Part shown: positions 1 to 64,000 of the stretch, piece after piece
How positions within the stretch are numbered: position 1 is the stretch's first letter
Layout of the letters: each line of letters opens with the position of its first letter
Assembly (NCBI GenBank): GCA_963662335.2
Contig: CAXXVD010000002.1
Span: forward strand, 288,001-352,000
Length of the DNA: 64,000 nt
Source of the DNA: Chloroflexota bacterium
GTDB taxonomy: Bacteria > Chloroflexota > UBA11872 > VXOZ01
Direction of reading: 5' to 3'
The notes under the pieces: generated by a model
What the model was told of the DNA's origin: nothing
What the model saw: the letters and a program-made list of their open reading frames with translations, nothing else
Database searches by the model: none
Translations under genes and position numbers: made by a program

Positions 1-277
1 CGGCCGCGGCGGCAAGCACGCCCACCACGAATGGCTGGTCCAGGCCGAACGCCTGCTGGGTGTAGCGCGCCAGTTCGCCGGTGGGCAAGGGCTTGGTGAC
101 CAGCGCCGCCGTGTACGCCCCAATGGCAAAGAACCCGGCCACGCCAAAGTTGACCAGGCCGGTGTCGCCAAAGTGCACGTTCAGCCCCAGCGTAAACAGG
201 GCGTAGATGCTGGCGACGATGAGAAAGCCGACCAGATAGTTGAGCAGGCCGGAACTCAGGATGGCTTCGATTGTCAT
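1..277 (-). CDS. livM: Branched-chain amino acid ABC transporter permease (LivM-type), 3' end outside window
   Basis: Manual translation from ATG at 277: MTIEAILSSGLLNYLVGFLIVASIYALFTLGLNVHFGDTGLVNFGVAGFFAIGAY, with the GLN..G.TGL.NFG...FFAIGAY motif; lies downstream of livH. Confidence 0.85.
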   Translation of the reverse strand, partial: MTIEAILSSGLLNYLVGFLIVASIYALFTLGLNVHFGDTGLVNFGVAGFFAIGAYTAALVTKPLPTGELARYTQQAFGLDQPFVVGVLAAAA

Positions 278-315
278 GGTGTTCCTCTCAACTTCCGTCA
301 TTGCCATGTAAACAG

Positions 316-470
316 CCACAACCGAGCCGTTCGCCCTGAGCGGGGTCGAAGGGTGAACGGCGGATTGAGCGTGTAGCCACTCCGAACGCACGTCTCTCCG
401 TTCATACTTCGACAAGCTCAGCACGAACGGAGAGACGTGCGTTCGTTTTCATTCCCTTGTGTGGTCAGCG
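316..470. repeat. ~150-bp composite palindromic element (family C, ccgttcgccctgagc..gtcgaaggg / cttcgacaagctcagcacgaacgg)
   Basis: Near-colinear copies at ~52446-52602, 60318-60465 and 60505-60658 (the last two inverted). Confidence 0.8.
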
Positions 471-510
471 TGCGGCCATGGTGATTGCCATGAAAACAGA
501 GCGCCACCTC

Positions 511-666
511 CGTCATTCCCGCACACGCGGGAATCCATCCTCGCCGCAGCCATCCTCGCCGTCCCCGGCGGGGGACAAGCCCCCGCGCTACGTTAATGCG
601 ACAACAATGGGGACAAACCCCCATGTTTCGGCCCACCGGTAGAGGCACGACATGTCGTGCCCCTAC
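511..666. repeat. Cluster of REP-like palindromes (gtcattcccgc..gcgggaatcc; ggggacaagcccccgcgctac; MITE end taatgcgacaacaatg; ggcacgacatgtcgtgccc)
   Basis: Each motif recurs elsewhere in the window. Confidence 0.75.
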
Positions 667-734
667 CGGTGGAGCGGCATGTGCGCATCGACCGCAGACA
701 CGCAAATACACATTCATACAACGCTTCCAGGCCA

Positions 735-1652
735 CTAGAACCGCCGCTGCTCGCTGCCCAATATCCCCTGCGGCCGGATCAGCAAGACCAAGATCAGAAT
801 AACGAAAGCCACCGCCGGTTTGTAGGTGGGCAGCAGGAACGCCGTCGAGACCTGTTGCACGATGCCGATGATCATGCCGCCGAGCAGCGCGCCGTAGGGA
901 TTGCCGATGCCGCCCAGAATGGCGGCGGCAAAGAGCGGCAGCAGCAAGTTCCAGCCCATATCGGGCCGCAGTTGCGAATCGATGCCCAGCAGGATGCCCG
1001 CCGTGGCCGCCATGGCCGCGCCGATGCCCCAGGTCCACACCATCATCCGCTCCGTATCGATGCCGCTGATCCGCGCCAGGTCCGGGTTGTCCGCCGTGGC
1101 GCGCAGCGCCTTGCCGATGCGGGTGCGCCCCAAGAAGAGGTACAGCCCCGCCACCATCGCCAAACAGGCAGCCAGAATGAAGATCTGATCGGGTTTGATC
1201 CGGATCTCGAACGGCAGTTGCAGCGCCGGCCGCAGGGCTTGGGTGTAGAAGTGGAACTCCGGCCCCCAGATGATGGACAACAACGCCCGCAGCGCAAACG
1301 CCGTCGCCAACGAACCGATCACGAACATCACCGGCGCGTAGCGCCGCCGCCGCATGGGACGGAACACCAGCCGGTCCACCGCCACGGCCACGCCCGCCGC
1401 GGCCGCCATGGCCACCGGCAGCGCCAGCGCCATGGGCAAGCCGAACGAGAGCGGGCCGAACGTGGCGTCCGGCACGCCCAGCGCGGCGAAGACCGTGCTC
1501 ACCAGGAAGAAGGCCACGTACGCGCCGATCGCCATCAGGTCGCCGTGGGCGAAATTGGCGAAGCGCACGATGCCGTATACCAGGGTCAGGCTCACCGCGC
1601 CCAGAGAGAGGATGCTGCCCAGGATGATGCCGTCCACCACCAGCGCGATCAT
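735..1652 (-). CDS. livH: Branched-chain amino acid ABC transporter permease
   Basis: LVYGIVRFANFAHGDL, TRIGKALRATADNPDLARISGID and AAILGGIGNPYGALLGG motifs. Confidence 0.9.
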   Translation of the reverse strand: MIALVVDGIILGSILSLGAVSLTLVYGIVRFANFAHGDLMAIGAYVAFFLVSTVFAALGVPDATFGPLSFGLPMALALPVAMAAAAGVAVAVDRLVFRPMRRRRYAPVMFVIGSLATAFALRALLSIIWGPEFHFYTQALRPALQLPFEIRIKPDQIFILAACLAMVAGLYLFLGRTRIGKALRATADNPDLARISGIDTERMMVWTWGIGAAMAATAGILLGIDSQLRPDMGWNLLLPLFAAAILGGIGNPYGALLGGMIIGIVQQVSTAFLLPTYKPAVAFVILILVLLIRPQGILGSEQRRF

Positions 1653-2359
1653 GCCGTCCCTCCCAGATAGAGGTTTGCCACTTCCTCGTTGGCCAGCAGC
1701 GCGCCGCTGGCGTCGGTGAAGCGGTTGCGGCCGCCGGCCAGCACGTAGCCCCGTTGGGAATGCTCCAGCGCCTTGCGCGCGTTCTGCTCCACCATGAGCA
1801 CGGCGATTCCTTGCGCGTTTACGTGGGCGATTTGCGCGAACACCGTTTCCACGAAGACCGGCGCCAGGCCCGCCGTCGGCTCGTCCAGCAGCAGGAGTTT
1901 TGGCTCCAACATCAGCGCCCGCGCCATCGCCACCATCTGGCGCTGGCCGCCGCTCAGCGACGCGACCCTGGCCCGGCGGCGTTCCTCGAGAGCGGGAAAG
2001 AGGCCGTACACCATCTCCGCTTGCTCCGCATAGCCGTCCGCGCGCAGAAACGCGCCCATGGCCAGGTTTTCCTCCACCGTCAGGCTCAGAAACGTGTTGT
2101 CGGCCTGCGGCACGTAACTCAAGCCCTGGCGGACGATCTCGTGCGGCGGCAGGCCGGTGATGTCCGTATCTTGAAATTCAACCGCGCCGTCCGTGGGTTC
2201 CAGCAGGCCGAAGATCGTCTTCATGAGCGTGGACTTGCCGCAGCCGTTAGGCCCAATGATGGCCACCACCTCGCCCGCGCCCACGGTGAGCGAGACGCCG
2301 TGCAGGATTTCGATGTCGCCGTAGCCGGAGACGATGCCGGACGCCGCGAGCAGATTCAC
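1649..2359 (-). CDS. livF: Branched-chain amino acid ABC transporter ATP-binding protein
   Basis: Walker A GPNGCGKST, LSGGQRQM, LLLDEP, VEQN; GTG start overlaps the livG stop (GTGA). Confidence 0.9.
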   Translation of the reverse strand: MNLLAASGIVSGYGDIEILHGVSLTVGAGEVVAIIGPNGCGKSTLMKTIFGLLEPTDGAVEFQDTDITGLPPHEIVRQGLSYVPQADNTFLSLTVEENLAMGAFLRADGYAEQAEMVYGLFPALEERRRARVASLSGGQRQMVAMARALMLEPKLLLLDEPTAGLAPVFVETVFAQIAHVNAQGIAVLMVEQNARKALEHSQRGYVLAGGRNRFTDASGALLANEEVANLYLGGTA

Positions 2360-3141
2360 CGGTTCTGGCCTCCCAGGTAGGCAGCGAGCACCTGTTCGTT
2401 TTGCTGGATTTCCGCCGGCGTGCCTTCGGCCAGTTTTTCGCCGTTGCTCATCACGATCACCGGGTCGCAGAGTCCCATCACCACCGTCATGTTGTGCTCG
2501 ATCAGCAGCACGGTGATGCCGCGCTCGGCCACCAGCCGCTTGATCTGCGCCATCAGGCTGCGCAGCAAAGTGGGGTTCACGCCGGCGCCGGGTTCGTCCA
2601 ACATGATGAGTTGCGGGTCGGTCATCATGGCGCGGGCGAGTTCCAGCAGTTTCTTCTGGCCGGTGGAGAGATTGGCGGCGTATTCGGCGCGCAGGTGCGC
2701 CAGCTTGACGAACTCCAGCACGTCCAGCGCCTTGTAGTAGGCGTCGCGCTCCTGCCGCCGCACGCGCAACGGCATGAGCCACGCCGCGCCCAGCCGCTCG
2801 CCCGCCTGCCCCGCGGGCACGAGCATCAGGTTTTCCAGCACGGTCATCTGCTTGAGTTCTTTGGGCACCTGGAACGTGCGGCAGAGGCCGTGGCGGAAGA
2901 CCCGGTGCGGCGGCAGGCCGTCTATGCGCCTACCTTGGAAGACGATGCGGCCAGAATCCGGCGCGTAGAAGCCGGAAATCAGGTTGAACAACGTGGTCTT
3001 GCCCGCGCCGTTTGGCCCGATCAGACCCGTAATCGTGCCGCGCCGCACCTGCAGCGAGCAGTTCTGCACGGCCTGCAAGCCGCCAAACGACTTGGCGACG
3101 TTCGCGATCTCCAGGAGCGTGTCCGCTGTGTCCGCAGCCAT
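2356..3141 (-). CDS. livG: Branched-chain amino acid ABC transporter ATP-binding protein
   Basis: GPNGAGKTT, RTFQ, MLDEPGAG, IEHNM, C-terminal VLAAYLG. Confidence 0.9.
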   Translation of the reverse strand: MAADTADTLLEIANVAKSFGGLQAVQNCSLQVRRGTITGLIGPNGAGKTTLFNLISGFYAPDSGRIVFQGRRIDGLPPHRVFRHGLCRTFQVPKELKQMTVLENLMLVPAGQAGERLGAAWLMPLRVRRQERDAYYKALDVLEFVKLAHLRAEYAANLSTGQKKLLELARAMMTDPQLIMLDEPGAGVNPTLLRSLMAQIKRLVAERGITVLLIEHNMTVVMGLCDPVIVMSNGEKLAEGTPAEIQQNEQVLAAYLGGQNR

Positions 3142-3177
3142 GGCATGTCTCCGCCTGTGCTCCAGCGCGGGAAGACG

Positions 3178-3250
3178 CTCTAGCCACTCCCTCATTCCTG
3201 CGCGCGGGAACGCGCTCTAGCCATTCTCTCATTCCTGCGCGCGGGAATAC
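3178..3250. repeat. Two tandem ~38-bp copies containing cattcctgcgcgcgggaa (REP family A variant)
   Basis: ctctagccactccctcattcctgcgcgcgggaa / ctctagccattctctcattcctgcgcgcgggaa. Confidence 0.7.
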
Positions 3251-3327
3251 GCCTCCATCATAAACCAATTGGCCATGTCATACCGAGCGCAGCCGCACCC
3301 GGCACGTCATATCGAGCGCACCCGCCA

Positions 3328-3430
3328 TGTCATTCCGAGCGCAGCGAGGAATCTAGAGTCCGCACCGGGCCACCGACACTGGCCGGGCACCCGAGATTCC
3401 TCACTGCGCTACGCTCCATTCGGAATGACA
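3328..3430. repeat. Inverted REP pair (family B, gtcattccgagcgcagcgaggaatct ... agattcctcact..ttcggaatgaca)
   Basis: Same architecture at ~48647-48778, 54109-54240 and 58791-58892. Confidence 0.8.
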
Positions 3431-3646
3431 GCAATTCGGCGCGACGTGCATTGTAAGGAATAACGGGAGAGGCGGCGCAGCGCGCTTTGCGGGGAAACCA
3501 CAGTCTGGTGGCCGGAACGCAGTCTTCCACGGTCTGGTGGCCGGAACGCGGTCTCCCACGGTCACGGACGTTTCCCCGCGTGTTGAGAAAGCGCCGCCGG
3601 CTTGCTATCGTACGAAGAGGAAAAGCCGGAACCGGGGGAAACGGCC

Positions 3647-5077
3647 ATGAATCTTCTCTTCATTACCGCCGACCAGCAGCGGTGGGACAGCCTGCCCTGC
3701 TACGGCCTGGACTTCCTGCGCACGCCCCATCTCGACCGCCTGGCGCGGGAAGGCCTGGTCTTCGAGCGCTGCTACGTGCCGGCGCCGCTCTGCGTGCCCA
3801 CCCGCGCGGCCCTGCTGGGCGGGCAGTGGCCGACGACTACCGGCGTGCTCGGCAATGCGCACTGGCTCGACGCCGCGCTGCCCACCTGGCCCCACGCGCT
3901 GACCGAGGCCGGTTATCTCACCGCCGCTATCGGCAAGATGCACTTCTTTCCCTGGGACGCCCGCAACGGCTTTCAGGAGCGCATTAGCGCCGAGGACAAG
4001 CGCCACACGTACCTGCCCGACGACCACAGCAAGTTCCTGCGCGCCCACGGCCACGAGCGCGCGCATCCCACGCAGAATCCCGGCTACTTCGAGACCCTGA
4101 ACGCCTCGGTCACGCCGCTGCCCAAGCGCTTCCACGTGGACGGCTTCGTTGGCGACCAGGCCGCCGGCTGGCTGGAACGGAACGCCAAAGAGCCGTTTGC
4201 CGCCTGGGTGAGCTTTGCCGGGCCGCACGATCCCTACGACCCGCCGGCGGAGATGGCGGACATGTATGCCGACGCGCCCATTCCCGCGCCCGTGGGTTCC
4301 CGCGCGGAATTGGCGACAAAGCCTCGGGCGCAACGGCAAGCCGGGAAAGAAAATGTCAAGAACTCCATGTACCGCATGGATCCGTCGCGGGCCACGCCGG
4401 CGCAGCACCGCCGCTGGCGCGCCCACTACTACGCCAACATCAGCCTGATCGACGAGGGCGTGGGCAAGATGCTGGCCGCGCTGGAGAGCCATGGCGCGCT
4501 GGACGAAACCCTCATCATCTATTCCGCCGACCACGGCGACGCGCTGGGCGACCACGGCCTGCCGTACAAGGGCTTCTACTACGAGTCCATGGCCCACGTG
4601 CCGCTGATAATCCGCGGGCCGGGGGTGGCCGGCGGGACGCGCTGCGCGTCACTCGTGAGTTCCCTCGACTACGTGCCGCTCTTCTACAGCGCTTGCGGCC
4701 TGGAACCGCCGGAAACGCTGCAAGGCACAAGCCTGGCGCCGCTGCTCGCCGACCCGGCGCTCCCCCACCGCGAGACGGTCTTCAGCGAGAACATGGGCAG
4801 CCAAATGGTGCGCGACGCGCGCTTCAAGTACGCCCACTACGCCACCGGCGAAAGCGAACTCTACGACCTGGAGACCGACCCCGATGAAATCCACAACCTG
4901 GCGCAGAGCCGCGCACATGCGGATGTCATTGCCCACGCGCGCCGTTTGCTCGTCGAACACAACCTCCACAACCACGCCATGAAGAGCGCCGCCGTCTCCC
5001 GCCCCCAAGAACCCTTCCGCGTGAAGCTGGAAGCGGCCTACTCCGTGGATCAGGCCTACACGGTGGCGGAATCCTAG
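3647..5077 (+). CDS. Sulfatase (Cys-type, formylglycine-dependent)
   Basis: ITADQQR, CVPTR (CxPxR) signature, GKMH, PHDPY, SADHGD. Confidence 0.9.
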   Translation: MNLLFITADQQRWDSLPCYGLDFLRTPHLDRLAREGLVFERCYVPAPLCVPTRAALLGGQWPTTTGVLGNAHWLDAALPTWPHALTEAGYLTAAIGKMHFFPWDARNGFQERISAEDKRHTYLPDDHSKFLRAHGHERAHPTQNPGYFETLNASVTPLPKRFHVDGFVGDQAAGWLERNAKEPFAAWVSFAGPHDPYDPPAEMADMYADAPIPAPVGSRAELATKPRAQRQAGKENVKNSMYRMDPSRATPAQHRRWRAHYYANISLIDEGVGKMLAALESHGALDETLIIYSADHGDALGDHGLPYKGFYYESMAHVPLIIRGPGVAGGTRCASLVSSLDYVPLFYSACGLEPPETLQGTSLAPLLADPALPHRETVFSENMGSQMVRDARFKYAHYATGESELYDLETDPDEIHNLAQSRAHADVIAHARRLLVEHNLHNHAMKSAAVSRPQEPFRVKLEAAYSVDQAYTVAES

Positions 5078-5155
5078 AGGCGTGAGCGCAACCTCCGGCG
5101 CGCCAGGCGCTTCGACAAGCTCAGCACAGGCCTGTCGAAGCATGAACGGGGCGCG

Positions 5156-6064
5156 TTAGACCTCGCCCAATTGCAGGCTGGCCCAGATCAGGGCCGCGTA
5201 GAACATGTACGGGCCTGTGAAGAGCAGGCTGTCGATGCGGTCCAGGATGCCGCCGTGGCCGGGGATGAGGGTACCGGTGTCTTTCACGTCCGCCCCGCGT
5301 TTGAGGAGCGATTCCACCAGGTCACCGAGTTGGGCCACGACCGCCGCGCCCAGTCCCACCAGGCCGGCGGCCAGTGGACTCAGCGGGAACGGCGTGAACT
5401 GGGCGTAGAGCGCCGCGGCCGTGACCGCGATGAACGCGCCGCCCAACGTGCCTTCCAGGGTCTTGCCGGCGCTCAGGTGTTGGAAGATGCGGCGTTTGCC
5501 GATGCTGCGGCCCACGAGATACGCCCCCGTGTCGTAGGCCCAGGTGACCACCAGGGCAAAGATCAGCCACCACTCGCCGCGCACGTAGATATAGTCCCGG
5601 AGCGCCACGGTGTGGCCGAGCAGCCAGCCGACGTAGAGCGCGCCGGCAACCGCCAGGCCCCAGCCGGTGAACGCCCGGGCATGGTCGCCGGAACGGGGCA
5701 GCAGCAAGAGCCAGAGCGAGCAGAGCGCAATCGCCGTGAAGAAGAGCGGCGGCAGGATGACGAGTTCCGCGTAGCCGGCCCAAATCAAGCTGTACGGCCA
5801 CAGGAAGAACGCGAGCCCGAGCGCGGCGGCGGTGACGCGGCTCACGGCGAAACCCATGCGGCGCGCCAGGTGGAAGTATTCCCACAGCGCCAGTCCACCG
5901 AACACCAACATGCCCGCCAGCAGCCAGGGATTGCCGAAGTAGGCCAGCGCGAGCAGGAGCGGCGCGTAGACGAGGGCGGAGAGGGCGCGGGTCGCAAGAT
6001 CCTGCCAGCGAGAACGTTGCGCCGCGCGGCTCGCCTCGCCGCGCCTACCGCTGCGCTTTGCCAT
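5156..6064 (-). CDS. cdsA: Phosphatidate cytidylyltransferase
   Basis: DTGAYLVG, KTLEG, GDLVESLLKR..VKDTGTLIPGHGGILDRIDS; synteny with uppS; start uncertain. Confidence 0.92.
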   Translation of the reverse strand: MAKRSGRRGEASRAAQRSRWQDLATRALSALVYAPLLLALAYFGNPWLLAGMLVFGGLALWEYFHLARRMGFAVSRVTAAALGLAFFLWPYSLIWAGYAELVILPPLFFTAIALCSLWLLLLPRSGDHARAFTGWGLAVAGALYVGWLLGHTVALRDYIYVRGEWWLIFALVVTWAYDTGAYLVGRSIGKRRIFQHLSAGKTLEGTLGGAFIAVTAAALYAQFTPFPLSPLAAGLVGLGAAVVAQLGDLVESLLKRGADVKDTGTLIPGHGGILDRIDSLLFTGPYMFYAALIWASLQLGEV

Positions 6065-6827
6065 TGCGGCCAGCGGAAAGGCCGCCGAACTTGCGGTCGC
6101 GGCGGCTGTAGTTGGCAAGCGCGGCGTAGAACTCTTTGCGCCCAAAATCCGGCCAGTAGACCTGCGCGGCGTAGTATTCGGCGTAGGCGGCCTGCCAGAG
6201 CAGGAAGTTGGAGAGCCGCATCTCGCCGGCCGTGCGGATGACCAGGTCGGGGTCGGGCAGATTGCGCGTATAGAGGTGCTGGGAAATCAACTCTTCCGAA
6301 ATCCCGGCGGCCGGCACGCCGGCTGCGACGATTTCGCGCACGGCGTCGACGATTTCGCCACGGCCGCCGTAGTTGAACGCGAAGTTGATCGTCAGGCGCT
6401 CGTTGCCGCGCGTCGCTTCCTCCAGGTGCTCGATTGCTACTTGCAACGTGGAAGGCACGGCGTCGCGCCGCCCGATTGAGCGCACCTGAATCTCGTTCTC
6501 CACGATCGCGCCCTGTTCGCGCTCGATCGTCTCTTCCAGCAGTGTCATGAGACCGCTGACTTCCTCTTCCGGGCGCGCCCAATTCTCGGTGGAGAAGGCG
6601 TAGAGCGTAAGGATCTTGACGCCAAAGTCAACGGCGGCTTCCGCCACCGCGCGCACGCAGCGGGCGCCGGCGCGATGCCCTTCCAGGCGCGGCAGCCCGC
6701 GCTGGGCCGCCCAGCGTCCGTTGCCGTCCATCACGATGCCCACGTGGACGGGCGTGACGGGCAGCGGCGGAAATTTCCTTTCCTCTGCCGTCACCGTCTT
6801 CGAGGTCTTGGGAGGCGTCGGTTCCAT
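6045..6827 (-). CDS. uppS: Isoprenyl transferase (undecaprenyl diphosphate synthase)
   Basis: HVGIVMDGNGRWA, YAFSTENWAR, IRTAGEMRLSNFLLWQ. Confidence 0.95.
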   Translation of the reverse strand: MEPTPPKTSKTVTAEERKFPPLPVTPVHVGIVMDGNGRWAAQRGLPRLEGHRAGARCVRAVAEAAVDFGVKILTLYAFSTENWARPEEEVSGLMTLLEETIEREQGAIVENEIQVRSIGRRDAVPSTLQVAIEHLEEATRGNERLTINFAFNYGGRGEIVDAVREIVAAGVPAAGISEELISQHLYTRNLPDPDLVIRTAGEMRLSNFLLWQAAYAEYYAAQVYWPDFGRKEFYAALANYSRRDRKFGGLSAGRNGKAQR

Positions 6828-6829
6828 CG

Positions 6830-7384
6830 CTAGATGGTCAATATCTCCTGCTCTTTTTCGGCGAGCGCGGCGTCCACGCGCTCAATCTCGGCGTCGGTGA
6901 GCTTCTGCAACTCGCCCTGGGCGCGGCGCACGTCATCCTCGGAGACGCTGCCGCCCTTCTGCTTGCGCAGCGCGTCCTGCGCCGTACGCCGGCTGTTGCG
7001 GATGGCGACGCGGGCTTCTTCGGCGCGCTGGCGCACCAGCTTTGCCAGTTCTTGGCGCCGTTCCGCGGTCGGTTGGGGCAGCGCGATGCGGATCACCGTG
7101 CCGTCGTTCGCCGGGGTAATGCCGAGTTCGGACTTGAGGATTGCCCGTTCGATCGCCGGAATGGACTGCTTGTCCCACGGCTGGATGACGATGAGCCGCG
7201 GCTCCGGCACGATGATGGTGGCAACCTGGTTGAGGGGCAATTCCGTCCCGTAGTATTCCACCGGCGTGTCCTCTACCAGCGCGGTGGACGCGCGCCCGGT
7301 GCGAATACGCGCAATATCGCGCTGCAGGGCCTCCGTTGCCAGGCCCATCGCCATTTCGGTTTCCTCAAGAATTGGCTCCAGCAT
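6830..7384 (-). CDS. frr: Ribosome recycling factor
   Basis: [26 protein letters not shown]. Confidence 0.96.
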
Positions 7385-8111
7385 CGTCTCGCTCTCCTAT
7401 CAGGGTTCCCACCGGCTCCCCTTGCAGCAGGCGCTCCAACGCGCCGGCGTGTTCCAGCTTGAAGACCGCAATGGGGAGATTATTCTCCATGCAGAGTGAA
7501 ATCGCGGTGCTATCCATCACCCGCAGGCCCATGTTGAGCGCGTCCAGGTAGGTGAGGTAGTCGAATTTTACGGCGCGCGGATTCTCCACGGGGTCGCTAT
7601 CGTACGCGCCGTCGACCTTGGTGGCCTTGATCAGCACCTCCGCGTTGATCTCCATGGCGCGCAGGGCGCCGGCCGTATCCGTGGTGAAGAAGGGATTGCC
7701 GGTGCCGGCGCTGAACACGACGACCCGGTCGTTCTCCAGATGGTCGATGGCCCGCGCGCGGACGTAGGGTTCGGCGACTTCGCGCATCTCGATTGCCGTC
7801 TGCACGCGGGCGTCCAGGCCTTCCCGCGCCAGGGCGTCCTGCAAGGCCAAGGCGTTGATGACGGTGGCGAGCATCCCCATGTAGTCGGCGGTGGCCCGAT
7901 CCATGCCCTGGTCGGCCGCCAACTCGCCGCGCCAGATGTTGCCGCCGCCGATAACGACCCCAATTTGCGTGCCCAGGCGGCGGGCGGAGGCGACTTGCTT
8001 GGCGATTCTTCCCGCAATCGCCAGATCTATGCCATACTCGCCCTTCCCCTTGCCCATGAGCGCTTCGCCGCCAATCTTGAGCAGCACGCGCCTATAGCGA
8101 AGCTTAGCCAT
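7365..8111 (-). CDS. pyrH: UMP kinase
   Basis: [35 protein letters not shown]. Confidence 0.96.
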
Positions 8112-8180
8112 GTATCCTCTCTGTCCCGCCGCGCCGGCCGTTGGCGTTGCGCATGAAGAGAACGCGCGTTGTGCCGCGCG

Positions 8181-8687
8181 CTACAGGCCGCGCTCGTAGC
8201 GGCAGAAGCGCCGGATGACGACGTTCTCGCCGGTCTTGACGATGGTCTGCTTGATGAGGTCCGCGACGGTGAGCGACGGGTCGCGCACGAACGGCTGCGC
8301 GAGCAGCACGGTCTCTTCCGCGTTGCCCTCGAAGTCTTCCGGCAGGTCGTCCTCGCTCACGAACTCCGGGCTCATGCCGGCCACGTGCAGCGCGATCTCG
8401 TGCACCAGGTGCTGGAATTCCTCAGTGCGCGCCACGAAGTCGGTCTCGCAGTTCACTTCCACGAGCACGCCGACGCGGCCGTCGCCGTGGATGTACGAGT
8501 GCACCAAGCCCTGGGAGGCCTCCCGGTCGGCGCGCTTTGCGGCTTTTGCCAGGCCCTGCTCGTCCAGCAGTTTCTTTGCCGCCGCGTGGTCGCCGCCGGC
8601 ATCCTCCAAAGCCCGTTTGCAGTCCATGATGCCGGCGCCGGTTTCCTCGCGCAGCGCCTTGATGTCCGCAGTCGTCACAGTTGCCAT
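8181..8687 (-). CDS. tsf: Elongation factor Ts (short form)
   Basis: LREETGAGIMDCK, EVNCETDFVA, GENVVIRRF. Confidence 0.96.
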   Translation of the reverse strand: MATVTTADIKALREETGAGIMDCKRALEDAGGDHAAAKKLLDEQGLAKAAKRADREASQGLVHSYIHGDGRVGVLVEVNCETDFVARTEEFQHLVHEIALHVAGMSPEFVSEDDLPEDFEGNAEETVLLAQPFVRDPSLTVADLIKQTIVKTGENVVIRRFCRYERGL

Positions 8688-8779
8688 TGCCTGAAATCAA
8701 TCTCCCTTTGCGCGGCGACGCCGCGCAGCTCGCGACAGCCAGTTTCCTACGTAAACGTCAACTCCATCCTGATGTTTCG

Positions 8780-8881
8780 CCCTCACCCTAACCCTCTCCC
8801 CCAGGGAGAGTGATTAAACCGACGGATGCGCCCAGCAATCCCCTCAAAAGACTCCCCCTGGGGAGAGGGCCGGGGTGAGGG
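8780..8881. repeat. Inverted REP pair (family D, ccctcaccctaaccctctccc ... gggagagggccggggtgagg) between rpsB and tsf
   Basis: Related copies at ~10002-10035, 29626-29709 and 54258-54290. Confidence 0.75.
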
Positions 8882-8945
8882 GGGAAGACCCGCCATGAGA
8901 ACCCTAGGACTTTCAGCCGCCCGCCAGGCGTCAGGGGCAGCGGCC

Positions 8946-9791
8946 CTAGTTCGCTTCCGCGGCAGCGGCTTCTCCCGCGTCTCCATCCGGTTCGGGCGCG
9001 GCCTCCGCGGCCGGAGCGTCCTCCCCGGCCGGTTCGCCCTCCGCGTCCGGATCGGCGGCCACCGCCTCTGCTTCCTGCTCGGCTTCCGCCGCGGATGCTT
9101 TGGCTGCGCGCAGTTCCTGCCCGCTGTGGATGGCGTCCGCTATCAAGCGCGTGATGAGGCGAATCGACTTGATCGCGTCGTCGTTGCCCGGAATCGAGTA
9201 GTCCACCTGGTCGGGATCGCAGTTCGTGTCCAGCAGCGCGATGACGGGAATGCCGAGTTTCTGCGCCTCGGCCACCGCGATGTGTTCGCGCACGGTGTCC
9301 ACCACGTAGAGCGCGGCCGGCAGGCGGTGCATGTCCCGGATGCCGTTGAAGAAGCGTTGCAGTTTCGCCAGGCGGTCCTGCAGGCGGCCGATCTCTTTCT
9401 TGGAGAAACTCTGCCAAGCCTCATTCGCCTGTTCGGCCTCCATCTCCTTCATCTTCGCCAGGCGCTCGCTAATCGTCTGGTAGTTGGTCAGCATGCCGCC
9501 CAGCCAACGCTGGTTGACGAACGGCATCCCAATCCGGCCGGCTTCCCGTTCCACGATATCCTGCGCCTGCTTCTTGGTGCCGACGAAGAGGACTTCGCGG
9601 TTGCGCAGGGCCAGGTCTTGGACGAAGTCGCAGGCTTCCTGCAACCCGCTCGCGCTTTGTTCCAGATCGATGATGTGAATCTTGCTGCGCGCCATGTAGA
9701 TATAGGGCTTCATCTTGGGATTCCACCGGTTGGTGGGATGCCCAAAGTGCACCCCGGCATCGAAAAGATCCTTCAAACTCGCCACGGCCAT
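8946..9791 (-). CDS. rpsB: 30S ribosomal protein S2
   Basis: [37 protein letters not shown]. Confidence 0.97.
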
Positions 9792-9910
9792 ACGTTCGCG
9801 ACCCCTTCCGCACTCCTACGCTTACGCGCGCTTCGGCTTGCTGCTACGCTAATTCTATTTCTGCCGCCGCGCGCACGTTCGCGCGCGCCGGTGCAATGCC
9901 TATCCAAACT

Positions 9911-9940
9911 AGTATACCCCTATCGCGGCGCGGGCGGCAA
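9911..9940 (-). promoter_or_regulatory. Putative sigma70-type promoter of the rpsB operon
   Basis: TTGCCG-18-TATACT on the minus strand, ~120 nt upstream of rpsB. Confidence 0.45.
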
Positions 9941-10037
9941 TGCGCCCCAGCAGCAGCGGCGCTCACGTCCCCTCTACCAACGCCGGGCTCGGCCCTCTTA
10001 TCCCCTCTCCCCGCGGGAGAGGGTTAGGGTGAGGGCC

Positions 10038-10231
10038 CAATGTTGTCGCATTAACGTAGCGCGGGGGCTTGTCCCCCGCCGGTGTGCTAGGCACAGAGAG
10101 CGATCACCCAGAGGCTCTTTCCGGTAGACAACGCCAGAATCTTGACCCTACCATGGCGCAGGTTGCAAACCTGCGCTACCAGGAAATCAGGCACGGTGTA
10201 GTTCCTCACTGTTTCCAATGCGGTCGCATTG
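10038..10231. mobile_element. MITE-like element, degenerate copy
   Basis: TIRs caatgttgtcgcatta / caatgcggtcgcattg; flanks gggtgagggcc vs gagtgagggct; body colinear with 12610-12804. Confidence 0.7.
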
Positions 10232-10253
10232 GAGTGAGGGCTTTTTCTGCACG

Positions 10254-11474
10254 CTAGCTCCCAGGCGCCAGCCATTCCGCCGCCATGTCCGCCACCGCCG
10301 CGCCGATGCTCAGCGAGGCCGTCGCCGCCGGCGAGGGCGCGTTCAGCACGTGGATGATGCGCGGTTCCCGCACGATGTGGAAGTCCTCGATCAACTTCCC
10401 CTGCCGGTCGAGGGCCTGCGCCCGCACGCCGGCCCCGGCGCGCACGAGATCCTGGCTTCTCACGTCCGGCACGAGTTTCTGCAACTCCCGCACCATGGCT
10501 GGCTTGTGCAGCGAGCGGTACATTTCGCCAATTCCCGTGCGCCAGTAGCGCGCCGCCATGCGCCAGAAACCCGCGTAGCCCAGAATGTCCAGCGTGTCGC
10601 CGAGGCTCACGTCGCGCCAGCGGTAGCCTTGGCGCTTGAAGGCGAACACGGCGTTCGGCCCCACCTCAATCGCGCCGTCGATGCGCCGCGTAAAGTGCAC
10701 GCCCAGAAAAGGAAAGGCCGGATTGGCGACGGGATAGATCATGTTGCGCACCAGGTAGCGCTTCTCCGGCACGAGTGCGGAATATTCGCCGCGAAAAGGC
10801 GCGATCTTCATCTGCGGTGTGTGGCCGGCGGACATGCTCACCCGGTCCGCGAACAGGCCGCCGCAGGTGATGACATGCCTGCTCCGCACGTCCCCCTGCG
10901 CGGTTTCCAGCCGCAGCCCGTTCGGTTCCGCCGCGATGCCTAGCACTTCCGCGCCGGTGCGCACCTGGCCGCCGGTTTTTTCAAATAGCTCACGGTACTT
11001 TTGCGCCACCAGGCTATAGTTGACGATGCCGGCGCTGGGCACGTGGAGCGCGCGGACACCGGTGGCATGGGGTTCCAGTTCCCGCAACTCTTCCGGCCCG
11101 ATCAGGCGCGCGCCCGGCACGCCGTTGGCCGCGCCCCGCCGCGCCAGTTCTTCCAACGCGGGAATTTGCCCGGCCTCAGTAGCCACGATCACCTTGCCGC
11201 AGCGGTCATACGGAATGCCGTGCTCCGCGCAGAAGGCCACCATACGCTCCGACCCCGCCACCGCCATGCGCGCCCGCAGCGAGCCGGGCCGGTAGTAGAT
11301 GCCGGAGTGGATGACGCCGCTGTTGTGGCCGGTCTGGTGTTGGGCGACGCCGGCCTCTTTCTCCAAGATGGCGATGCCCGCGCCGCGATGCCGCTGAGCC
11401 AGGGTAAGCGCCGTGGCAAGACCGACGATGCCGCCGCCTACGATCGCGATGTCAAGGGGGGAGTCTCCGCTCAT
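10254..11474 (-). CDS. lhgO: L-2-hydroxyglutarate oxidase family FAD-dependent oxidoreductase
   Basis: GGGIVG, HQTGHNSGVIHSGIYY, PFRGEY, FPFLGVHFT, NAPSPAATASL. Confidence 0.9.
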   Translation of the reverse strand: MSGDSPLDIAIVGGGIVGLATALTLAQRHRGAGIAILEKEAGVAQHQTGHNSGVIHSGIYYRPGSLRARMAVAGSERMVAFCAEHGIPYDRCGKVIVATEAGQIPALEELARRGAANGVPGARLIGPEELRELEPHATGVRALHVPSAGIVNYSLVAQKYRELFEKTGGQVRTGAEVLGIAAEPNGLRLETAQGDVRSRHVITCGGLFADRVSMSAGHTPQMKIAPFRGEYSALVPEKRYLVRNMIYPVANPAFPFLGVHFTRRIDGAIEVGPNAVFAFKRQGYRWRDVSLGDTLDILGYAGFWRMAARYWRTGIGEMYRSLHKPAMVRELQKLVPDVRSQDLVRAGAGVRAQALDRQGKLIEDFHIVREPRIIHVLNAPSPAATASLSIGAAVADMAAEWLAPGS

Positions 11475-11518
11475 GCCTCTGCCGGGTGTTCTGCTGGCGC
11501 CGCTGCCCTGCAGCCGCA

Positions 11519-12547
11519 TTAGATTATACTGCGCCGAGTCGGCAGGGTGTCGTCAAACGGCACGGGCAGCGTGTGGCCTTTGCGCGCCGCTTCGCGGGCG
11601 ATGAGCACCGCGCGGGTCGAGTCAAGCGCATCCTGCGCCGTTGCCACGATAGGGGTTTGCCCCCGGATACGGCGCACCAGGTCTTGGCCGCTTGAATCCG
11701 GACGGTTGCGACCGAACTGCACGTGCACGCGGGGCGAGTCGTGCCGCCAGTAGAGCAGGTCGCTGAAGTGCAGGCTGCGCACCTCGGCCGCGCCTTCCGT
11801 GCCCGTCAGGAAGAAGCGGCAGTCCCAGGGCGTGTTGCGGGGCGTGAGCCAGTCGGCCTCGATGGCGGCGATGATGCCGGAGTCCAGCGCAAACATGGCG
11901 TGGGCCACGTCGTTGAAGCCGGGATACTCGTGCCAGCGGCGCTGCATGTGGTGGGCGGTGACCGACTGCACGTTGGCCCCGGAATACCAGCGCGCCAGGT
12001 CGATGTCGTGGATCATGAGATCGACGATGGGGCCGCCCTCTTTGCTCTCTTCCAACATCCAGGGCTCGCGCTCGGCCAGGGCGAACTCGTGGGGCCGCGT
12101 GGCGACGCAGCCGGCAATCTCGCCGAGGAATCCGGAATCCACTAACTCCTTGAGGCGCGCGAACGGCGGGCCGAAGCGCTCGGTGACCATCATCTGCAAC
12201 TCTGCATTGCTGGCTTGAAGGGCTTGTTCGACCCGCGCCAGGTCCGCCAGTTCGATGACCATGGGTTTGTCCACCAGCACGTGGACGTTGCGCCGCAGGC
12301 ACGCCAAGATGGCCGCCGCCTTTTCGTGGTGGGCGTTGCAGATGGTGGCGAGGTCGGGCCGCAGCGCGTCCAGCATTTCGTCATGGCCGGCGTAGAGCGG
12401 CACATCGTATTGTTGGGCAACCTCCTGGCGGCGTTCGGGGTCGCTCTCGGCAATGCCGACGAGTTCGGTGTCACCGGCGGCGAGAATCTCCTGAATCGCT
12501 CCCGGGCCGTGAATGTGGATGCCGATGGCGGCAAAGCGTAGTGGCAT
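11519..12547 (-). CDS. Gfo/Idh/MocA family oxidoreductase
   Basis: HVLVDKP, GGPIVDLMIHDID. Confidence 0.85.
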   Translation of the reverse strand: MPLRFAAIGIHIHGPGAIQEILAAGDTELVGIAESDPERRQEVAQQYDVPLYAGHDEMLDALRPDLATICNAHHEKAAAILACLRRNVHVLVDKPMVIELADLARVEQALQASNAELQMMVTERFGPPFARLKELVDSGFLGEIAGCVATRPHEFALAEREPWMLEESKEGGPIVDLMIHDIDLARWYSGANVQSVTAHHMQRRWHEYPGFNDVAHAMFALDSGIIAAIEADWLTPRNTPWDCRFFLTGTEGAAEVRSLHFSDLLYWRHDSPRVHVQFGRNRPDSSGQDLVRRIRGQTPIVATAQDALDSTRAVLIAREAARKGHTLPVPFDDTLPTRRSII

Positions 12548-12609
12548 GGTTTGTCTCCATAATGTTATGCGTGAGGCGGTCAAAGCGCCCAAGAGCAGGG
12601 GACAAGCCC

Positions 12610-12804
12610 CAATGTTGTCGCATTAATGTAGCGCGGGGGCTTGTCCCCCGCCGGTGTGTACGGTACGGAGGGCGATTGCCGAAAGTTTCCCTCCAGCAGA
12701 CGACGCCAACCTCTTGACCGTAGCTTGACGCAGGTTCCAAACCTGCGCTACCGGAGAATTCGCACGCGAGTCTTGCCGTCGTTCTGTCTAATGCGACAGC
12801 ATTG
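12610..12804. mobile_element. 195-bp MITE with 16-bp TIRs and an 11-bp target-site duplication
   Basis: TIRs caatgttgtcgcatta (12610-12625) / taatgcgacagcattg (12789-12804); gggacaagccc on both sides (12599-12609, 12805-12815). Confidence 0.8.
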
Positions 12805-12882
12805 GGGACAAGCCCCCGCGCTACGTGTGGAAGCATTTCTCCGTTCGCGCTGAGCCTGTCGAAGCGCCAGCGGCCAGGCCTT

Positions 12883-13965
12883 CTACGGCTCAGGCGGCGT
12901 GCGCGGGCGCACCGCGCGTCTCTCCGCAATCGATTCATAGGCCGCTTCCACCAGGTAGAGCGTGCGCAGGTTGTCGGCGCCGCTGTTCATTGGCTCACGG
13001 TCTTCCTGGATGGCGGCGAAGAGTTCCGCCATCGGCCCCACCAGCGCGTCCGGTATCCACTTGCCGCGCAGTTCCGGCGTGATCCACTCTGCGCCGTAGC
13101 GTTCACTGCGGTAGGAGAGCGTGTCCGCGCGGCCGTAGGGAAAATTATAGAAGACGCCCAGTTCGCCTTTCGCCACGCCATCGGTACCCTCGAAGCGGTA
13201 CGTGGCGTGGGTATCGTCGTCCCAGACGCCGGCGTGATTGAGCAGCAGGCCGCGGGCGCCGCCGGGCCAGGCCAGCGTGATGATGGCCGAGGTTTCCCCT
13301 TTGATGCGCGCGTCGCCGGCGTGAAAGCCGTCGGCAAAGAGCCATGCCGGTTCGCCCAGGATGAAGCGCGCGACGTCGAGGAAGTGGATGGCGTCCTCGA
13401 CGATGAGCACGCGGGGGCGTTCCCAGAGCCACGGCCACAATTCCCAGCGCAGCGGGCCGACGCGATCGATTTGCACGTAGGTCAGGTCGCCCAGGTCGCC
13501 GCGTTCCTTGAGGGCATAGACGGAACGAAACGCCTGGTCCCAGCGGCCGTTCTGGTTCACGGCCAGCCGCACGCCGGCAGTGGCGGCGTCCCGCACCATG
13601 GCTTCCGCTTTGGCGATGTCGTACGTGAGCGGTTTCTGGCAGAGCACGTGCTTGCCGGCAGCAATGGCCGCGTCCACGAGGAGCGGATGGGTGAGCGTGG
13701 GCGTGGCAATATCCACCACGTCCACTTGCGGCGCATCCAGCAGCGCTTCCAACGCAGAAAAAGCCGCCGTGCCAAAATCCGCCGCCAGCGCCTCCGCTTT
13801 GGCCGCATCCTCATCATAGATGCCCGCCACGTTGAACCCCGCGCCGCGATACGCCGGCAGGTGGCCGGCGCGCGCGATGCTGCCGGCCCCGATGACGCCG
13901 ATGCCGTAGTCGCGCTTGGGCGGCAGATGGGGCCGGTAGTCGAGCGGTTTGGGTACAAGGGTCAT
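12883..13965 (-). CDS. Gfo/Idh/MocA family oxidoreductase
   Basis: IGAGSIA, HVLCQKP, AVNQNGRW, IHFLD. Confidence 0.88.
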   Translation of the reverse strand: MTLVPKPLDYRPHLPPKRDYGIGVIGAGSIARAGHLPAYRGAGFNVAGIYDEDAAKAEALAADFGTAAFSALEALLDAPQVDVVDIATPTLTHPLLVDAAIAAGKHVLCQKPLTYDIAKAEAMVRDAATAGVRLAVNQNGRWDQAFRSVYALKERGDLGDLTYVQIDRVGPLRWELWPWLWERPRVLIVEDAIHFLDVARFILGEPAWLFADGFHAGDARIKGETSAIITLAWPGGARGLLLNHAGVWDDDTHATYRFEGTDGVAKGELGVFYNFPYGRADTLSYRSERYGAEWITPELRGKWIPDALVGPMAELFAAIQEDREPMNSGADNLRTLYLVEAAYESIAERRAVRPRTPPEP

Positions 13966-13986
13966 GGCGCTATCCTTTGGGACGCT

Positions 13987-14754
13987 TCACGGCAGGGGCG
14001 TCACACTGTGCACGTAGCCGCCGTCCACGCAGAGAATCTGTCCAGTGATGTAGTCCGCTTGCGGCGAGGCGAGAAAGACGACGGCAGCGGCAATGTCCTG
14101 CGCCCGGCCCATGCGGGCGCGGGGCGCGCGGCGTATCCAGGCGTCCCGGCCTTGGCGAGAGGCCGGCCACCCTGGGGTTGAGACCGCGCCGGCGGCGATA
14201 CAGTTGACCGAAATCCCCTGCGGGCCGAACTCCACGGCCAGGGCTTGCGTCAGCGTGTTGAGCGCGCCTTTCGCCACGGTATAGGCGCTGGCGCGGCGCT
14301 GGAAGACGAGGCTGTGCGAGGAGCTAATGTTGACGATGCGGCCTCCCGCCGGTTGCGCGAGCATGATTTTGATGGCTGCCTGCGTGCAGTGTACGACGCC
14401 GTCCAGGTTTACCGCAAAGACGCGATGCCAGTCGTCAAGGGGATAGTCGGCAAACGACCCCCGGTGTGTGCCGCCAATGGCGGCGTTGTTGACCAGGACG
14501 TCCAGTCTGCCGAACTGCGCCTGCGCCTCACGGAACATCCGCGCCACGGCCGCCGGGTCGCTAACGTCGGCTTGAAGCGGCAGAGCGTTGCGTCCGGTGG
14601 CGGTGACGGCCGCTCTCGTAGCCTCGGCGCCCTCGCGGTCGGTGTTGTAGTTGATGCCCACGTCCGCGCCGGCAGCCGCAAGCGCTACGGCGATCGCTTG
14701 ACCGATTCCCTTGGATGCGCCGGTTACCAGGGCAGCGGCTCCGTCCAACGCCAT
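13987..14754 (-). CDS. Short-chain dehydrogenase/reductase
   Basis: TGASKGIG, NNA, YTVAK (YxxxK), YITGQILCVDGG. Confidence 0.92.
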   Translation of the reverse strand: MALDGAAALVTGASKGIGQAIAVALAAAGADVGINYNTDREGAEATRAAVTATGRNALPLQADVSDPAAVARMFREAQAQFGRLDVLVNNAAIGGTHRGSFADYPLDDWHRVFAVNLDGVVHCTQAAIKIMLAQPAGGRIVNISSSHSLVFQRRASAYTVAKGALNTLTQALAVEFGPQGISVNCIAAGAVSTPGWPASRQGRDAWIRRAPRARMGRAQDIAAAVVFLASPQADYITGQILCVDGGYVHSVTPLP

Positions 14755-14859
14755 GATGCTTCCGCTTGCGCTCCACTCGTTGCTACGACCGTTTAGCCTC
14801 TGCCGCAGCCGGGCGCAGGTTGCAGACCGGCGCTACCCGCTGACGTTCCCATGCGCTCC

Positions 14860-16080
14860 TCATAGCCAGTGGGCTACCGGCCAGAGGGTAGCCGACCGGG
14901 TGAACGGCGCGTCGAGCAGGGCGTCGGTCTCTTCGATTGGATCGTGGCCGTAGCGGCGCAGGAACTCCGCCTCGATTTGCTGCTCCAGCGCCGTCGGCTC
15001 CGCCAGGGGCAAATCAACCCACGTGTTGCCCCGGTCCGCGCTCTCGCGCACCGCCAGGCAGAGTTCATAGTCCCGCAGGCCGTTTGCGACGCCGTACTGA
15101 GGCTGCCCGCCTGCCGTGATTGCCCGGTGGAAGCCGGTGAGGATGTCTGCCTTCGAAGCGTCATCTTGCGTGCTAATGCCGTACTGGGCGTAGGGATTGT
15201 GCCAGACAACTGGCGGGTCGGTGGCAACGGAGAGAGATGCGAGCACCTTTTCACCTGTTTGTTCTAAGTAGTGCTCCTGAATTGGAAAAGATAAGGACTC
15301 ACCCGCCGTGTATTGCACGAACACGTCGCGGTTGAAGTAGCCTTTCGTGCCTTCGATCTCCCAGCCGATTGGAAACGTAATGTGGCTCGACGGAAAGACG
15401 CGCGGCGGCTTCTCGAATAAACACGCCACGCCGTTGGCGAACTCTATTACCCCCGAATCCCACTTCAGCGTGTTTTCCGGTTCGCCGCCGTAGGCCGTGT
15501 AGGGCGCAGTCGGAACCTCGCCGCAGTAGCCGAGCACGCGCTTGGCAGGGGCGTCGATCAGGGCGCGAATGCCGCTGAAGCCGTGGTACTGTCCGGTCTG
15601 GTACCAGAGCCGGGCGTGCGTGACCTGGCCGAGCAGGCCGGCGTCGATGAGCTGCCGCTTCAGCCGCTCTCTGGGCCAGAGCCACACCTGCTCCGCCACC
15701 TCCCAGAGCACGCCGTGCTGCCGGCAGGTTGCGGCGATGGCGTGGGCGTGGCGGCGCGTGAGCGCGACCGGAATCTCGGTGATGATGTGGCAGCCGCGGC
15801 GGGCGGCGGTGAGCGCCATAACGATATGGGAATCTTTCGGCGTCAGGCTGAGCACCACGTCCGGCTGCTCGTGCGCAAAGAGCGCGCGCACGCCGGTGTA
15901 TTGTCCCGGCACGCCGTAGCGGGCGCCCACCTGCGCCAGCGCGTCGGGACTGCGGTCGCAGACGGCGGCCAGTTCGTAGTGATCGGTCAGGCGCGCGATC
16001 GTCGCCAGGAAATGCCGCGCCCGCGAGCCGGGGTCCGCGCCGACGCCCAAGACGGCAATGCGGAGTTTGCGCCCAATCAT
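14860..16080 (-). CDS. Gfo/Idh/MocA family oxidoreductase (divergent)
   Basis: N-terminal Rossmann IAVLGVG..AAVCD; EIP in place of EKP. Confidence 0.75.
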   Translation of the reverse strand: MIGRKLRIAVLGVGADPGSRARHFLATIARLTDHYELAAVCDRSPDALAQVGARYGVPGQYTGVRALFAHEQPDVVLSLTPKDSHIVMALTAARRGCHIITEIPVALTRRHAHAIAATCRQHGVLWEVAEQVWLWPRERLKRQLIDAGLLGQVTHARLWYQTGQYHGFSGIRALIDAPAKRVLGYCGEVPTAPYTAYGGEPENTLKWDSGVIEFANGVACLFEKPPRVFPSSHITFPIGWEIEGTKGYFNRDVFVQYTAGESLSFPIQEHYLEQTGEKVLASLSVATDPPVVWHNPYAQYGISTQDDASKADILTGFHRAITAGGQPQYGVANGLRDYELCLAVRESADRGNTWVDLPLAEPTALEQQIEAEFLRRYGHDPIEETDALLDAPFTRSATLWPVAHWL

Positions 16081-17003
16081 GCGTTGCCTGTCTCTTCCAG
16101 AAAGTCCGCGTAGCGCTGGAGCGGTTGCGCGCAGTCGTCGTCGAGCGCGGTCACGACCAGCCGCGCCCGCGCGGTGCGCGCCACGCCCGGCTCCAGACTG
16201 CCCCCAAAGAGTGACAAATAAAGCGGATTGTGCTTGTGGAAGCGGTCACGGGCATCCGGGCTGTCGTAGCCGCTGGAAACCGCGAAGCAATCTTCCGGCC
16301 GGGACATGAGCACGGCGGCCACGCGCCGCTGCCGGTCGGCCTGGAAGCACACGGGCAGCTTGTAGCGGCGCACCGGCGCGAAGCGGGCGATGTCCCGCCA
16401 GCGGCCGTCCACGCTGACGCCCACGGCGTCTTCATCGCGGGGATAGACGAGCACGCCGCCGCGAAAGACCGGGTTGACGTTGACGGGCGCGAGTTCCGGC
16501 TCGTCGCCGAAACGGCCCGGCTCGTCCTCTAATTCAAATCTGTCGCGCGCCAGGTAGACGTGGGGCACGTGGGCCGGATCGAAGTAGCACGCCAGCAGGG
16601 CCTCGAAATCGCGCGCCGCCGCGTTTGGCATAACGGTGACGGTCATGTCAATCGTTGCCGGTTCTTGGATTTCGTAGCGGATGGCCATTACCGGATGCGC
16701 AGGGTCTTGCAGCGCCCAGCGCAGGGTCACGCTATTCGCGTCCGCCTCGATTTCGCGCTCGCCCTGGCGGGGATTGCCCAGGTCGCTGTCCATGCCGGTT
16801 GTCCCCGCCGGATCGCAATGCATGAAGCGGTAGAGATTCAGGATGGCGTAGAGCGGATGCACGAACTCCACGCCGGTGGCTTTGTGCACCAAACTCGTCA
16901 GGCCGTGATGCGGGAACTCGTTGCCGGGACGCAGCACGCCCTGTATCTCAGCCGTCTCGAAGGCGTAGACCTTCTCATCAGGTCGGTAGTCCAGCATAGC
17001 CAT
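16077..17003 (-). CDS. Hypothetical protein, beta-rich, translationally coupled to the downstream oxidoreductase
   Basis: ORF with aaggag RBS; ATGA overlap with the next gene. Confidence 0.7.
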   Translation of the reverse strand: MAMLDYRPDEKVYAFETAEIQGVLRPGNEFPHHGLTSLVHKATGVEFVHPLYAILNLYRFMHCDPAGTTGMDSDLGNPRQGEREIEADANSVTLRWALQDPAHPVMAIRYEIQEPATIDMTVTVMPNAAARDFEALLACYFDPAHVPHVYLARDRFELEDEPGRFGDEPELAPVNVNPVFRGGVLVYPRDEDAVGVSVDGRWRDIARFAPVRRYKLPVCFQADRQRRVAAVLMSRPEDCFAVSSGYDSPDARDRFHKHNPLYLSLFGGSLEPGVARTARARLVVTALDDDCAQPLQRYADFLEETGNA

Positions 17004-17131
17004 CGTGCCTGCCGCTCCTTTCGTAGACAATGATGCTGAAGCAGGCGGCCTCTTCAAGGCGCAAAATGCCTGATAACGCAAGCCCACACGAGCGCTGCCC
17101 CACCGGCGTGCAGCGTACCGATTTTGGCTCT

Positions 17132-17160
17132 GAGGCTACGGGATTTTGTCCCGTAGCCTC
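17132..17160 (-). terminator. Hairpin after the solute-binding protein gene
   Basis: gaggctacggga-ttttg-tcccgtagcctc, 12-bp stem. Confidence 0.55.
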
Positions 17161-17205
17161 GGAACTCTATCGAGATTGCGAGCGTGGCGGAACCGCAGCC
17201 GCGAC

Positions 17206-18633
17206 CTACGAAGTAGCAGCGTCGAACAAGGCGTTCGTCTCCGCCGCCATGTTCTTCAGCCCTTCCTCCACGCCGACGGCGCCGGCGAAGATCTGCGGCG
17301 CCCACACGCCCATGGGACCCAGCATTTCGCCCCACGAGACGACGTCGTGCGTCGGCAGGTTGGTGGTCCACTGGAACATCTCGAACGCGGCGATGCGGTT
17401 GGCAGGGCCGTCGGTGACCTCCGGATCGTAGTAGAGTTGCGCGGAGTCATCCCGCGCCGGCCGCAGCACGTCGGCCCGCGCCAGAATGTCCTGGGAATCC
17501 TTCGTCATCATGTTGGCGAAGACGCCCCACGCCTGGTCCGGGGACTTGGAGTTGGTATTCATGCACCAGCCGACGATGTTGGTGGTGCCGCCCGGATTGC
17601 CCGTGTTGGGCGAGGCGGCCACGTAGCCGTAGTCCCAGGTGAAGCCGGAGCCGGGCCACGCTTCGTTCAGGAACTTCACGTTGTTGGAAGCCGCCGTCCA
17701 GAGGATGACCTGGCCGCTGCCAAAGAGCGCGAAGCGGCCGCCGCGGCCCGCCATGCCCTGGCTCAAGTCCGCAATCTGCTCCCGCGACGGCGATACCCGG
17801 TGCTTGAGCGCCAGGTCCACGCAGAAGTGCCACGCCTCCGCCGATTCCGGGCTGTCGATGACGCAGCGCAAATCGTCGTTCAGAAAGTCGCCGCCGTTGC
17901 CGCGCACGTAATTCAGCCAGCCCTGCTCGAGGGCGTCGGGGGCGAACGCGCCGTAGCGTGTGATGTTGTCTCCCTCGCGCTCGGTGAGCTTGATGGCGTA
18001 CTCCTGGAGCAGGTCCCAATTCCAGTCGGTGCCCAAATCGGACGGTATGGCAAAGCCGCCCTCGTTGACGGCGTCCTCGTTGAAGAGCGTGATGATGCTC
18101 GTCATCATGCCGGGCACGCCGAACATCTTCTCGCCCTTGTAGGTGTAGAAGTCGATGCCGGTCTTCCAGGCGTTGGCGGCAAAGTCCTGGGCGATGGGAT
18201 CGGCCTTGAACTGGGCGGTGATGTCGGCGGGAATCTCCTTGTTCGACCACGCGAAGTAGTTCACGCTGTTCATCAAGTAGATGTCGGGGCCCGTGCCGCC
18301 GACGAAGGCCGCCTGCAAATTGTCCCAATAGCCGGAGACCGCTTCCGCGGACACGCTGACGTTGGGATTGGCTTCCGAGTAGTTCGCGCCCATCTGCTCG
18401 ACCGACGCCACCGGGTCCGGCCACCAGACCCAGACGTTGATTTCGGCGGCCTCGGCCTGGGGCTGCTCGGCGGGTTTTTCCGCTTCCGGCTCGGCCGGCG
18501 CATCTTCCGCGGGCATGGCCGTGTCCGCTTGTCCGCAGGCGGCGAGCGCCGCCGCTGCGAACGCGGCGCCTCCGCCCACAAGGAATTGGCGGCGGGTCGG
18601 ATTGGAACGAGTGGAGTGTTCAGGCGTATTCAC
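17206..18633 (-). CDS. Extracellular sugar-type ABC solute-binding lipoprotein with Tat signal
   Basis: TRRQFL twin-arginine, LAAC lipobox, GTGPDI, WNWD motifs. Confidence 0.88.
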   Translation of the reverse strand: MNTPEHSTRSNPTRRQFLVGGGAAFAAAALAACGQADTAMPAEDAPAEPEAEKPAEQPQAEAAEINVWVWWPDPVASVEQMGANYSEANPNVSVSAEAVSGYWDNLQAAFVGGTGPDIYLMNSVNYFAWSNKEIPADITAQFKADPIAQDFAANAWKTGIDFYTYKGEKMFGVPGMMTSIITLFNEDAVNEGGFAIPSDLGTDWNWDLLQEYAIKLTEREGDNITRYGAFAPDALEQGWLNYVRGNGGDFLNDDLRCVIDSPESAEAWHFCVDLALKHRVSPSREQIADLSQGMAGRGGRFALFGSGQVILWTAASNNVKFLNEAWPGSGFTWDYGYVAASPNTGNPGGTTNIVGWCMNTNSKSPDQAWGVFANMMTKDSQDILARADVLRPARDDSAQLYYDPEVTDGPANRIAAFEMFQWTTNLPTHDVVSWGEMLGPMGVWAPQIFAGAVGVEEGLKNMAAETNALFDAATS

Positions 18634-18880
18634 CGTACGATTCCTCCTCCGTGTTCGCGCTCACCGGGTACCGGGCGAGCGACACTATATTGGGCGCCAT
18701 TGGTGCGCCGAGTGCCTTTGCGCGAAGCGGCCTCCCTTCTACTCTTCAAGTGCTGACGAGCCGCGCCAAGCTATGCCTCCGCGCAACCCGGCGCGGCTGC
18801 GCTTCCTCTACCCGCGACAGTGGCACATCACATCCCTGCGCGGGACGCATGGTAACGCCATTGCCAGCGAGTTAACGCGC

Positions 18881-18908
18881 ATTATAGAGGAAAGACTACG
18901 GTTGTCAA
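18881..18908 (-). promoter_or_regulatory. Consensus sigma70 promoter for the solute-binding protein gene
   Basis: TTGACA-16-TATAAT on the minus strand. Confidence 0.75.
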
Positions 18909-18968
18909 GTGTGTTCTTGAAACCGGCGGCGCGGCGCGCCGCCAAGGAGACTTGGCGAGAGCGTGCGG

Positions 18969-20024
18969 CTACGTGCGCGGCCAGCGCTCGGCCAGCGGCG
19001 GCATGGCGGGAAACGGCGCGTGCGGCGCGGTCTGGTACCAGTAGGCGACCGAGGCGATGTCGTCGGTGAGCGGCTCGAACTTCTTGTTCAGCCACCAGCC
19101 GAGCGCCTGCACGGTCACTTTCAGGTCCTCTTTGAAGCGGATCGGATCCAGGATGTGCCAGCGGTACATGCCGTGGAGCGGCACTTCCACCGGATCTTGC
19201 TTGTAGAGCGGATAGCCGAGGAAGGGCGTGGAAAAAGTGCGGTCGCCAAAGTTCCACGCACCGCCAAAGTAGTCCTCCGTGCCGGTGCCGCAAATCGTGG
19301 GATGGCCGGTATCGCCGTCCAGGTAGAATTTCACCTCGCCCTCGCCCCACCAGCCGTTGGAAAACTGCGACCACGCGATGAACGTGCCCACGTACTGCCC
19401 CTGGCCGCGCACGCCGTCGAGCAGCACGTGTTCGGGATACTCGCGGGTGGTCATCGAGCGCCGCCACTGGGCGTGGAAGTAGGCGGCGTTTTCCGGCACT
19501 GGGGCCAGCGCGTAGGTGATCTGGTAGTAGAAGCCCGGGATTTCCTCCCAATAGTCATTCTCGATGGTGATGCGCGCGCTGCGGCGGAAGGGCATGGGCC
19601 AGTAGCAGTTGAAGCCGCCGGTGGGATTGACGGCAACCGGCAGCGAGTTCACGTCGTAGCGCAGCCCGTGGCCGTTGCAGAAGAAATCGCCCAGCGGGAC
19701 TTCCACCGAGGGCGTCTCCTCGCCGTCCCAGTAGCAGCGCAAGACGGTGCTGCGGTAGGCCTGGGGCCGTACGGTCAGCCAGATGTGCTGGATTGTGCCC
19801 GGCCCTTCGATCTCGGCGAGCGTCGTCGTGCTTTGCGGCGGCAGTTCGATCTTGGGCCGCACCTTCCAGCCCGGACCCAGCAGCGAGGCGGCGCTGTTCG
19901 CATCCGGCACGGCTTTCGCGCCGCCGCCCCGCGCGCCGGTGGGGTTTTCCGCCGAAATCGAGCGCGTTTCGGCATCCGAAAGCAGCGCGATGCTGTGCAG
20001 ACCGTTTTGCAATCCATCCAACAT
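18969..20024 (-). CDS. DUF2961 / glycoside hydrolase family 172 protein
   Basis: SAENPTG, GPGTIQHIW, PLGDFF, NCYWPMPF, WWGEGE, GTGTEDYFGGAW, YRWHILDPI. Confidence 0.88.
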   Translation of the reverse strand: MLDGLQNGLHSIALLSDAETRSISAENPTGARGGGAKAVPDANSAASLLGPGWKVRPKIELPPQSTTTLAEIEGPGTIQHIWLTVRPQAYRSTVLRCYWDGEETPSVEVPLGDFFCNGHGLRYDVNSLPVAVNPTGGFNCYWPMPFRRSARITIENDYWEEIPGFYYQITYALAPVPENAAYFHAQWRRSMTTREYPEHVLLDGVRGQGQYVGTFIAWSQFSNGWWGEGEVKFYLDGDTGHPTICGTGTEDYFGGAWNFGDRTFSTPFLGYPLYKQDPVEVPLHGMYRWHILDPIRFKEDLKVTVQALGWWLNKKFEPLTDDIASVAYWYQTAPHAPFPAMPPLAERWPRT

Positions 20025-20060
20025 GGTTGTCCGTTCCCCTTCCGTTTCCGGGCGGCCTCG

Positions 20061-21416
20061 TCAAGACGCAGGCGCATCCGCCAACGAGTCAAGCAGCGCC
20101 AGCGCCGTCGTCTCCATCGCCTGCGCCGTGCCGGGGCCGCCGATGGCCGAGCGCGAGGGCCAGGTCTCGTAGCCGCCGAGCGCCAGTTGCTCGTCGGTGG
20201 CCACGTAGCCAAGATAGTCGTTCGCCAGGCTGATGACAAACTGCGGCGCAAAGGGAGAGCCCGCCTTGATTGCGAGGCCGATCTCCACGAAGATCTCGCC
20301 CGGCAGCGCGGAAAAACCGGCCGGGCCCACCCGCAGCGCCTGAATCGATGAGGTAAGGGTCTCCGGCATTGCGTGCAGCGCCTTGATCTCGCGGGCGTAG
20401 GCCGGCGCCCAGCGCGGGTAGATCGGCTGGCCGCTCACCGCCGTAAACGGCCCTTCGGTGTAATCATAGCCGCCGTTCAGAATCTTCGCCGCGATTGCCA
20501 CGTCCGCATCGGTGGTCTGCTTCCGCGCAAACGCGAACTCTCCGACCGCCGCGCCCAGCGTTACGTGGTCGCGCATCTCCATCAGTTGGATTTCCGTCAG
20601 GGCGCGGCCCGCGAGCGCGTTCGCCATGCGCGCCGCCTGCGCGTGGCCGCGATGCGGCCAGGGCTTGAAGACGTTCGTGTTGTTGATGTTGCCGGACGCG
20701 CCATTGAAGAGCAGCCCCACCGCTTGCGGCCCAAGCAGACGCCGCACCGCCTGGAAGAAGTGCCCGAAGTAGTCGGCGGAAATCTCCGCGCCCGTATCCG
20801 TGCCCACGTAGTGCAGCGCGTAGTTTCCCAGCACGGCCAGCGGCTCGCCGGCGCAGCTTTCGACGTAGCAGAGCGCAAACTCCGGATCCGTCGGCCCGGC
20901 GGGGCGCACCACGTCCGGATTGCCGACGCCGGGATTGAAGTGCACCTGGCCGTTGCGCATGTGGTAGCGGCGGTTGAAGACCAGGCGCGGTTCCGCCACG
21001 CTCGCAAAGCCAATGCGCGCCGGCTGCAAGCGCCGCGCCGCCATCTCCACCGCGTCGGCAATCTTGCGGACGGCCCACGCCGTATAGTCGGTCTGCTCCT
21101 CCATGAAGCCCACCGTCACGGTAGCCGGCGCGGAGTGGGTGTGCGTGGCGGCGATGAGCACGTGGTCCGCCGGGATGCCACACCGCGCCGCAATGCGCTC
21201 CTTCACCGCGTCCATCATGCGGCCCGGCATCATCGTCAGGTCGCAGAGGACGAACGCGATGCGCCGCTCCCCGTCGTCCAATACCAGCGCCTTGGCCAGC
21301 AGGTCGTCGTGCACCGCGTCGGCGTGGGTTACGTCCCGGAACGCCCCGCGCATGGGAATGCCCAGCCCGGGCGTGATATTCGCCGTGGCCGCCCCCGCGT
21401 GCAGTTGCGCCGCCAT
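20061..21416 (-). CDS. Neutral/alkaline ceramidase-like metallohydrolase
   Basis: VHDDLLAKALV, ATHTHSAP, SADYFG, GASGNIN, PGEIF, GYET. Confidence 0.8.
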   Translation of the reverse strand: MAAQLHAGAATANITPGLGIPMRGAFRDVTHADAVHDDLLAKALVLDDGERRIAFVLCDLTMMPGRMMDAVKERIAARCGIPADHVLIAATHTHSAPATVTVGFMEEQTDYTAWAVRKIADAVEMAARRLQPARIGFASVAEPRLVFNRRYHMRNGQVHFNPGVGNPDVVRPAGPTDPEFALCYVESCAGEPLAVLGNYALHYVGTDTGAEISADYFGHFFQAVRRLLGPQAVGLLFNGASGNINNTNVFKPWPHRGHAQAARMANALAGRALTEIQLMEMRDHVTLGAAVGEFAFARKQTTDADVAIAAKILNGGYDYTEGPFTAVSGQPIYPRWAPAYAREIKALHAMPETLTSSIQALRVGPAGFSALPGEIFVEIGLAIKAGSPFAPQFVISLANDYLGYVATDEQLALGGYETWPSRSAIGGPGTAQAMETTALALLDSLADAPAS

Positions 21417-21579
21417 GCTGCCGCTCCTTCGCTTCTGCGCCAAACCCGCAACCGTAGACACCCGGCGCGTTCACGGCGCGCCAAGCGCAATCACCTGAGG
21501 AAGTCTACATTTAAAGGAAAGCCAAGCGAAATCCCGTATTAAGGAAAGTCAAGCGCAATCCCGCCCGCTCTCCGGCCGC

Positions 21580-22815
21580 CTACACCGCCACCCGTTGCAA
21601 CTGCCCCACGTTCCGCCGCACCTTGGCGATGCCCTCCGCGATGTCGTCCATATCGGACTTTTCCGCCAGCAGGGTGGGGTGGCCCATGGCGATACCCTCG
21701 TAGCGGGTCAGTTTCTCCGCTTCCGGGCAGTCCAGCGCGCGGAAGACGCCCGCGCCGCCGGCAATCGCGCCGGTTTCCAGATCCAGCATCGGGTTGTCGT
21801 AGATTGGGCGCGGGTGTCCGCCGGAAACCGGCACGCCCTCCGCGTGCGCCGCGTCCAGGAACGACCGCTTATCCGTGCCGAACTCTTCCGGCAAGATGCG
21901 GAACGTATAGATGTGCATCCCGTGTTGGGTCACGTCCGGCGGGATTGGCGGCGGCGCGATGCCGTCGATTTGCGCCAGCAGGCCGGAGAGGTACTTGGCG
22001 TTGCGGTTGCGCAGTTTCGTCTGTTCGTCGAACCGTTCCAGTTGTCCCAGCAGGATTGCCGCCTGGAACTCGTTCATCGGGTAGTGGCCGCCCAGTTCGT
22101 AGTGCACGTAGCCCGGCTCATCTTTGGCGCGGCCGAAGCTGGAGAGCGTATAGAGCCAGCGTTCGGCCAGTTCCGCGTTATCGGTCGTTAACATGCCGCC
22201 CTCGCCGGTGCTCATGTTCTTGCCGCCGCCCAGGCTGAACGAACTGCCGTCGCCCATCCCGCCCAGTTTGCGGCCTTTCCATTCCGCGCCGTGGGCGTGG
22301 GCCGCGTCCGTGATCAGCGCCAGGCCGTGTTTGCGCGCGATTTCCTCGAAGCGTTCCATATCCGCCGGATAGCCGCCGTAGTGCACCGGGCTGATCGCGC
22401 GGGTGCGGGGCGTAATCGCCTCTTCCGTGCGGTCGGGATCCAGGCAGAGCGACGCCGGGTCGATGTCCGCCATCACCGGCGTCGCGCCCAGGTACATGGG
22501 CGCGAAGGCCGTGGCGATGAACGTAAACGCCGGCACGATCACCTCGTCGCCCGCGCCCACGCCAAACGCCTTCAACCCGATCTCCAGGCCCGCGGTGCAA
22601 CTGGTCAGGCCGATGCCAAAGCGGGCGTCGTGATAGGCCGCGAACCGCTCCTGCGCCGCCGTCTTCATCGGCCCGTGCGCCGTGCCGCCCCATACGCGGC
22701 TCTCGAACACCGCGCGCACGTTGTCCAGTTCGGTCTCGCCGTACTGCGGCCACTTGGGCCAGGATTTCGTCCCGTCCCGCACCGGCGTGCCGCCCAGCAG
22801 GGCCAGTCGTTCCAT
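21580..22815 (-). CDS. DegT/DnrJ/EryC1/StrS PLP-dependent aminotransferase
   Basis: GDEVIVPAFTFIAT, DAAHAHGA, FSLGGGKNMSTGEGG. Confidence 0.92.
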   Translation of the reverse strand: MERLALLGGTPVRDGTKSWPKWPQYGETELDNVRAVFESRVWGGTAHGPMKTAAQERFAAYHDARFGIGLTSCTAGLEIGLKAFGVGAGDEVIVPAFTFIATAFAPMYLGATPVMADIDPASLCLDPDRTEEAITPRTRAISPVHYGGYPADMERFEEIARKHGLALITDAAHAHGAEWKGRKLGGMGDGSSFSLGGGKNMSTGEGGMLTTDNAELAERWLYTLSSFGRAKDEPGYVHYELGGHYPMNEFQAAILLGQLERFDEQTKLRNRNAKYLSGLLAQIDGIAPPPIPPDVTQHGMHIYTFRILPEEFGTDKRSFLDAAHAEGVPVSGGHPRPIYDNPMLDLETGAIAGGAGVFRALDCPEAEKLTRYEGIAMGHPTLLAEKSDMDDIAEGIAKVRRNVGQLQRVAV

Positions 22816-23013
22816 GGTGTCCGTTTCCCTTCCTTTTAATGGGGCTTCGTCCCAGTGACCGCCGTTCCGCTGCCGCTACGCCCCGATTGTATCACCATCC
22901 ACACGCGCCTAGGGTAATCGTATGCTTATGCCGCATTTGCGGTATACTGTATGGCGAATGCGAATTAGGGAATACCGCAGTCCCGCCGCAAACCGGAGCA
23001 GGAGCCGTCCGGC

Positions 23014-23256
23014 ATGATTTCAAATGAAGAGCGCCTCGCGCGCATAGAAGGCGGATACGAACACCTGGCCACCAAGGCCGACATCGGCGACGTTAAGGCC
23101 GACATCGCCGCGCTCAACGGCAGGATAGACGCCCTCGAGGCCCGCATAGACGCCGTGGTCGCCGAGTTGCGCATCCACCGCTGGGCGTTGGGCATCTCCA
23201 TTGCCTTGCAGCTTATCATCCTGGCGCGCCTCTTCGAGATCATCCCGCCGGGGTAG
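23014..23256 (+). CDS. Small coiled-coil protein with C-terminal transmembrane helix (DUF1640-like)
   Basis: HLATKADI, heptad repeats, hydrophobic C-terminus; ggag RBS. Confidence 0.65.
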   Translation: MISNEERLARIEGGYEHLATKADIGDVKADIAALNGRIDALEARIDAVVAELRIHRWALGISIALQLIILARLFEIIPPG

Positions 23257-23342
23257 CGCGCGTACCCGCACGCGCGCTACCCCGGCGCCGTTGCCGGTCA
23301 GCCTCCGCGCGATTTTTCCCGTTTTGTTTGGACAAACCCCCC

Positions 23343-23371
23343 TTGCAACCGCTTTTGCCCTTTGCTACACT
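23343..23371 (+). promoter_or_regulatory. Upstream promoter of surface-protein unit 1
   Basis: TTGCAA-17-TACACT with TG extended -10. Confidence 0.6.
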
Positions 23372-23409
23372 AATGTCCGGACTGACAAGCGCGCAGCCGC
23401 GCCTGCCCC

Positions 23410-23438
23410 TTGCGCAGCTTGGAGCAGTCTGCTACACT
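23410..23438 (+). promoter_or_regulatory. Promoter of surface-protein unit 1
   Basis: TTGCGC-17-TACACT with TG extended -10; conserved in units 2 and 3. Confidence 0.7.
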
Positions 23439-23444
23439 ACTAAG

Positions 23445-23750
23445 CAGGCTGGCGCAGCGTGCCCACTAGCGGGGACACCCTGGGCACAGCGCAAGTCAGT
23501 CAGGCTCATCTCGTATCAACATACCGTGCTATTGGCGTCAACGGTCGGATCAGCCAATTGATCGCCCTGGTCTGCCACCTGGGGAGTGTGACGTACACCC
23601 ACGATTCCCCCTCAGCGCGGGACAGTCATCTAGAAGAAGGGAGTGTATAGCTACACGCGCCGGAATAGCCCGGTATTTTGGGTGTCTCTTTCGAATGGAT
23701 CCGAACGCCCGCTAACGGTTGAACGGGCGTACAAGTGAAAGGAAAGGACT
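23445..23750 (+). promoter_or_regulatory. ~305-nt structured 5' leader, unit 1
   Basis: Highly similar to 25530-25836 with compensatory changes; contains hairpins and an internal agaagggag. Confidence 0.6.
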
Positions 23751-25301
23751 GTGAGACAATTGTCTCGTTTGGTGAGCGTGTTCCTCGCGCTCATTTTGAT
23801 GGGCGCCTCGCTGATGGTCGTGGCCGCGGATGATAAAGTTACTACGGGCGCGAATGCTGAAACTCAGGGCTTGGATCATGGCGCCAAGGTCGTCATCTCC
23901 CGCGTTGACACCACGAGCCCCGTGTATCCCGACACTAAGCTGAAGTTCCGGGTACTCATCGTGCGCAGCGGTCATGATATCCCGGGTGTGGCTGCAACGA
24001 CCCTGAAGCGCACTGGCTTGACTGGCGGCGAAGACAAGTCATATCTCATCGGCACGGATTTCTCCGAGGTCGATGATACCCGCACGACGGATAACACCGC
24101 GGACAAGACGAAAGACCTCTTTTCGGCGCGGCCGACGTTCTCCAAGGAGATCGAGTACGTGGTGCTTGGTACCGACTTGGGCGACAACGCAGCCAGCCGC
24201 ACGGTGAACATCCAGTTCACCCTCGCGTTTACCGTGGGTAGTGATGTGCACGTGGTCGAGAGCAATACGGTGCCGGTGCTGGTAGTGAAGAAGCCTAGCG
24301 AGGGCGATGGGTCGTCCGGCGTGACGATGACGTTTGCCGGCGCCGATCCTGAGGAGCGTGTCGCGGGCAAGAAGATCAAGTTCACGTTGACGGCGAGGAC
24401 CGGCAAGTACGGTCTGGGTGCTACCCAGTTGGTGGAGATCATGCGGCAGCGCTACAGCGATGCCGACACGAAGGACGGCGACCCGGTAATCGTCGACTTC
24501 CTCACCATTCCGACGCTGGGAACCAAGGCGGAAAGCGATGAGCAGTCGGTCGAGTACGTCTTGCGGCAAGAGGACATCGACGCGCACAAGGTCGAGTTCT
24601 CGGTCAAGGTCGAGATTGAGCTCGACGACATCCGCAAAGCTGACGGCACTGCCGTTCTTAAGACTGACATTCATGGGTGGACGAAAGACACGCTGGAGGG
24701 CAGTCACGTCTTCATGAGCATGCCTCCGGTGGCGGCGACGCCGAACCCGTATATCTACGAGAATGCCGCGGCGACGGTGACGGAGCTGGCGGGCGGCACG
24801 GCCGTGGAGATTATGCGGAAGGACACAGGGGCGACGATCACGTTGACGGTAGGCACGCTGAGCAGCGCTGGCGCGCTGTTGCCGCGGGACAGCGGGTACA
24901 TTCGCGACGAGAGTCGCGGGCAGACCTACGCGGTGGTGCGGCGGGCGTCGGACAACACGGTCCGGCGTGTGTGGATATCCTCGAACAGCGAGTGGGTGCC
25001 GCACGTGCCGTGGGATAACGTGATAGCGTTCTACAACGTGCCGGCGTCAGTCTTGAACGCGATACCGTTGGACGACACGATGCCTGAAGTCGACCAACTG
25101 GTAGACGCGGCAGGCACGTGGTACGTGTACCGTGATAGAGCGTGGCGGCATATACCCAATCTGTCCACGTTCCGGGCGGAAGGGTTCTACTGGTGCGACT
25201 TGACGACGGCGGACGCCAACCACGCGGCCGCATCGTCGACCGCGACGCCGCTGCCGTCCAAGGTCGGGCCTCCGGCTGCGGGCTACCCGGCGTGCAGGTA
25301 G
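23751..25301 (+). CDS. Secreted/surface protein, paralog 1 (Ig-like domains plus conserved Cys-containing C-terminal domain)
   Basis: Sec signal peptide, aaggaaagga RBS, YVLRQEDIDA motif, C-terminal GYIRDE..QTYAVVR..EGFYWCD..YPAC. Confidence 0.85.
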   Translation: MRQLSRLVSVFLALILMGASLMVVAADDKVTTGANAETQGLDHGAKVVISRVDTTSPVYPDTKLKFRVLIVRSGHDIPGVAATTLKRTGLTGGEDKSYLIGTDFSEVDDTRTTDNTADKTKDLFSARPTFSKEIEYVVLGTDLGDNAASRTVNIQFTLAFTVGSDVHVVESNTVPVLVVKKPSEGDGSSGVTMTFAGADPEERVAGKKIKFTLTARTGKYGLGATQLVEIMRQRYSDADTKDGDPVIVDFLTIPTLGTKAESDEQSVEYVLRQEDIDAHKVEFSVKVEIELDDIRKADGTAVLKTDIHGWTKDTLEGSHVFMSMPPVAATPNPYIYENAAATVTELAGGTAVEIMRKDTGATITLTVGTLSSAGALLPRDSGYIRDESRGQTYAVVRRASDNTVRRVWISSNSEWVPHVPWDNVIAFYNVPASVLNAIPLDDTMPEVDQLVDAAGTWYVYRDRAWRHIPNLSTFRAEGFYWCDLTTADANHAAASSTATPLPSKVGPPAAGYPACR

Positions 25302-25429
25302 GCAGGACGCATTGAAGCTGTATGGGCACAACACAAACCCTAGAGGTATCAGTGACCGGGAGAGCGAGAGCGTGATGACCGCACGCTAGCGTGCCCGGGG
25401 GGTCTGTACAGTCTCCTTATGCTACGGCG

Positions 25430-25470
25430 AGAGCCGGTGTCTGTGGCAGGACACCGGCTCTTGTTATTGT
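25430..25470 (+). terminator. Intrinsic terminator, unit 1
   Basis: agagccggtgtc / gacaccggctct stem followed by tgttattgt. Confidence 0.7.
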
Positions 25471-25494
25471 CTGTAGAACGGAGCGGCGCGCCCC

Positions 25495-25523
25495 TTGCAT
25501 AGCTTGGGGCAGTCTGCTACACT
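25495..25523 (+). promoter_or_regulatory. Promoter of unit 2
   Basis: TTGCAT-17-TACACT with TG extended -10. Confidence 0.7.
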
Positions 25524-25529
25524 ACTAAG

Positions 25530-25836
25530 CAGGCTGGCGCGGCGCGCGCCCACTAGCTGGGACACCATGGGCGCGGCGGCAGCCGGTCGAGTTCAATTCG
25601 TATCCACATACCGTGCTATTGGCGTCAACGGTCGGATCAGCCAATTGATCGCCCTGGTCTGCCACCTGGGGAGTGTGACGTACACCCACGATTCCCCCAC
25701 AGCGCGGGACAGTCATCTGAAGAAGGGAGTGTATAGCTACACGCGCCGGAATAGCCCGGTATTTTGGGTGTCTCTTTCGAGTGTTTGCGAACGCCCGCTA
25801 ACGGTTGAACGGGCGTACAAGTGAAAGGAAAGGACT
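25530..25836 (+). promoter_or_regulatory. Structured 5' leader, unit 2
   Basis: Paralog of 23445-23750. Confidence 0.6.
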
Positions 25837-27408
25837 GTGAGACAATTGTCTCGTTTGGTGAGCGTCTTCCTGGCGCTCATTTTGATGGGTGCCTCGCTGA
25901 TGGTCGTGGCCGCGGATGATAAAGTTACTACGGGCGCGAATGCTGAAACTCAGGGCTTGGATCATGGCGCCAAGGTTGTCATCTCTCGCGTTGACACCGA
26001 AAGCCCCGTGTATCCCGGTACTGAACTGAAGTTCCGGGTACTCATTGTGAGAAGCGGCCACGATGTTAGGGGTACCGCCGCTGCTACCTACTTGGAGCGC
26101 ACTGGTGTAACTGCCGGCACTAAGTATATCGATGGCGACGATTTCACCGAGCACAACGATGGCCGCACGACCGCTGAGGCAGATAAGACGAAAGACCTCA
26201 CCGAAAAGGCGCCGACGTTCTCCACGGAGTTCAAGTACAAGGTGAGCGACGGCGACTTGGGCGATAACGCGGCCAACCGTACGGTGGACATCCAGTTTAC
26301 TCTCACGTTTCTCGCAACCGCGATGGATGCAGATGGAAATAGAACTAACGCGGAAACGCATGCGGTCACGAGCAATACGGTGCCGGTGCTGGTAGAGAAG
26401 AAGCCTAACGAGGGCGCGGGGTCGTCCGGTGTGACGATGACGTTTGCCGGCGCCGATCCTGACGAGCTTGCCGCGGGCAAGAAGATCAAGTTCACGTTGA
26501 CGGCGAGGACCGGCAAGTACGGTCTGGGTGCTACGAAGTTGGTGGAGATCATGCGGCAGCGCTACAGCGATGCCGACACGAAGGACGGCGACCCGGTTAC
26601 CGTCAACTTCCTCACCATTCCGACGCTGGAAACCGATTCGGTAAGCAATGAGGAGTCGGTCGAGTACGTCTTGCGGCAGGAGGACATCGACGCGCACAAG
26701 GTCGAGTTCTCGGTCAAGGTCGAGATTGAGCTCGACGACATCCGCAAAGCTGACGGCACTGCCGTTCTTAAGACTGACATTCATGGGTGGACGAAAGACA
26801 CGCTGGAGGGCAGTCACGTCTTCATGAGCATGCCTCCGGTGGCGGCGACGCCGAGCCCGTATCTCTACGAGACTGACGCGGCGACGGTGATGGAGCTGGC
26901 GGGCGGCGGGGCCATCGAGCTTACCCGGAAGGACACCGGGTCGACGATTACCCTGACGCTGGGCACGCTGAGCAGCGCCGGCGCGTTGTTGCCGCGGGAC
27001 AGCGGCTACATTCGCGACGAGAGCCGCGGGCAGACCTACGCGGTGGTGCGGACGTCGGACAACACGGTACGGCGTGTGTGGATTTCCTCGAGCAGCGAGT
27101 GGGTGCCGCACGTGCCGTGGGCGAACGTGATTGCGTTCTACAACGTGCCGGCAGCGGTCTTGAACGCGATACCGTTGGACGACACGATGCCTGAAGTCGA
27201 CCAACTGGTTGCGGTGGACGGCGTGTGGTACGTGTACCGTGATCGAGCGTGGCGGCACATACCGAACCTGTCCACGTTCCGTGCGGAAGGGTTCTACTGG
27301 TGCGACTTGACGACTGCGGACAGCAGCCACGCAGCGGCATCGTCGACCGCGACGCCGCTTCCGTCCAGGGTAGGGCCTCCGGCTGAGGGCTACCCGGCGT
27401 GCAGGTAG
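25837..27408 (+). CDS. Secreted/surface protein, paralog 2
   Basis: Long blocks identical to paralog 1; first domain divergent. Confidence 0.85.
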   Translation: MRQLSRLVSVFLALILMGASLMVVAADDKVTTGANAETQGLDHGAKVVISRVDTESPVYPGTELKFRVLIVRSGHDVRGTAAATYLERTGVTAGTKYIDGDDFTEHNDGRTTAEADKTKDLTEKAPTFSTEFKYKVSDGDLGDNAANRTVDIQFTLTFLATAMDADGNRTNAETHAVTSNTVPVLVEKKPNEGAGSSGVTMTFAGADPDELAAGKKIKFTLTARTGKYGLGATKLVEIMRQRYSDADTKDGDPVTVNFLTIPTLETDSVSNEESVEYVLRQEDIDAHKVEFSVKVEIELDDIRKADGTAVLKTDIHGWTKDTLEGSHVFMSMPPVAATPSPYLYETDAATVMELAGGGAIELTRKDTGSTITLTLGTLSSAGALLPRDSGYIRDESRGQTYAVVRTSDNTVRRVWISSSSEWVPHVPWANVIAFYNVPAAVLNAIPLDDTMPEVDQLVAVDGVWYVYRDRAWRHIPNLSTFRAEGFYWCDLTTADSSHAAASSTATPLPSRVGPPAEGYPACR

Positions 27409-27537
27409 GGAAGGACGCATTGAAGCTGTATGGGCGCATCACAGACCATAGAGGTATCAGTGACCGGGAGAGCGAGAGCGTGATGACCGCACGCTAGCGT
27501 GCCCGGGGGGTCTGTACAGTCTCCTTATGCTACGGCG

Positions 27538-27578
27538 AGAGCCGGTGTCTGTGGCAGGACACCGGCTCTTGTTATTGT
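27538..27578 (+). terminator. Intrinsic terminator, unit 2
   Basis: Identical to the unit 1 terminator. Confidence 0.7.
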
Positions 27579-27602
27579 CTTTGGAACGGCGGGGCGCGCC
27601 CC

Positions 27603-27631
27603 TTGCAGCGCGGGTAGCGCTCTGCTACACT
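27603..27631 (+). promoter_or_regulatory. Promoter of unit 3
   Basis: TTGCAG-17-TACACT with TG extended -10. Confidence 0.65.
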
Positions 27632-27939
27632 TTTAACGAAGACCGACCAGCGTACACCCCACTGCTGAGCGGCGCGGATAGCGCGGGGGCGCCATGAAGG
27701 CCAACGAGACGTGTTCTGCATTGGCGTGCCGCGCTCCTGGCGCCACCGGCCAGGTCGGTAGCGATTTCCCCTAAGCCGCCCGAGACTGCGACGCATACTG
27801 ATGATTCCGCCTCAGCGCGGGATAGCCTCCAAGAAGGGAGCGCGTCTGCCCACCGAAACCGCCCGGAATTGTGTCTCTCTTTCCAGCTTTTGCCAGCCGC
27901 TTCACGGAAGCGGACGGTCTAGTGAAAGGATAAGGAACT

Positions 27940-29511
27940 GTGGCCCCCCTGTCTCGTTTGTTGAGCGTCTTCCTGGCGCTTATTTTGATGGGTCTATCAC
28001 TGGCGACCGCGTCGGCAGGGGATAATCACCCCGCGAAGAGCACGTACGGCGCTACGGTATCGCTTTCCCGTATCGACTCCACAGCCGCGGACAAGATACA
28101 CGTGGGGACGGCATTGCAGTTCCGCGTCTTCGTCAGACGGGGCGACCATGATATTCGTGCCGGTACCACGGTGTTCGGCGTGACGCGCGGCAGCTCTCTC
28201 ACCGCGGTCATCCCTGGTGACCCTAATGACCCTAATGACGGTGTGACGGCGAGCAATAGCCTCGTCTCCATGACGATCGACTACGTCGTTGCGGAAGGTG
28301 ATCTGGGCAATGCGGCGCGGCGCCTCGTTCCCTTCCAGGTACAGATGAGCTTTACGCCTGATCCTAGTAAATATACCGGGACTCATCCTGAAGCCACGGT
28401 CATGAGCAACATAATTGGCGTTTTCGTAACGAAGAGACCGGGCTCGGGCGATACCTCTTCGGGCGTAACCTTGGCGTTTGGTATCACTGAGCCGGATACG
28501 ATTGCCGTGGGGAAACAGGTCGGGTTCAGGCTGCGGGTGTCCACAAGCAAGTACGGGCTGCTTGGGAACAGTTTGATAATCCAGAAGCAGCTCTATGACG
28601 CTAACGGCGCCAAGAAGGGCGCGGCGAAGACCGTCACGCTGTTCGGCATTCCGCATCTTCTGAAAGGGGCAGTGAGCGAGGAGCAATCGCAGTCCTACAC
28701 GCTGCAAAAGGAAGACGTGGATGCCGGCGCCGGCCGGGTCGAGTTCTTCTATAGGTGGGTAGTCGAAGATTCGCACCTGCTGGACGCCAATGGGTCGCCT
28801 ACGGATGATCTCCGTGACGACTTCAGCCAGGTCTTCACGCGCAGTCATTTTCTGGGCGGAGCGCCGCCAACGCCGACACCGACACCTGCGGCCAGGGCTA
28901 CGGCGACACCGACGCCTGTGACGACAGTAGTCGGGAGGACGAGCGCGGCGACGGTTACGATTCGAGGGGCTCACCACGTCCACGTGGACCGGCGTGACGG
29001 GGGTCGGGACTTCGTCCTGGCGCTCGGTTATCTTGCGCCCAACGGCGCTCGCGGCTTCAATCCGCGCGGCTACATCCGCGACGGTGAGTCCCAGGGCCGA
29101 GGCGGCCAGACCTACGCCGTGGTGCGGCGCGAGGCGGACCAAGAGATCGTGCGCATCTGGATATCCCCCGAAAGCCCCGAGCGGGGCGAGGTGCCGTGGG
29201 ATACCGTGAAACTGCCGCCCTACACGGTGCCGGTGGGCGTCTTGAGCGCCATCAAGCTGGATGAGACGCGTCCGGTGGAGAACCAATTGGCGCGCCGCTT
29301 CGACGAGCGCAGCGATGGACGCATCTTCGTGTTCCGGAACAACGCCTGGCATTGGATCCCCGATATTCCCACGTTCGAGGCAGAGGGCTTCTATTGGTGC
29401 GACGTGACCGCGGCGGACGTCGACTTCTTCAGCCGCGCCAATATCGGAACTCCTTTGCCAAGCAGCGGCACCGCGAAAGACCCGAACTATCCGAATTGCC
29501 ACTCCAAGTAA
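27940..29511 (+). CDS. Secreted/surface protein, paralog 3 (divergent; Pro/Thr linker)
   Basis: LSRLLSVFLALILMG signal peptide, YTLQKEDVDAG, PTPTPTP linker, GYIRD..QTYAVVRR..EGFYWCD..YPNC. Confidence 0.85.
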   Translation: MAPLSRLLSVFLALILMGLSLATASAGDNHPAKSTYGATVSLSRIDSTAADKIHVGTALQFRVFVRRGDHDIRAGTTVFGVTRGSSLTAVIPGDPNDPNDGVTASNSLVSMTIDYVVAEGDLGNAARRLVPFQVQMSFTPDPSKYTGTHPEATVMSNIIGVFVTKRPGSGDTSSGVTLAFGITEPDTIAVGKQVGFRLRVSTSKYGLLGNSLIIQKQLYDANGAKKGAAKTVTLFGIPHLLKGAVSEEQSQSYTLQKEDVDAGAGRVEFFYRWVVEDSHLLDANGSPTDDLRDDFSQVFTRSHFLGGAPPTPTPTPAARATATPTPVTTVVGRTSAATVTIRGAHHVHVDRRDGGRDFVLALGYLAPNGARGFNPRGYIRDGESQGRGGQTYAVVRREADQEIVRIWISPESPERGEVPWDTVKLPPYTVPVGVLSAIKLDETRPVENQLARRFDERSDGRIFVFRNNAWHWIPDIPTFEAEGFYWCDVTAADVDFFSRANIGTPLPSSGTAKDPNYPNCHSK

Positions 29512-29580
29512 ACGGGGCGTTCGGGCTCGTGCTGGTGCGACGGCGCACACGGCGCCGCTAGTCCGGTAAGATGCTGAACG

Positions 29581-29616
29581 CAGAGCCGGTGTCCGCGCGC
29601 GAGGACACCGGCTCTG
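29581..29616 (+). terminator. Terminator-like hairpin, unit 3
   Basis: cagagccggtgtcc / ggacaccggctctg, same stem as units 1 and 2. Confidence 0.6.
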
Positions 29617-29739
29617 GCATTGTCCCCCCTCACCCCGGCCCGCTCCCTGGGAGAGGGGGCAAGAAGAGCTGATTGGCTCCGGTTCCCTCTCCCGGCGGGA
29701 AGGTTAGGGAAAGGGGGCGGAATGCGATAGGGAGGCGCA

Positions 29740-30747
29740 GTGACACCACGCTTCTATGACGTAGCCCGCCTGCGGGCGTGGCGCGCGCGCATTGCCGCGC
29801 TGGACGCGGCCGCGGCGCCGGCGGCGGACGTGATTGCGCCGCCGGGCGCGGCTGCGGCCGGGGCCGCGGCGGTGGTGGCCGGGTCGTTCAATCCGCCGAC
29901 CGCCGCGCACCTGAGCCTCTGCGACGGCGCGCTGCGCCAGCCGGGGATCGAGACGGTGTGGCTGGTGCTGGCGGTGCGCACCGTTGATAAGGAAGCGGTG
30001 ACCGGCGCCTGCCTGGAAGACCGCCTGCTGCTGCTATCGATGCTGGCGGCGGCGCGGCCCAACGTGGGCGTGGCCCTCTGCAACCGGGGCCTCTACGTGG
30101 AACAGGCCGCGGCGCTGCGCGTGCAGATCGTGCCGCCGGCACGGGAACTGGTGTTCGTGGTGGGCTACGATAAGATCGAACAGATCTTCGACGGGCGCTA
30201 CTATACGGCGCGGGAGGCTAGCCTGGCACGGCTCTTTGGGCTGGCGCGGTTTCTGGTGGCCGCGCGCGATGGGCACGGCCGCCACGCCCTGGCCGCCCTG
30301 CTGGCTCAAAGCGAGAATCGGCTCTATCAACACCGCGTGGCCGCGCTGACGACCCTGCCCGCAGATCACGACCCAACCCTCTCCTCAACCCAGGTGCGCG
30401 CGGCCTACGCCCAGGACGCGGCGCGGGAAACAACGGACGGGCAGGGCGCGACTGCGGCGGCCGCGAGTTGGGGCGCGCCGGATGTGGTGTGGGCGTTTGC
30501 GCGGGAGACCGGGGTCTACGCGCCGCCGCTGGCGCTGCCCGGCGGCGAGACGGTGGACCGCTACGGAATGCGGCTGCGGCTGCTGGAGGCGCTGGCGGCG
30601 GAACCGGCAAGCGACTTTGCGGCGGCTGAATTCGCGGCGGCGGTGCGGCTGGCAACGGCGGACTCAGCGGCCGGCCGCGCGCTGCGCCGCCTGCTGGCGG
30701 GGAATGCGGTAACGCTAGCGGCGATTCGCGCGCGGGTGCAGGCGTGA
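29740..30747 (+). CDS. Nucleotidylyltransferase (NMN/NaMN adenylyltransferase-like)
   Basis: GSFNPPTAAH, VGYDK..IFD.RYY, LSSTQVR. Confidence 0.75.
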   Translation: MTPRFYDVARLRAWRARIAALDAAAAPAADVIAPPGAAAAGAAAVVAGSFNPPTAAHLSLCDGALRQPGIETVWLVLAVRTVDKEAVTGACLEDRLLLLSMLAAARPNVGVALCNRGLYVEQAAALRVQIVPPARELVFVVGYDKIEQIFDGRYYTAREASLARLFGLARFLVAARDGHGRHALAALLAQSENRLYQHRVAALTTLPADHDPTLSSTQVRAAYAQDAARETTDGQGATAAAASWGAPDVVWAFARETGVYAPPLALPGGETVDRYGMRLRLLEALAAEPASDFAAAEFAAAVRLATADSAAGRALRRLLAGNAVTLAAIRARVQA

Positions 30748-30771
30748 ACGCTGGCGCCGGGAACGCGGGGC

Positions 30772-31305
30772 CTACTCCGGCTTGGGCTTATCCAGGTCTT
30801 CCGCGTCCAGGGAGTTGATGAACTCGCGGAAGACGCCCAGGCTCTCTTCCAGTTCGGGGTCCAGCGGGCTGCTCCGCTCGGATTCGTCCCCGTCTTCCCC
30901 GTCCTTGGTGGGGACGATGCCCGCGACCTCCAGCACGCTTTCGGCCACCAGGATCGGGGCGTCCGCGCGCACGGCCACGGCGATGGCGTCGCTGGGCCGG
31001 GCGTCGATCTCCACGTGGCGGCCGTTGTGATCGAGCACCACGCGCGCAAAGTACGTGCGGTCCGCCAGGTCGTTGATGAGAACGCTGACGACGGTGGCGC
31101 CGAGCGCGTCGATCAGGTTGACCAGGAGGTCGTGGGTGAGCGGCCGGGGAAAGGTGCGCTTGTGGAGCTTGATGGCGATGGACTCGGCTTCGGCAATGCC
31201 AATGACGATGGCAAGGTAGCGCTCCTGCTCCTTTTCGCGCAGGATGACGACCCGCGTCGGGTTGGACGGGTTCTGCGGGATGCTCTGTATCACCATCTCG
31301 ATCAT
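30772..31305 (-). CDS. Bifunctional nuclease family protein (DUF151)
   Basis: IGIAEAESI, RPLTHDL, IDARPSDAIAVA. Confidence 0.9.
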   Translation of the reverse strand: MIEMVIQSIPQNPSNPTRVVILREKEQERYLAIVIGIAEAESIAIKLHKRTFPRPLTHDLLVNLIDALGATVVSVLINDLADRTYFARVVLDHNGRHVEIDARPSDAIAVAVRADAPILVAESVLEVAGIVPTKDGEDGDESERSSPLDPELEESLGVFREFINSLDAEDLDKPKPE

Positions 31306-31351
31306 GGTCGTGCTTTCGTGGCGGCGCGTTGGCTCTCGCTACCGTTCTAGT

Positions 31352-32578
31352 TTACTCTGCCGGCTGGTCTAGCTCAAATGCGCGGTGCAGGGCCTGGGCC
31401 GCGCGCTTGGCGTCGTCCTCGTGCACCAGGCAGGTAATCCTAATCTCGCTGGTGGTGATGCTCTCGATGTTGATGCTCGGCTCCGCCAGCGCGCCGAACA
31501 TGCGCGCCGCCACGCCGGGCGTGCTCTGAATGCCGGTGCCCACAATCGAGACCTTGGCGAGATTGGCAAAGTGCAGCACGTCGGCGGCGCCTAGCGACTG
31601 GGAGGCGCCTTCCACGAGTTCCAGCGTCTTCGCCAGGTCGTCGCGGGAGACGGTGAACGAGATGTCGGTGATGCCGTCGTGGCTGATGTTCTGCACGATC
31701 ACGTCGATGTTGATGCCGTCGTCGGCCAGCGGCTGGAAGAGGCCGTGGGCAATGCCGGGACGGTCGGGGATGCCGAGCACGGAAATCTTGGCGACGTCGG
31801 TATCGACGGCAATGCCGCGAATGCGTTGGGCGTCTTTCTCCATATCCTCTCCTCGCGTGATCACGGTACCGGAATCGTGGTTGAATGACGAGCGCACGAC
31901 GATGGGCATGTCGAAGAGTTCGGCCAGTTCCACCGCGCGGGCGTGCATCACGCGGGCGCCGAGCTTGGCCAACTCCAGCATCTCCTCGTGGGCGATGCGG
32001 TGGAGCTTGCGCGCGCTGGGAATCAGGCGCGGGTCGGCGGTGTAGATGCCGTCCACGTCTGTGTAGATCTCGCAGGCGTCGGCGTGCGCCGCAATGGCAA
32101 TAGCAACCGCGGTGGTGTCGGAGCCGCCGCGACCCAGGGTGGTCACGTCCAGGTCGTGGGTGACGCCCTGGAAACCGGCCACGATGACGATGCGGCCGGC
32201 GGCGAGTTCCTGCTCTATGCGCGCCGGGTCGATGTCCACGATGCGCGCGCGGGAGTAGAAGGAGTCGGTGCGGATGCCCGCCTGCTGTCCGGTGAGCGCC
32301 ACGGCGTCGTAGCCCGTGTCGCGGAGAGACATGGAGAGCAAGGTGGAAGAGACGATCTCGCCGGTGGAAAGCAGCAGGTCCAGGTCGCGGCCGCCGGGGT
32401 CGCGCGAGACTTGATTGGCGAGGGCGATCAGGTCGTCGGTGGTGTCGCCCATGGCGGAAACCACGACGATCACGTCGTTGCCGGCGTCGCGGGCGGCGGC
32501 CAAACGCGCGGCCACGGCCTGGATGCGCTCCGCCGTCGCTACCGAACTGCCGCCGTATTTCTGCACCACTCGCGCCAC
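31352..32578 (-). CDS. lysC: Aspartate kinase
   Basis: [38 protein letters not shown] domains. Confidence 0.95.
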
Positions 32579-32832
32579 GTAGGCGTGTTCTCCTTAATCG
32601 TCAATGCTCTTTGCGCCCCGCCGCCGCGTGCTCACGGAGGCTAGCCGGGGCTCAGAACACAGCAAAGCGCGCGCTAGAGCGCGCCTGCCCCGCTGCCGGC
32701 CGGGTTGCGCCCGCGCGAGCGGCAGCGGCGCTGCGGCTGGCAGGCGGTGGGGACATTTGCTACATTATATCATGCGTTAGCCGCCGCCACGGCCTGGATA
32801 CTGGGCACGAGCGGCCCTGTGGGAAGAGGCAG

Positions 32833-33792
32833 ATGTCGTACACCGTTGTCTTGGCCGACCCTATTCACGAGCAGGGGATCGCCATTCTGGAGCAGATCGC
32901 TACGGTGCGCCAGGCAAGTCAAGCCGGCGGCCGGCCCGTGACCGGCCAGATTCGCGACGCTCACGCCGTCGTCACGCGCCTCACGAAAGTGACGCCCGCC
33001 CTCATCGACGCGGCGCCGCACTTGCGCGCCATTTCGCGGCACGGGGTGGGCGTGGATAGCGTGGACGTGGCCTACGCCACCGCGCGGGGCATCCCGGTGC
33101 TCTATACGCCCGCCGCCAACGCGGAATCGGTGGCGGAACACACGCTGGGGCTCATGCTGGCGGTGAGCAAGATGATCCTGCTCGGCGACCGCGCCCAGCG
33201 CAACGGCGATTTCCAGTCCCGCACGCGCCTCATCGGCCTGGAACTCTACGGCAAGACGCTGGGGATTGTGGGCGCGGGCCGGGTGGGCGGCCGGGTGGCG
33301 CGCATGTGCCGCGCCGCGCTGGACATGCGGGCGCTCGCCTACGACCCGTACCTGGCGGCGGACGACGCCCGCCTGCGGGGCGTAGAGCTTGTGGACGATC
33401 TCTCCGCGCTGCTGCAAGAGGCGGACTACATCTCGCTGCACGCGCCGCTCACGGCGGAAACGCGCGGCCTCATCGATGCGCGCGCATTCAATCTGATGAA
33501 GCCGACGGCCATTCTCATCAACTGCGCGCGCGGCGGTATTGTGAATGAAGATGCGCTGGCGACGGCGCTGCTGGAAGGCCAGATCGCCGGCGCGGCCATC
33601 GACGTCTGGCAGCAAGAGCCCCCGCCGGCGGACCATCCCCTCTTCAACCTGGAAAACGTGATCGTCAGCCCCCACATGGCGGCCCACACGGAAGAAGCGA
33701 TGATTCGCATGGCGACCACGCTCGCGCTGGATATTACGCGCGTCTTGCAGGGCGAGCGGCCGCATTTCTGCGTCAATCCGGAAGTCATCTAA
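32833..33792 (+). CDS. D-isomer-specific 2-hydroxyacid dehydrogenase (SerA-like, no ACT domain)
   Basis: HGVGVD, SVAEH, GAGRVG, INCARGG, SPHMA. Confidence 0.88.
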   Translation: MSYTVVLADPIHEQGIAILEQIATVRQASQAGGRPVTGQIRDAHAVVTRLTKVTPALIDAAPHLRAISRHGVGVDSVDVAYATARGIPVLYTPAANAESVAEHTLGLMLAVSKMILLGDRAQRNGDFQSRTRLIGLELYGKTLGIVGAGRVGGRVARMCRAALDMRALAYDPYLAADDARLRGVELVDDLSALLQEADYISLHAPLTAETRGLIDARAFNLMKPTAILINCARGGIVNEDALATALLEGQIAGAAIDVWQQEPPPADHPLFNLENVIVSPHMAAHTEEAMIRMATTLALDITRVLQGERPHFCVNPEVI

Positions 33793-33854
33793 GCGCCATT
33801 GGCTGACCGCAATCTGCTAAACATAATCTGCCGGCAACCACGGAGGAACGAAAG

Positions 33855-34700
33855 GTGGAGACACCGTTTCAGGGGGTAGTCGACTCAATCGTCGAACTGC
33901 GCGCCCTCGCCAATCAGGTAGTCGTCATCAAGATCGGCGGCAACGTTCTGCCCCATCATGAGGCGTTCTGCGAGGACGTCGAGACGCTGTGGGAATCGAG
34001 AGTGCTGCCGGTTATCGTGCACGGCGGCGGCAAGGCGGTGACGGACTGGGAGAAGACCCTGGGCCGGGAAGCCTCGTTCGCGCAGGGTTTGCGGGTGACG
34101 GACGCGGATGCCCTGGAGCTTGTGCAGATGGTGCTCGCCGGCAAGGTGAATAGCGACCTGGTGGCGATGTTCAACGCGCGCTATATCAAGGCAATCGGCC
34201 TGACCGGCGCGGATGGGGAACTGCTTATCGCGAAACCGCGCGAAAAACCCGCCGGGCTCGGCTTCGTGGGCGAGGTGACGGAGGTGAACGTGTCCATGTT
34301 CGTGACCCTTGGCGAGAACGGATTCGTGCCGGTCATCGCGCCGCTCGGCATGACGGAGGAGGGGCAATTCCTGAACATCAACGCCGATACGGTGGCGGGC
34401 GAAATTGCCAAAGCCCTGGCGGCGCGGCATCTCGTCCTGCTCACCGACGTGCCGGGCGTGCAGGACAAGGAAGGGAAGGTGCTGCCCAACCTCACCGTCG
34501 CGGAGGCGCGCAAGTTGATCCGTAACGGCACGATCAGCGGCGGCATGATTCCGAAAGTGACCGCGTGTTTGGACGCGATGAAGAAGGCGGGCTCCGCCCA
34601 CATTGTGGATGGCCGGGAGCCGCACGCCGTCTTGCGACAACTCCTTGGCAATGAACGCGTCGGCACGTGGTTCTATCCCCGCGGGCGGCCGGGCGCTTAG
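33855..34700 (+). CDS. argB: Acetylglutamate kinase
   Basis: KIGG, VHGGG, GLRVTD, NINAD, GGMIPKV. Confidence 0.93.
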   Translation: METPFQGVVDSIVELRALANQVVVIKIGGNVLPHHEAFCEDVETLWESRVLPVIVHGGGKAVTDWEKTLGREASFAQGLRVTDADALELVQMVLAGKVNSDLVAMFNARYIKAIGLTGADGELLIAKPREKPAGLGFVGEVTEVNVSMFVTLGENGFVPVIAPLGMTEEGQFLNINADTVAGEIAKALAARHLVLLTDVPGVQDKEGKVLPNLTVAEARKLIRNGTISGGMIPKVTACLDAMKKAGSAHIVDGREPHAVLRQLLGNERVGTWFYPRGRPGA

Positions 34701-34731
34701 CCCGGCCGGAGATGGCGCTAGCGCCTCGGGT

Positions 34732-35135
34732 GTAGGGGCACGACATGTCGTGCCCCTACGCCTCTTTTGTCAGACTGCCTGAAGGTGGTCCCTTTAGGAC
34801 ATAGCATCAGTGTGACAGCATTTGGGGCAAGCGCCGCGCTACGAGAAGAGGCAAGAGGCGGGGGACAAGCCCCCGCGCTACGGGAAAGGCGGGAGACGAG
34901 CCGCGGCGCTGTCGCGGAAGACCTGGTGGGTTCTTGCCGCTTCCCCGTCCATGCTTCGACAGGCTCAGCACGAACGGGGAAGCGGCAAGAACCGCGCACG
35001 CTCCTGCGCTTCCCTCGCCGTTTACCCTTCGACAGGCTCAGGGCGAACGGCTTGGAGACGAGATTGGTGTGAGTAGCATGGGAACGAGGCCCCGCGCTGC
35101 GGGCGACCGAGGCGAGGGACTAGCCCCCGCGCTAC
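34732..35135. repeat. Cluster of REP-like palindromes between argB and the convergent amidohydrolase gene
   Basis: ggggcacgacatgtcgtgcccc, ggggacaagcccccgcgctac and cttcgacaggctcag copies. Confidence 0.7.
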
Positions 35136-35156
35136 GGTGGATAGCAGAGGCGGGGA

Positions 35157-35927
35157 TCAGGCCAGGCCAAAGAGGCGCGCGGCGTTGTCGTGGGCGATCT
35201 GCCGGCGTTCGCCGGCGCTGATCTTGGCGTGTGCCAGCGCCATTGCCGGGGCCTCGGGCACGTGGAGCGGCAGGTTCGTGCCAAAGAGCACGTGGTCGGC
35301 CCCCATAGTGGCGCAGAGCTTTTCGATGTCCCCGACCGGCCCTTGCACCCGCGAGATTTCCACGTAGAGATTGTCCCGGCGCGTGGCCTCCGCCCAGACC
35401 GCGTTGAGCGCCGCGAACGCGCCGGCGGCGATGAGAAACCGCACGTCGGGAAAGGCCGACACGGCCGCTGCGAGTTCCGCGCCGGGCACGTCCGGGACCT
35501 TGACCAGCGGATGGTGGTGGCGGGTGTCCTCGATGCCTACGGTGAGGATGACGACGAAGTTGTGCGCGCGGGCCGCCGCCAGCGCCGCGTTGCCTGCCGC
35601 TGAATCCAGCGCGAACCGGTGGTAGTTCGGATGCAGCCGCATGACGCCCATGCCGAACTCTTCCACGCAAATCGCCAGGTCTTCTTCCCACCCGGGAAAC
35701 GTCGGGTTGAGCGTGAACGCCGGCAGGAAGCGATCGGCGTGAGTCTTCACCTGGTCGTGCAAAACACGGTTGCCGGCAAGCTGGTCTTTGTAGAAAACGT
35801 TGGGAAGCGGCGAGACCACGGCCCGCTCGATGCCGAGGGCGTCCAGCTTGCCGAGCAGGGCGTCCGGCGTAGTGTAGCGCAACGGGCGAAACGGCCAATT
35901 GCCCAGGTAGGCGTTGGCGTCGATCAT
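35157..35927 (-). CDS. Amidohydrolase family protein (Amidohydro_2-like; metal ligands degenerate)
   Basis: IDANAYLG, RLHPNYH, VLFGTNLP, DNAARL. Confidence 0.8.
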   Translation of the reverse strand: MIDANAYLGNWPFRPLRYTTPDALLGKLDALGIERAVVSPLPNVFYKDQLAGNRVLHDQVKTHADRFLPAFTLNPTFPGWEEDLAICVEEFGMGVMRLHPNYHRFALDSAAGNAALAAARAHNFVVILTVGIEDTRHHHPLVKVPDVPGAELAAAVSAFPDVRFLIAAGAFAALNAVWAEATRRDNLYVEISRVQGPVGDIEKLCATMGADHVLFGTNLPLHVPEAPAMALAHAKISAGERRQIAHDNAARLFGLA

Positions 35928-36712
35928 AGGGACGCTCCGTTCGCGTGCGTCTGGCGGGCGAAGACGGCCTGCGCATTGCGGTAGAGGATTCTTTCCCGCT
36001 GCTCCTCGTTCACGTCCGCGCCGTACACTTTCGCAAGCTGCGAGATGAGGGAGCGCCCCGGCGCGTCGCTGCCAAAGACGACGTGGTCGGCGGTCTCGTG
36101 CTCCACCAGGATGTCCACGTAGCCGTTCATCGCCTCGCCGCCGCCGAGATCCATGTAGACGTTGGGCAGGCCGCGGGCGCACTTGGCCCCGTATTCGTAG
36201 TCGCCGCCGCAGTGACCCCAGAAGAAGCTAACGTCCGGGTGCCGCAGCGCCAGTTCGCGCAGGTCCATGGGCGTGGACTCGCCGGGCAGATTGCCGGTGA
36301 CCTTGAACCACGTGTGCTGGAGCACCGGCAGCTTGTGGGCGGCGCAGAGGCGCATGATCGGGTCCAGGCGCGGGTCGTTGCAGCGCACCGCCACCCAGAG
36401 CTTGACCCCCTGCGGGCCGTCATGCGCCGCCACGCGCGCTTCAAGCTCCCGGCAGGCAAAGTCCTCGTGGGCGGGATTGAGGTACCACATGGGGATGATG
36501 CGCGCCGGCTGCGCGGCGGCAAGCTCGGCAGTCCAGTCGTTGCAGCGCCGCACCTCGTCCTCGGTGGGGCTCTGAGGCATACCGGAACCATCCTTAGGGC
36601 TCAGACTGTTGACGCAGAGGGTCACGTCGAGTTCTTCAGCCTGGCGCAGCAAGTACTGAAATCCGTGTGGGTCCGGCCCCAGGCGGGTATGGACGTGGAC
36701 GTCGATGATCAT
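35924..36712 (-). CDS. Amidohydrolase family protein
   Basis: IDVHVH, GVKLW, LQHTW, GHCGG, FGSD. Confidence 0.88.
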   Translation of the reverse strand: MIIDVHVHTRLGPDPHGFQYLLRQAEELDVTLCVNSLSPKDGSGMPQSPTEDEVRRCNDWTAELAAAQPARIIPMWYLNPAHEDFACRELEARVAAHDGPQGVKLWVAVRCNDPRLDPIMRLCAAHKLPVLQHTWFKVTGNLPGESTPMDLRELALRHPDVSFFWGHCGGDYEYGAKCARGLPNVYMDLGGGEAMNGYVDILVEHETADHVVFGSDAPGRSLISQLAKVYGADVNEEQRERILYRNAQAVFARQTHANGASL

Positions 36713-36841
36713 GGTGAAAGCGCTCTCCCAGCCGGATGCTCGCGGTACGCTACCGATTATACACGCAGACGCGCGCTTGGTTTCTTGGGCCAGGCAGGAA
36801 TATCCCATGATCCCTGGATTTCCCTCACCCTTTCACCTACA

Positions 36842-37010
36842 CGGTACCGGCGCAGAAGCGCGCTGGTGGAGCCGGCCTTCGGCCTGCGCAAAGAGTGGCC
36901 CGGCGCCCGGCGCTTCCTGCACAGAGGCCGCGCGCCGGTGGTGTCCGAATGGCGCCTGCTGTCTACGGCGTTCAATCTCAAGAGCCTCCACGCGCTGTGG
37001 CGCGCCAAGA
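36842..37010 (+). pseudogene. Transposase C-terminal remnant (IS1182/IS5-like DDE)
   Basis: RYRRRSALVEPAFGLRKE..RRFLHRG..VVSEWRLLSTAFNL resembles the C-terminal YxxRxxxVEPxFG..F..RG..V..EW...A.NL motif; no N-terminus. Confidence 0.7.
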
Positions 37011-37167
37011 ACGGCCCGGCTTGGCCCCTTGACGCCAGCCCCCCCCCCGCCATCTCCGTCACTTGCGCCACTTCCTTCATGGCATCCGCCTCTTTACATT
37101 CCGCCGCATCCTCGGTTGTACTATCATATACAAGGAACCACGTCACGCACCGCGAGGCCAACCCGAG

Positions 37168-37872
37168 ATGAACAACACCGCGCAGAACGACGCCCGCCCG
37201 CGACGGGAGAATCCGCTGCTCAGCCTGCTGCTCAACATCGTCGTGCCGGTGGTCATCCTCACGCGCTTCAGCGGCGACGAGTGGCTGGGGCCGGTGAACG
37301 GGCTGCTGGCCGCGCTGGCCTTTCCGCTGGCGTACGGCATCTTCGACTTCTACCAGCGGCGCACGTTCAACTTCCTGCCGGTGGTGGGCGTCGTCGGCAT
37401 CCTGCTCACCGGCGGCATCGGTTTGCTCAAGCTCGATCCCAAGTGGATTGCCGTCAAGGAGGCGGCCGTGCCGCTGGTCATCGGCATCGTCGTAATCGGT
37501 TCGCTCAAGACCCGCTTTTCGCTGCTGCCGATGCTGTTGCGGCAGGTGCTCGACAACGCGGCGGTGGAGGCCGCGCTCACCGCGCGCAACGCCCGGGCGG
37601 CGTATGAAAAGCGCCTGGTGAACGGCACCTTCATCATCGCCGCGTCGTTCTTCCTCTCCGCGCTCTTGAACTACATTCTGGCGCGCCTGGTGGTGGTGAG
37701 CACGCCGGGGACCACGGCCTTCAACGAAGAGTTGGGCAAGATGACGGCGCTGAGCTTTCCGGTGATTTCCGTGCCCGCCATCATCATCTTCACCATCGCC
37801 ATCTTCTACATCGTGTTCGGCATTCGCAAACTCACGGGCCTGGGCATCGAGCAGATCTTCCGCCAGCGGTAG
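37168..37872 (+). CDS. Integral membrane protein (VC0807-like)
   Basis: Multiple TM helices; ENPLLSLLLNIVVP, AVKEAAVP, FNEELGKMTALSFPVI. Confidence 0.75.
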   Translation: MNNTAQNDARPRRENPLLSLLLNIVVPVVILTRFSGDEWLGPVNGLLAALAFPLAYGIFDFYQRRTFNFLPVVGVVGILLTGGIGLLKLDPKWIAVKEAAVPLVIGIVVIGSLKTRFSLLPMLLRQVLDNAAVEAALTARNARAAYEKRLVNGTFIIAASFFLSALLNYILARLVVVSTPGTTAFNEELGKMTALSFPVISVPAIIIFTIAIFYIVFGIRKLTGLGIEQIFRQR

Positions 37873-37925
37873 GACGCGGCGGCTCTTTCCGGCCCGTCAT
37901 TCCCATGGAGACAGCGCGACGAACT

Positions 37926-38010
37926 CCGTCATTCCCGCGAACGCGGGAATCCATCCGCTCTTCGTTACGCGTAAGACCAAAATGGATTCCCGCGTGCGCG
38001 GGAATGACGG
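37926..38010. repeat. Inverted REP pair (family A, gtcattcccgc..gcgggaatcc)
   Basis: Same architecture at 45950-46023. Confidence 0.8.
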
Positions 38011-38146
38011 AGGGAATGACGGAAGCGGCCGCGCCGTTTTCATTGCAGTGACGCGCGCCGCCGATTGACGCCGCCGGCGCCTTGCGCCTATACTCGCCTT
38101 ATCAAGACAATGCAAGCGTGAATCGCAAGAAGGGATGTTAACCGCC

Positions 38147-40255
38147 ATGGCAACTGTCGCCCCACCCACCGTCGCGGACGCGCTCCCGGCCACCATGCTC
38201 CATGACTACCTCATGCAGCAGGCCCACGCGCTGTTCGACCACGCCGAGAAGGAACGCGCCGCCATCCGGACTCCCGCGCAATGGGCGCAGCGGCGGGAAC
38301 GCCTGCTGGCCGCCTTCCAGCAGGCCATCGGCCCGTTTCCGGCGGAGAAGACCCCGCTCAACGCCCGCCTGGTGGGCACGCTGGACCGCGAACGCTACAC
38401 CATCGAGAAGCTCGTCTTCGAGAGCCGCCCGCGCTTCTACGTGACGGCAGTCGCCTACGTGCCCAAGCGCCACAAGCCGCCCTATCCGGGCATGCTCTTT
38501 CCGCTGGGTCACAGCCGCAACGGCAAGGCCATGGACAGCTACCAGCGCACACCGGCCGGCTTCGCTGAAAAGGGCTATTTCGTGCTGGCCTACGACCCGC
38601 TCGGCCAGGGCGAACGCTGGCAGTACTGGGATCCGGAAACGCGGGAGTCCGCCTTCCGCTCCTCAACCCACGAGCACAGCAACATGGGCGCGCAGTGCCT
38701 GCTGCTGGGCATCAACCTGGCGCAGTACATGATCTGGGATAGCATCCGCGCCTTGGACTACCTGCTCGCGCGCGATGAAGTGGACCCCACCCGCGTCGGC
38801 TGCACGGGCGTCTCCGGCGGCGGCACGAATACCGCCTACTACGTGCCGTTCGACGACCGGGTCACGGCGTCCATGCCCACCTGCTACATCGCCGGCTTTC
38901 CCGCGCTGCTGGATAGCGTCGGCCCCCAGGACGCCGAGCAGAATCTCTTTGGGCAGTTGGCCGTGGGCCTCGACCACGAGGACTACCTGTCGTTGGTCGC
39001 GCCGCGCCCGCTCTGCGTGGGCGCCGCCACCGGCGACTACTTTCCACTGGCCGGCGCGCGCAATTGCGTGGAGAGCGCCGAGCGGGTCTACGCAACGCTC
39101 GGCGTGCCGCAGAACCTCGCGCTGGCCGTGGCGGAACAGAACCACGGCTACCACCTGCCCATGCGCCAGGCGGCGTACGCCTGGTTCAACCGGCTCTTCG
39201 GCAAGGAAGCGGAAGGCAGCGGCGAGACCGAGATCGAGTTGGAGCCGGACGAAGCGCTCTGGTGCACGGAATCCGGCAACGTGCACGAATTCGGCGGCGA
39301 GACCGTCATCTCGCTGAACCGCGCGCTGCTGGCGGGCATCGACCCGGGGCTGCCGGCAGTCGGCTCCAAGCGCGAGGCGACCAAGTACCAGCAGACAGTG
39401 AGCGAGCGCCTGCGCCGGACGCTCGCCGCCTTCCCGGAGTCCGGCGACCTCAAGCTGACGCGCGCGCCGCTGGCCGGCAGCGATAACGTGCGGCGCGAAC
39501 GCATCGTCTTCGAATCCGAACCCGGCATCTCGGTTCCCGCCGTGCTGCGCACGCCGGTGGGCCCGCAGCGCGATACGCTGTTGCTCTGGATTGACGAGCA
39601 CGGCAAGGACGCCGAGCGCAGCGCGGTGCTGCTGGACGCCCTGGCGACGCGGGGCGCGTGCTCCCTGGCGCTGGACCCCCGGGGCATGGGCGAAACGGGC
39701 TATCCGCCCACGGACAACCCGCAGACGAGCGACCACGGCCACATTAGCCACAAAGTCGCCTATATGGCGCACTTGCAGGCGCGCCCGCTGCTGGGCATGC
39801 GCGTGCAGGACGTCGTGCGGGGACTTGACGCGCTGGCGGAGATGCCGGAGACAACCACGAAGCGGATCATGGTGGGAGGACGCGGCGGCGGCGCGCTGCT
39901 GGCGCTCTTCGCCGCCGCTCTCGACCAGCGGGCCGCCGGGGTCGTGGCGCACGAGTGCCTCGGCTCGTACCGCTGGCTGGTGGAGAACGAGTTCTACGCC
40001 TACGACGCCTCGTGGTTCCTCTTTGGCGCGCTGCGCGAGTTCGACATCTGCGACGCGGCGGCGCTGGTCGCGCCCCGCCCGCTGGTGGCCTGGACGCCCC
40101 ACGACCACCAACGCCGGCCGGTTGCCGCGGACACGCTGGAAGCGGCGTGCCTGCGCACCATAGCCGCCTACCGCGCCTTCGACGCCGACGGCGCGCTGCG
40201 CTACCGCGACGACGCCTTGACCTCCGAGCGGCTGGCGAGCGAGTTGGAACGATAG
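38147..40255 (+). CDS. Tandem alpha/beta-hydrolase (acetylxylan esterase-like)
   Basis: GVSGGG nucleophile elbow, DPLGQGER, HGY; second domain has DPRGMGE and GRGGG. Confidence 0.8.
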   Translation: MATVAPPTVADALPATMLHDYLMQQAHALFDHAEKERAAIRTPAQWAQRRERLLAAFQQAIGPFPAEKTPLNARLVGTLDRERYTIEKLVFESRPRFYVTAVAYVPKRHKPPYPGMLFPLGHSRNGKAMDSYQRTPAGFAEKGYFVLAYDPLGQGERWQYWDPETRESAFRSSTHEHSNMGAQCLLLGINLAQYMIWDSIRALDYLLARDEVDPTRVGCTGVSGGGTNTAYYVPFDDRVTASMPTCYIAGFPALLDSVGPQDAEQNLFGQLAVGLDHEDYLSLVAPRPLCVGAATGDYFPLAGARNCVESAERVYATLGVPQNLALAVAEQNHGYHLPMRQAAYAWFNRLFGKEAEGSGETEIELEPDEALWCTESGNVHEFGGETVISLNRALLAGIDPGLPAVGSKREATKYQQTVSERLRRTLAAFPESGDLKLTRAPLAGSDNVRRERIVFESEPGISVPAVLRTPVGPQRDTLLLWIDEHGKDAERSAVLLDALATRGACSLALDPRGMGETGYPPTDNPQTSDHGHISHKVAYMAHLQARPLLGMRVQDVVRGLDALAEMPETTTKRIMVGGRGGGALLALFAAALDQRAAGVVAHECLGSYRWLVENEFYAYDASWFLFGALREFDICDAAALVAPRPLVAWTPHDHQRRPVAADTLEAACLRTIAAYRAFDADGALRYRDDALTSERLASELER

Positions 40256-40303
40256 CGCGCTGCCGGACATCCGCCCTGCCACGGGGAAAGGCAACGGTTA
40301 ATT

Positions 40304-41089
40304 GTGCAAAGCTCAGCCGGCGCGACCGCGGTAGCCGCGGCGCGGGAAGCCGGCGCCTATCTCCGCGCGCACGCGGCCTCTGCCGCCGTGGTGGAGACCA
40401 AAGGCCGGGGCGACTACGTCACCGGCCTCGACCTCGCCGCCAACGACCTCATCCAGCAGAAGATTCGCGCCGCGTTTCCTAAACATCGCGTGCTCTCTGA
40501 AGAGTCGGTCGGCGCGCCGCTCTCCGACGAACCGACGTGGATCATCGATCCGATCGACGGCACCCTCAATATCGCCAACCGCTTTCCGCTCTTCTGCGTC
40601 AGCATCGCGCTGGTGGAACGCAAGCGGCCGGTGGTGGGCGTGGTGTACGATCCGCTCTTGGACGACCTCTTCGCGGCGGAGGCGGGCGCGGGCGCAACGT
40701 GGAACGGCGAGACCATAGCCGTGCGCCGTGGCGTCCCCTGGCAGGACGCGCTCCTGGGCTTCGACCTGGGCCACGTCGACCAGGCCGCCCACGACAGCCT
40801 GGCGCTGGCCGCGGCGCTGCGGCCCCAGGTGGCGGGACTGCGGCTCACGGGTTCGGCGGCGCTGGCAATCTGCTACGTTGCCGCCGGCCGCCTGAGCGCG
40901 TTCTTCCACCACCGGCTCGAACCCTGGGACATGGCAGCCGCGCTCCTCATCGCGCGGGAAGCCGGCGGCTGCGTGGAGACGCTGGACGGCGACCCGGTAA
41001 CAGGCCCGCGGACGGGCTCGCTGGTGGTCGGCGACGCCGCGATCATCACCAAGATCAAGACCCGGGAACGGGCCCGCCGCAACGGGTGA
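40304..41089 (+). CDS. Inositol monophosphatase family protein
   Basis: SEE, WIIDPIDGT.N, GSAAL, PWDMAA. Confidence 0.9.
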   Translation: MQSSAGATAVAAAREAGAYLRAHAASAAVVETKGRGDYVTGLDLAANDLIQQKIRAAFPKHRVLSEESVGAPLSDEPTWIIDPIDGTLNIANRFPLFCVSIALVERKRPVVGVVYDPLLDDLFAAEAGAGATWNGETIAVRRGVPWQDALLGFDLGHVDQAAHDSLALAAALRPQVAGLRLTGSAALAICYVAAGRLSAFFHHRLEPWDMAAALLIAREAGGCVETLDGDPVTGPRTGSLVVGDAAIITKIKTRERARRNG

Positions 41090-41188
41090 AGGCAACACCA
41101 CGCAAGCCGCAGAGAGAGCGAAAGCGCAGCGATGCCACAGCAGAATCTCGCCGCAGCCGCCCTTGGGCAAGCCTGGTGGGAGAGCGAC

Positions 41189-42004
41189 GTGACCGCCGCC
41201 GTGATCCTGGGCATCGTGCAAGGCATTACCGAATTCCTGCCGATTTCCAGTTCCGGCCACCTCGCCGTCCTGCCGTGGGCGTTCGGCTGGTCGTCGCCGG
41301 TGTTGAACAGCCTGCCGTTCACGGTGGCGCTGCACGTGGGCACGCTGCTGGCCGTGCTGCTGGTCTTCCGGCGGGACGTGCTGGCGCTGGCCGCCGCCTT
41401 CCTGCGCTCCTTGCGCGAGCGCGACGTCCAGGCCGAGCCGGAACGCCGCCTGGCGTGGCTCCTCATCCTTGCCACGCTGCCGGCCGTTGTGGCCGGCCTG
41501 CTGCTGGAGAACGCCGCCGCCACGGTCTTGCGCGCGCCGTGGCTCATCGCCGCCGCGCTCGCCGGGGTCGGCGTGCTGCTCTGGGTCGTGGACGCCCGGC
41601 ACACCGGCCGGAAAGAGCTTGACAGCCTCGGGTGGCGGGAGGCGTTGCTCATCGGCCTGGCGCAAGCCCTGGCAATCGTGCCCGGCGTCTCTCGCTCCGG
41701 CAGCACCATCACCATGGGCATGATGCTCGGCCTGAGCCGCGTGCAGGCGGCCCGCTTCTCCTTCCTGCTCATGGCGCCGGTGATCTTTGGCGCGGGGGTG
41801 TGGGAGGCGCGCCACCTCGATAGCGCGGCCCTGAGCGGCAACGGCGGCGCGCTCTTCAGCGCCGGCTTTCTCAGCGCGCTGGCGGTGGGCTACCTCTGCA
41901 TCCGCGTCTTCCTGCGCTATCTGCAACGCGGCCGCCTCTGGCCGCTGGCGCTCTACCGCATCGCACTGGCGGTGGTCATCGTCATAGTGCTCACCACGCG
42001 CTGA
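41189..42004 (+). CDS. uppP: Undecaprenyl-diphosphate phosphatase
   Basis: GIVQGITEFLPISSSGH, PGVSRSGSTI, ARFSFL; start uncertain (41132 is an alternative). Confidence 0.93.
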   Translation: MTAAVILGIVQGITEFLPISSSGHLAVLPWAFGWSSPVLNSLPFTVALHVGTLLAVLLVFRRDVLALAAAFLRSLRERDVQAEPERRLAWLLILATLPAVVAGLLLENAAATVLRAPWLIAAALAGVGVLLWVVDARHTGRKELDSLGWREALLIGLAQALAIVPGVSRSGSTITMGMMLGLSRVQAARFSFLLMAPVIFGAGVWEARHLDSAALSGNGGALFSAGFLSALAVGYLCIRVFLRYLQRGRLWPLALYRIALAVVIVIVLTTR

Positions 42005-42106
42005 TCTTTACGGCGGCGCCCCGGTTTCGCTACACTGGGTGTCTACCCTACAGGCGGGGGACAAGCCCCCGCGCTACGATTACCTATGCGAACGCGGAGA
42101 ACTGTC

Positions 42107-43135
42107 ATGCGCATTGGCATCTTGAACGTCACCGGCTATGCCGGACTGGAACTCATCCGGCTGCTGGCCTGGCACCCGGAGATGCAAGTCGTAGCCGTCA
42201 CCGGCCGCAGCCAGGCCGGCAAGACCTTGGCGGAAGTCTTTCCCTTCAGCGGCCTCTTTCCCAAGGAAGACCTGGGGGCAATGCGCATCACTGAAGAAAT
42301 CGATACCGGCGTGGGCCTGGTCTTCTCCGGCCTGCCGCACAAGGCCTCGGCGGAGGCGCTGCTGCCGTTCATCCAAGACGGCGTGCCGGTGGTGGACATT
42401 GCCGCCGACTTCCGCCTGCATGACCCGGCAACCTACAAGGAGTGGTACCAGGAGCACCCGTGCCCGGAGCATCTGGAGAACGCCGTCTACGGCCTGACCG
42501 AACTCCACCGGGAAGAGGTGCGGCAAGCCAAGATCGTGGCGAATCCCGGCTGCTATCCCACCGGCGCGATCTTGGGTCTCGCGCCGGCTCTGGCGGAAGG
42601 GCTGATTGCGCCCAACGTGATCGTGGACGCCAAGTCCGGCGTTTCCGGCGGCGGCCGCAGCCTGACCCTCACCAATCACTTTTCGGAAGTCAACGAGAGC
42701 GTGGAAGCCTACGCGCTGGGGGGCCACCGCCACCAGCCGGAAATCGTGCAGGAACTGAGCGCAGCGGCGGCGCGGGACGTGGCGGTCACCTTCGTGCCGC
42801 ACCTCATCCCCATGACGCGCGGCATCCTGGCCACCTGCTACGCGCAACTCACCGGCGCGACCACCCAGCAGGCGGTAGACGACCTCTACCAGGCCCGCTA
42901 CGCCAACGAGCCGTTCGTGGAAACGCTTTCAGTCTCGCCCAAGACCAAGTGGACCTACGGCAGCAACCACTGCCTGATTCACGCCGTGGTGCACGAGCGC
43001 ACGGGACACCTGCTCGTCACCACCGCCATCGACAACCTGGTGAAAGGCGCCGCCGGCCAAGCGCTGCAGAACGCCAACGCCATGCTCGGCCTGCCGGAGA
43101 CCATGGGCCTGGCAGCCAAGCCGCTGTTTCCGTAA
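42107..43135 (+). CDS. argC: N-acetyl-gamma-glutamyl-phosphate reductase
   Basis: TGYAG, ADFRL, ANPGCYPT, SGVSG, HRHQPEI, DNLVKGAAGQA. Confidence 0.95.
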   Translation: MRIGILNVTGYAGLELIRLLAWHPEMQVVAVTGRSQAGKTLAEVFPFSGLFPKEDLGAMRITEEIDTGVGLVFSGLPHKASAEALLPFIQDGVPVVDIAADFRLHDPATYKEWYQEHPCPEHLENAVYGLTELHREEVRQAKIVANPGCYPTGAILGLAPALAEGLIAPNVIVDAKSGVSGGGRSLTLTNHFSEVNESVEAYALGGHRHQPEIVQELSAAAARDVAVTFVPHLIPMTRGILATCYAQLTGATTQQAVDDLYQARYANEPFVETLSVSPKTKWTYGSNHCLIHAVVHERTGHLLVTTAIDNLVKGAAGQALQNANAMLGLPETMGLAAKPLFP

Positions 43136-43309
43136 CAACGCAGCCGTAGTAACGCAGCCGTAGTAGCACAACTGTTCGTGCTGAGCGCTTCGACCCTACG
43201 ACAAGCTCAGGACAGGCAAGCTCAGTACAGACCCGTCGGAGCATGAACGGGGCGCACACGAAAACCGCGTTTCCTTTTCCAGCAAGAGACAAGCCCCCGC
43301 GCTACGAGT

Positions 43310-44050
43310 CTATTTGAGGGGCAGCGAGTTTGGGGCGTCAACACGGCTTCCCTCTTTCAGGCAACGCGCCGCGTGTCTGCAATGCGACTCGGTTTCGCAG
43401 CGCGACCACTCGAAGCCAGACTCCTCAAGTTCCTCAGGTACAATTCTGCAAATTACCCTGTGCGGATGGTTGCCTAGTTCGTCCCGGTTTTCCTCCCTAC
43501 ATACCGAGCAGCCCGGACAGTCAGGGTCGCATCCGTCGAAAGTGCACGGGCAGTTGTAGAACTCCTCATCTCTTGCCATTTCTTGTTGCCAAGCGGCCCT
43601 GCGCTCATCGCGTAAGGTCACTTGCTGTTCAGAGAGGCGGCTCTTGCTGGCATTGCAGGAACGGCAATACAGGCGGAGGTTCTTTGGCTCGCTAGGTCCG
43701 TTGGGATCAATGTGGTCAAGGGTGGCATCTCTCCCACTGACTTCCTTGCCGCAACGCTGGCAGCGTCCGTCGTCTCTTTCGATCACAGTTGCGCGGTGCT
43801 TGCGAGTTCGGTAGGAGCGTCGCTGCTTGGCGGCGTCTCTCGCTCGCAATTCGGCTTTCAGGGGGTGACCTTCAGGGATCATCGCTACATAGCGAAAGGT
43901 GCGGTATTCAAGGCAACTACTGACACTTTGTGGAGACATCAGATCGGCCAAGGCAGCAACTGCAGCGGAATAGTCGTCAGCCTCCTGCAGGATAGTCCGC
44001 GCCTTCAGGATGGCTTCGGCTAATTCTTGCGGGTACGGGTGTCGAGGCAT
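43310..44050 (-). CDS. HNH endonuclease with Cys-rich C-terminal extension
   Basis: RDDGRCQRCG..LDHI..NLRLYCRSCN motif; gaggaa RBS; visibly lower GC than neighbours. Confidence 0.8.
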   Translation of the reverse strand: MPRHPYPQELAEAILKARTILQEADDYSAAVAALADLMSPQSVSSCLEYRTFRYVAMIPEGHPLKAELRARDAAKQRRSYRTRKHRATVIERDDGRCQRCGKEVSGRDATLDHIDPNGPSEPKNLRLYCRSCNASKSRLSEQQVTLRDERRAAWQQEMARDEEFYNCPCTFDGCDPDCPGCSVCREENRDELGNHPHRVICRIVPEELEESGFEWSRCETESHCRHAARCLKEGSRVDAPNSLPLK

Positions 44051-44204
44051 CGAAGTTCCTCGTAAGTACTGATCTGTGTTGCCCTGCGGAGGAAAAGCCC
44101 TCGTGCTACGGCTAACACTAGCAAGCGAGGCGTTGAATGCATTGACAAGTGAGTTGTTTACCTGGAATGCCTCTATATCACGGCTCTACAGCCGCCTGTA
44201 CCCC

Positions 44205-45893
44205 TCATTCACAAACCGCGCCTCTGGCGGCGGAGGTGACCAATTTGGCATACTTTGCCAGCACGCCTTTGGTGTAGCGCGGTTCCAGCGGGCGCCACTC
44301 TTTGCGGCGTTCGGCCAGTTCGGCGTCGTCCACGTGGAGCGTGAGGGTTTGGTTGTCGCCGTCGATGGTGATTTGGTCGCCCTCGCGCACCAGGCCGATG
44401 GGGCCGCCCATGGCGGCTTCCGGCGCCACGTGGCCGACCATCAGGCCGTGGGTCGCGCCGGAGAAGCGCCCGTCGGTGATGAGGCCCACCGAATCGCCCA
44501 GGCCCCGGCCAAAGACCGCGCCGGTCACCGCCAGCATCTCGCGCATACCCGGCCCGCCTTTCGGCCCCTCATTGCGGATCACGAGCACGTCACCGGCGTT
44601 AATGCGGCCCTTCACCACGGCCTCGAACGCGTCGTCCTCGATCTCGAAGACCCGCGCCGGGCCGGAATGCACCCGGTTCGCCACGCCCGCCACTTTCACC
44701 ACCGCGCCTTCCGGGGCCAGGTTGCCGCGCAGGATCACCATCGTGCCGCCGGCGTAGATGGGGTCGTCCGCCGCGCGCACGATGTCCTGGCCGTTCTCGG
44801 AAACCCGCGCCGCGCCCACGTCGTCCGCCAGCGTCTTGCCGGTTACGGTCAGGCACTCGCCGTGCAGCAGGCCGGCGCGCAGCATCTCGCGCATGATGAG
44901 CGGCACGCCGCCGACTTTATCCAGGTCGGCCATTACGTAGCGGCCGCCGGGGCGCATGTCGGCGATGTGGGGCACGCGCTTGCTCACCCGGTCGATGTCG
45001 TCCAGGTCGAAGGGCACGCCGGCTTCCCAGGCGATGGCGGGCAGGTGCAGCGCCGCGTTGGTGGAACCGCCGGCCGCCAGCGCCACGGCCACGGCGTTTT
45101 CCATGGCCTCTTTCGTGATGATGTCCGAGGGACGGCGGTTGTGGCGCACGCAGTCCATCACCAGGTGGCCGGCGTCCACGCAGACCTGGTCGCGGCGCGC
45201 GTCCATGGCCGGCGGCGAGGCGCTGCCGGGCACGGAGAGGCCCATGGCCTCCAACGCGCTTGACATGGTGTTGGCCGTGTACATGCCGCCGCAGGAACCC
45301 GGGCCGGGACAGGCATGCAACTCCAGGTCGATCAATTCGTCCTCGGTCAGCTTGCCGGCGGCGTGCGCGCCCACGGCCTCGAACACGTCCTGGATGGTCA
45401 CGTCCTCGCCCCGCCAGCGGCCGGGCATGATGCTGCCGCCGTAGACGAAGACGCTGGGGATGTCCAGCCGCGCCATGGCCATGGCGCACCCCGGCAGGCT
45501 CTTGTCGCAACCGGCAATCGTGACAACCCCGTCCAGCCGCTCGCCGATGGCCACCGCCTCGATCGAATCCGCGATGATCTCGCGCGTCACCAGGCTGGTT
45601 CTCATGCCCTCGGTGCCCATGGCAATGCCGTCGCTGACGGTGATCGCCACGAACTCGATCGGCGTGCCGCCGGCCTGGCGGATGCCCTCTTTCACCTTCT
45701 TGGCCAGCCGGTCAAGATGGTAATTGCAGGGCGTGACCTCGTTCCAGGTGCTGGCCACGCCGATGAGGGGCTTGGCCAGGTCTTCGTTGCTGAAGCCCAT
45801 GGCGTGGAACATGGAGCGCGCCGGCGCGCTCCGGGGTCCTTCCGTGATGTCTTTGCTAAACGGCTTGGTGTCCACGTTCGCGTCTGCGCTCAT
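44205..45893 (-). CDS. ilvD: Dihydroxy-acid dehydratase
   Basis: [43 protein letters not shown]. Confidence 0.96.
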
Positions 45894-45949
45894 GATTCGC
45901 ATCCTCCTGGCTTGTGCAAATGTGCTTCTGTCAATTGCGCATGTGCCTT

Positions 45950-46023
45950 CCGTCATTCCCGCGAAAGCGGGAATCCATCTTCGCCGGCGTCCCGATGGAT
46001 TCCCGCTTTCGCGGGAATGACGG
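45950..46023. repeat. Inverted REP pair (family A)
   Basis: gtcattcccgcgaaagcgggaatccatc ... gatggattcccgctttcgcgggaatgac. Confidence 0.85.
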
Positions 46024-46115
46024 GGCGTGTGCGCTTTTGCGGAAATGACGGACAAGGAACTCGCCGTCGTTGTCACTCCCTTGCGGCGCGTGGCCAAGAC
46101 TATGGCAGGCCCGCG

Positions 46116-46427
46116 TCACTCATCGGTCTCCAGCCCGGCAAGGTCAGCCCACTCGCTCTCCGGATACGCGGGCACGGCATGGCATAGGTCGAAGCCGTTG
46201 CGCAGAATCACCATCGCCCGCGTGCAGGCCGTGTCATTGGGAAATTCGACGATCATGATGCCGTCGTAGGGCCCGCTGATAAGGTATGCCTCGATCAGCT
46301 TGCCGCCATGGCGCTTGATTATCCGGCGCGTCTCGACCGGGCCGCCGGCAATGGCCTCCTGATAGGTGGGATTCTTGCCGCCGAACGCCGAAGTTTCCAG
46401 CTTCACCATGACAATGTATGTCTTCAA
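46116..46427 (-). CDS. GYD domain-containing protein
   Basis: GGKLIEAYLISGPYDGIMIVEFP; TTG start after ggagagg RBS. Confidence 0.7.
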   Translation of the reverse strand: MKTYIVMVKLETSAFGGKNPTYQEAIAGGPVETRRIIKRHGGKLIEAYLISGPYDGIMIVEFPNDTACTRAMVILRNGFDLCHAVPAYPESEWADLAGLETDE

Positions 46428-46633
46428 TAGAACCTCTCCAGAACTTCTCCCTAGCGACTGTGGGGCCGCACTGCCCCGGGCCAGGCGTGTGCACGCCTGC
46501 ACTAGCCAGTATCGAATCGCCGCCGCCCGCTGTCAATGGCGGCGGCCCCGGGCAGCCGGTTTCAGCGCGGCCGCCGCGTTCGTCAAAGACGCTATAATCA
46601 TACGTGTCGCAAGCCGCACATTGGGGTATCTTC

Positions 46634-48559
46634 ATGCTACCGCGCATCCGCGCTTCCGTTACACCGTCTGCGGGCACGGCCGGGGAGTACGGCACGTGGG
46701 TCGTGCGTTGCCACGTGGTGGAGGGTGAACTCGGCCCCGGCGACGCGGTGGCCGTGGCGCTGCCGAACACCTGGCACGCCTGGCAGCGGAACTCCGCCAA
46801 AGGGGTGCACAGCCTCGACCCGGCCAAACCGAACTACGTCGCGGCCCGCGCTTCCCGCAATGACGTGGAGCTACGCTGCGTGGTGCCCGACGGCTCCACC
46901 GACGAGTATGAGAAACGCACCCGCGCGGCGCTGGCGGGACCGCCCAACCGCTGCGCGTACCATGCCGAGGTGACGATCGGGCGCGGGACGCTGCGGGCGG
47001 GCGATTGGCTGGACGTTACGTATGGCGAGACCGGCGGCGGCAGTCCGGGCTTTACCGCCGCGCTCCATCCCAACGGGCCGGAGCCGGTGCGCGTGGCCGT
47101 GCTTGCCGCGGGCAACGACGGTGAAAAGACGCTGCTGCCGGAGGCGGAGAGTCCGCTCCTGGTGACCCGGGCGGCGGAACCGGTGGAGATCGCGGCTTAC
47201 GCGCCTTCCCACGCCCGCGTGGGCGTTGAAGCGGCCTGCCACGTGATCGCGCTGGACGCCTGGCAGAATGCCGCCGCCGGCGCGCAACTCGCGTTTGCCG
47301 TCAGCGTTGCCGAAGGCCGCGCGGAACATCCTAAGACGATTGTGTTGAATCCGGAGACCGGCACATGCGCGTTGCCCTTTACGCCCACCGCGCCGGGCGT
47401 GCTGCGGCTCCAGTTTACGGCGGAAGGGGGCCGCTTCACCGCCCGCTCGAATCCGATTATCTGCACGGTTGACGAACCCGCCGAGCGCGTCTACTGGGGC
47501 GATCTCCACTCCCACGCCCGGCGCAGTTTCGACGCCACCGGCGACCTGCCCTTCCACTACGCCCGCGACGTGGCGCGCCTGGACTTCTACGCCCTCACCG
47601 ACCACGTGGAGGGACTGACCGACGAAATGTGGGAGGAAATCCGGCTGGCGACCCACGACTGGTACGACCCCGGCCGCTTTGCCACCATTCTCGGCTATGA
47701 GGCCACGTTCCCCGCGCCGTGGGCGCACCACAACGTCTACTTTCGCGCTGACGGCGACGTGCGGATCGGCCGCCACAACGGCACGGTGCAAGACCTCTGG
47801 CGGCGTCTCATACCCGGCGAGGCGATGACGATACCCCACCACACCGGCGTGCGCTTTTCGCCCAAGGCGAGCGACGTCCCCGGCGGCACGGGCCCCAACA
47901 TCGACTGGCAGTACGCCAACGATCGCTTCCGCCGGGTGGTCGAGGTCTACTCCGGCCACGGCCTCTGCGAGTACTACGACCCGGACCACCCGCTGGCGTA
48001 CCAGCACTGCGATTTTTCGCTCAACAACTCGGCGGTGGGGCCGCACTACGCGCAGGACGGCTGGCTTAGCGGGCAGCGCCTGGGCACGATCTGCTCGTCG
48101 GACAATCACCAGGCGCAGCCGGGCAAGCGGCAGACCGGCCTGGCGGCGGTCTGGGCGCCGGCGCTCACCCGCGGCGGCGTCTTCGATAGCATCCACCAGC
48201 GCCAAACCTACGGCACAACCGGCGCGCGAATCTTGCTTAAGATGTGGGTGAACGACTCGTTCATGGGTCAAGAGACCGCCGGCGGCGAGGGCGTGAGCGT
48301 GCGCGTCTGGGCAGTAGGCACGGCGGAGATCGCCTGGGTCGAAATCCTGCGCGGTGACCTGGACGCGCAGCGCTTCGACGTGGTCTACCGCCGCGAGCCG
48401 CAAGCGGCTTCAGCCGCCTTCACCTGGGATGACCCCCAGCCGGTCGCCAACGCGCTCTACTACGTGCGCCTGCGGCAGGCGGCGCCGGTGGCCGGCCGCG
48501 TGGCGCAGGCGTGGTCCAGCCCGGTGTGGGTGCTGCGGAGCCCCAACACCGTGACTTAA
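46634..48559 (+). CDS. PHP-type metallohydrolase (DUF3604 / CehA-McbA-like)
   Basis: YWGDLHSH, LTDH, IPHH, SSDNH, YGTTGARI, YYVR..AWSSPVW. Confidence 0.8.
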   Translation: MLPRIRASVTPSAGTAGEYGTWVVRCHVVEGELGPGDAVAVALPNTWHAWQRNSAKGVHSLDPAKPNYVAARASRNDVELRCVVPDGSTDEYEKRTRAALAGPPNRCAYHAEVTIGRGTLRAGDWLDVTYGETGGGSPGFTAALHPNGPEPVRVAVLAAGNDGEKTLLPEAESPLLVTRAAEPVEIAAYAPSHARVGVEAACHVIALDAWQNAAAGAQLAFAVSVAEGRAEHPKTIVLNPETGTCALPFTPTAPGVLRLQFTAEGGRFTARSNPIICTVDEPAERVYWGDLHSHARRSFDATGDLPFHYARDVARLDFYALTDHVEGLTDEMWEEIRLATHDWYDPGRFATILGYEATFPAPWAHHNVYFRADGDVRIGRHNGTVQDLWRRLIPGEAMTIPHHTGVRFSPKASDVPGGTGPNIDWQYANDRFRRVVEVYSGHGLCEYYDPDHPLAYQHCDFSLNNSAVGPHYAQDGWLSGQRLGTICSSDNHQAQPGKRQTGLAAVWAPALTRGGVFDSIHQRQTYGTTGARILLKMWVNDSFMGQETAGGEGVSVRVWAVGTAEIAWVEILRGDLDAQRFDVVYRREPQAASAAFTWDDPQPVANALYYVRLRQAAPVAGRVAQAWSSPVWVLRSPNTVT

Positions 48560-48617
48560 AGTGCGCACGGTCTTGACTGTAGCCAAGCAGCCCCTCTCGC
48601 TGGGGAAGAGGCTGAAA

Positions 48618-48790
48618 GGGGTATGTATGCTATAACCGGCTTCAGATGTCATTCCGAACGGAGCGCAGCGGAGTGAGGAATCTAGAGCCCAGCGGAGTGT
48701 CGAACCCTGTTCGCGGAATCTAGAGCACTGCCCTGTACAATCAGCATTCTTAGATTCCTCGCTGCGCTCGGAATGACATTTACATGCCCA
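48618..48790. repeat. Family B inverted REP pair with conserved flanks (MITE-like)
   Basis: Colinear with ~54079-54250, including the ggggtrtgta..ccggctt flank. Confidence 0.7.
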
Positions 48791-48877
48791 ACCTTTTGAG
48801 GAGAGGGGCGAAGAGCCCGCGCGAGCCGCGTACAACGGCAGTCAGTGCACATTGCAAACAAGAGGAGAATACCGACC

Positions 48878-50086
48878 ATGAAACGCACTCTCGACCAACT
48901 GGGCGTGACCTTCGACACCGAGTTCGAGGCCGCGGCGGCGGAAGACGTGTCGTTGGCTGACGATGACACTGTCCATCTCCACACCCGCGTCGACCCCAAG
49001 CCCACGGGCTTCGACGAGCATTTCAAGGGCGTGCCAACGCAGTACCGCTACAGCGTGCGCGTCACTGCCCACCGCGATACGCCCGCACTGCGCATCCACG
49101 TGCATACCGACAAGGAGTTGGGCGGCTGGTACATTCAGTTCGGCGGTTTCGTCAAGCGCGCCGGCGGCTGGGAGCCGATTCCGCTGGAGCACGCCGTAAA
49201 CGTGCCGGGCACCAGCGACGTTCTTATAACGCTTTCGTTGCGCGCGGGCGAATCGGTCGTGTTGGGCAGTATGCCGTTCATTGCGCCCTCGGAATTGGAA
49301 ACGCAAGTCGAGGCGCTGCTGCGAACGGAGGGACACGTCTGGTCGGCCCGCGTGCTGGGCGAGACGGCGAAAGGCCGCAAAATCTGGGCGCTGGAGACCG
49401 CGCCGCGCGCCAAGCGCATCGTCATGGCGGGCACGTCGCAGGGCGCGGAACCGGTGGCGGAACGCCTGGTGGAACTGGCGCGGCGGCTGACGGTGGACCT
49501 GACCGATTCGCGTTGGCTGCTGGACAACTACCAGGTCTCTTTGGTGCCCATGATCAATCCCGACGGCGCGGCGGAGGGGCACAGCCTGCTGAACGGCATT
49601 GGCGAAGTGGTGGCCGGCGGCTACAAAGCGGCGGTGAACGGCGAGCCGTGTCCGGTGGAGAGCAAGGCTCTGGCGGACTACGTGCGCCTGGCGCCCACCC
49701 ACGCCTACCTGGAGTTCCACGCCCACTACCGCACCATCCCGCCGGGCCAGGAAGACCACCTGGGCGTGCGCAAACTGCACCTGCTCAATCCCGGCATGGC
49801 GGACATCTACCCGCCGGCAACGGATCCGGCGTACGTGGAGCGCTTCAACGCCGTGATGCGCCAACGGCTGGGCGCGCACAACGACCACCGGCCCATCGGC
49901 AAATGGTGGAAACCGGCGGCGTTCTTCACCCCCAACCTGGCGCGGCTCCACTCCCACTGCATGTTCTACGCCGTGCAATCGTGGAACTACGACCTCCAGG
50001 CCACCACCGCCTGGGCCGAGCGCTACCTGTACGCTGCGGCGGAAGGCATTGCTCTTGCCGGCGGCGAGCAGACCTGGCGGGAGTGA
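48878..50086 (+). CDS. M14 zinc carboxypeptidase-like protein
   Basis: LGETAKGRKI, QGAEP, VPMINPDG, EFHAH. Confidence 0.7.
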   Translation: MKRTLDQLGVTFDTEFEAAAAEDVSLADDDTVHLHTRVDPKPTGFDEHFKGVPTQYRYSVRVTAHRDTPALRIHVHTDKELGGWYIQFGGFVKRAGGWEPIPLEHAVNVPGTSDVLITLSLRAGESVVLGSMPFIAPSELETQVEALLRTEGHVWSARVLGETAKGRKIWALETAPRAKRIVMAGTSQGAEPVAERLVELARRLTVDLTDSRWLLDNYQVSLVPMINPDGAAEGHSLLNGIGEVVAGGYKAAVNGEPCPVESKALADYVRLAPTHAYLEFHAHYRTIPPGQEDHLGVRKLHLLNPGMADIYPPATDPAYVERFNAVMRQRLGAHNDHRPIGKWWKPAAFFTPNLARLHSHCMFYAVQSWNYDLQATTAWAERYLYAAAEGIALAGGEQTWRE

Positions 50087-50194
50087 GCCCGCGCGGCGCA
50101 GCGGGCGGGGATCAAGCGAGAAGGCTAGGGCGCGGCGCAGAGTCCTCCGCCGCAGGCGCCATGTAGCAGGAGTGCGCAGCCTCCAGGCGGCTCG

Positions 50195-50222
50195 TTGCTT
50201 GCGCCTGCCAAGCTGGTATACT
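50195..50222 (+). promoter_or_regulatory. Putative promoter of the second solute-binding protein gene
   Basis: TTGCTT-16-TATACT with TG extended -10. Confidence 0.5.
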
Positions 50223-50532
50223 ACGTGCAACGACACCCGCCGGCAGGGCGGGGCATCAGTTGGTGGGCGGCCGGCAGCGGCGCGGGCGCCCACGCGCGGA
50301 CAGAAAGCAACGAGAAAGGAGGGCGAACGACGGCATGGCGCTGCGGCGCGGTTGCGGGGCGCAAGCGACGGCCCGTGCAGCCGTATGCGCTATCGCGATG
50401 CCATCACTGTGTGCGACGTGAAGCGCGCCGGCGCGATTGGCAGGCGCCCGCTGCGTGAACGCGCTCTGCTTGTAGCGGCGCGTGCGCGCCGGTGTTAGAG
50501 ACGATACCTTGACGAACATGAAGGAGACAGAC

Positions 50533-51924
50533 GTGAAAGCGACAGTGACTCGACGAACAATTCTTGGCGGCAGTTTGGTTGCCGGCGCCGGCTTGTTGGC
50601 GGCTGCTTGCGGGCAAGCCGTGCCCGCCTCGCCGGCGGAAGGCGAGGCGCCGGCCGCCGAGGCAGAGGCCAAACCGGCAGAGCAGACCCAGGAAGCGGAG
50701 GCGAAGAAGGTCGTCTACCTGCACTACACCACCACGCAGGCGGTGTGGGAGGAGAACTTCGGCCAGATCTTCGACAACTTCCGGGCGCAGTTCCCCGAGG
50801 CTGAGCTACAGGTGGATGCCGTGACCGGCGGTTTTGGCGTGCTCATCGAGAAGGCCGTGGCCTCGTTTGCGGGCAACGTGCCCATCGACATGTACTACGG
50901 CCACTTCTCCTATATCAGCCAGTTTGCCCAGCAGGAGATGATCCAGCCGCTGGACCCGTTCATCGCCAAGGACGGCGACGTGTCGCGGGACGACTTCTAC
51001 GATCACGCGCTGGAGAAGATCGCGGGCCAGATCTACGGCATTGCCTGGTTCAACCAGGGCAAGGAATTCTGGTACAACGCGGACCAGGTGACCGAGGCCG
51101 GTCTGACGTCACCGGACGACCTGGTAGCGGAAGGCAAGTGGACGTGGGACGCCGCGCTTGAGTTCGCGCAGAAGCTCACCAAGCGGGAAGGCGCGAACAC
51201 CACGCGCTGGGGCTTCTTCTATGCCTACCACTCCACGGGCTGGTTTGGGCACCACCTGAAGGCCTGGGGCGCGGACTGGTGGAACGCGGACATTAGCGCG
51301 GCGACGATGACTACCCCTGAATTCGCCGCCGCGGTGCAAGCCGCCCAGGATCTCGTCGTCAAGCATGAGGTTTCCCCCCGCATCAGCAGCCCGAGTGAGA
51401 ATGACGCGAAGGCGTCCTTCGAAGAGGAGACCCTCTCCTCGCGCCTGGCGAGCGGCGCCAATACGCGCAGCTTCCAGGCGAACATCATGTCCAAGGACAA
51501 GCCTTTCAACATCGGTCACGCGTTGCTGCCCGAGGGCCCCGGCGGTCGCAACACGATTCAGGCGCTCAATGCGAACTATCTGAGTTCGTCGGCGCCGCAA
51601 GCCGATCTGGCCTGGGAACTCTACAAGATTCTCGTCGGGCCGGAATCCGACCAGCAGATTGCCCGGCTGGGCGGCCGCCGCTACACGGCCAGCCGCAAGC
51701 AAAGCCCGGTGACCCTGTGGCCCTACGAGAACGCCGACGTCTACGCCCAGATGGCGGAACTGAGCGAGGGCGCCAAGCAGATTGTGAAGCAATCTGAGGT
51801 CAACGGCGCCTGGAGCCAGGGCTGGAAGGACATCGAGGACGGCGTGCGCACCATCCAAGAGGTGCAGGAAGAACTGCAGCAGGTGGCCACGATTGCCCTG
51901 GAAGAGGGCGGCTGCATCTGCTAG
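50533..51924 (+). CDS. Extracellular sugar-type ABC solute-binding lipoprotein with Tat signal
   Basis: TRRTIL, LAAAC lipobox, WTWD, AQKLT; aaggag RBS. Confidence 0.88.
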   Translation: MKATVTRRTILGGSLVAGAGLLAAACGQAVPASPAEGEAPAAEAEAKPAEQTQEAEAKKVVYLHYTTTQAVWEENFGQIFDNFRAQFPEAELQVDAVTGGFGVLIEKAVASFAGNVPIDMYYGHFSYISQFAQQEMIQPLDPFIAKDGDVSRDDFYDHALEKIAGQIYGIAWFNQGKEFWYNADQVTEAGLTSPDDLVAEGKWTWDAALEFAQKLTKREGANTTRWGFFYAYHSTGWFGHHLKAWGADWWNADISAATMTTPEFAAAVQAAQDLVVKHEVSPRISSPSENDAKASFEEETLSSRLASGANTRSFQANIMSKDKPFNIGHALLPEGPGGRNTIQALNANYLSSSAPQADLAWELYKILVGPESDQQIARLGGRRYTASRKQSPVTLWPYENADVYAQMAELSEGAKQIVKQSEVNGAWSQGWKDIEDGVRTIQEVQEELQQVATIALEEGGCIC

Positions 51925-51957
51925 CTAGCGCCTGCGGCATTAAGCTGCCGGTGGAAG

Positions 51958-51992
51958 AGAGAGGCACGGGTTTCCGTGCCTCTCTGCTCTTT
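51958..51992. terminator. Hairpin terminator between convergent genes
   Basis: agagaggcacgg-gttt-ccgtgcctctct. Confidence 0.65.
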
Positions 51993-52036
51993 GGCCGGAT
52001 GTCAGACCCCTCTTGCGGCGTGCGCAACAAGGTTGT

Positions 52037-52393
52037 TCAGTCGGGGTCACTCTCGCGGTCAACCAACAGGGCGTCGACGGTTGTGCCAAGTTCAGCGGCG
52101 ATTCGCTGCAGAACCGCCGCGGAGCCCGGCTTGACACCCATCTCGATTTGCGAGAGGTAGCCCGGGCTGAGGCTGGCCCGCTTGGCAAGCGCGCGCAGCG
52201 TCAGTCCGCTATGCAGCCTGAATGCCGTGACCGGACTGCCGCCGTCGCCGATCGCGAGCGCCACCGCATGGGGGATGCGCGCGTCGGAGCGGTCGGCCTC
52301 CATCGCCGCCACCAGGTCCTCCAGGTCTTCATTGCGCTGCAACAAGGCTTCGTACTCGGCCTTCGTTAGTTCGATCGTCTCCGCTTTAGCCAT
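52037..52393 (-). CDS. XRE-family HTH protein (HigA-like antitoxin)
   Basis: EYEALL..EDLED, GLTLRALAKRASLSPGYLSQIE.G. Confidence 0.85.
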   Translation of the reverse strand: MAKAETIELTKAEYEALLQRNEDLEDLVAAMEADRSDARIPHAVALAIGDGGSPVTAFRLHSGLTLRALAKRASLSPGYLSQIEMGVKPGSAAVLQRIAAELGTTVDALLVDRESDPD

Positions 52394-52439
52394 ATGCTTC
52401 TCTCCTGTGCCGGACTCGCAGTATTAATCTGAAAACAGC
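52386..52439 (-). pseudogene. RelE/ParE-type toxin C-terminal remnant
   Basis: Translates AVFRLILRVRHRREAYG*, overlapping the antitoxin start; cut off upstream by a family C repeat. Confidence 0.55.
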
Positions 52440-52445
52440 GAAAGC

Positions 52446-52602
52446 GAGCCGTTCGCCCTGAGCGGCGTCGAAGGGTGAACGGCGGAGGAAGCGGGTCAAG
52501 TTCCCCCACTCTCCGCTCTCCGTTCATACTTCGACAAGGGCTTCGCGTAGCCCTCAGCACGAACGGAGAGTGGTGAGTTCGCTTTCAATCGCTTGTGTGG
52601 CC
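52446..52602. repeat. Family C composite palindromic element
   Basis: Colinear with 316-470; has an extra agggcttcgcgtagccct hairpin. Confidence 0.75.
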
Positions 52603-52774
52603 GGCAGACGGCCATGGTGACTACCATGATAGCAACCCGGCAGACCGTGCGCGGGATTGGCGGGTGCGGTACTATCTTTATCTATGGTAAGCCTTTGCAA
52701 CATGGTTGCCAGTGTTGAACGAGTGGCAAGGCAGCGAGATTTTGTCTCCAGATTAGAAAGGATCGGCGAGGCCG

Positions 52775-53767
52775 ATGGCAATTAGGGTTGGCTTGGTGGG
52801 CGTGGAACAGCACGTGCCGCACGTATTCGCGGGCATCGATGAATCGGATGAACTGGAACTGGCGGCGGTGGCGCGGGCCGGGGCGCGCGCGGACGAATTG
52901 GCGGAAAAATACGGCGCGCGGATATACGACGACCACGCGCAGATGTTCGCGCAGGAGCAACTCGACGTGGCGGCGGTCTGCCTCATTCCCGTCGACCAGG
53001 GACGGGTGGTGATCGATGCGCTCGAGGCGGGTTTGCACGTCACGGCGGATAAGCCGCTGATGATCAGCCAGGAAGAGCTTGACGCCACCGTGGCGCTGGC
53101 CCGCGCCCACCCGGAGCGCAAGGTGGGGCAACTCTTCACCCTGCGCGGCCGGCCCGGTTATGCCAAGTTGCGCGAGATCGTGCGCGGCGGCGGCATCGGC
53201 GAGGTTGTCCAGAGCTACGGCCTGCGTTCGGCCTTGGAGAAGCGCGAAGTCCGCGCGCCGTGGTTCTTCGACGAGCGGCTCTCCGGCGGCCCCATTCCCG
53301 ACCTGCTCATCCACGACATCGACGCGCTGCGCTGGATTACGGGCCTGGAATACACCCACGTGCTGGCGCGGGAGTCGAATTTTGCCCGCCCCGACGACCC
53401 TTACTACCGCAACGCCGGCCAACTCTTCTTCCTGCAAGAAGGGAACGCCACCGCCATCATGGAGCACCACCGCCTGGTGAGCCCGTCTTTCGCCGGCATG
53501 GACTGCCGCATGAAGGTGGTAGGCGCCGACGGCCAGGTGGAGATCACGGCCACGGGCGAGGTGATTCTCTACAATAGCGGCCACGCCGGCCAGGTGACCG
53601 ACCTGCCGGCGGAACAGAACGTGTTTGCCGATTTCGCGCTCCAGGCGTGCGCCGGCCAGGAGCCGCTGGTGGATACGGCCGGCGCGTTGCAATCCATGCA
53701 GGCGGCGCTGACGGCCAAGACGGCCGCGGACGCCGATGCGCTGGTGGCGATTCCGCAACTCTCGTAG
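52775..53767 (+). CDS. Gfo/Idh/MocA family oxidoreductase
   Basis: HVTADKP, GGPIPDLLIHDID; same motif pattern as 11519-12547. Confidence 0.87.
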   Translation: MAIRVGLVGVEQHVPHVFAGIDESDELELAAVARAGARADELAEKYGARIYDDHAQMFAQEQLDVAAVCLIPVDQGRVVIDALEAGLHVTADKPLMISQEELDATVALARAHPERKVGQLFTLRGRPGYAKLREIVRGGGIGEVVQSYGLRSALEKREVRAPWFFDERLSGGPIPDLLIHDIDALRWITGLEYTHVLARESNFARPDDPYYRNAGQLFFLQEGNATAIMEHHRLVSPSFAGMDCRMKVVGADGQVEITATGEVILYNSGHAGQVTDLPAEQNVFADFALQACAGQEPLVDTAGALQSMQAALTAKTAADADALVAIPQLS

Positions 53768-53840
53768 AACGCTTGCGCTGCGCGGCCAGGGTCAATTGAA
53801 CGTGTCCGCAGGCAAGCTGCCAAGCCCTCGCATGGACAGG

Positions 53841-54033
53841 CTGGCCTTCGACAGGCTCAGGCCGAACCGTAGGGCCGCTCCTCGTTTCCATTGAGCGAGG
53901 GTCTCACCACTGAAGCCCGCTGGCCTTCGACAGGCTCAGGCCGAACGGTAGGTGGTGCCGTTTTACGCGCATTTGGAACAATGGACGCGGCATAGGGGTG
54001 GCTTGGCCTTCGACAGTTTCAGGCCGAACGGAA
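53841..54033. repeat. Three direct copies of tggccttcgacaggctcaggccgaac (REP family C variant)
   Basis: Copies start near 53841, 53920 and 54003. Confidence 0.75.
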
Positions 54034-54078
54034 TTACATCCAATTCGCAGTCCCTCTTGATCACTCTCCTGGGCAGAT

Positions 54079-54250
54079 AGGGGTGTGTATTCAATAGCCG
54101 GCTTAACGTGTCATTCCGAACGGAGCGCAGCGGAGTGAGGAATCTAGAGCGCAGCGGAGTGTCGAACCCTGTTCGCGGATTCTAAAGCGCAGCCTAACAA
54201 GGCCGGCATCTCTAGATTCCTCGCTGCGCTCGGAATGACATTTACTATCC
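54079..54250. repeat. Family B inverted REP pair with conserved flanks
   Basis: Colinear with 48618-48790. Confidence 0.7.
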
Positions 54251-54353
54251 ATTGTGAGCCTCTCCTGGCGGAGAAGGTTAGGGTAAGGCGGAATCCACAC
54301 GCCGCCGCCTATGTGTGTATAATCCAGTAAACCCACCTCGAAAGGAGCATGGC

Positions 54354-55637
54354 ATGGCAATCAAGAGTCCTGCGGACGTCAGCTTGGCGGTAGACGGCGG
54401 CACGGCGGTGCGGAGCGCGGACAATCCGCTGCCGCAAGTGTTCCCGCGCTATGTGCCGGAGAGCGCCTACGACAACGTGCGCGCGGTGCTGGACGGCGGC
54501 GTCGCGAGCAATCTCATCGGCCGCTTCGAAGAGGCGTTTGCCGAGGCCACCGGCACGAAGTATTGCGTCTCCATCGCGAACTGCACGGCGGCGCTGCACT
54601 CGCTCTACGCCGGCCTGAGAATTGGGCCCGGGGACGAAGTCGCGGTCAGCCCCATCACCGACTTTGGCACCATCGCCGGCATCGTGGCGCAGGGGGCGAT
54701 TCCGATCTTCCCGGACGTGGACGTGCGCACGGGCAACGTCACCGCCGAGACGATCGCCAAGGTGCTCTCCCCGCGCACGAAGGCGATCGTGGCCGTGCAC
54801 TTCTACGGCCTGCTCTGCCCTATGGAAGAGATAGTGGCCCTGGGCAAGAGCAAGAACATCACCGTCGTCGAGGACGTCTGCCAGGCGCCGTTGGCAAACT
54901 ACGCGGGAGAGTCCGTGCGCGGCAAAGCGGGTTCGCTGGGCGACGTGGGCGGCTTCTCGTTCGACGCGGAGAAGCACCTGACGGCGGACCACGGCGGCGC
55001 CGTGACGACGGACAGTGAGGAAGTCGCCGCAAAGGTGCGGAGCTTTGCGCTCACCCGCGGCGCCGTCTCGCATCCGAACTACGGGCGCAAGCACGAGACG
55101 TTCGGCCTGAATTACCGCTTCGGCCAGTTCCAGGCGGGTCTGGCGTTGGCCGAGCTTGGCGTGCTGGAGGAGCAAAACGAGCGGCGGCGGCAGGGGGCGG
55201 CGCACCTCAGTGCGCTGCTCGCCGAGATCGACGGCCTCACGCCGCCGTACACGCCGCCCGGCAGCGACCACATCCACTGGCTCTACCACGTGCGCCTCGA
55301 CCTGGACCAGTTCCGCTGCTCCATTTGGGACTTTGCGGAGGCGCTGCTGGCCGAGGGCCTTACCCCCGGCGCCGGCCCCGCACCGTATTACCTGGTGCCC
55401 GATAGCCACGTCTTCATGCAGGATAGGGCCCACGTGGCCGGCCGGTCCGGCTGGCCGTGGGACCATCCCATGAACGAATTTGCCAAGGACATCGAGTACA
55501 GCGCGGACACGTGCCCCGTGGCCAAGGAGCACGTGGATACGACCATCCGCTGGACGTGGACCGACAAGCACTCCGCCGCGGACATCGAGGATATGGCGAC
55601 GATGTTCCAGAAAGTGGCGGAGTACTATCGCGTGTAG
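54354..55637 (+). CDS. DegT/DnrJ/EryC1/StrS PLP-dependent aminotransferase
   Basis: GPGDEV, VHFYG, EDVCQA, FSFDAEKHL, GLNYR. Confidence 0.9.
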   Translation: MAIKSPADVSLAVDGGTAVRSADNPLPQVFPRYVPESAYDNVRAVLDGGVASNLIGRFEEAFAEATGTKYCVSIANCTAALHSLYAGLRIGPGDEVAVSPITDFGTIAGIVAQGAIPIFPDVDVRTGNVTAETIAKVLSPRTKAIVAVHFYGLLCPMEEIVALGKSKNITVVEDVCQAPLANYAGESVRGKAGSLGDVGGFSFDAEKHLTADHGGAVTTDSEEVAAKVRSFALTRGAVSHPNYGRKHETFGLNYRFGQFQAGLALAELGVLEEQNERRRQGAAHLSALLAEIDGLTPPYTPPGSDHIHWLYHVRLDLDQFRCSIWDFAEALLAEGLTPGAGPAPYYLVPDSHVFMQDRAHVAGRSGWPWDHPMNEFAKDIEYSADTCPVAKEHVDTTIRWTWTDKHSAADIEDMATMFQKVAEYYRV

Positions 55638-55836
55638 GCTGCCTTCCGTCATGAGCGCAGGAGGTGTATGACACCCCGCGTGTCTCTGTAGCACGTCTTG
55701 CGATTAGCAGAACAGCAGAGAGAGCGTAGGTTTGAAACCTACGCTCTCTTATTTCGTACGCTAGCTACACGCGGAAGCGAACGAAAGACTTCATCGCGGG
55801 TGCAGGGTGAGCCTTGCTTGGGCCCGCGCAATGGCG

Positions 55837-56022
55837 CTAGTCTTCCTTTTTGCTCGCCTGAAGGAAGTATCCCTCCAGCAGCCCCTCGATGCGAGAAAAT
55901 CGGTTGGACAAATCGGAGATGCGTGTTTCGACACCATATAGGCGTGTCTCAAGACGCCATATGAGTCCCGCGATTGCCACGACGGCAACCGCCAATGGGC
56001 CTATTAATTCGTAGGATTCCAC
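55837..56022 (-). CDS. Small N-terminally anchored coiled-coil membrane protein
   Basis: MESYELIGPLAVAVVAIAGLIWRLETRL..RFSRIEGLLEG; aaggga RBS. Confidence 0.55.
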   Translation of the reverse strand: MESYELIGPLAVAVVAIAGLIWRLETRLYGVETRISDLSNRFSRIEGLLEGYFLQASKKED

Positions 56023-56149
56023 TATTCTTGTCCCTTGTCTCTTGCCAATCCGGCGTTTGACGCCAAGACTGCGCATTCCCGCTCTTTCGCTAATTGCGGC
56101 CGCCAACGTTGCAGACCGCTGACGGCAGGCAGGCGCTGTGCGCCATGCC

Positions 56150-56452
56150 CTACGCGAATACCGGGATGCGCCTTGGCTCTACGAGATACGTATCCGGCAA
56201 GACGTGGTACTGCTGTGCGGGCACTGGACGAGCGGATGGGTGCAATACGATGCCGTGATCCGCAAAGAATCGCTCGCGTTCACCAACGCTCTCCATGGTG
56301 TCGAGCGTCAAAGCCAGCAACTCTTCCAGGCCCGCGCGCGCTTCATCGAGGCTGTCACCGCAGTGCGCGACACCCAGTTCCTCGCAGTCGCCGACCCACT
56401 GCCCCTCTTCTTGGAAGAACCGCAACGTAAGAATCACATAACTCGCTGCCAC
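56150..56452 (-). CDS. HicB-like antitoxin
   Basis: EEGQWVGDCEELGVAHCGDSLDEARAGLEE (HicB RNase H-like fold pattern); ggagg RBS. Confidence 0.75.
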   Translation of the reverse strand: MAASYVILTLRFFQEEGQWVGDCEELGVAHCGDSLDEARAGLEELLALTLDTMESVGERERFFADHGIVLHPSARPVPAQQYHVLPDTYLVEPRRIPVFA

Positions 56453-56601
56453 TGTGCGCCTCCCTGCCAACCGATGCGCCCGGCTACCTGTGCCTCGCGT
56501 CTAATTGTACTGCATTCCGCTTGGTATCAGACGCCCGATTCGGGACCCCTGTAGTAAGCCGACCAAACGGCAGATCTCCGCGCCCAGGGTCGGCGCGGGC
56601 A

Positions 56602-56835
56602 TCACTGCGCCTCCGGGTTGCGGTCGATTCGCTCCAGTTGGTAGAGCACGGCTCGCGACCCATCGGCCAGGAGCAAGTCGCGGCGCTGGGCGTAGCGCAC
56701 GCGGCGGCTCATTCGCAGTTCCAGCGAAAACGCCGTCTCTTTCGCTTCGGGATACGTGCAGCGGAGCGCAATCACCACCCGCTTGACCGTGTGGGCCAGG
56801 CGTTCTAGATGAAGCACGGCGAGGTAGTCTCTCAT
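56602..56835 (-). CDS. Hypothetical protein or gene fragment
   Basis: 77-aa ORF just downstream of the sulfatase; no recognisable motif. Confidence 0.3.
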   Translation of the reverse strand: MRDYLAVLHLERLAHTVKRVVIALRCTYPEAKETAFSLELRMSRRVRYAQRRDLLLADGSRAVLYQLERIDRNPEAQ

Positions 56836-56850
56836 AGGAGGTTTCCCATG

Positions 56851-58443
56851 TCACGCGTGGCTCTGGCGTCTGGGCATCCGGTTGTCGGTGCGGATGAGTT
56901 CCTCCATCAGGCGTATCTTCAGTTCGCCTTTCAGGTTTTGCGCGGCCGGCTCGTGCCAGAGGTTGTGCAACTGCCCAGGATCATTCACGGCGTCAAAGAG
57001 TTCGCCGTAGTCCTGCTCGCCGTCGTCGCCCACGTAGACCGTCAGCTGGTGGGTGTCGGTAACCAGCGTGCGCAGGCGCAGGCCGATGTAGTCCTCGTCG
57101 TTCTCGATGATGATGGCGTCCTGCACGGTGTCTGCCGCGCCGGTGAGCAGCGGCGTGAGCGGGCGTCCCGGCCAGGCCGCCATCTGCCGCTCCGCCTCCG
57201 GCTGGGGCACCCCTTTCATAAACGGCGGCCCGTACTCCGGCACGTCCACGCCCGCCAGGTCGAGCAGCGTGGGCGGGATGTCCAGGTGCGACACCAGGCT
57301 CCGCGAGACCTGACCCGCCGGGAAGCGCGCCGGCCAGCGCCAGATGGAAGGAATGCTCAACATGCCGTCGAAGTGGAACGGCCCTTTGTTCAGCAGCCAG
57401 TGGTCGCCCAGCAGGTCGCCGTGATCGGCGGTAAAGACGATCACCGTGTTGTCGGCCAGGCCCAGTTCGTCCAGCGCGTCCAACATGCGCCCCACTTGCT
57501 CGTCGATGAACGAGACCATGCCAAAGGTGATGGCCGTAATTTCGCGCATGTGCGCGTCGGGCATCTTGGTGGCCGTGCGCCGGCCGGACGTCCACTGGTC
57601 GGTCTCGTACATCAGGCGCATGTGGGGCGGCAGGTCGTCGAGTTCGTTCTCGCGCCGCGTCGGCGGCGGGATCGAATCCCGGTCGTACATGGAGAACCAC
57701 GGGTCCGGCGCGGCAAACGGGTGGTGCGGATCAGGAAACGAGGCCCACAGCATGAAAGGCTGCTCGCGCTGGGCAGCATCCCGCAGGTACGCGATGCTGC
57801 GGTCGGCAATCCACGTGTTGTAGTGCAGTTCCGGCGGCACCTCGATGCGGTATGATTGCTCCGCGCCGCTGGCCGCGGGCGTGGATGCTTGGCGATTCCA
57901 GTAAGGCAGCACGTCCGGATGCTCGCGTTCCAGCCAGTGGAAGTGTTCGCCCGGAATGCCGGGGCCGTGGCCGATGGTCAACTCGGTGCCCGCAAAGCCG
58001 TAGTAGGGCGACGGCAGCTTGGAAATCTTGCGATTGTGCCACATCCAGCGGATTTCGGGAAAGTCGAGCGGGTCCAGGGTCTCCGGGTCTCTGCCCAAAG
58101 GCTCGCCCGCCACGCGCACGTGAATCTTGCCAATCTTGTACGTGTGGTACCCGGCGTCGGCCAGCGCGCCCGTCACGGTGGGAAACGCCGGGTCAAGGTC
58201 GATGCCGTTGGTGCGCACGTTGTGCCCGCGCGGCGTGAGACCGGTGAGCAGCGTCGAGCGGGACGGCATGCAGAGCGGATTGTTGACGAACGCCCGCGTC
58301 AGCAACGCCCCGCCGGCCGCCAGCCGGTCAAGGTTGGGCGTCCGCAAGGGCGTCTCTTCCCGCCAGGGATGCCACGCACAGCGCATGGTGTCGCCGCGCA
58401 TCTGGTCGGTGAGGATGATGAGGAAATTCGGTCGCTCGCTCAT
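56851..58443 (-). CDS. Sulfatase (Cys-type)
   Basis: LTDQMR, CMPSR signature, GKIH, PDPHHPF, TADHGD. Confidence 0.9.
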   Translation of the reverse strand: MSERPNFLIILTDQMRGDTMRCAWHPWREETPLRTPNLDRLAAGGALLTRAFVNNPLCMPSRSTLLTGLTPRGHNVRTNGIDLDPAFPTVTGALADAGYHTYKIGKIHVRVAGEPLGRDPETLDPLDFPEIRWMWHNRKISKLPSPYYGFAGTELTIGHGPGIPGEHFHWLEREHPDVLPYWNRQASTPAASGAEQSYRIEVPPELHYNTWIADRSIAYLRDAAQREQPFMLWASFPDPHHPFAAPDPWFSMYDRDSIPPPTRRENELDDLPPHMRLMYETDQWTSGRRTATKMPDAHMREITAITFGMVSFIDEQVGRMLDALDELGLADNTVIVFTADHGDLLGDHWLLNKGPFHFDGMLSIPSIWRWPARFPAGQVSRSLVSHLDIPPTLLDLAGVDVPEYGPPFMKGVPQPEAERQMAAWPGRPLTPLLTGAADTVQDAIIIENDEDYIGLRLRTLVTDTHQLTVYVGDDGEQDYGELFDAVNDPGQLHNLWHEPAAQNLKGELKIRLMEELIRTDNRMPRRQSHA

Positions 58444-58790
58444 GGGATGCTCCTTTTGCCGGTTGAAGAATCTCGCACTGGCATAGTCTTGATGGTCTTG
58501 AGGGACTTCACGTCTCTGGATTCTTACCCGCCGTGCGTGCGGTATGTGTTCTTGTAGAGAGTATATACCTGCTGCTGTGCTGCGTTGTGCCTCGGCGGCG
58601 CAAATCCGTTGTCTAAAGTCGGGGAATTGGTGGCGCCACAGAGTCAATGTGGTTGCGTCTCTCGTGTTCTCTTTGACCATGCAAAGTCCATGCCGTGCAG
58701 AACAGATGGATTCCCGCGCAAGCGGGAATTGTACGTGTCAGGTAATTCGTTGACAGAATTCACCTTCCCCGAGGCAACGGTGGCGGCGGC

Positions 58791-58892
58791 TGTCATTCCG
58801 AGCGCAGCGAGGAATCTAGGGCCATACCGGAACAAGCTCCCAGGCCTCAGCACTCTAGATTCCTCACTGCGCTGCGCTTCGTTCGGAATGAC
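58791..58892. repeat. Family B inverted REP pair
   Basis: gtcattccgagcgcagcgaggaatctag ... ctagattcctcactgcg..ttcggaatgaca. Confidence 0.8.
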
Positions 58893-59164
58893 AGTAAAGA
58901 CTGCTCTGCGCTGCACTTGGTTCACACACTATTTCCAGCGATATTGTCAACGAATTAGTCAACACTCACAGGGAGGAATGACGGCATGGTTTCCCTTTCC
59001 TTGACAGTTTCCCAGTGGATGTTGCCGTCAGGAGCGTCCGGCATTGTAGCCCGCGCGGCATACGCATATAATTGCCGCAATGCGTTATCTTGGCGCGGGC
59101 CGCAGCGAGTGCGACCGTTGTATCGCGCTTTGGCCGCGCCGCACTGCAAGGAGCGAATTTCCCC

Positions 59165-60205
59165 ATGAGTACCGCGCGCCGGGCCAGACTGGCCTTCATC
59201 GGCTGTGGCTCCTTTGCCACCGCCTCGATCTTTCCCCAGATTCAACTCATTCCCGAAATCGATCTCGTTGCCGTCTGCGACATCGAAGAAGAGAAGGCGC
59301 AGCGCAACGCCCGCAACTTCGGCGCGCGCCGTGTCTACACCGACATGGAAAAGATGCTGGATAGCGAAGAACTGGACGGCGTGTTCACCATTGGCCCGGC
59401 GCCGCAGCAGTACCGGCTTGCGCCGGTCGTGCTCCGGCGCGGCCTGCCGGTGTACGTGGAGAAGCCGTCGGCCAACACCTCGGCGGAGGCCAAGGAACTG
59501 GCCGAACTGGCCGAGGCCAACGGCACGTGGGGCCAGGTGGGCTTCATGAAGCGCTTTGCCGACGTCTACCGCATTGCCAAGGAAGTCATCGGCCGTCCCG
59601 AATTCGGCGGCCTGCACGTGCTCAAGGTCAAGTTCGGCCAGGGCAAGTACCCGCAAATCTGGGGCATCGACTCCGCTAAGCGCGCCTTTCTCATCGGCCA
59701 GTGCGTGCACATCTTCGACCTGGTGCGGTTCTTTGGCGGCGACGTGCGCGCCGTGAACGCGCTCTACTACGAGGTCGGCCCGCAGAACTTCTCCTATCTC
59801 ATCAACCTGGAGTTCGCGAACGGCACCGTCGGCCACATGGACATCAACACCCTCGATTCCAAGGTGGGGACCCGCGACATCATTGAGACGCTGGAACTCA
59901 TCGGCATGGAGACCCACGTGGTCTGCGAGGATATGATGAAGGTCAAGTACCAGCCGCAAGAGGCGTGGTCGGACGCGGCGCCGCGCCTGGGCCGGTACAA
60001 CTTCACCCTTGAACCCTCGTGGACCGGCCTGTCGATCAGCAAGCGCAACTTCGGCTACACCGGCGAGGTGGAGCACTTTGCCCGCCGCTGCCTGGGCGAG
60101 GTGAGCGCCGGCCCCGACCTCTGGGATAGCTACAAGGCGCTCACGTTTGGCGAGGCGGTGTACAAGAGTTCCCACGGCGGCGGCCGCGTGCTGGTGGAAC
60201 AGTAG
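59165..60205 (+). CDS. Gfo/Idh/MocA family oxidoreductase, paralog A
   Basis: IGCGSFA, VEKP, VGFMKRF, HIFD. Confidence 0.9.
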   Translation: MSTARRARLAFIGCGSFATASIFPQIQLIPEIDLVAVCDIEEEKAQRNARNFGARRVYTDMEKMLDSEELDGVFTIGPAPQQYRLAPVVLRRGLPVYVEKPSANTSAEAKELAELAEANGTWGQVGFMKRFADVYRIAKEVIGRPEFGGLHVLKVKFGQGKYPQIWGIDSAKRAFLIGQCVHIFDLVRFFGGDVRAVNALYYEVGPQNFSYLINLEFANGTVGHMDINTLDSKVGTRDIIETLELIGMETHVVCEDMMKVKYQPQEAWSDAAPRLGRYNFTLEPSWTGLSISKRNFGYTGEVEHFARRCLGEVSAGPDLWDSYKALTFGEAVYKSSHGGGRVLVEQ

Positions 60206-60317
60206 GCGCCCGCGCAGACGAATGCTCGGCTCTGCAGAATCTGGAAATTGTCGCTGCGCGCTGGGCAAGCCGGCCCCGCAGCGCGCAAGAGGCGGGGGAC
60301 AAGCCCCCGCGCTACGG

Positions 60318-60658
60318 CCGCACAAGGGAATGAAAACGCCCGCACATCTCTCCGTTCGTGCTGAGGGCTGCGCGAAGCCCGTGTCGAAGTATGAACGAAG
60401 AGAGGCGCGTTCGGAGTTGCTACCCGCTCAAGCCGCCGTTCACCCTTCGACGCCGCGAACGGCTTGCTAAACCTATATTCAGAGTTTTGACCGTGATCCC
60501 GCGCCGGCCACACGAGGGAATGGAAACGAACGCGCGTCTCTCCGTTCGTGTTGAGCGTGTCGAAGTATGAACGGAGCGAGGCGCGTTCGGAGTTGCTACC
60601 CGCTCAAGCCGCCGTTCACCCTTCGACGCCGCTCAGGGCGAACGGCTCAGTTGCGGCT
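60318..60658. repeat. Two tandem family C elements between the duplicated oxidoreductase genes
   Basis: Reverse-complement matches to 316-470. Confidence 0.8.
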
Positions 60659-60854
60659 ATTTTTGGAGTATTGACGGTTCAAGTTATTTCCTTAACCAGT
60701 AGGTGACATGCGTGTTGCGTGCACGCGGCATTGATGCGCTTGCATCCTGGGAATATAATTACCCCAATACTCTTGACGGTGCGAAAGGACTTTTCTCGAT
60801 CGTTGCCCCGCAAAGCAATTGCACCGTATCCGCCAATGCAAGGAGTGAACTCCC

Positions 60855-61895
60855 ATGAGTACCGAACGCCGCGCCAGACTGGCCTTCATCGGCTGCGGTT
60901 CTTTTGCCACCGCCTCGATCTTTCCCCAGATCCAGCTCATCCCTGAAATCGATCTCGTTGCCGTGTGCGACATCGAAGAGGAAAAGGCGCAGCGCAACGC
61001 CCGCAACTTCGGCGCGCGCCGCGTCTACACCGACATGCACAAGATGCTCGATACGGAAGAGTTGGACGGCGTCTTCACCATCGGCCCCGCGCCGCAGCAG
61101 TATGAACTCGCGCCGGTGGTGCTTAATCGCGGCCTGCCGGTCTACACCGAAAAGCCGTCGGCCAATACCTCGGCGGAAGCCAGAGAACTGGCCGAATTGG
61201 CGGAAGCCAAAGGGGTCTGGGGCCAGGTAGGCTTCATGAAGCGCTTCGCCGACGTGTACCTCATCGCCAAGGAGATCGTCTCCCGGCCCGAGTTCGGCGA
61301 CCTGCACGTGGTCAAGACCAAGTTCGGCCAGGGCAAGTACCCGCAGATTTGGGGCATCGATTCCGCCAAGCGGGCGTTTCTCATCGGCCAGTGCGTGCAC
61401 ATCTTCGACCTCATGCGCTTCTACGGCGGCGACGTGCAGGCCGTGAACGCGCTCTACCACGAGGTGGGCCCCCAGAACTTTGCCTACCTCATCAACGTGG
61501 AATTCACGAACGGCATGGTCGGCCAGATGGACATCAATACGCTCGATTCCAAGGTGGCCTTTCGCGACATCATCGAGAACCTGGAATTGATCGGCCTGGA
61601 GAAACACGTGGTCTGCGAGGACATGCTGAAGGTCACGTACCAGCCCTATGAGGAATGGACGCAGGAGAAGCCGCACCTGGGCCGCTACAACTATACCGTC
61701 GAACCCGCGTGGAATAGCATCGCGCGGAGCCAGATCAACTTCGGCTACACCGGCGAGGTGCGCCACTTCGCCCGCCGCTGCCTGGGCCTGGAAACCGGCG
61801 GCCCCGACCTGTGGGATAGCTACAAGTCGCTTACCTTCGGCGAGGCGGTGTACGAGAGTTCCCACGGCGGCGGCCGGGTGGAGGTCCAGCAGTAG
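60855..61895 (+). CDS. Gfo/Idh/MocA family oxidoreductase, paralog B
   Basis: Same length (346 aa) and colinear with paralog A. Confidence 0.9.
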   Translation: MSTERRARLAFIGCGSFATASIFPQIQLIPEIDLVAVCDIEEEKAQRNARNFGARRVYTDMHKMLDTEELDGVFTIGPAPQQYELAPVVLNRGLPVYTEKPSANTSAEARELAELAEAKGVWGQVGFMKRFADVYLIAKEIVSRPEFGDLHVVKTKFGQGKYPQIWGIDSAKRAFLIGQCVHIFDLMRFYGGDVQAVNALYHEVGPQNFAYLINVEFTNGMVGQMDINTLDSKVAFRDIIENLELIGLEKHVVCEDMLKVTYQPYEEWTQEKPHLGRYNYTVEPAWNSIARSQINFGYTGEVRHFARRCLGLETGGPDLWDSYKSLTFGEAVYESSHGGGRVEVQQ

Positions 61896-61994
61896 AATTG
61901 GCCGCTCGGTTGGGTAGGCGCTTAGTTGCCGGTCAGTGGAAAGTCAGTACAGGCAGCGTAGGCCCGTTGCGCAGGAGGTCTAGGCTCTTGCCGT

Positions 61995-62237
61995 TCACAC
62001 TTTCGTTCCGTACATTACGGAACTAGGCAGTCTCGGCTCGTAGTCTCTTCCGATCTCCTCGATTAAGTAGGGGCCGCGGCCAAACTTCTGAGCCGCCTGA
62101 TCGGCGGCGATTTGAAAGGTGTCGTACACTTCCAGGAACGTGTCGCCGCAGATGACGACCCACTTGCCTGGATGCTTGGCCTCAAGCTCGGCACGATTGT
62201 CTTCATATGTGGCGCATTCTCTATCCAGGATAGCCAT
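61995..62237 (-). CDS. Small DUF5678-like protein
   Basis: YEDNRAELEAKHPGKWVVI.GD..Y..F..A..FGRGPYLI; aggag RBS. Confidence 0.7.
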   Translation of the reverse strand: MAILDRECATYEDNRAELEAKHPGKWVVICGDTFLEVYDTFQIAADQAAQKFGRGPYLIEEIGRDYEPRLPSSVMYGTKV

Positions 62238-62690
62238 GAGAGCACTCCTCTTGCTCCTTGCGCGCCTTACCTTTAGACTACTAAATCCTACACCGGATTG
62301 TCCCCCGCTCACGGAGTGGCCCTTTGGCAAACCGCAAGCCGCGCATACGAACCGGCCCATGGCCGTTCGCGGCATCGCTGCAATGAGGGTTTACAATGGT
62401 ATTCTGACGAGAGAGTGCTATACTCTAGGAACGTGCGATGTGCGCAAGACTTACCGTCTTCGGCGGCTTGCAAGCGGCTGTACACGTAGGTGTTCTCATG
62501 GCCTGACCAAAGTCTGAACGTTAAGGTATGGTCCTCTGGTAAGCCAAAGCGTGGCAGACCATCATGCGATGCCACGCCACCAACTGAGGAATCCGCACGA
62601 CTCTCCTAAACTACACTGATCACTCCTGCGTGTTGTTTCCCCAAATTGCCACTGCGATCCACCTGGCGGAATTCGGCAGAGAAACCTACA

Positions 62691-63086
62691 ATGCAAGATG
62701 ACTCGTGGCCGATTTGGAGCATTAGCAAACGTGCCAGGTGGTTTTACTTTGGGTCGCTGTTCGTAGTTCTTGCTGTAGCCGTCTACATAAGCTGGAGAGA
62801 GTCGTCAACTTTCTTGGAGTTGTGGAGTAGAGTCTCGAACCTCACCCTATTGTCGGTGGTGGTAGCTCTATACGTCTCCGAGGTTCTAGGTGGAGGGTAC
62901 AGAGTGCTTGCCTCATTGTGGGAAGATTGGTGGCAAAAGAGAAAAGAGAAACAGCGCAAGCAGGCCGAGAACGAAATCGAGCAGGCTGGCGCGCAAAGGG
63001 TTCTTGCAAGAGCCAACGATCATGAACAACCGGACACTACAGATGGGGACGTGGGCAATGAATCAGCAGTCCAAGATGATGGCTAG
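62691..63086 (+). CDS. Hypothetical two-TM membrane protein with charged C-terminus
   Basis: Two hydrophobic stretches followed by a KRKEKQRKQ/acidic tail; lower-GC segment. Confidence 0.6.
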   Translation: MQDDSWPIWSISKRARWFYFGSLFVVLAVAVYISWRESSTFLELWSRVSNLTLLSVVVALYVSEVLGGGYRVLASLWEDWWQKRKEKQRKQAENEIEQAGAQRVLARANDHEQPDTTDGDVGNESAVQDDG

Positions 63087-63091
63087 CTACA

Positions 63092-63424
63092 ATGTCTGAC
63101 ACTGTTACTCTCTACGGCATATCCGGAACACCCTATCGCTATTGGATTGCGTCGATTAAGGCCTCCGCTTTCAAGGCAAAGCCGGGCAACTATGCATTTG
63201 CCAGGCTGACCCGGCGTAATGAATACTACGTCATATACGTGGGCGAGACTGCGGACTTCTCTACGCGATTCTATGGTCACCACGTGGCGCCATGTCTCAG
63301 AGCAAACGACGCCACGCACATTCTCACGCATACCAACTCGGAGGATAGGAGTGTGCGGGAACGCGAAGTGCTAGACTTGATCCCCGCACTCAGCCCACCA
63401 TGCAATAGTCTCCTAGACCCGTAA
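63092..63424 (+). CDS. Small GIY-YIG-like nuclease
   Basis: PGNYAF...IYVGET.DF..RF..H...E.DLI...PPCN pattern. Confidence 0.6.
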   Translation: MSDTVTLYGISGTPYRYWIASIKASAFKAKPGNYAFARLTRRNEYYVIYVGETADFSTRFYGHHVAPCLRANDATHILTHTNSEDRSVREREVLDLIPALSPPCNSLLDP

Positions 63425-63610
63425 AGGAAACTCGATGGAGGAACTGCGCAAAATGCCGCCAACTTGATTGTGTTGAATCTGGACTCGGCAACACGCTCTA
63501 GTTCAAAATAGAGGCGGCTCTAACTTTGGCGCGAGAGTCCAACTGCAAGATCACCGCAGTCGATGCCAAACTTAACCGCTCTTGACACACAGCAAGAAGG
63601 AGAGTGCCCT

Positions 63611-64000
63611 ATGGCAACCGCGCAACTGGTGACCCTGGCCCCGGAGCAGAAGCAGTTCTTCGATGACAACGGCTATCTGGTTTTGGAGGGCCTGTACGAC
63701 GCCGCTGAGATGGAAGAGATGCGGCGGGAGTTTCATGACCTCATCACCAATACCGACGGCCGCGCCGCGGCCATACGCTACAACTTCATGGAGCAGGCGG
63801 AGGGGTATCCCATCGACCCCTACAACCCCAAGAACGTGCAGGGCATCATGGACCAGCCGCTGGCGAGCGACTACTGGTTCAACAACGTCACCGATCCCCG
63901 CATCGTGAACGTCTTCATCGACCTCTTCGGCCCGGACATCGACTTTCACAACGGCAAGGTGCGCAACAACCCGCCGGGCTTCACCAATACCCAGGGCTGG
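63611..64000 (+). CDS. Phytanoyl-CoA dioxygenase (PhyH) family protein, 3' end outside window
   Basis: Manual translation MATAQLVTLAPEQKQFFDDNGYLVLEGL...DPRIVNVFIDLFGPD...PPG...W; aaggag RBS. Confidence 0.8.
   Translation, partial: MATAQLVTLAPEQKQFFDDNGYLVLEGLYDAAEMEEMRREFHDLITNTDGRAAAIRYNFMEQAEGYPIDPYNPKNVQGIMDQPLASDYWFNNVTDPRIVNVFIDLFGPDIDFHNGKVRNNPPGFTNTQGW

Follow-up and report, generated by a model that had tools for sequence, protein, structure and literature searches.

A tandem array of predicted secreted beta-sandwich proteins in a Chloroflexota bacterium combines a conserved leader with a lineage-specific C-terminal module

In a 64,000-nt stretch of a contig from an uncultured Chloroflexota bacterium, hereafter the window, three units of about 2.1 kb follow one another. 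What do these units encode, and how might their products be held and controlled at the cell surface? The first-pass annotation had described in each unit a promoter-like box, a leader, a signal-peptide protein and the same terminator stem. We confirmed this layout and found that the promoter-like boxes, leaders and terminators are conserved (Table 1). The direct-repeat families recur across the array with a period of 2085-2113 nt, all three genes open with a GTG start, and the distance from the -10-like box to this codon is 308-313 nt in all three units. Since the box, its spacing, the leader and the GTG start were seen again in relatives, the unit anatomy exceeds chance. The A1 and A2 proteins share 84% identity, and A1 and B share 42%.

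Table 1. Features of the three-unit array (positions in the window; C-terminal modules in nucleotides, other parts of the gene B protein in residues)
Feature	Position	Strand	Detail or basis
Whole array, three ~2.1-kb units	23343-29616	+
Unit 1 distal promoter-like box, TTGCAA-N17-TGCTACACT	23343-23371	+	repeat family D12; putative promoter
Unit 1 proximal promoter-like box, extended -10 TGCTACACT	23410-23438	+	box and spacing kept in relatives
Leader 1, 312 nt, A-type	23439-23750	+	conserved core 23497-23690
Gene A1, 516 aa	23751-25301	+	ORF call; signal peptide, two beta-sandwich domains, linker, C-terminal module (about 24765-25298)
Terminator hairpin 1, 17 bp, G+C-rich, T-rich tail	25426-25465	+	terminator scan
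Unit 2 promoter-like box	25495-25523	+	repeat family, upstream-region comparison
Leader 2, 313 nt, A-type	25524-25836	+	conserved core 25584-25776
Gene A2, 523 aa	25837-27408	+	ORF call; recent A1 duplicate, mosaic divergence; C-terminal module about 26869-27405
Terminator hairpin 2, 17 bp, G+C-rich, stem identical to hairpin 1	27534-27573	+	terminator scan
Unit 3 promoter-like box	27603-27631	+	repeat family, upstream-region comparison
Leader 3, 308 nt, B-type	27632-27939	+	conserved core 27702-27881; profile score 131 bits
Gene B, 523 aa	27940-29511	+	ORF call; C-terminal module at 28918-29508
Gene B protein parts			signal peptide 1-26, beta-sandwich 1 about 33-168, beta-sandwich 2 about 172-306, Pro/Thr linker 307-328, C-terminal module 329-520
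Terminator-like hairpin 3 behind gene B, same stem sequence, weak T-run	29581-29616	+	sequence reading; not called by terminator scan

On reading of the sequences, the N-termini of all three proteins are of typical Sec type: a basic n-region is followed by a hydrophobic core and an A-x-A-like site, and the model places a helix at 3-21. Within the family, this N-terminal part is 71-78% identical. Export via a signal peptide is thus predicted for the A and B proteins. The full-length AlphaFold model (pLDDT 82.2) contains two Ig/FnIII-like beta-sandwiches, a Pro/Thr linker and a C-terminal module of ~190 aa. It bears out the earlier description of two beta-rich domains with a Y-x-(V/L)-x3-D motif, which is nearly invariant in both sandwiches (Y115/D121/L122 and Y253/L255/D259), and of a shared C-terminal domain, which is present in all three proteins and seen in the models.

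The top structural matches of the model were tandem FnIII/Ig proteins, and the best whole-chain match was RbmA, a Vibrio cholerae biofilm scaffold of two FnIII domains (Z 8.9 over residues 36-306). RbmA has a tandem beta-sandwich pair like that of the array proteins; however, the superposition has an rmsd of ~11.7 A, i.e. a generic tandem beta-sandwich likeness only, the sequences are not similar, and RbmA lacks a counterpart of the C-terminal module. Complement MG domains also matched the model (Z 8.3, rmsd 3.0, 109 residues). The three proteins had no match to any Pfam, NCBIfam or PDB sequence family (in Pfam, none at E<=1), and the N-terminal 310 residues gave 0 curated families above the cut-off, fn3 and relatives included. 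On the model, the FnIII/Ig resemblance of the N-terminal domains holds at the level of fold only. These searches support the earlier view of a lineage-specific protein family that belongs to no named family; a full-length match to a known enzyme, set beforehand as a refutation of the surface-protein reading, was likewise found in none of the Pfam, NCBIfam and PDB sequence searches.

We then considered the module, which gave a pLDDT of 94.4 and a pTM of 0.89 when modelled alone. The window's genome holds exactly six copies, in the three array genes and at the C-terminus of three giant cadherin/FN3/PT-linker proteins of 2660-2954 aa. A profile search of 1.84 billion proteins returned 314 cluster representatives at E<=1e-3, and the module is confined to two Chloroflexota families. 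Among the 150 of 314 matches listed, the match mostly ends a few residues from the protein end. A Pfam scan of 33 carriers found LRR, cadherin, FN3, Calx-beta, S8 subtilase or Glug domains in their N-terminal parts, and no Pfam model covered the module itself in these 33 proteins. The first-pass annotation had overlooked that the module is common to many other extracellular proteins. Four carriers (P0059, P0027, P0060 and P0061) have 2-4 tandem copies; the C-terminal copies share two invariant cysteines, neither of which occurs in P0059's internal copies.

At its end, the module has ~60 residues that superpose modestly (Z 6.2-3.3) on EccB1 repeats, on PlyCB, which is the subunit by which a streptococcal phage lysin binds the cell wall, and on enterococcal endolysin binding domains. 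Specifically, module residues 121-181 match the EccB1 repeat with Z 6.2 (rmsd 2.2, 59 residues), which lies below the level of about 8 under which matches may be common arrangements. The lower-ranked matches were the LysIME-EF1 endolysin (Z 4.4), the Streptococcus mutans C-terminal domain 3l9a (Z 4.1), PlyCB (Z 4.1) and the cell-wall-binding domain of Lys170 (Z 3.3). Foldseek found no match to the module at E<=1e-3 (best E-value 0.048). Unlike EccB1 repeats and PlyCB, to which a PDB sequence profile search with the module detected no similarity (0 hits at E<=1), the array's subdomain is fused to a beta domain of ~120 residues, with a conserved cysteine pair; this first part gave no convincing structural match. 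A related motif of ~65 aa occurs six times in an M23-peptidase/LGFP protein (P0195). According to passages of PMC4769845, EccB1 repeats resemble the wall-binding protein PlyCB, which forms an eight-subunit ring, and have been linked to possible peptidoglycan binding, which the authors themselves call unproven. The structural matches suggest that the module, an undescribed tail domain, probably binds the cell wall.

The genome, which is 96% complete, has peptidoglycan genes (4 transpeptidase, 6 Mur-ligase-domain and 2 SEDS matches), and it gave 0 matches each for SLH (PF00395), sortase and Omp85; as a control, SLH was found in 4 of 14 reference genomes. Three known ways of anchoring were rejected. 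SLH is missing from the three proteins (Pfam, E<=1) as well as from the genome. Anchoring of the sortase (LPXTG) type is out, with 0 sortase matches in the genome and C-termini that lack a hydrophobic tail, closing instead with Y-P-x-C and 1-3 further residues; reading of the sequences found no C-terminal transmembrane helix or basic tail as in sortase- or exosortase-type signals. Membership in CWB2 (PF04122) was discarded after Pfam scans of the three proteins and of the module alone gave no hit.

The history of the array was traced through related species. A-then-B arrays are present in L007, L009, L010, L011 and L016, the same upstream DegT gene stands beside 6 loci, and the A and B clades each have an SH-aLRT value of 93 in a quick tree. 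By sequence comparison, the array is an ancient pair of an A-type (upstream) and a B-type (downstream) gene, which related species retain at this locus, with a recent second copy of A. The A gene was duplicated three times independently, and the duplicates are nearly identical in two other species (branch lengths 0-0.04). A1 and A2 differ mainly in domain 1, with a dS of 0.4-0.8 vs ~0.04 at residues 190-350, which points to gene conversion between them. Orthologues have a mean identity of 0.33-0.42 in domain 1 and of 0.40-0.48 in domain 2, rising to 0.58-0.62 in the C-terminal module, while the flanking DegT and AspK are 89-92% and 95% identical between species. The putatively exposed domains, at 33-48% identity vs ~90% for DegT, thus evolve much faster than the neighbour genes, in agreement with the earlier claim of a diversifying family.

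The leader is better conserved than the genes behind it. Orthologous leaders are 74-90% identical, vs 54-69% over the coding nucleotides as a whole and 44-62% at third codon positions, indicating that purifying selection is probably stronger on the leader than on the coding sequence. This conservation beyond the coding sequence was a feature that the first-pass annotation had not recorded. The leader is restricted to the three array genes in the window's genome and stands only before this protein family among the genomes compared. It is also found 5' of proteins of 217-222 aa that consist of a signal peptide and the module only (L028 and L030), and the module is present without a detectable leader in 7 of the 17 genomes of the genus. 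Rfam 15 covariance models gave 0 matches at gathering scores across the whole window and 0 at E<=1 within 23300-29700.

A 7-helix consensus of the leader pairs in 93.5% of cells, vs 31-50% with partners slid. It has 11 double-sided pair changes vs 3.3 +/- 1.3 in shuffles, counted on an alignment that was itself fitted to the structure model; the support comes mostly from wobble-to-Watson-Crick changes that separate the two leader types. The leader folds with an ordinary energy (z = -0.29 and +0.67 vs shuffles). Since the folded leader is not unusually stable, a sequence-specific partner is likelier than a generic protective hairpin. An invariant, purine-rich, Shine-Dalgarno-like block, AAGAAGGGAG, lies within the leader some 100-130 nt before the gene's start, with no conserved start codon behind it in the leader alignment. 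Because this block is partly paired with an invariant CCCT in the consensus fold, it may be sequestered rather than ribosome-bound.

Upstream of the leaders, direct-repeat analysis found a box of the form CCCCTTGC-N17-TGCTACACT in four copies, at 23339-71, 23406-38, 25491-523 and 27599-631; with the first two copies, unit 1 has two boxes. The pattern TTGC-N18-22-TACA[AC]T was matched by 17 of the 22 upstream regions examined. In 22800-30000, a simple scan for the sigma-70 consensus found 0 promoters, because the boxes agree with the consensus at just 8 of 12 positions.

Some hints on expression came from RNA-library contigs of a close relative (two libraries from a single study, with 95-98% identity to the window). 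These covered 23560-23986 (leader 1/A1) and 26674-27534 (A2), and were continuous from the leader over the start codon (23608-23813); being assembled contigs of one study, they give no expression ranking and may include carried-over DNA. Both contigs that cover the A-gene 3' end stop at 27534, the start of hairpin 2, which is a weak hint from this one study. Among 2559 probable genes, the three genes ranked low in codon adaptation to ribosomal-protein/EF genes (percentiles 35, 28 and 13), by an index that barely discriminates in this genome (reference 0.58-0.78, genome median 0.66). Their codon usage gives no sign of high expression.

With slightly better than even confidence, we favour wall-anchored major surface proteins under post-transcriptional control. 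Three monocistronic paralogous genes would yield secreted proteins of ~50 kDa outside a monoderm Chloroflexota cell, with the two fast-evolving beta-sandwiches outward, followed by the Pro/Thr linker and the conserved module. The module is a C-terminal tag common to the lineage's extracellular proteins, giant cadherin/FN3 adhesins, LRR proteins and subtilases among them. We infer that it holds its carriers non-covalently on the wall (peptidoglycan or an attached polymer) via its last, PlyCB/EccB-repeat-like subdomain. A and B would be the tag's simplest carriers and those expressed most strongly; as major envelope proteins, they may form a dense surface layer or a coat resembling an S-layer. 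Each gene would have its own extended -10 promoter, a ~310-nt leader and a strong hairpin end. The leader's effect most likely comes after transcription, through mRNA stability and/or translation, and probably depends on invariant blocks such as AAGAAGGGAG being recognised in a sequence-specific way by a protein or the ribosome, not on bulk secondary structure. This model suggests a lineage-specific way to build and control the cell surface.

A possible but doubtful alternative is that the proteins are adhesins or RbmA-like matrix scaffolds, whose variable beta-sandwiches bind a host or matrix ligand without forming a structural coat or being especially abundant. The fast change of the exposed domains and a codon usage unlike that of highly expressed genes are consistent with it, as is the sharing of the module with cadherin, LRR and FN3 proteins, typical adhesion domains. 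RbmA is the top whole-model match, but the likeness is generic, and the promoter on each copy, the conserved long leader and the strong terminator fit bulk envelope dosage better. The same holds for the repeated independent A duplications and for the forms with only signal peptide and module behind the same leader. It seems less probable still that the module is a self-assembly or lattice domain, or a tag for a sorting or processing machine, instead of a peptidoglycan binder. The tandem copies in four carriers could be read in this way, but such repeats are equally typical of wall-binding modules. PlyCB itself is an eight-subunit ring in the relevant passages of PMC4769845. Near-module-only proteins behind the same leader also favour an assembly or sorting role, and the cysteine pair, found in C-terminal copies and not in the internal ones of P0059, suggests that the terminal copy may be special. 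However, the related ~65-aa motif is repeated in a protein of peptidoglycan-hydrolase type (M23 + LGFP), the C-termini have no transmembrane helix or basic tail of the sortase/exosortase kind, and the locus has no adjoining processing-enzyme gene.

The first-pass annotation had also proposed that the paralogues serve surface variation. Phase or antigenic variation, in which a single copy is expressed at a time via recombination or promoter switching, now appears very improbable. Several tandem paralogues, and gene conversion between A1 and A2 that leaves their differences mainly in domain 1, would suit it; in the Lactobacillus S-layer review PMC3666127, passages describe silent and alternately expressed S-layer genes in Lactobacillus, and S-layer gene expression that can be sequential or alternative. 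However, every copy of the array has its own promoter-like box, leader and terminator, and A and B are old orthologous groups in fixed order, joined by a recent A duplicate. No silent cassette, invertible promoter segment or nearby recombinase gene was found: all inverted repeats in 23000-30000 are 20-29 nt long with 72-85% complementarity, none flanks a promoter, and the 17 neighbouring ORFs scanned contain no recombinase family. The near-identical A duplicates in two other species fit dosage better than variety.

The favoured reading of wall-anchored surface proteins has parallels in known systems. The CWB2 family of Clostridioides difficile and the SLH family of Bacillus anthracis each provide one anchor module common to S-layer and other wall proteins, and the B. 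anthracis genes sap and eag, which encode SLH proteins, are adjacent. Like these families, the array appears to have one conserved, wall-directed module on simple, separately transcribed surface-layer proteins and on adhesins and proteases, and adjoining paralogues with a promoter-like box each, which vary in the exposed part and are conserved in the anchoring part. In contrast, its module is unrelated in sequence (no Pfam hit, no SLH in the genome), is C-terminal and is limited to two Chloroflexota families, and the lattice and the wall binding are putative here.

The leader can be compared with STAB-SD, reportedly a Shine-Dalgarno-like stabiliser within a 5' UTR (Agaisse and Lereclus 1996). 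The array leader also holds an internal, invariant Shine-Dalgarno-like block, but AAGAAGGGAG is partly paired with CCCT in the consensus fold and its role as a stabiliser is putative. Furthermore, Lactobacillus S-layer genes have long stabilising 5' untranslated regions and double promoters, according to passages of PMC3666127. Unlike in these genes, the array leader of ~310 nt combines conservation across species beyond that of the coding region with ordinary folding stability. As in Lactobacillus, the array genes are monocistronic, a long leader precedes the gene for a predicted secreted surface protein, and at least the first gene has more than one putative promoter.

The array consists of three repeated units, as the first-pass annotation had observed, and we located the ORFs, promoter boxes, leaders and hairpins of each. 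With moderate confidence, we interpret it as encoding a secreted, wall-anchored and fast-evolving pair of surface proteins, represented here by three genes (A1, A2 and B), which carry a lineage-specific C-terminal anchor module, their own promoters and a strongly constrained leader between the -10-like box and the GTG start.

Features of the three-gene array (window positions)
Feature	Position	Strand	Description
Array of three genes	23343-29616	+	Direct-repeat unit of 2085-2113 nt
Gene 1 (A1)	23751-25301	+	ORF, 516 codons
Gene 2 (A2)	25837-27408	+	ORF, 523 codons
Gene 3 (B)	27940-29511	+	ORF, 523 codons
Promoter-like box CCCCTTGC-N17-TGCTACACT, four copies	23339-71, 23406-38, 25491-523, 27599-631	+	Direct-repeat analysis
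Terminator hairpin after gene 1	25426-65	+	17 bp, T-rich tail
Terminator hairpin after gene 2	27534-73	+	17 bp, T-rich tail
Hairpin after gene 3	29581-29616	+	Stem sequence as in the other two, poor T-run

The anatomy described earlier was accurate except for the promoters, since a simple sigma-70 scan of the array called none. The promoter case therefore stands on conservation and not on a consensus match. Unit 1 has two promoter boxes with a spacing of only 67 nt. Genome-wide, TTGC-N18-20-TACACT occurs at 19 sites (4 of them at the array), where base composition alone predicts about 6.5. So small a number does not delimit a regulon, and we discarded the box as a regulon marker. The flanking genes (DegT aminotransferase, ceramidase-like, DUF2961, cytidylyltransferase-like, BFN nuclease, aspartate kinase) suggest no envelope operon, and a functional link to the neighbours was not adopted, although DegT is conserved beside the array, upstream of it in 6 loci. 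We also observed an 80-codon ORF (23014-23256, +) whose product has a coiled-coil segment and, after it, a hydrophobic helix, with no Pfam match. Related loci keep this ORF upstream of the array (L054, 87% identity; L008, more weakly), and a G+C-rich palindrome lies at its 3' side (23251-23290).

Proteins 1 and 2 are 84% identical, and protein 3 shares 42% identity with protein 1. A Pfam and NCBIfam scan of the three gave no match above the cut-off (the best sub-threshold one was CusF_Ec, 16.2 bits versus a cut-off of 27), and profile searches of PDB sequences with the A/B proteins and the module returned 0 matches at E<=1. By word-indexed search, 58 relatives were detected at E<=1e-3. A source was named for a few of them, in each case Chloroflexota or Chloroflexi, and the contig records fetched for the relatives were all titled as MAGs of Chloroflexota or Chloroflexi. 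These results agree with the earlier proposal of a lineage-specific family that belongs to no named one. The AlphaFold model of protein 3 (43 sequences, pLDDT 82.2) begins with a signal-peptide helix, continues with beta-sandwiches at about residues 33-168 and 172-306 and a disordered Pro/Thr linker, and ends in the well-defined module (residues 329-520). The Y-x-(V/L)-x3-D motif claimed in the first-pass annotation is kept in each sandwich. The sandwiches resembled RbmA with Z 8.9, but the rmsd of about 11.7 A points to a generic FnIII/Ig tandem likeness; complement MG domains gave Z 8.3 with an rmsd of 3.0 over 109 residues. Co-folding of mature A1 (27-516) with mature B (27-523), using alignments, scored 0.00 against a mark of 0.32, which is uninformative on binding.

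To determine the distribution of the module, a profile of its six own-genome copies was searched against 1.84 billion representative proteins, and matched 314 of them at E<=1e-3, 186 at E<=1e-10 and 128 at E<=1e-30. Among the 150 of 314 matches listed, the module is mostly at the protein C-terminus, and a few proteins carry 2-4 copies. In 33 module proteins, Pfam recognized N-terminal LRR, cadherin, FN3, Calx-beta, S8 subtilase or Glug domains and placed no model over the module itself. Across an even sample of the phylum, 27 of 401 genomes carried the module, all in two families of one class (f1, 11/11; f3, 15/25; 4/217 genera), with copy numbers per genome being lower bounds (at most 7 candidates scored each). 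The own genome has exactly six copies, three in the array genes and three ending giant proteins on another contig. These giants are encoded by three tandem genes of 2660, 2954 and 2924 codons (C3:277709-306026), and each combines a signal peptide with extended linkers rich in Pro and Thr, numerous FN3- and cadherin-like repeats and, at the C-terminus, the module; between the first two, the N- and C-termini are nearly identical. At two loci away from the array in related genomes, short genes (L028:7845-8510, 222 aa; L030:7860-8510, 217 aa) encode nothing beyond the conserved signal peptide and the module, behind the same leader as the A/B genes. An ESM Atlas look-up of the module gave unnamed clusters only (best feature score 0.89) and no usable lead.

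Modelled alone, the module folded with pLDDT 94.4 and pTM 0.89. Foldseek against the PDB gave no match at E<=1e-3, and its top rows were EccB proteins. In an all-against-representatives structural search, residues 121-181 of the module superposed on a set of small domains, with Z values under the tool's caution line: a repeat of EccB1 (Z 6.2, rmsd 2.2 A, 59 residues), the LysIME-EF1 endolysin (Z 4.4), the Streptococcus mutans C-terminal domain 3l9a (Z 4.1), PlyCB (Z 4.1) and the Lys170 binding domain (Z 3.3). The same search found no convincing structural relative of the first ~120 residues. For EccB1, a relation of the repeats to PlyCB and a possible role in binding peptidoglycan have been put forward, the latter called untested by the authors (PMC4769845). 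The genome (96% complete) contains transpeptidase, Mur-ligase and SEDS genes, and has no SLH, sortase or Omp85 matches, and we therefore infer a single-membrane, peptidoglycan-containing cell without the usual surface-protein attachment. For this missing attachment route, we regard the module as a good candidate. Two cysteines are invariant in its terminal copies, and P0059, a protein with several copies, lacks both in the internal ones, a pattern that would fit a disulfide pair. A protein from the representative search, P0195 (885 aa), combines an M23 peptidase domain with LGFP repeats, and ends in six ~65-residue repeats that are similar to the module's last subdomain and have no Pfam model over them. 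This repeat may be an unrecognized wall-binding unit, more widely distributed than the full module.

The first-pass annotation proposed a candidate variable surface-protein system, with paralogues serving surface variation. The gene history argues against this. In a quick maximum-likelihood tree built from 21 members of the family, an A clade separated from a B clade (SH-aLRT 93 each), so that A and B form an old pair, and the same order, in which one or two A-type genes precede a B-type gene, occurs in loci L007, L009, L010, L011 and L016. Neither promoter-flipping inverted repeats in the array nor a recombinase among the nearby genes was found. In this tree, the A gene was duplicated independently in three species (that of the window and those of L010 and L011). 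Synonymous divergence between A1 and A2 is 0.4-0.8 at residues 41-160, ~0.04 at 190-350 and 0.14-0.40 in the module, and this mosaic indicates gene conversion; the overall dN/dS of 0.46 does not clearly signal positive selection. In public DNA runs X1 and X5, some contigs connect unit 1 with unit 2, or unit 2 with unit 3, in register (24165-27417), skipping ~2.1-2.2 kb, as in the joint from 25214 to 27417 in X1. Either copy-number variation in the population or assembly collapse across the repeat could explain these joints, whose sides are only 22-32 letters long, and we did not take them as evidence of the former.

The proteins change at very different rates along their length. Mean orthologue identity is 0.33-0.42 in domain 1, 0.40-0.48 in domain 2, 0.58-0.62 in the C-terminal module and 0.76-0.78 in the signal peptide. 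A fast outward part joined to a conserved anchoring part would be the pattern expected for exposed envelope proteins. Across species, the neighbouring DegT protein is 89-92% and aspartate kinase 95% identical. Exposed domains with 33-48% identity beside neighbours with ~90% likely mark an interface with the environment, e.g. phages, hosts or grazers.

The leader is 308-313 nt long in the three units. Upstream regions are alignable from promoter box to start codon across species and both gene types, and several blocks are invariant or nearly so. Orthologue identity is 74-90% in the leader, versus 54-69% for coding nucleotides and 44-62% at third codon positions, a rare case of an untranslated region clearly more conserved than its gene. 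By sequence profile and covariance model, the leader stands solely before the three array genes in the own genome and is present in 10 of 17 genomes of the genus, with one to five strong copies each. BLAST found it in 0/81 other genomes searched in the class, and no Rfam family matched it even at E<=1. Indels that disrupt the reading frame exclude a conserved ORF. The upstream ORF ATG-CAC-GCG-CCG-GAA-TAG, located 3' of AAGAAGGGAG in several A-type leaders, was rejected on one- and two-base indels between orthologues, and it is absent from W1, W2, L011b and all B-type leaders.

In a seven-helix consensus fold, 93.5% of cells pair, versus 31-50% with partners slid, and 11 pairs change on both sides, versus 3.3 +/- 1.3 in shuffles, counts that come from an alignment fitted to the model and in which most changes separate just the A and B leader types. 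In this consensus the invariant block AAGAAGGGAG pairs with an invariant CCCT, and a GAGAC-N4-GTCTC hairpin overlaps the start codon. An unusually stable fold was dismissed, since the folding energies of single sequences show nothing out of the ordinary (z -0.29 and +0.67). We read the leader as a putative functional RNA element that would be recognized largely by sequence, and as a well-defined candidate for a new element that controls the synthesis of envelope proteins after transcription. Across species, the initial ~30 bases of the coding sequence (23751-23780 and 25837-25866; L007-L054) are almost invariant, at synonymous sites too, and hold the hairpin at GTG, which gene 3 has lost. Conservation is higher in the signal peptide than in any other part of the protein, perhaps owing to an extension of the RNA element into the coding sequence. 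Inside A-type leaders, a terminator-like hairpin GCCGGAATAGCCCGGT followed by ATTTTGGG (23659-23683 and 25745-25769) uses some of the bases that form another, alternative hairpin in the consensus fold, and the former pairing is not kept in B-type leaders. A transcription-attenuation switch formed by this hairpin pair is conceivable.

Seven public runs contain part of the array stretch. In two small RNA libraries of one study, contigs 95-98% identical to the window cover 23560-23986, from the leader over the start codon, and 26674-27534, where both end at the first base of terminator 2. This gives a weak hint at co-transcription of the leader with its gene and at the hairpin as the site of the 3' end, with DNA carry-over possible and abundance not measurable. 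The lack of an RNA-library contig at >=88% likeness for gene B is no evidence of silence. Codon adaptation was discarded as a sign of high expression, with percentiles of 13-35 from an index that hardly discriminates in this genome.

The construction of the atypical single-membrane Chloroflexota envelope and the attachment of proteins to it are poorly known. The consulted extracts of the Chloroflexota envelope literature discuss envelope layers, and no anchoring module was found named in them. Likewise, full-text literature searches turned up no paper on the A/B family, module or leader. The system is kin to known shared-anchor cell-wall protein families with S-layer-like members and a long leader; its new parts are a domain in neither Pfam nor PDB sequences and an RNA element not in Rfam. 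It is possible, but we think improbable, that these parts belong together in a more ambitious way, in which the module would be a new wall anchor defining the whole surface proteome of the lineage, A and B would be S-layer subunits, and the leader would be a new structured regulatory RNA for both sensing and adjusting envelope-protein output, e.g. through a protein that binds its own mRNA or a signal of envelope state. If the module is a wall anchor, it offers a sequence handle for listing the surface proteome of an uncultured lineage, which would include the giant cadherin/FN3 adhesins, LRR proteins and secreted proteases, and could also serve as a display tag.

Several species have a degenerate second promoter with the first ~150 nt of the leader just upstream of the first array gene. 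These degenerate leader copies are located at L009:4316-4499, L010:3104-3240, L011:2758-2909, L054:6340-6490 and L015:7498-7628.

What the first reader, a model, noticed from the sequence alone, without database searches (positions are those of the whole stretch)
23445..23750. Structured ~300-nt 5' leader with compensatory base changes: candidate new cis-regulatory RNA
Seen: between leaders 1 and 2 the stem gtgccca/tgggcac becomes gcgccca/tgggcgc, and ggg-gaca-ccc becomes tgg-gaca-cca (two compensatory pairs). The diverged leader 3 (27638-27939) keeps gattcc..ctcagcgcggga, aagaagggag, cccgg and tctctttc...gtgaaagga (able to pair over the RBS region), and swaps the hairpin acgcccg/cgggcgt for ccgcttc/gaagcgg at the same place. 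I do not recognise a known riboswitch here.
Basis: partly seen in the sequence, partly recalled or inferred. Interest (0 to 1): 0.75.

Follow-up and report, generated by a model that had tools for sequence, protein, structure and literature searches.

The report
Conserved long leader of surface-protein genes
A roughly 300-base non-coding leader sits in front of each of three tandem genes for secreted surface-type proteins in a Chloroflexota bacterium; it is real and new as a sequence family, but looks like a gene-specific messenger-stabilising leader, not a riboswitch.

Summary
Three tandem paralogous genes (23751-25301, 25837-27408, 27940-29511) each have a promoter-like site, a leader of about 300 nt and, after genes 1 and 2, a scanned terminator. 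The two compensatory pairs between leaders 1 and 2, the blocks kept in leader 3 and the swapped hairpin are all present.

I found 27 copies of the leader, in 10 of 17 genomes of one Chloroflexota genus. They always precede genes of this one secreted-protein family. A covariance model found none in 81 genomes of 19 other genera of the class. No Rfam family matches.

Covariation supports only the 5'-terminal stem-loop: 5 compensatory pairs against 1.9 in shuffles. The 190-nt conserved core shows none above shuffles. A hairpin before the ribosome site changes sequence and is missing in 6 of 26 copies. The core holds a nearly invariant Shine-Dalgarno-like AGAAGGGAG with no conserved start codon after it. 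RNase J is present and CsrA was not found.

Best reading: a family-specific 5' UTR that stabilises the mRNA and sets translation, as in S-layer genes. A factor-binding regulatory leader remains possible. A metabolite riboswitch is unlikely. The transcription start is inferred, with only weak support from RNA-library contigs.

The parts
23343..23371 (+). Distal promoter-like site of gene 1 (TTGCAA-N17-TACACT)
   Evidence: Pattern match, (-408). Tandem promoter-like sites about 200 nt apart also occur in 6 homologous loci. The strict motif occurs only 7 times in the 3.2-Mb genome. Function is inferred.
23410..23438 (+). Proximal promoter-like site of gene 1 (TTGCGC-N17-TACACT, TG before the -10 box)
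   Evidence: -341. Similarity between leader 1 and leaders 2 and 3 begins at this site. The motif sits 311-383 nt before the start in 17 of 29 family genes, and in 22 of 29 counting five further copies (L014 at -531 with its insertion; four of the copies fetched). The start site is inferred, not measured.
23447..23501 (+). 5'-terminal extended stem-loop of leader 1: outer helix GGCUGGC/GUCAGUC, inner helix GUGCCCA/UGGGCAC, tip GGG-GACA-CCC
   Evidence: MFE -30.4 kcal/mol, z = -2.76. Consensus of 13 pairs in 16 type-A copies, 5 with compensatory change. Controls.
23510..23700 (+). Conserved core of leader 1, with blocks ACCGTGCT, TTGGCG, GATTCCCCC..GCGCGGGA and GCCCGG
   Evidence: 96.3% identical to leader 2 and 61.8% to leader 3. 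The covariance model of part of the core (23520-23646) scores 96-147 bits on the 26 aligned copies. No covariation above shuffles.
23634..23643 (+). Shine-Dalgarno-like block AAGAAGGGAG, 108-117 nt before the start codon
   Evidence: Identical in 23 of 26 copies, and GGAG is kept in all. AGAAGGGAG can pair over 9 positions (one G-U) with the 16S 3' end ...CACCTCCTTTCT. No conserved start codon or frame follows. Mean unpaired probability 0.51 against 0.37 for the whole leader.
23705..23730 (+). GC-rich hairpin before the ribosome site (ACGCCCG / CGGGCGT)
   Evidence: A hairpin of changing sequence stands here in 20 of 26 copies and is absent in 6. No U-run follows, so it is not a terminator.
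23737..23743 (+). Shine-Dalgarno sequence GAAAGGA of gene 1
   Evidence: 7-nt match to the 16S 3' end. The surrounding TAGTGAAAGGAAAGGACTGTG is nearly invariant.
23751..25301 (+). Gene 1 (516 aa): signal peptide, beta-sandwich domains, conserved C-terminal domain
   Evidence: No credible Pfam match for any of the three paralogs (one below-cut-off CusF_Ec hit on gene 2) and no NCBIfam match for the two scanned (genes 1 and 3). The fold is inferred from the model of gene 3.
23753..23766 (+). Hairpin GAGAC-N4-GTCTC starting at the last base of the GTG start codon
   Evidence: Stems are kept in 24-26 of 26 copies while the loop varies. The rare codons TCT (3% of Ser codons) and CGT (14% of Arg codons) are held at codons 5 and 6.
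25426..25465 (+). Intrinsic terminator after gene 1
   Evidence: 17-pair stem followed by a T-run.
25495..25523 (+). Promoter-like site of gene 2 (TTGCAT-N17-TACACT)
25530..25836 (+). Leader 2
25837..27408 (+). Gene 2 (523 aa), 84% identical in protein to gene 1
27534..27573 (+). Intrinsic terminator after gene 2
27603..27631 (+). Promoter-like site of gene 3 (TTGCAG-N17-TACACT)
27638..27939 (+). Leader 3, the diverged type-B-like copy
   Evidence: 103.6 bits with the covariance model.
27940..29511 (+). Gene 3 (523 aa), 42% identical in protein to gene 1
   Evidence: AlphaFold model with mean pLDDT 86.7.

Best explanation
The stretch is the transcribed 5' untranslated leader of an mRNA for a secreted surface-type protein built of tandem beta-sandwich domains. 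The leader is about 300 nt in the window and 280-350 nt in relatives.

The same leader precedes every member of this gene family that has it. It travels as one unit: promoter, leader, ribosome site, and the first ten codons of the signal peptide.

Proposed mechanism:
1. Transcription starts about 7 nt after a conserved TGnTACACT box (inferred).
2. The RNA begins with a long stem-loop only 5-6 nt from its 5' end (structure shown by covariation). This would hinder 5'-end-dependent decay (inferred).
3. The conserved core carries AGAAGGGAG, a strong Shine-Dalgarno-like site with no start codon. It could hold a 30S subunit and block 5'-to-3' digestion by RNase J, as STAB-SD does in the Bacillus thuringiensis cry3A mRNA (inferred by analogy).
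4. An invariant ribosome site, with nucleotide-level constraint on codons 2-10, fixes the rate of initiation (constraint shown, effect inferred).

The net effect would be a long-lived, heavily translated mRNA, as described for S-layer genes with long 5' UTRs and tandem promoters.
For: Conservation
- The promoter-like site lies 311-383 nt before the start in 17 of 29 family genes; 22 of 29 carry the motif when five further copies are counted (L014 at -531 with its insertion; four).
- Similarity between paralogous loci begins at that site.
- The leader core is better conserved than the coding region: 96.3 against 86.0% for genes 1 and 2, and 61.8 against 55.2% for genes 1 and 3. Shuffles give 45.8%.
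- It is non-coding.

Structure
- The 5' stem-loop has compensatory changes above both controls and z-scores down to -4.4.

SD-like block and nucleases
- The block is complementary to this genome's own 16S 3' end and identical in 23 of 26 copies.
- RNase J is present at 599.8 bits against a cut-off of 400.

Transcription units
- Scanned terminators follow genes 1 and 2, so each gene needs its own promoter.
- Tandem promoter-like sites occur at gene 1 and in 6 homologous loci.

Distribution
- Only this family, and only the 10 genomes that have a full-length homolog, carry the leader: 10 of 10 with it against 0 of 7 without.

RNA libraries
- Contigs of a close relative in two metatranscriptomes of one study cover 23560-23813. 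One 540-nt contig runs from 143 nt before the start codon into the gene.

Literature
- Passages of PMC3666127 say that Lactobacillus S-layer mRNAs have half-lives of 14-15 min, owed to a long structured 5' UTR, and have two promoters.
- Passages of PMC4113751 describe STAB-SD and RNase J1.
Against: - No transcription start, RNA half-life or protein abundance was measured. The start is inferred from a motif.
- The simple consensus scan found no canonical sigma-70 site in 23200-29800.
- The RNA evidence is contigs only, from a relative and from one study. RNA libraries can hold DNA.
- A stabiliser does not need 190 nt of conserved primary sequence. That much conservation hints at a specific binding partner.
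- STAB-SD acts near the 5' end of a processed transcript. Here the block lies about 190 nt from the inferred start, and no processing site is known.
- The SD-like block could instead pair with the conserved CCCU upstream.
- The protein is not shown to be an S-layer or abundant protein. It has no SLH domain or any other credible Pfam match, and its fold matches are only generic beta-sandwiches.
- The type-B 5' domains have weak z-scores, 0.4 to -1.9.
Confidence: 0.45

Rival explanations
1. The leader is a regulatory RNA bound by a specific trans-acting factor: an RNA-binding protein, a small RNA, or the encoded protein or its secretion state acting as feedback. The factor would recognise the conserved core blocks and switch translation or stability of the whole paralog family together.
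For: The core is conserved as primary sequence without covariation, which is what sequence-specific recognition predicts. The same leader serves 27 genes of one family, which would then form a co-regulated set. Nucleotide-level constraint runs into codons 2-10, and an invariant GAGAC-N4-GTCTC hairpin abuts the start codon, a natural site for a repressor. In type-B copies two UUCUGCU arms compete for one GAAGCAGA arm.
Against: No candidate factor was found. CsrA was not found in the 96%-complete genome. The long-range pairing that RNAalifold proposed between the leader and codons 6-10 is not compensated in the two copies whose coding side changed: 4-5 of 11 pairs break. The pre-ribosome-site hairpin is dispensable in 6 of 26 copies. 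No regulator gene stands beside the locus among the ORFs scanned.
Confidence: 0.28
2. The leader is a new small-molecule or second-messenger riboswitch, with the conserved core as aptamer and the region before the ribosome site as expression platform.
For: The leader is long and its sequence blocks are highly conserved, separated by variable stretches. No known family matches, so it would be new. A small hairpin followed by a U-rich run (23659-23683) was flagged as terminator-like.
Against: No covariation supports an aptamer fold in the core. The leader is confined to one gene family in 10 of 17 genomes of one genus, and absent from 81 genomes of 19 other genera of the class and from the rest of its own genome. 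Known riboswitch classes are usually spread over many genes and taxa (recalled). The flagged hairpins have only 5-6 pairs, against 17 in the real terminators here. Pairing over the Shine-Dalgarno site is not conserved. The downstream genes are structural surface proteins with no link to a metabolite.
Confidence: 0.07
3. The conservation acts on DNA, or is neutral. Either the stretch holds operator sites and a promoter close to the gene, or it looks conserved only because duplication and gene conversion copied the flanks recently.
For: Genes 1 and 2 share 96% identity in the leader core and also in the 150 nt after the stop codon, more than in the coding region at 86%. That points to gene conversion of the flanks or to fast change of the protein. 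GAGAC-N4-GTCTC and ATTCCGC..GCGGAAT are palindromes that a DNA-binding dimer could use.
Against: The blocks persist between paralogs and orthologs whose proteins are only 35-45% identical, far beyond recent conversion. The 150 nt after the stop are at shuffle level between genes 1 and 3 (50.9%), while the leader core is not (61.8%). Changes in the hairpins are of the RNA kind, U-A to U-G and C-G to U-G, and the 5' stem-loop shows compensatory changes. RNA-library contigs reach 191 nt before the start codon.
Confidence: 0.08

Closest known systems
Long 5' UTRs of S-layer protein genes (Lactobacillus acidophilus and L. crispatus slpA)
   Same: A long leader with a stabilising secondary structure, tandem promoters, and a monocistronic gene for a secreted surface protein (passages of PMC3666127; here).
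   Different: There is no sequence relation. The leader here is longer and has a 190-nt core conserved as sequence. The protein is not shown to form an S-layer and has no SLH or other known anchor domain. The phylum is different (Chloroflexota).
STAB-SD of the Bacillus thuringiensis cry3A mRNA
   Same: A Shine-Dalgarno-like sequence inside a 5' UTR, about 110-130 nt before the start codon. It is complementary to the 16S 3' end, does not start translation, and occurs in an organism with RNase J (passages of PMC4113751).
   Different: In cry3A the element lies at the 5' end of the processed stable transcript. Here it lies about 190 nt from the inferred start, behind a 5' stem-loop, and no processing or stabilisation has been measured.
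5'-terminal stabilising hairpins (E. coli ompA leader, B. subtilis aprE leader); recalled, not read here
   Same: A stem-loop within a few nucleotides of the 5' end of an mRNA for an abundant exported protein.
   Different: Those leaders are much shorter and lack a long conserved core. The comparison rests on recall.
Riboswitches and other cis-regulatory leaders in Rfam
   Same: A conserved, structured, non-coding leader before a coding region.
   Different: No Rfam family matches at E <= 10. The core shows no covariation, there is no expression platform, and the distribution is one gene family in one genus.

Membership tests
Any Rfam 15 family | Match to a curated covariance model | tested here: not met
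   cmscan of 22500-30500 at E <= 10 gave 5 matches, all microRNA models at 18-22 bits on GC-rich palindromes outside the leaders.
Riboswitch (general) | Aptamer helices supported by covariation | tested here: not met
   Core: 42 candidate pairs on 26 sequences give 2 compensatory pairs against 1.9 +/- 1.0 in shuffles (308 of 500 reach it) and a score of 0.136 against 0.138. A scan of all column pairs found only 4-5-pair runs.
Riboswitch (general) | Expression platform: terminator or pairing over the Shine-Dalgarno site that alternates with the aptamer | tested here: not met
   Only 5-6-pair hairpins are flagged inside the leader, against 17-pair real terminators. TCTCTTTC is not conserved in type-A copies. 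The hairpin before the ribosome site is absent in 6 of 26.
Riboswitch (general) | Occurs before several functionally linked genes and across taxa | tested here: not met
   Own genome: only the 3 copies. In 98 genomes of the class, hits fall only in 10 genomes of one genus, all before one protein family.
STAB-SD-type stabiliser | SD-like sequence in the 5' UTR complementary to the 16S 3' end | tested here: met
   AGAAGGGAG against the genome's own ...CACCTCCTTTCT gives 9 pairs with one G-U. The block is identical in 23 of 26 copies.
STAB-SD-type stabiliser | Does not direct translation (no start codon or frame behind it) | tested here: met
   No start codon at a conserved distance, no frame shared among the five leaders scanned, and variable columns 38/37/29 by phase. 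Some type-A copies (for example G001a) do have an ATG 3 nt behind it.
STAB-SD-type stabiliser | 5'-to-3' exonuclease RNase J present | tested here: met
   TIGR00649 match at 599.8 bits against a cut-off of 400, on contig 3.
STAB-SD-type stabiliser | Lies at the 5' end of the stable transcript and lengthens its half-life | not testable with these tools
   Needs 5'-end mapping and decay assays. The runs available are contigs only.
5'-terminal stabilising stem-loop | Conserved hairpin close to the 5' end | tested here: met
   Type A: 13 pairs, 97.1% paired, 5 compensatory. The stem starts 5-6 nt after the inferred start. The start itself is inferred. The type-B domain folds but has weak z-scores.
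S-layer protein gene | Secreted, self-assembling, very abundant protein with a cell-wall anchor such as SLH | tested here: inconclusive
   A signal peptide and beta-sandwich domains are present. No SLH or any other credible Pfam or NCBIfam match. The C-terminal domain of about 200 aa has unknown function. Abundance and assembly were not tested.

The most novel reading that the evidence does not exclude
The leader is a lineage-specific sensing RNA: a protein-, RNA- or ligand-binding switch that travels as a cassette with the signal-peptide start. The cassette has been placed before both long and short members of a fast-evolving surface-protein family, so one signal would govern which surface coat the cell displays.
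Probability: 0.2. Interest if true: 0.65.

Novelty: new member of a known kind. Interest (0 to 1): 0.4.

Why it matters
Post-transcriptional control in Chloroflexota is, to my recollection, little explored, and this leader is in no RNA family library. It offers a well-delimited unit for study: promoter, 5' stem-loop, SD-like block and ribosome site. That unit could test whether the 5'-end protection and STAB-SD-type mechanisms known from Firmicutes also act in this phylum. It could also serve as an expression cassette for high-GC Chloroflexota. Finally, it marks a so far unnamed family of secreted proteins, with a shared C-terminal domain, as probable major surface components.

Tried and rejected
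Structure ideas rejected
- RNAalifold on 18 leaders proposed a long-range helix between the leader (TCGTATCAACATAC) and codons 6-10 (CGTTTGTTGAGCG). I rejected it. In the two copies where the coding side reads CGTGTGCCGGGT the leader does not compensate, and 4-5 of 11 pairs break. The five one-sided changes are transitions opposite G or U, which are cheap.
- A pairing of leader TCTGC with the 3' arm of the pre-ribosome-site hairpin did not reappear among the top-ranked helices of the 26-sequence scan, which listed 25 of 79.

Other readings rejected
- An upstream reading frame: no shared frame and no 3-base periodicity.
- CsrA binding at the GGA motifs: no CsrA gene was found.

Searches that gave nothing useful
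- Pfam, NCBIfam and ESM Atlas gave no name for the protein.
- Foldseek against the PDB gave only generic beta-sandwich matches such as RbmA, arrestin-like proteins and transglutaminase C-domains.
- The genome-contig scan returned one locus, identical over the 561 nt read (leader and gene start) to a copy already held.
- Two literature searches gave nothing on this system: Thermus slpA leader, and Chloroflexi surface proteins. The S-layer review PMC4232325 has no passage on UTRs.

RNA runs
- In X1 and X2 no contig at 85% likeness or more lay on 23127-23559. This says nothing, because the 5' stem-loop varies between relatives.
- Two RNA contigs end at 27534, where the terminator stem begins. They come from one study, so this is not counted as evidence.

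Tools unavailable

Full report
WHAT IS THERE

The window carries three tandem paralogous genes on the + strand: 23751-25301 (516 aa), 25837-27408 (523 aa) and 27940-29511 (523 aa). Genes 1 and 2 are 84% identical in protein; gene 3 is 42% identical to gene 1. Each starts with GTG and a signal peptide.

Genes 1 and 2 are each followed by a 17-pair intrinsic terminator, at 25426-25465 and 27534-27573. Before each gene lies about 300 nt without a conserved reading frame. That stretch is preceded by a promoter-like site, TTGCA-N17-(TG)nTACACT, at 23410-23438, 25495-23523 being 25495-25523 for gene 2, and 27603-27631. Gene 1 has a second such site at 23343-23371.

THE OBSERVATION

- GTGCCCA/TGGGCAC in leader 1 against GCGCCCA/TGGGCGC in leader 2.
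- GGG-GACA-CCC against TGG-GACA-CCA.
- The blocks GATTCC..CTCAGCGCGGGA, AAGAAGGGAG, CCCGG, TCTCTTTC and GTGAAAGGA kept in leader 3.
- The hairpin ACGCCCG/CGGGCGT replaced by CCGCTTC/GAAGCGG at the same place.

Identity by segment:

| Segment | Genes 1 v 2 | Genes 1 v 3 |
|---|---|---|
| 5' stem-loop | 76.1% | 50.6% |
| Leader core | 96.3% | 61.8% |
| Coding region | 86.0% | 55.2% |
| 150 nt after the stop | 96.1% | 50.9% |

Shuffles of the core give 45.8 +/- 1.9% for genes 1 v 3. So the leader core is conserved beyond the coding region, and well beyond chance.

RELATIVES

The genome (3.23 Mb, 64.5% G+C) belongs to Chloroflexota. The only named record found is a Chloroflexota MAG contig, identical over the stretch read to a copy already held.

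Full-length homologs of the protein occur in 10 of 17 genomes of the genus, and in none of the 44 genomes of other genera searched with this query.

BLAST with the two leader types and a covariance model of the core find the leader in exactly those 10 genomes. There are 26 alignable copies, plus one interrupted by about 190 nt of tandem repeats. The model found nothing in 81 genomes of 19 other genera of the class. nhmmer found nothing elsewhere in the own genome.

Every copy precedes a gene that begins with the same ribosome site and signal peptide, TAGTGAAAGGAAAGGACT GTG AGA CCn nTG TCT CGT TTG TTG AGC GT. These genes are of two kinds:
- 500-555-aa family members;
- short 218-287-aa proteins that, by where they match the query and by their length, appear to consist of little more than the signal peptide and the shared C-terminal domain.

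Two family genes, both in G011, have the ribosome site and signal peptide but no recognisable leader.

The promoter-like motif stands 311-383 nt before the start in 17 of 29 genes; 22 of 29 carry it when five further copies are counted (L014 at -531 with its insertion; four of the eight fetched later). Similarity between loci starts there.

STRUCTURE

The leaders fall into two types, A and B.

5' stem-loop. In the 16 type-A copies the RNA would begin with an extended stem-loop: an outer helix GCUGAC/GUCAGC and an inner helix of 7-12 pairs whose sequence changes.
- RNAalifold gives 13 consensus pairs, 5 with compensatory change.
- 97.1% of cells pair.
- 5 pairs change on both sides, against 1.9 +/- 0.9 in shuffles (3 of 500 reach it).
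- Slid controls pair at 24-39%, with 0-2 such pairs.
- Folding z-scores are -0.7 to -4.4.
- Type-B copies have a different, longer 5' domain with weak z-scores, 0.4 to -1.9.

Core. For the 190-nt core I drew eight candidate helices (42 pairs) from RNAalifold and by eye. They pair in 90.8% of cells, but covariation is at shuffle level: 2 pairs against 1.9, and a score of 0.136 against 0.138. A scan of all column pairs found no longer covarying helix. One local helix, CGUGCU/AGCA-AUG, has two independent compensatory changes, U-A to C-G in leader 3 and U-A to A-U in G008c/G009c. That is suggestive only.

Rejected helix. The long-range helix between the leader and codons 6-10 proposed by RNAalifold fails in the two copies whose coding side changed.

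Pre-ribosome-site hairpin. A GC-rich hairpin with many different sequences stands just before the ribosome site in 20 of 26 copies and is missing in 6. No U-run follows it.

Overall. The leader has no conserved frame and matches no Rfam family at E <= 10.

OTHER CONSERVED SIGNALS

- AAGAAGGGAG is identical in 23 of 26 copies. It lies 108-117 nt before the start in leader 1. AGAAGGGAG can pair over nine positions with the genome's own 16S 3' end ...CACCTCCTTTCT. The real Shine-Dalgarno GAAAGGA pairs over seven.
- No start codon follows the block at a conserved distance. Its predicted unpaired probability is 0.51, against 0.37 for the whole leader.
- Codons 5 and 6 keep TCT and CGT. Those codons make up 3% of Ser and 14% of Arg codons in the rest of these genes.
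- A GAGAC-N4-GTCTC hairpin with a variable loop abuts the start codon. So selection acts on the RNA, or the DNA, beyond the protein.
- RNase J is present. CsrA was not found (genome 96% complete).

TRANSCRIPTION

No run with raw reads was available. Two small metatranscriptomes from one study hold contigs of a close relative that lie on 23560-23680, 23608-23691 and 23662-23813. One 540-nt contig runs from 23608, 143 nt before the start codon, into the gene.

This speaks, weakly, against a start close to the GTG. The evidence is contigs only, from one study, and RNA libraries may hold DNA. The start at the TACACT box stays inferred.

THE PROTEIN

- No credible Pfam match, no NCBIfam match and no Atlas match.
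- 218 of 1.84 billion representative proteins match at E <= 0.001. Most match only through a C-terminal domain of about 200 aa that lies at or within about 15 residues of the C-terminus in nearly all of the 150 listed hits (a few cut or odd records aside), which are 88-1649 aa long. Three open frames of 2660-2954 aa in this genome also carry it.
- The AlphaFold model (mean pLDDT 86.7) shows beta-sandwich domains, a low-confidence linker at 314-325, and the C-terminal domain.
- Foldseek finds only generic tandem beta-sandwich proteins, such as the Vibrio biofilm matrix protein RbmA.
- A surface or matrix role is likely. An S-layer role is not shown.

INTERPRETATION

Features that fit the pattern described for S-layer genes, where a long structured 5' UTR gives mRNA half-lives of 14-15 min and two promoters are common (passages of PMC3666127):
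- a strong, conserved promoter, in places in tandem;
- a 5'-terminal stem-loop;
- a Shine-Dalgarno-like block without a start codon, in an organism with RNase J;
- an invariant ribosome site;
- monocistronic genes for secreted proteins.

They also fit the STAB-SD mechanism of cry3A (passages of PMC4113751). I therefore read the leader as a family-specific mRNA-stabilising and translation-setting 5' UTR (0.45).

The extent of primary-sequence conservation in the core is more than such a role needs. That keeps a factor-binding regulatory leader alive (0.28). A metabolite riboswitch is unlikely (0.07), given no covariation in the core, no expression platform, and a distribution limited to one gene family in part of one genus. 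A DNA-level or neutral explanation is unlikely (0.08), because the changes are of the RNA kind and the blocks persist between paralogs of 35-45% protein identity.

NOVELTY

The sequence family is new, in that it is not in Rfam. My two literature searches on surface-protein leaders found nothing on it. The kind of element, a long structured leader of a surface-protein gene, is known.

LIMITS

Nothing was measured on RNA ends, decay or protein level. All copies come from one genus and are related, so counts of copies overstate independent support.

Noticed in passing
window 28860-29511 (C-terminal third of gene 3); likewise genes 1 and 2; G000 contig 3 at 285026-285655, 294791-295390 and 305370-305999: A C-terminal domain of about 200 aa with no Pfam match (nearly invariant T, R, W, two C, motif GQTYAVV...FYWCD). 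It ends proteins of 88-1649 aa in the representative library and three open frames of 2660-2954 aa in this genome. Only 218 hits in 1.84 billion representatives. It is probably a lineage-specific cell-surface anchoring or sorting domain.
   Followed up: partly
window 23751-27562: Between genes 1 and 2 the non-coding flanks are more alike than the coding region: leader core 96.3% and 150 nt after the stop 96.1%, against 86.0%. This points to diversifying change of the surface protein or to gene conversion of the flanks.
   Followed up: partly
L014 (G011 contig 1, about 1390730-1390945): One leader copy is interrupted by about 190 nt of tandem repeats built on GCAGGTTACAAACCTGCGCT. The covariance model still scores its flanks at 43 bits.
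   Followed up: no
G003 contig 1 at 422436-422546; G006 contig 1 at 2652673-2652791: Weak partial second copies of the leader core (33 and 23 bits) lie about 200 nt upstream of full copies. They sit where several loci have a second promoter-like site, so the tandem promoters may come from tandem duplication of a promoter-leader unit.
   Followed up: no
window 29617-29723; also L042 upstream region: A GC-rich palindromic element (CCCCTCACCCCGGCCC..CTCCCTGGGAGAGGGGG) gave spurious microRNA hits in Rfam. A near copy lies upstream of a family gene in G011. It is probably a dispersed repeat of the genus.
   Followed up: no
window 23014-23256 (+) and the palindrome at 23246-23287: A small 80-aa coiled-coil ORF with weak DUF7310 and DUF2730 hits stands just upstream of the distal promoter-like site of gene 1. 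Its 23041-23110 part matches many different contigs in all four runs laid, so it is a repeated motif. A perfect GC-rich palindrome follows, likely a two-way terminator.
   Followed up: no
L039 (G001a leader), from 3 nt after AAGAAGGGAG to the main start: In this copy, and by the aligned sequence probably in close type-A copies, an ATG 3 nt after the SD-like block opens a 26-codon frame. Its TGA stop overlaps the main GTG start (GTGA), an arrangement seen in translational coupling. It is absent from the window's leaders and from type B.
   Followed up: partly
window 21580-22815 (-) and 29740-30747 (+): The three genes are flanked by a DegT/DnrJ/EryC1-type sugar aminotransferase and a cytidylyltransferase-like gene. 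GFO/IDH/MocA oxidoreductases lie further upstream. This may be sugar-modification machinery that could glycosylate surface proteins.
   Followed up: no
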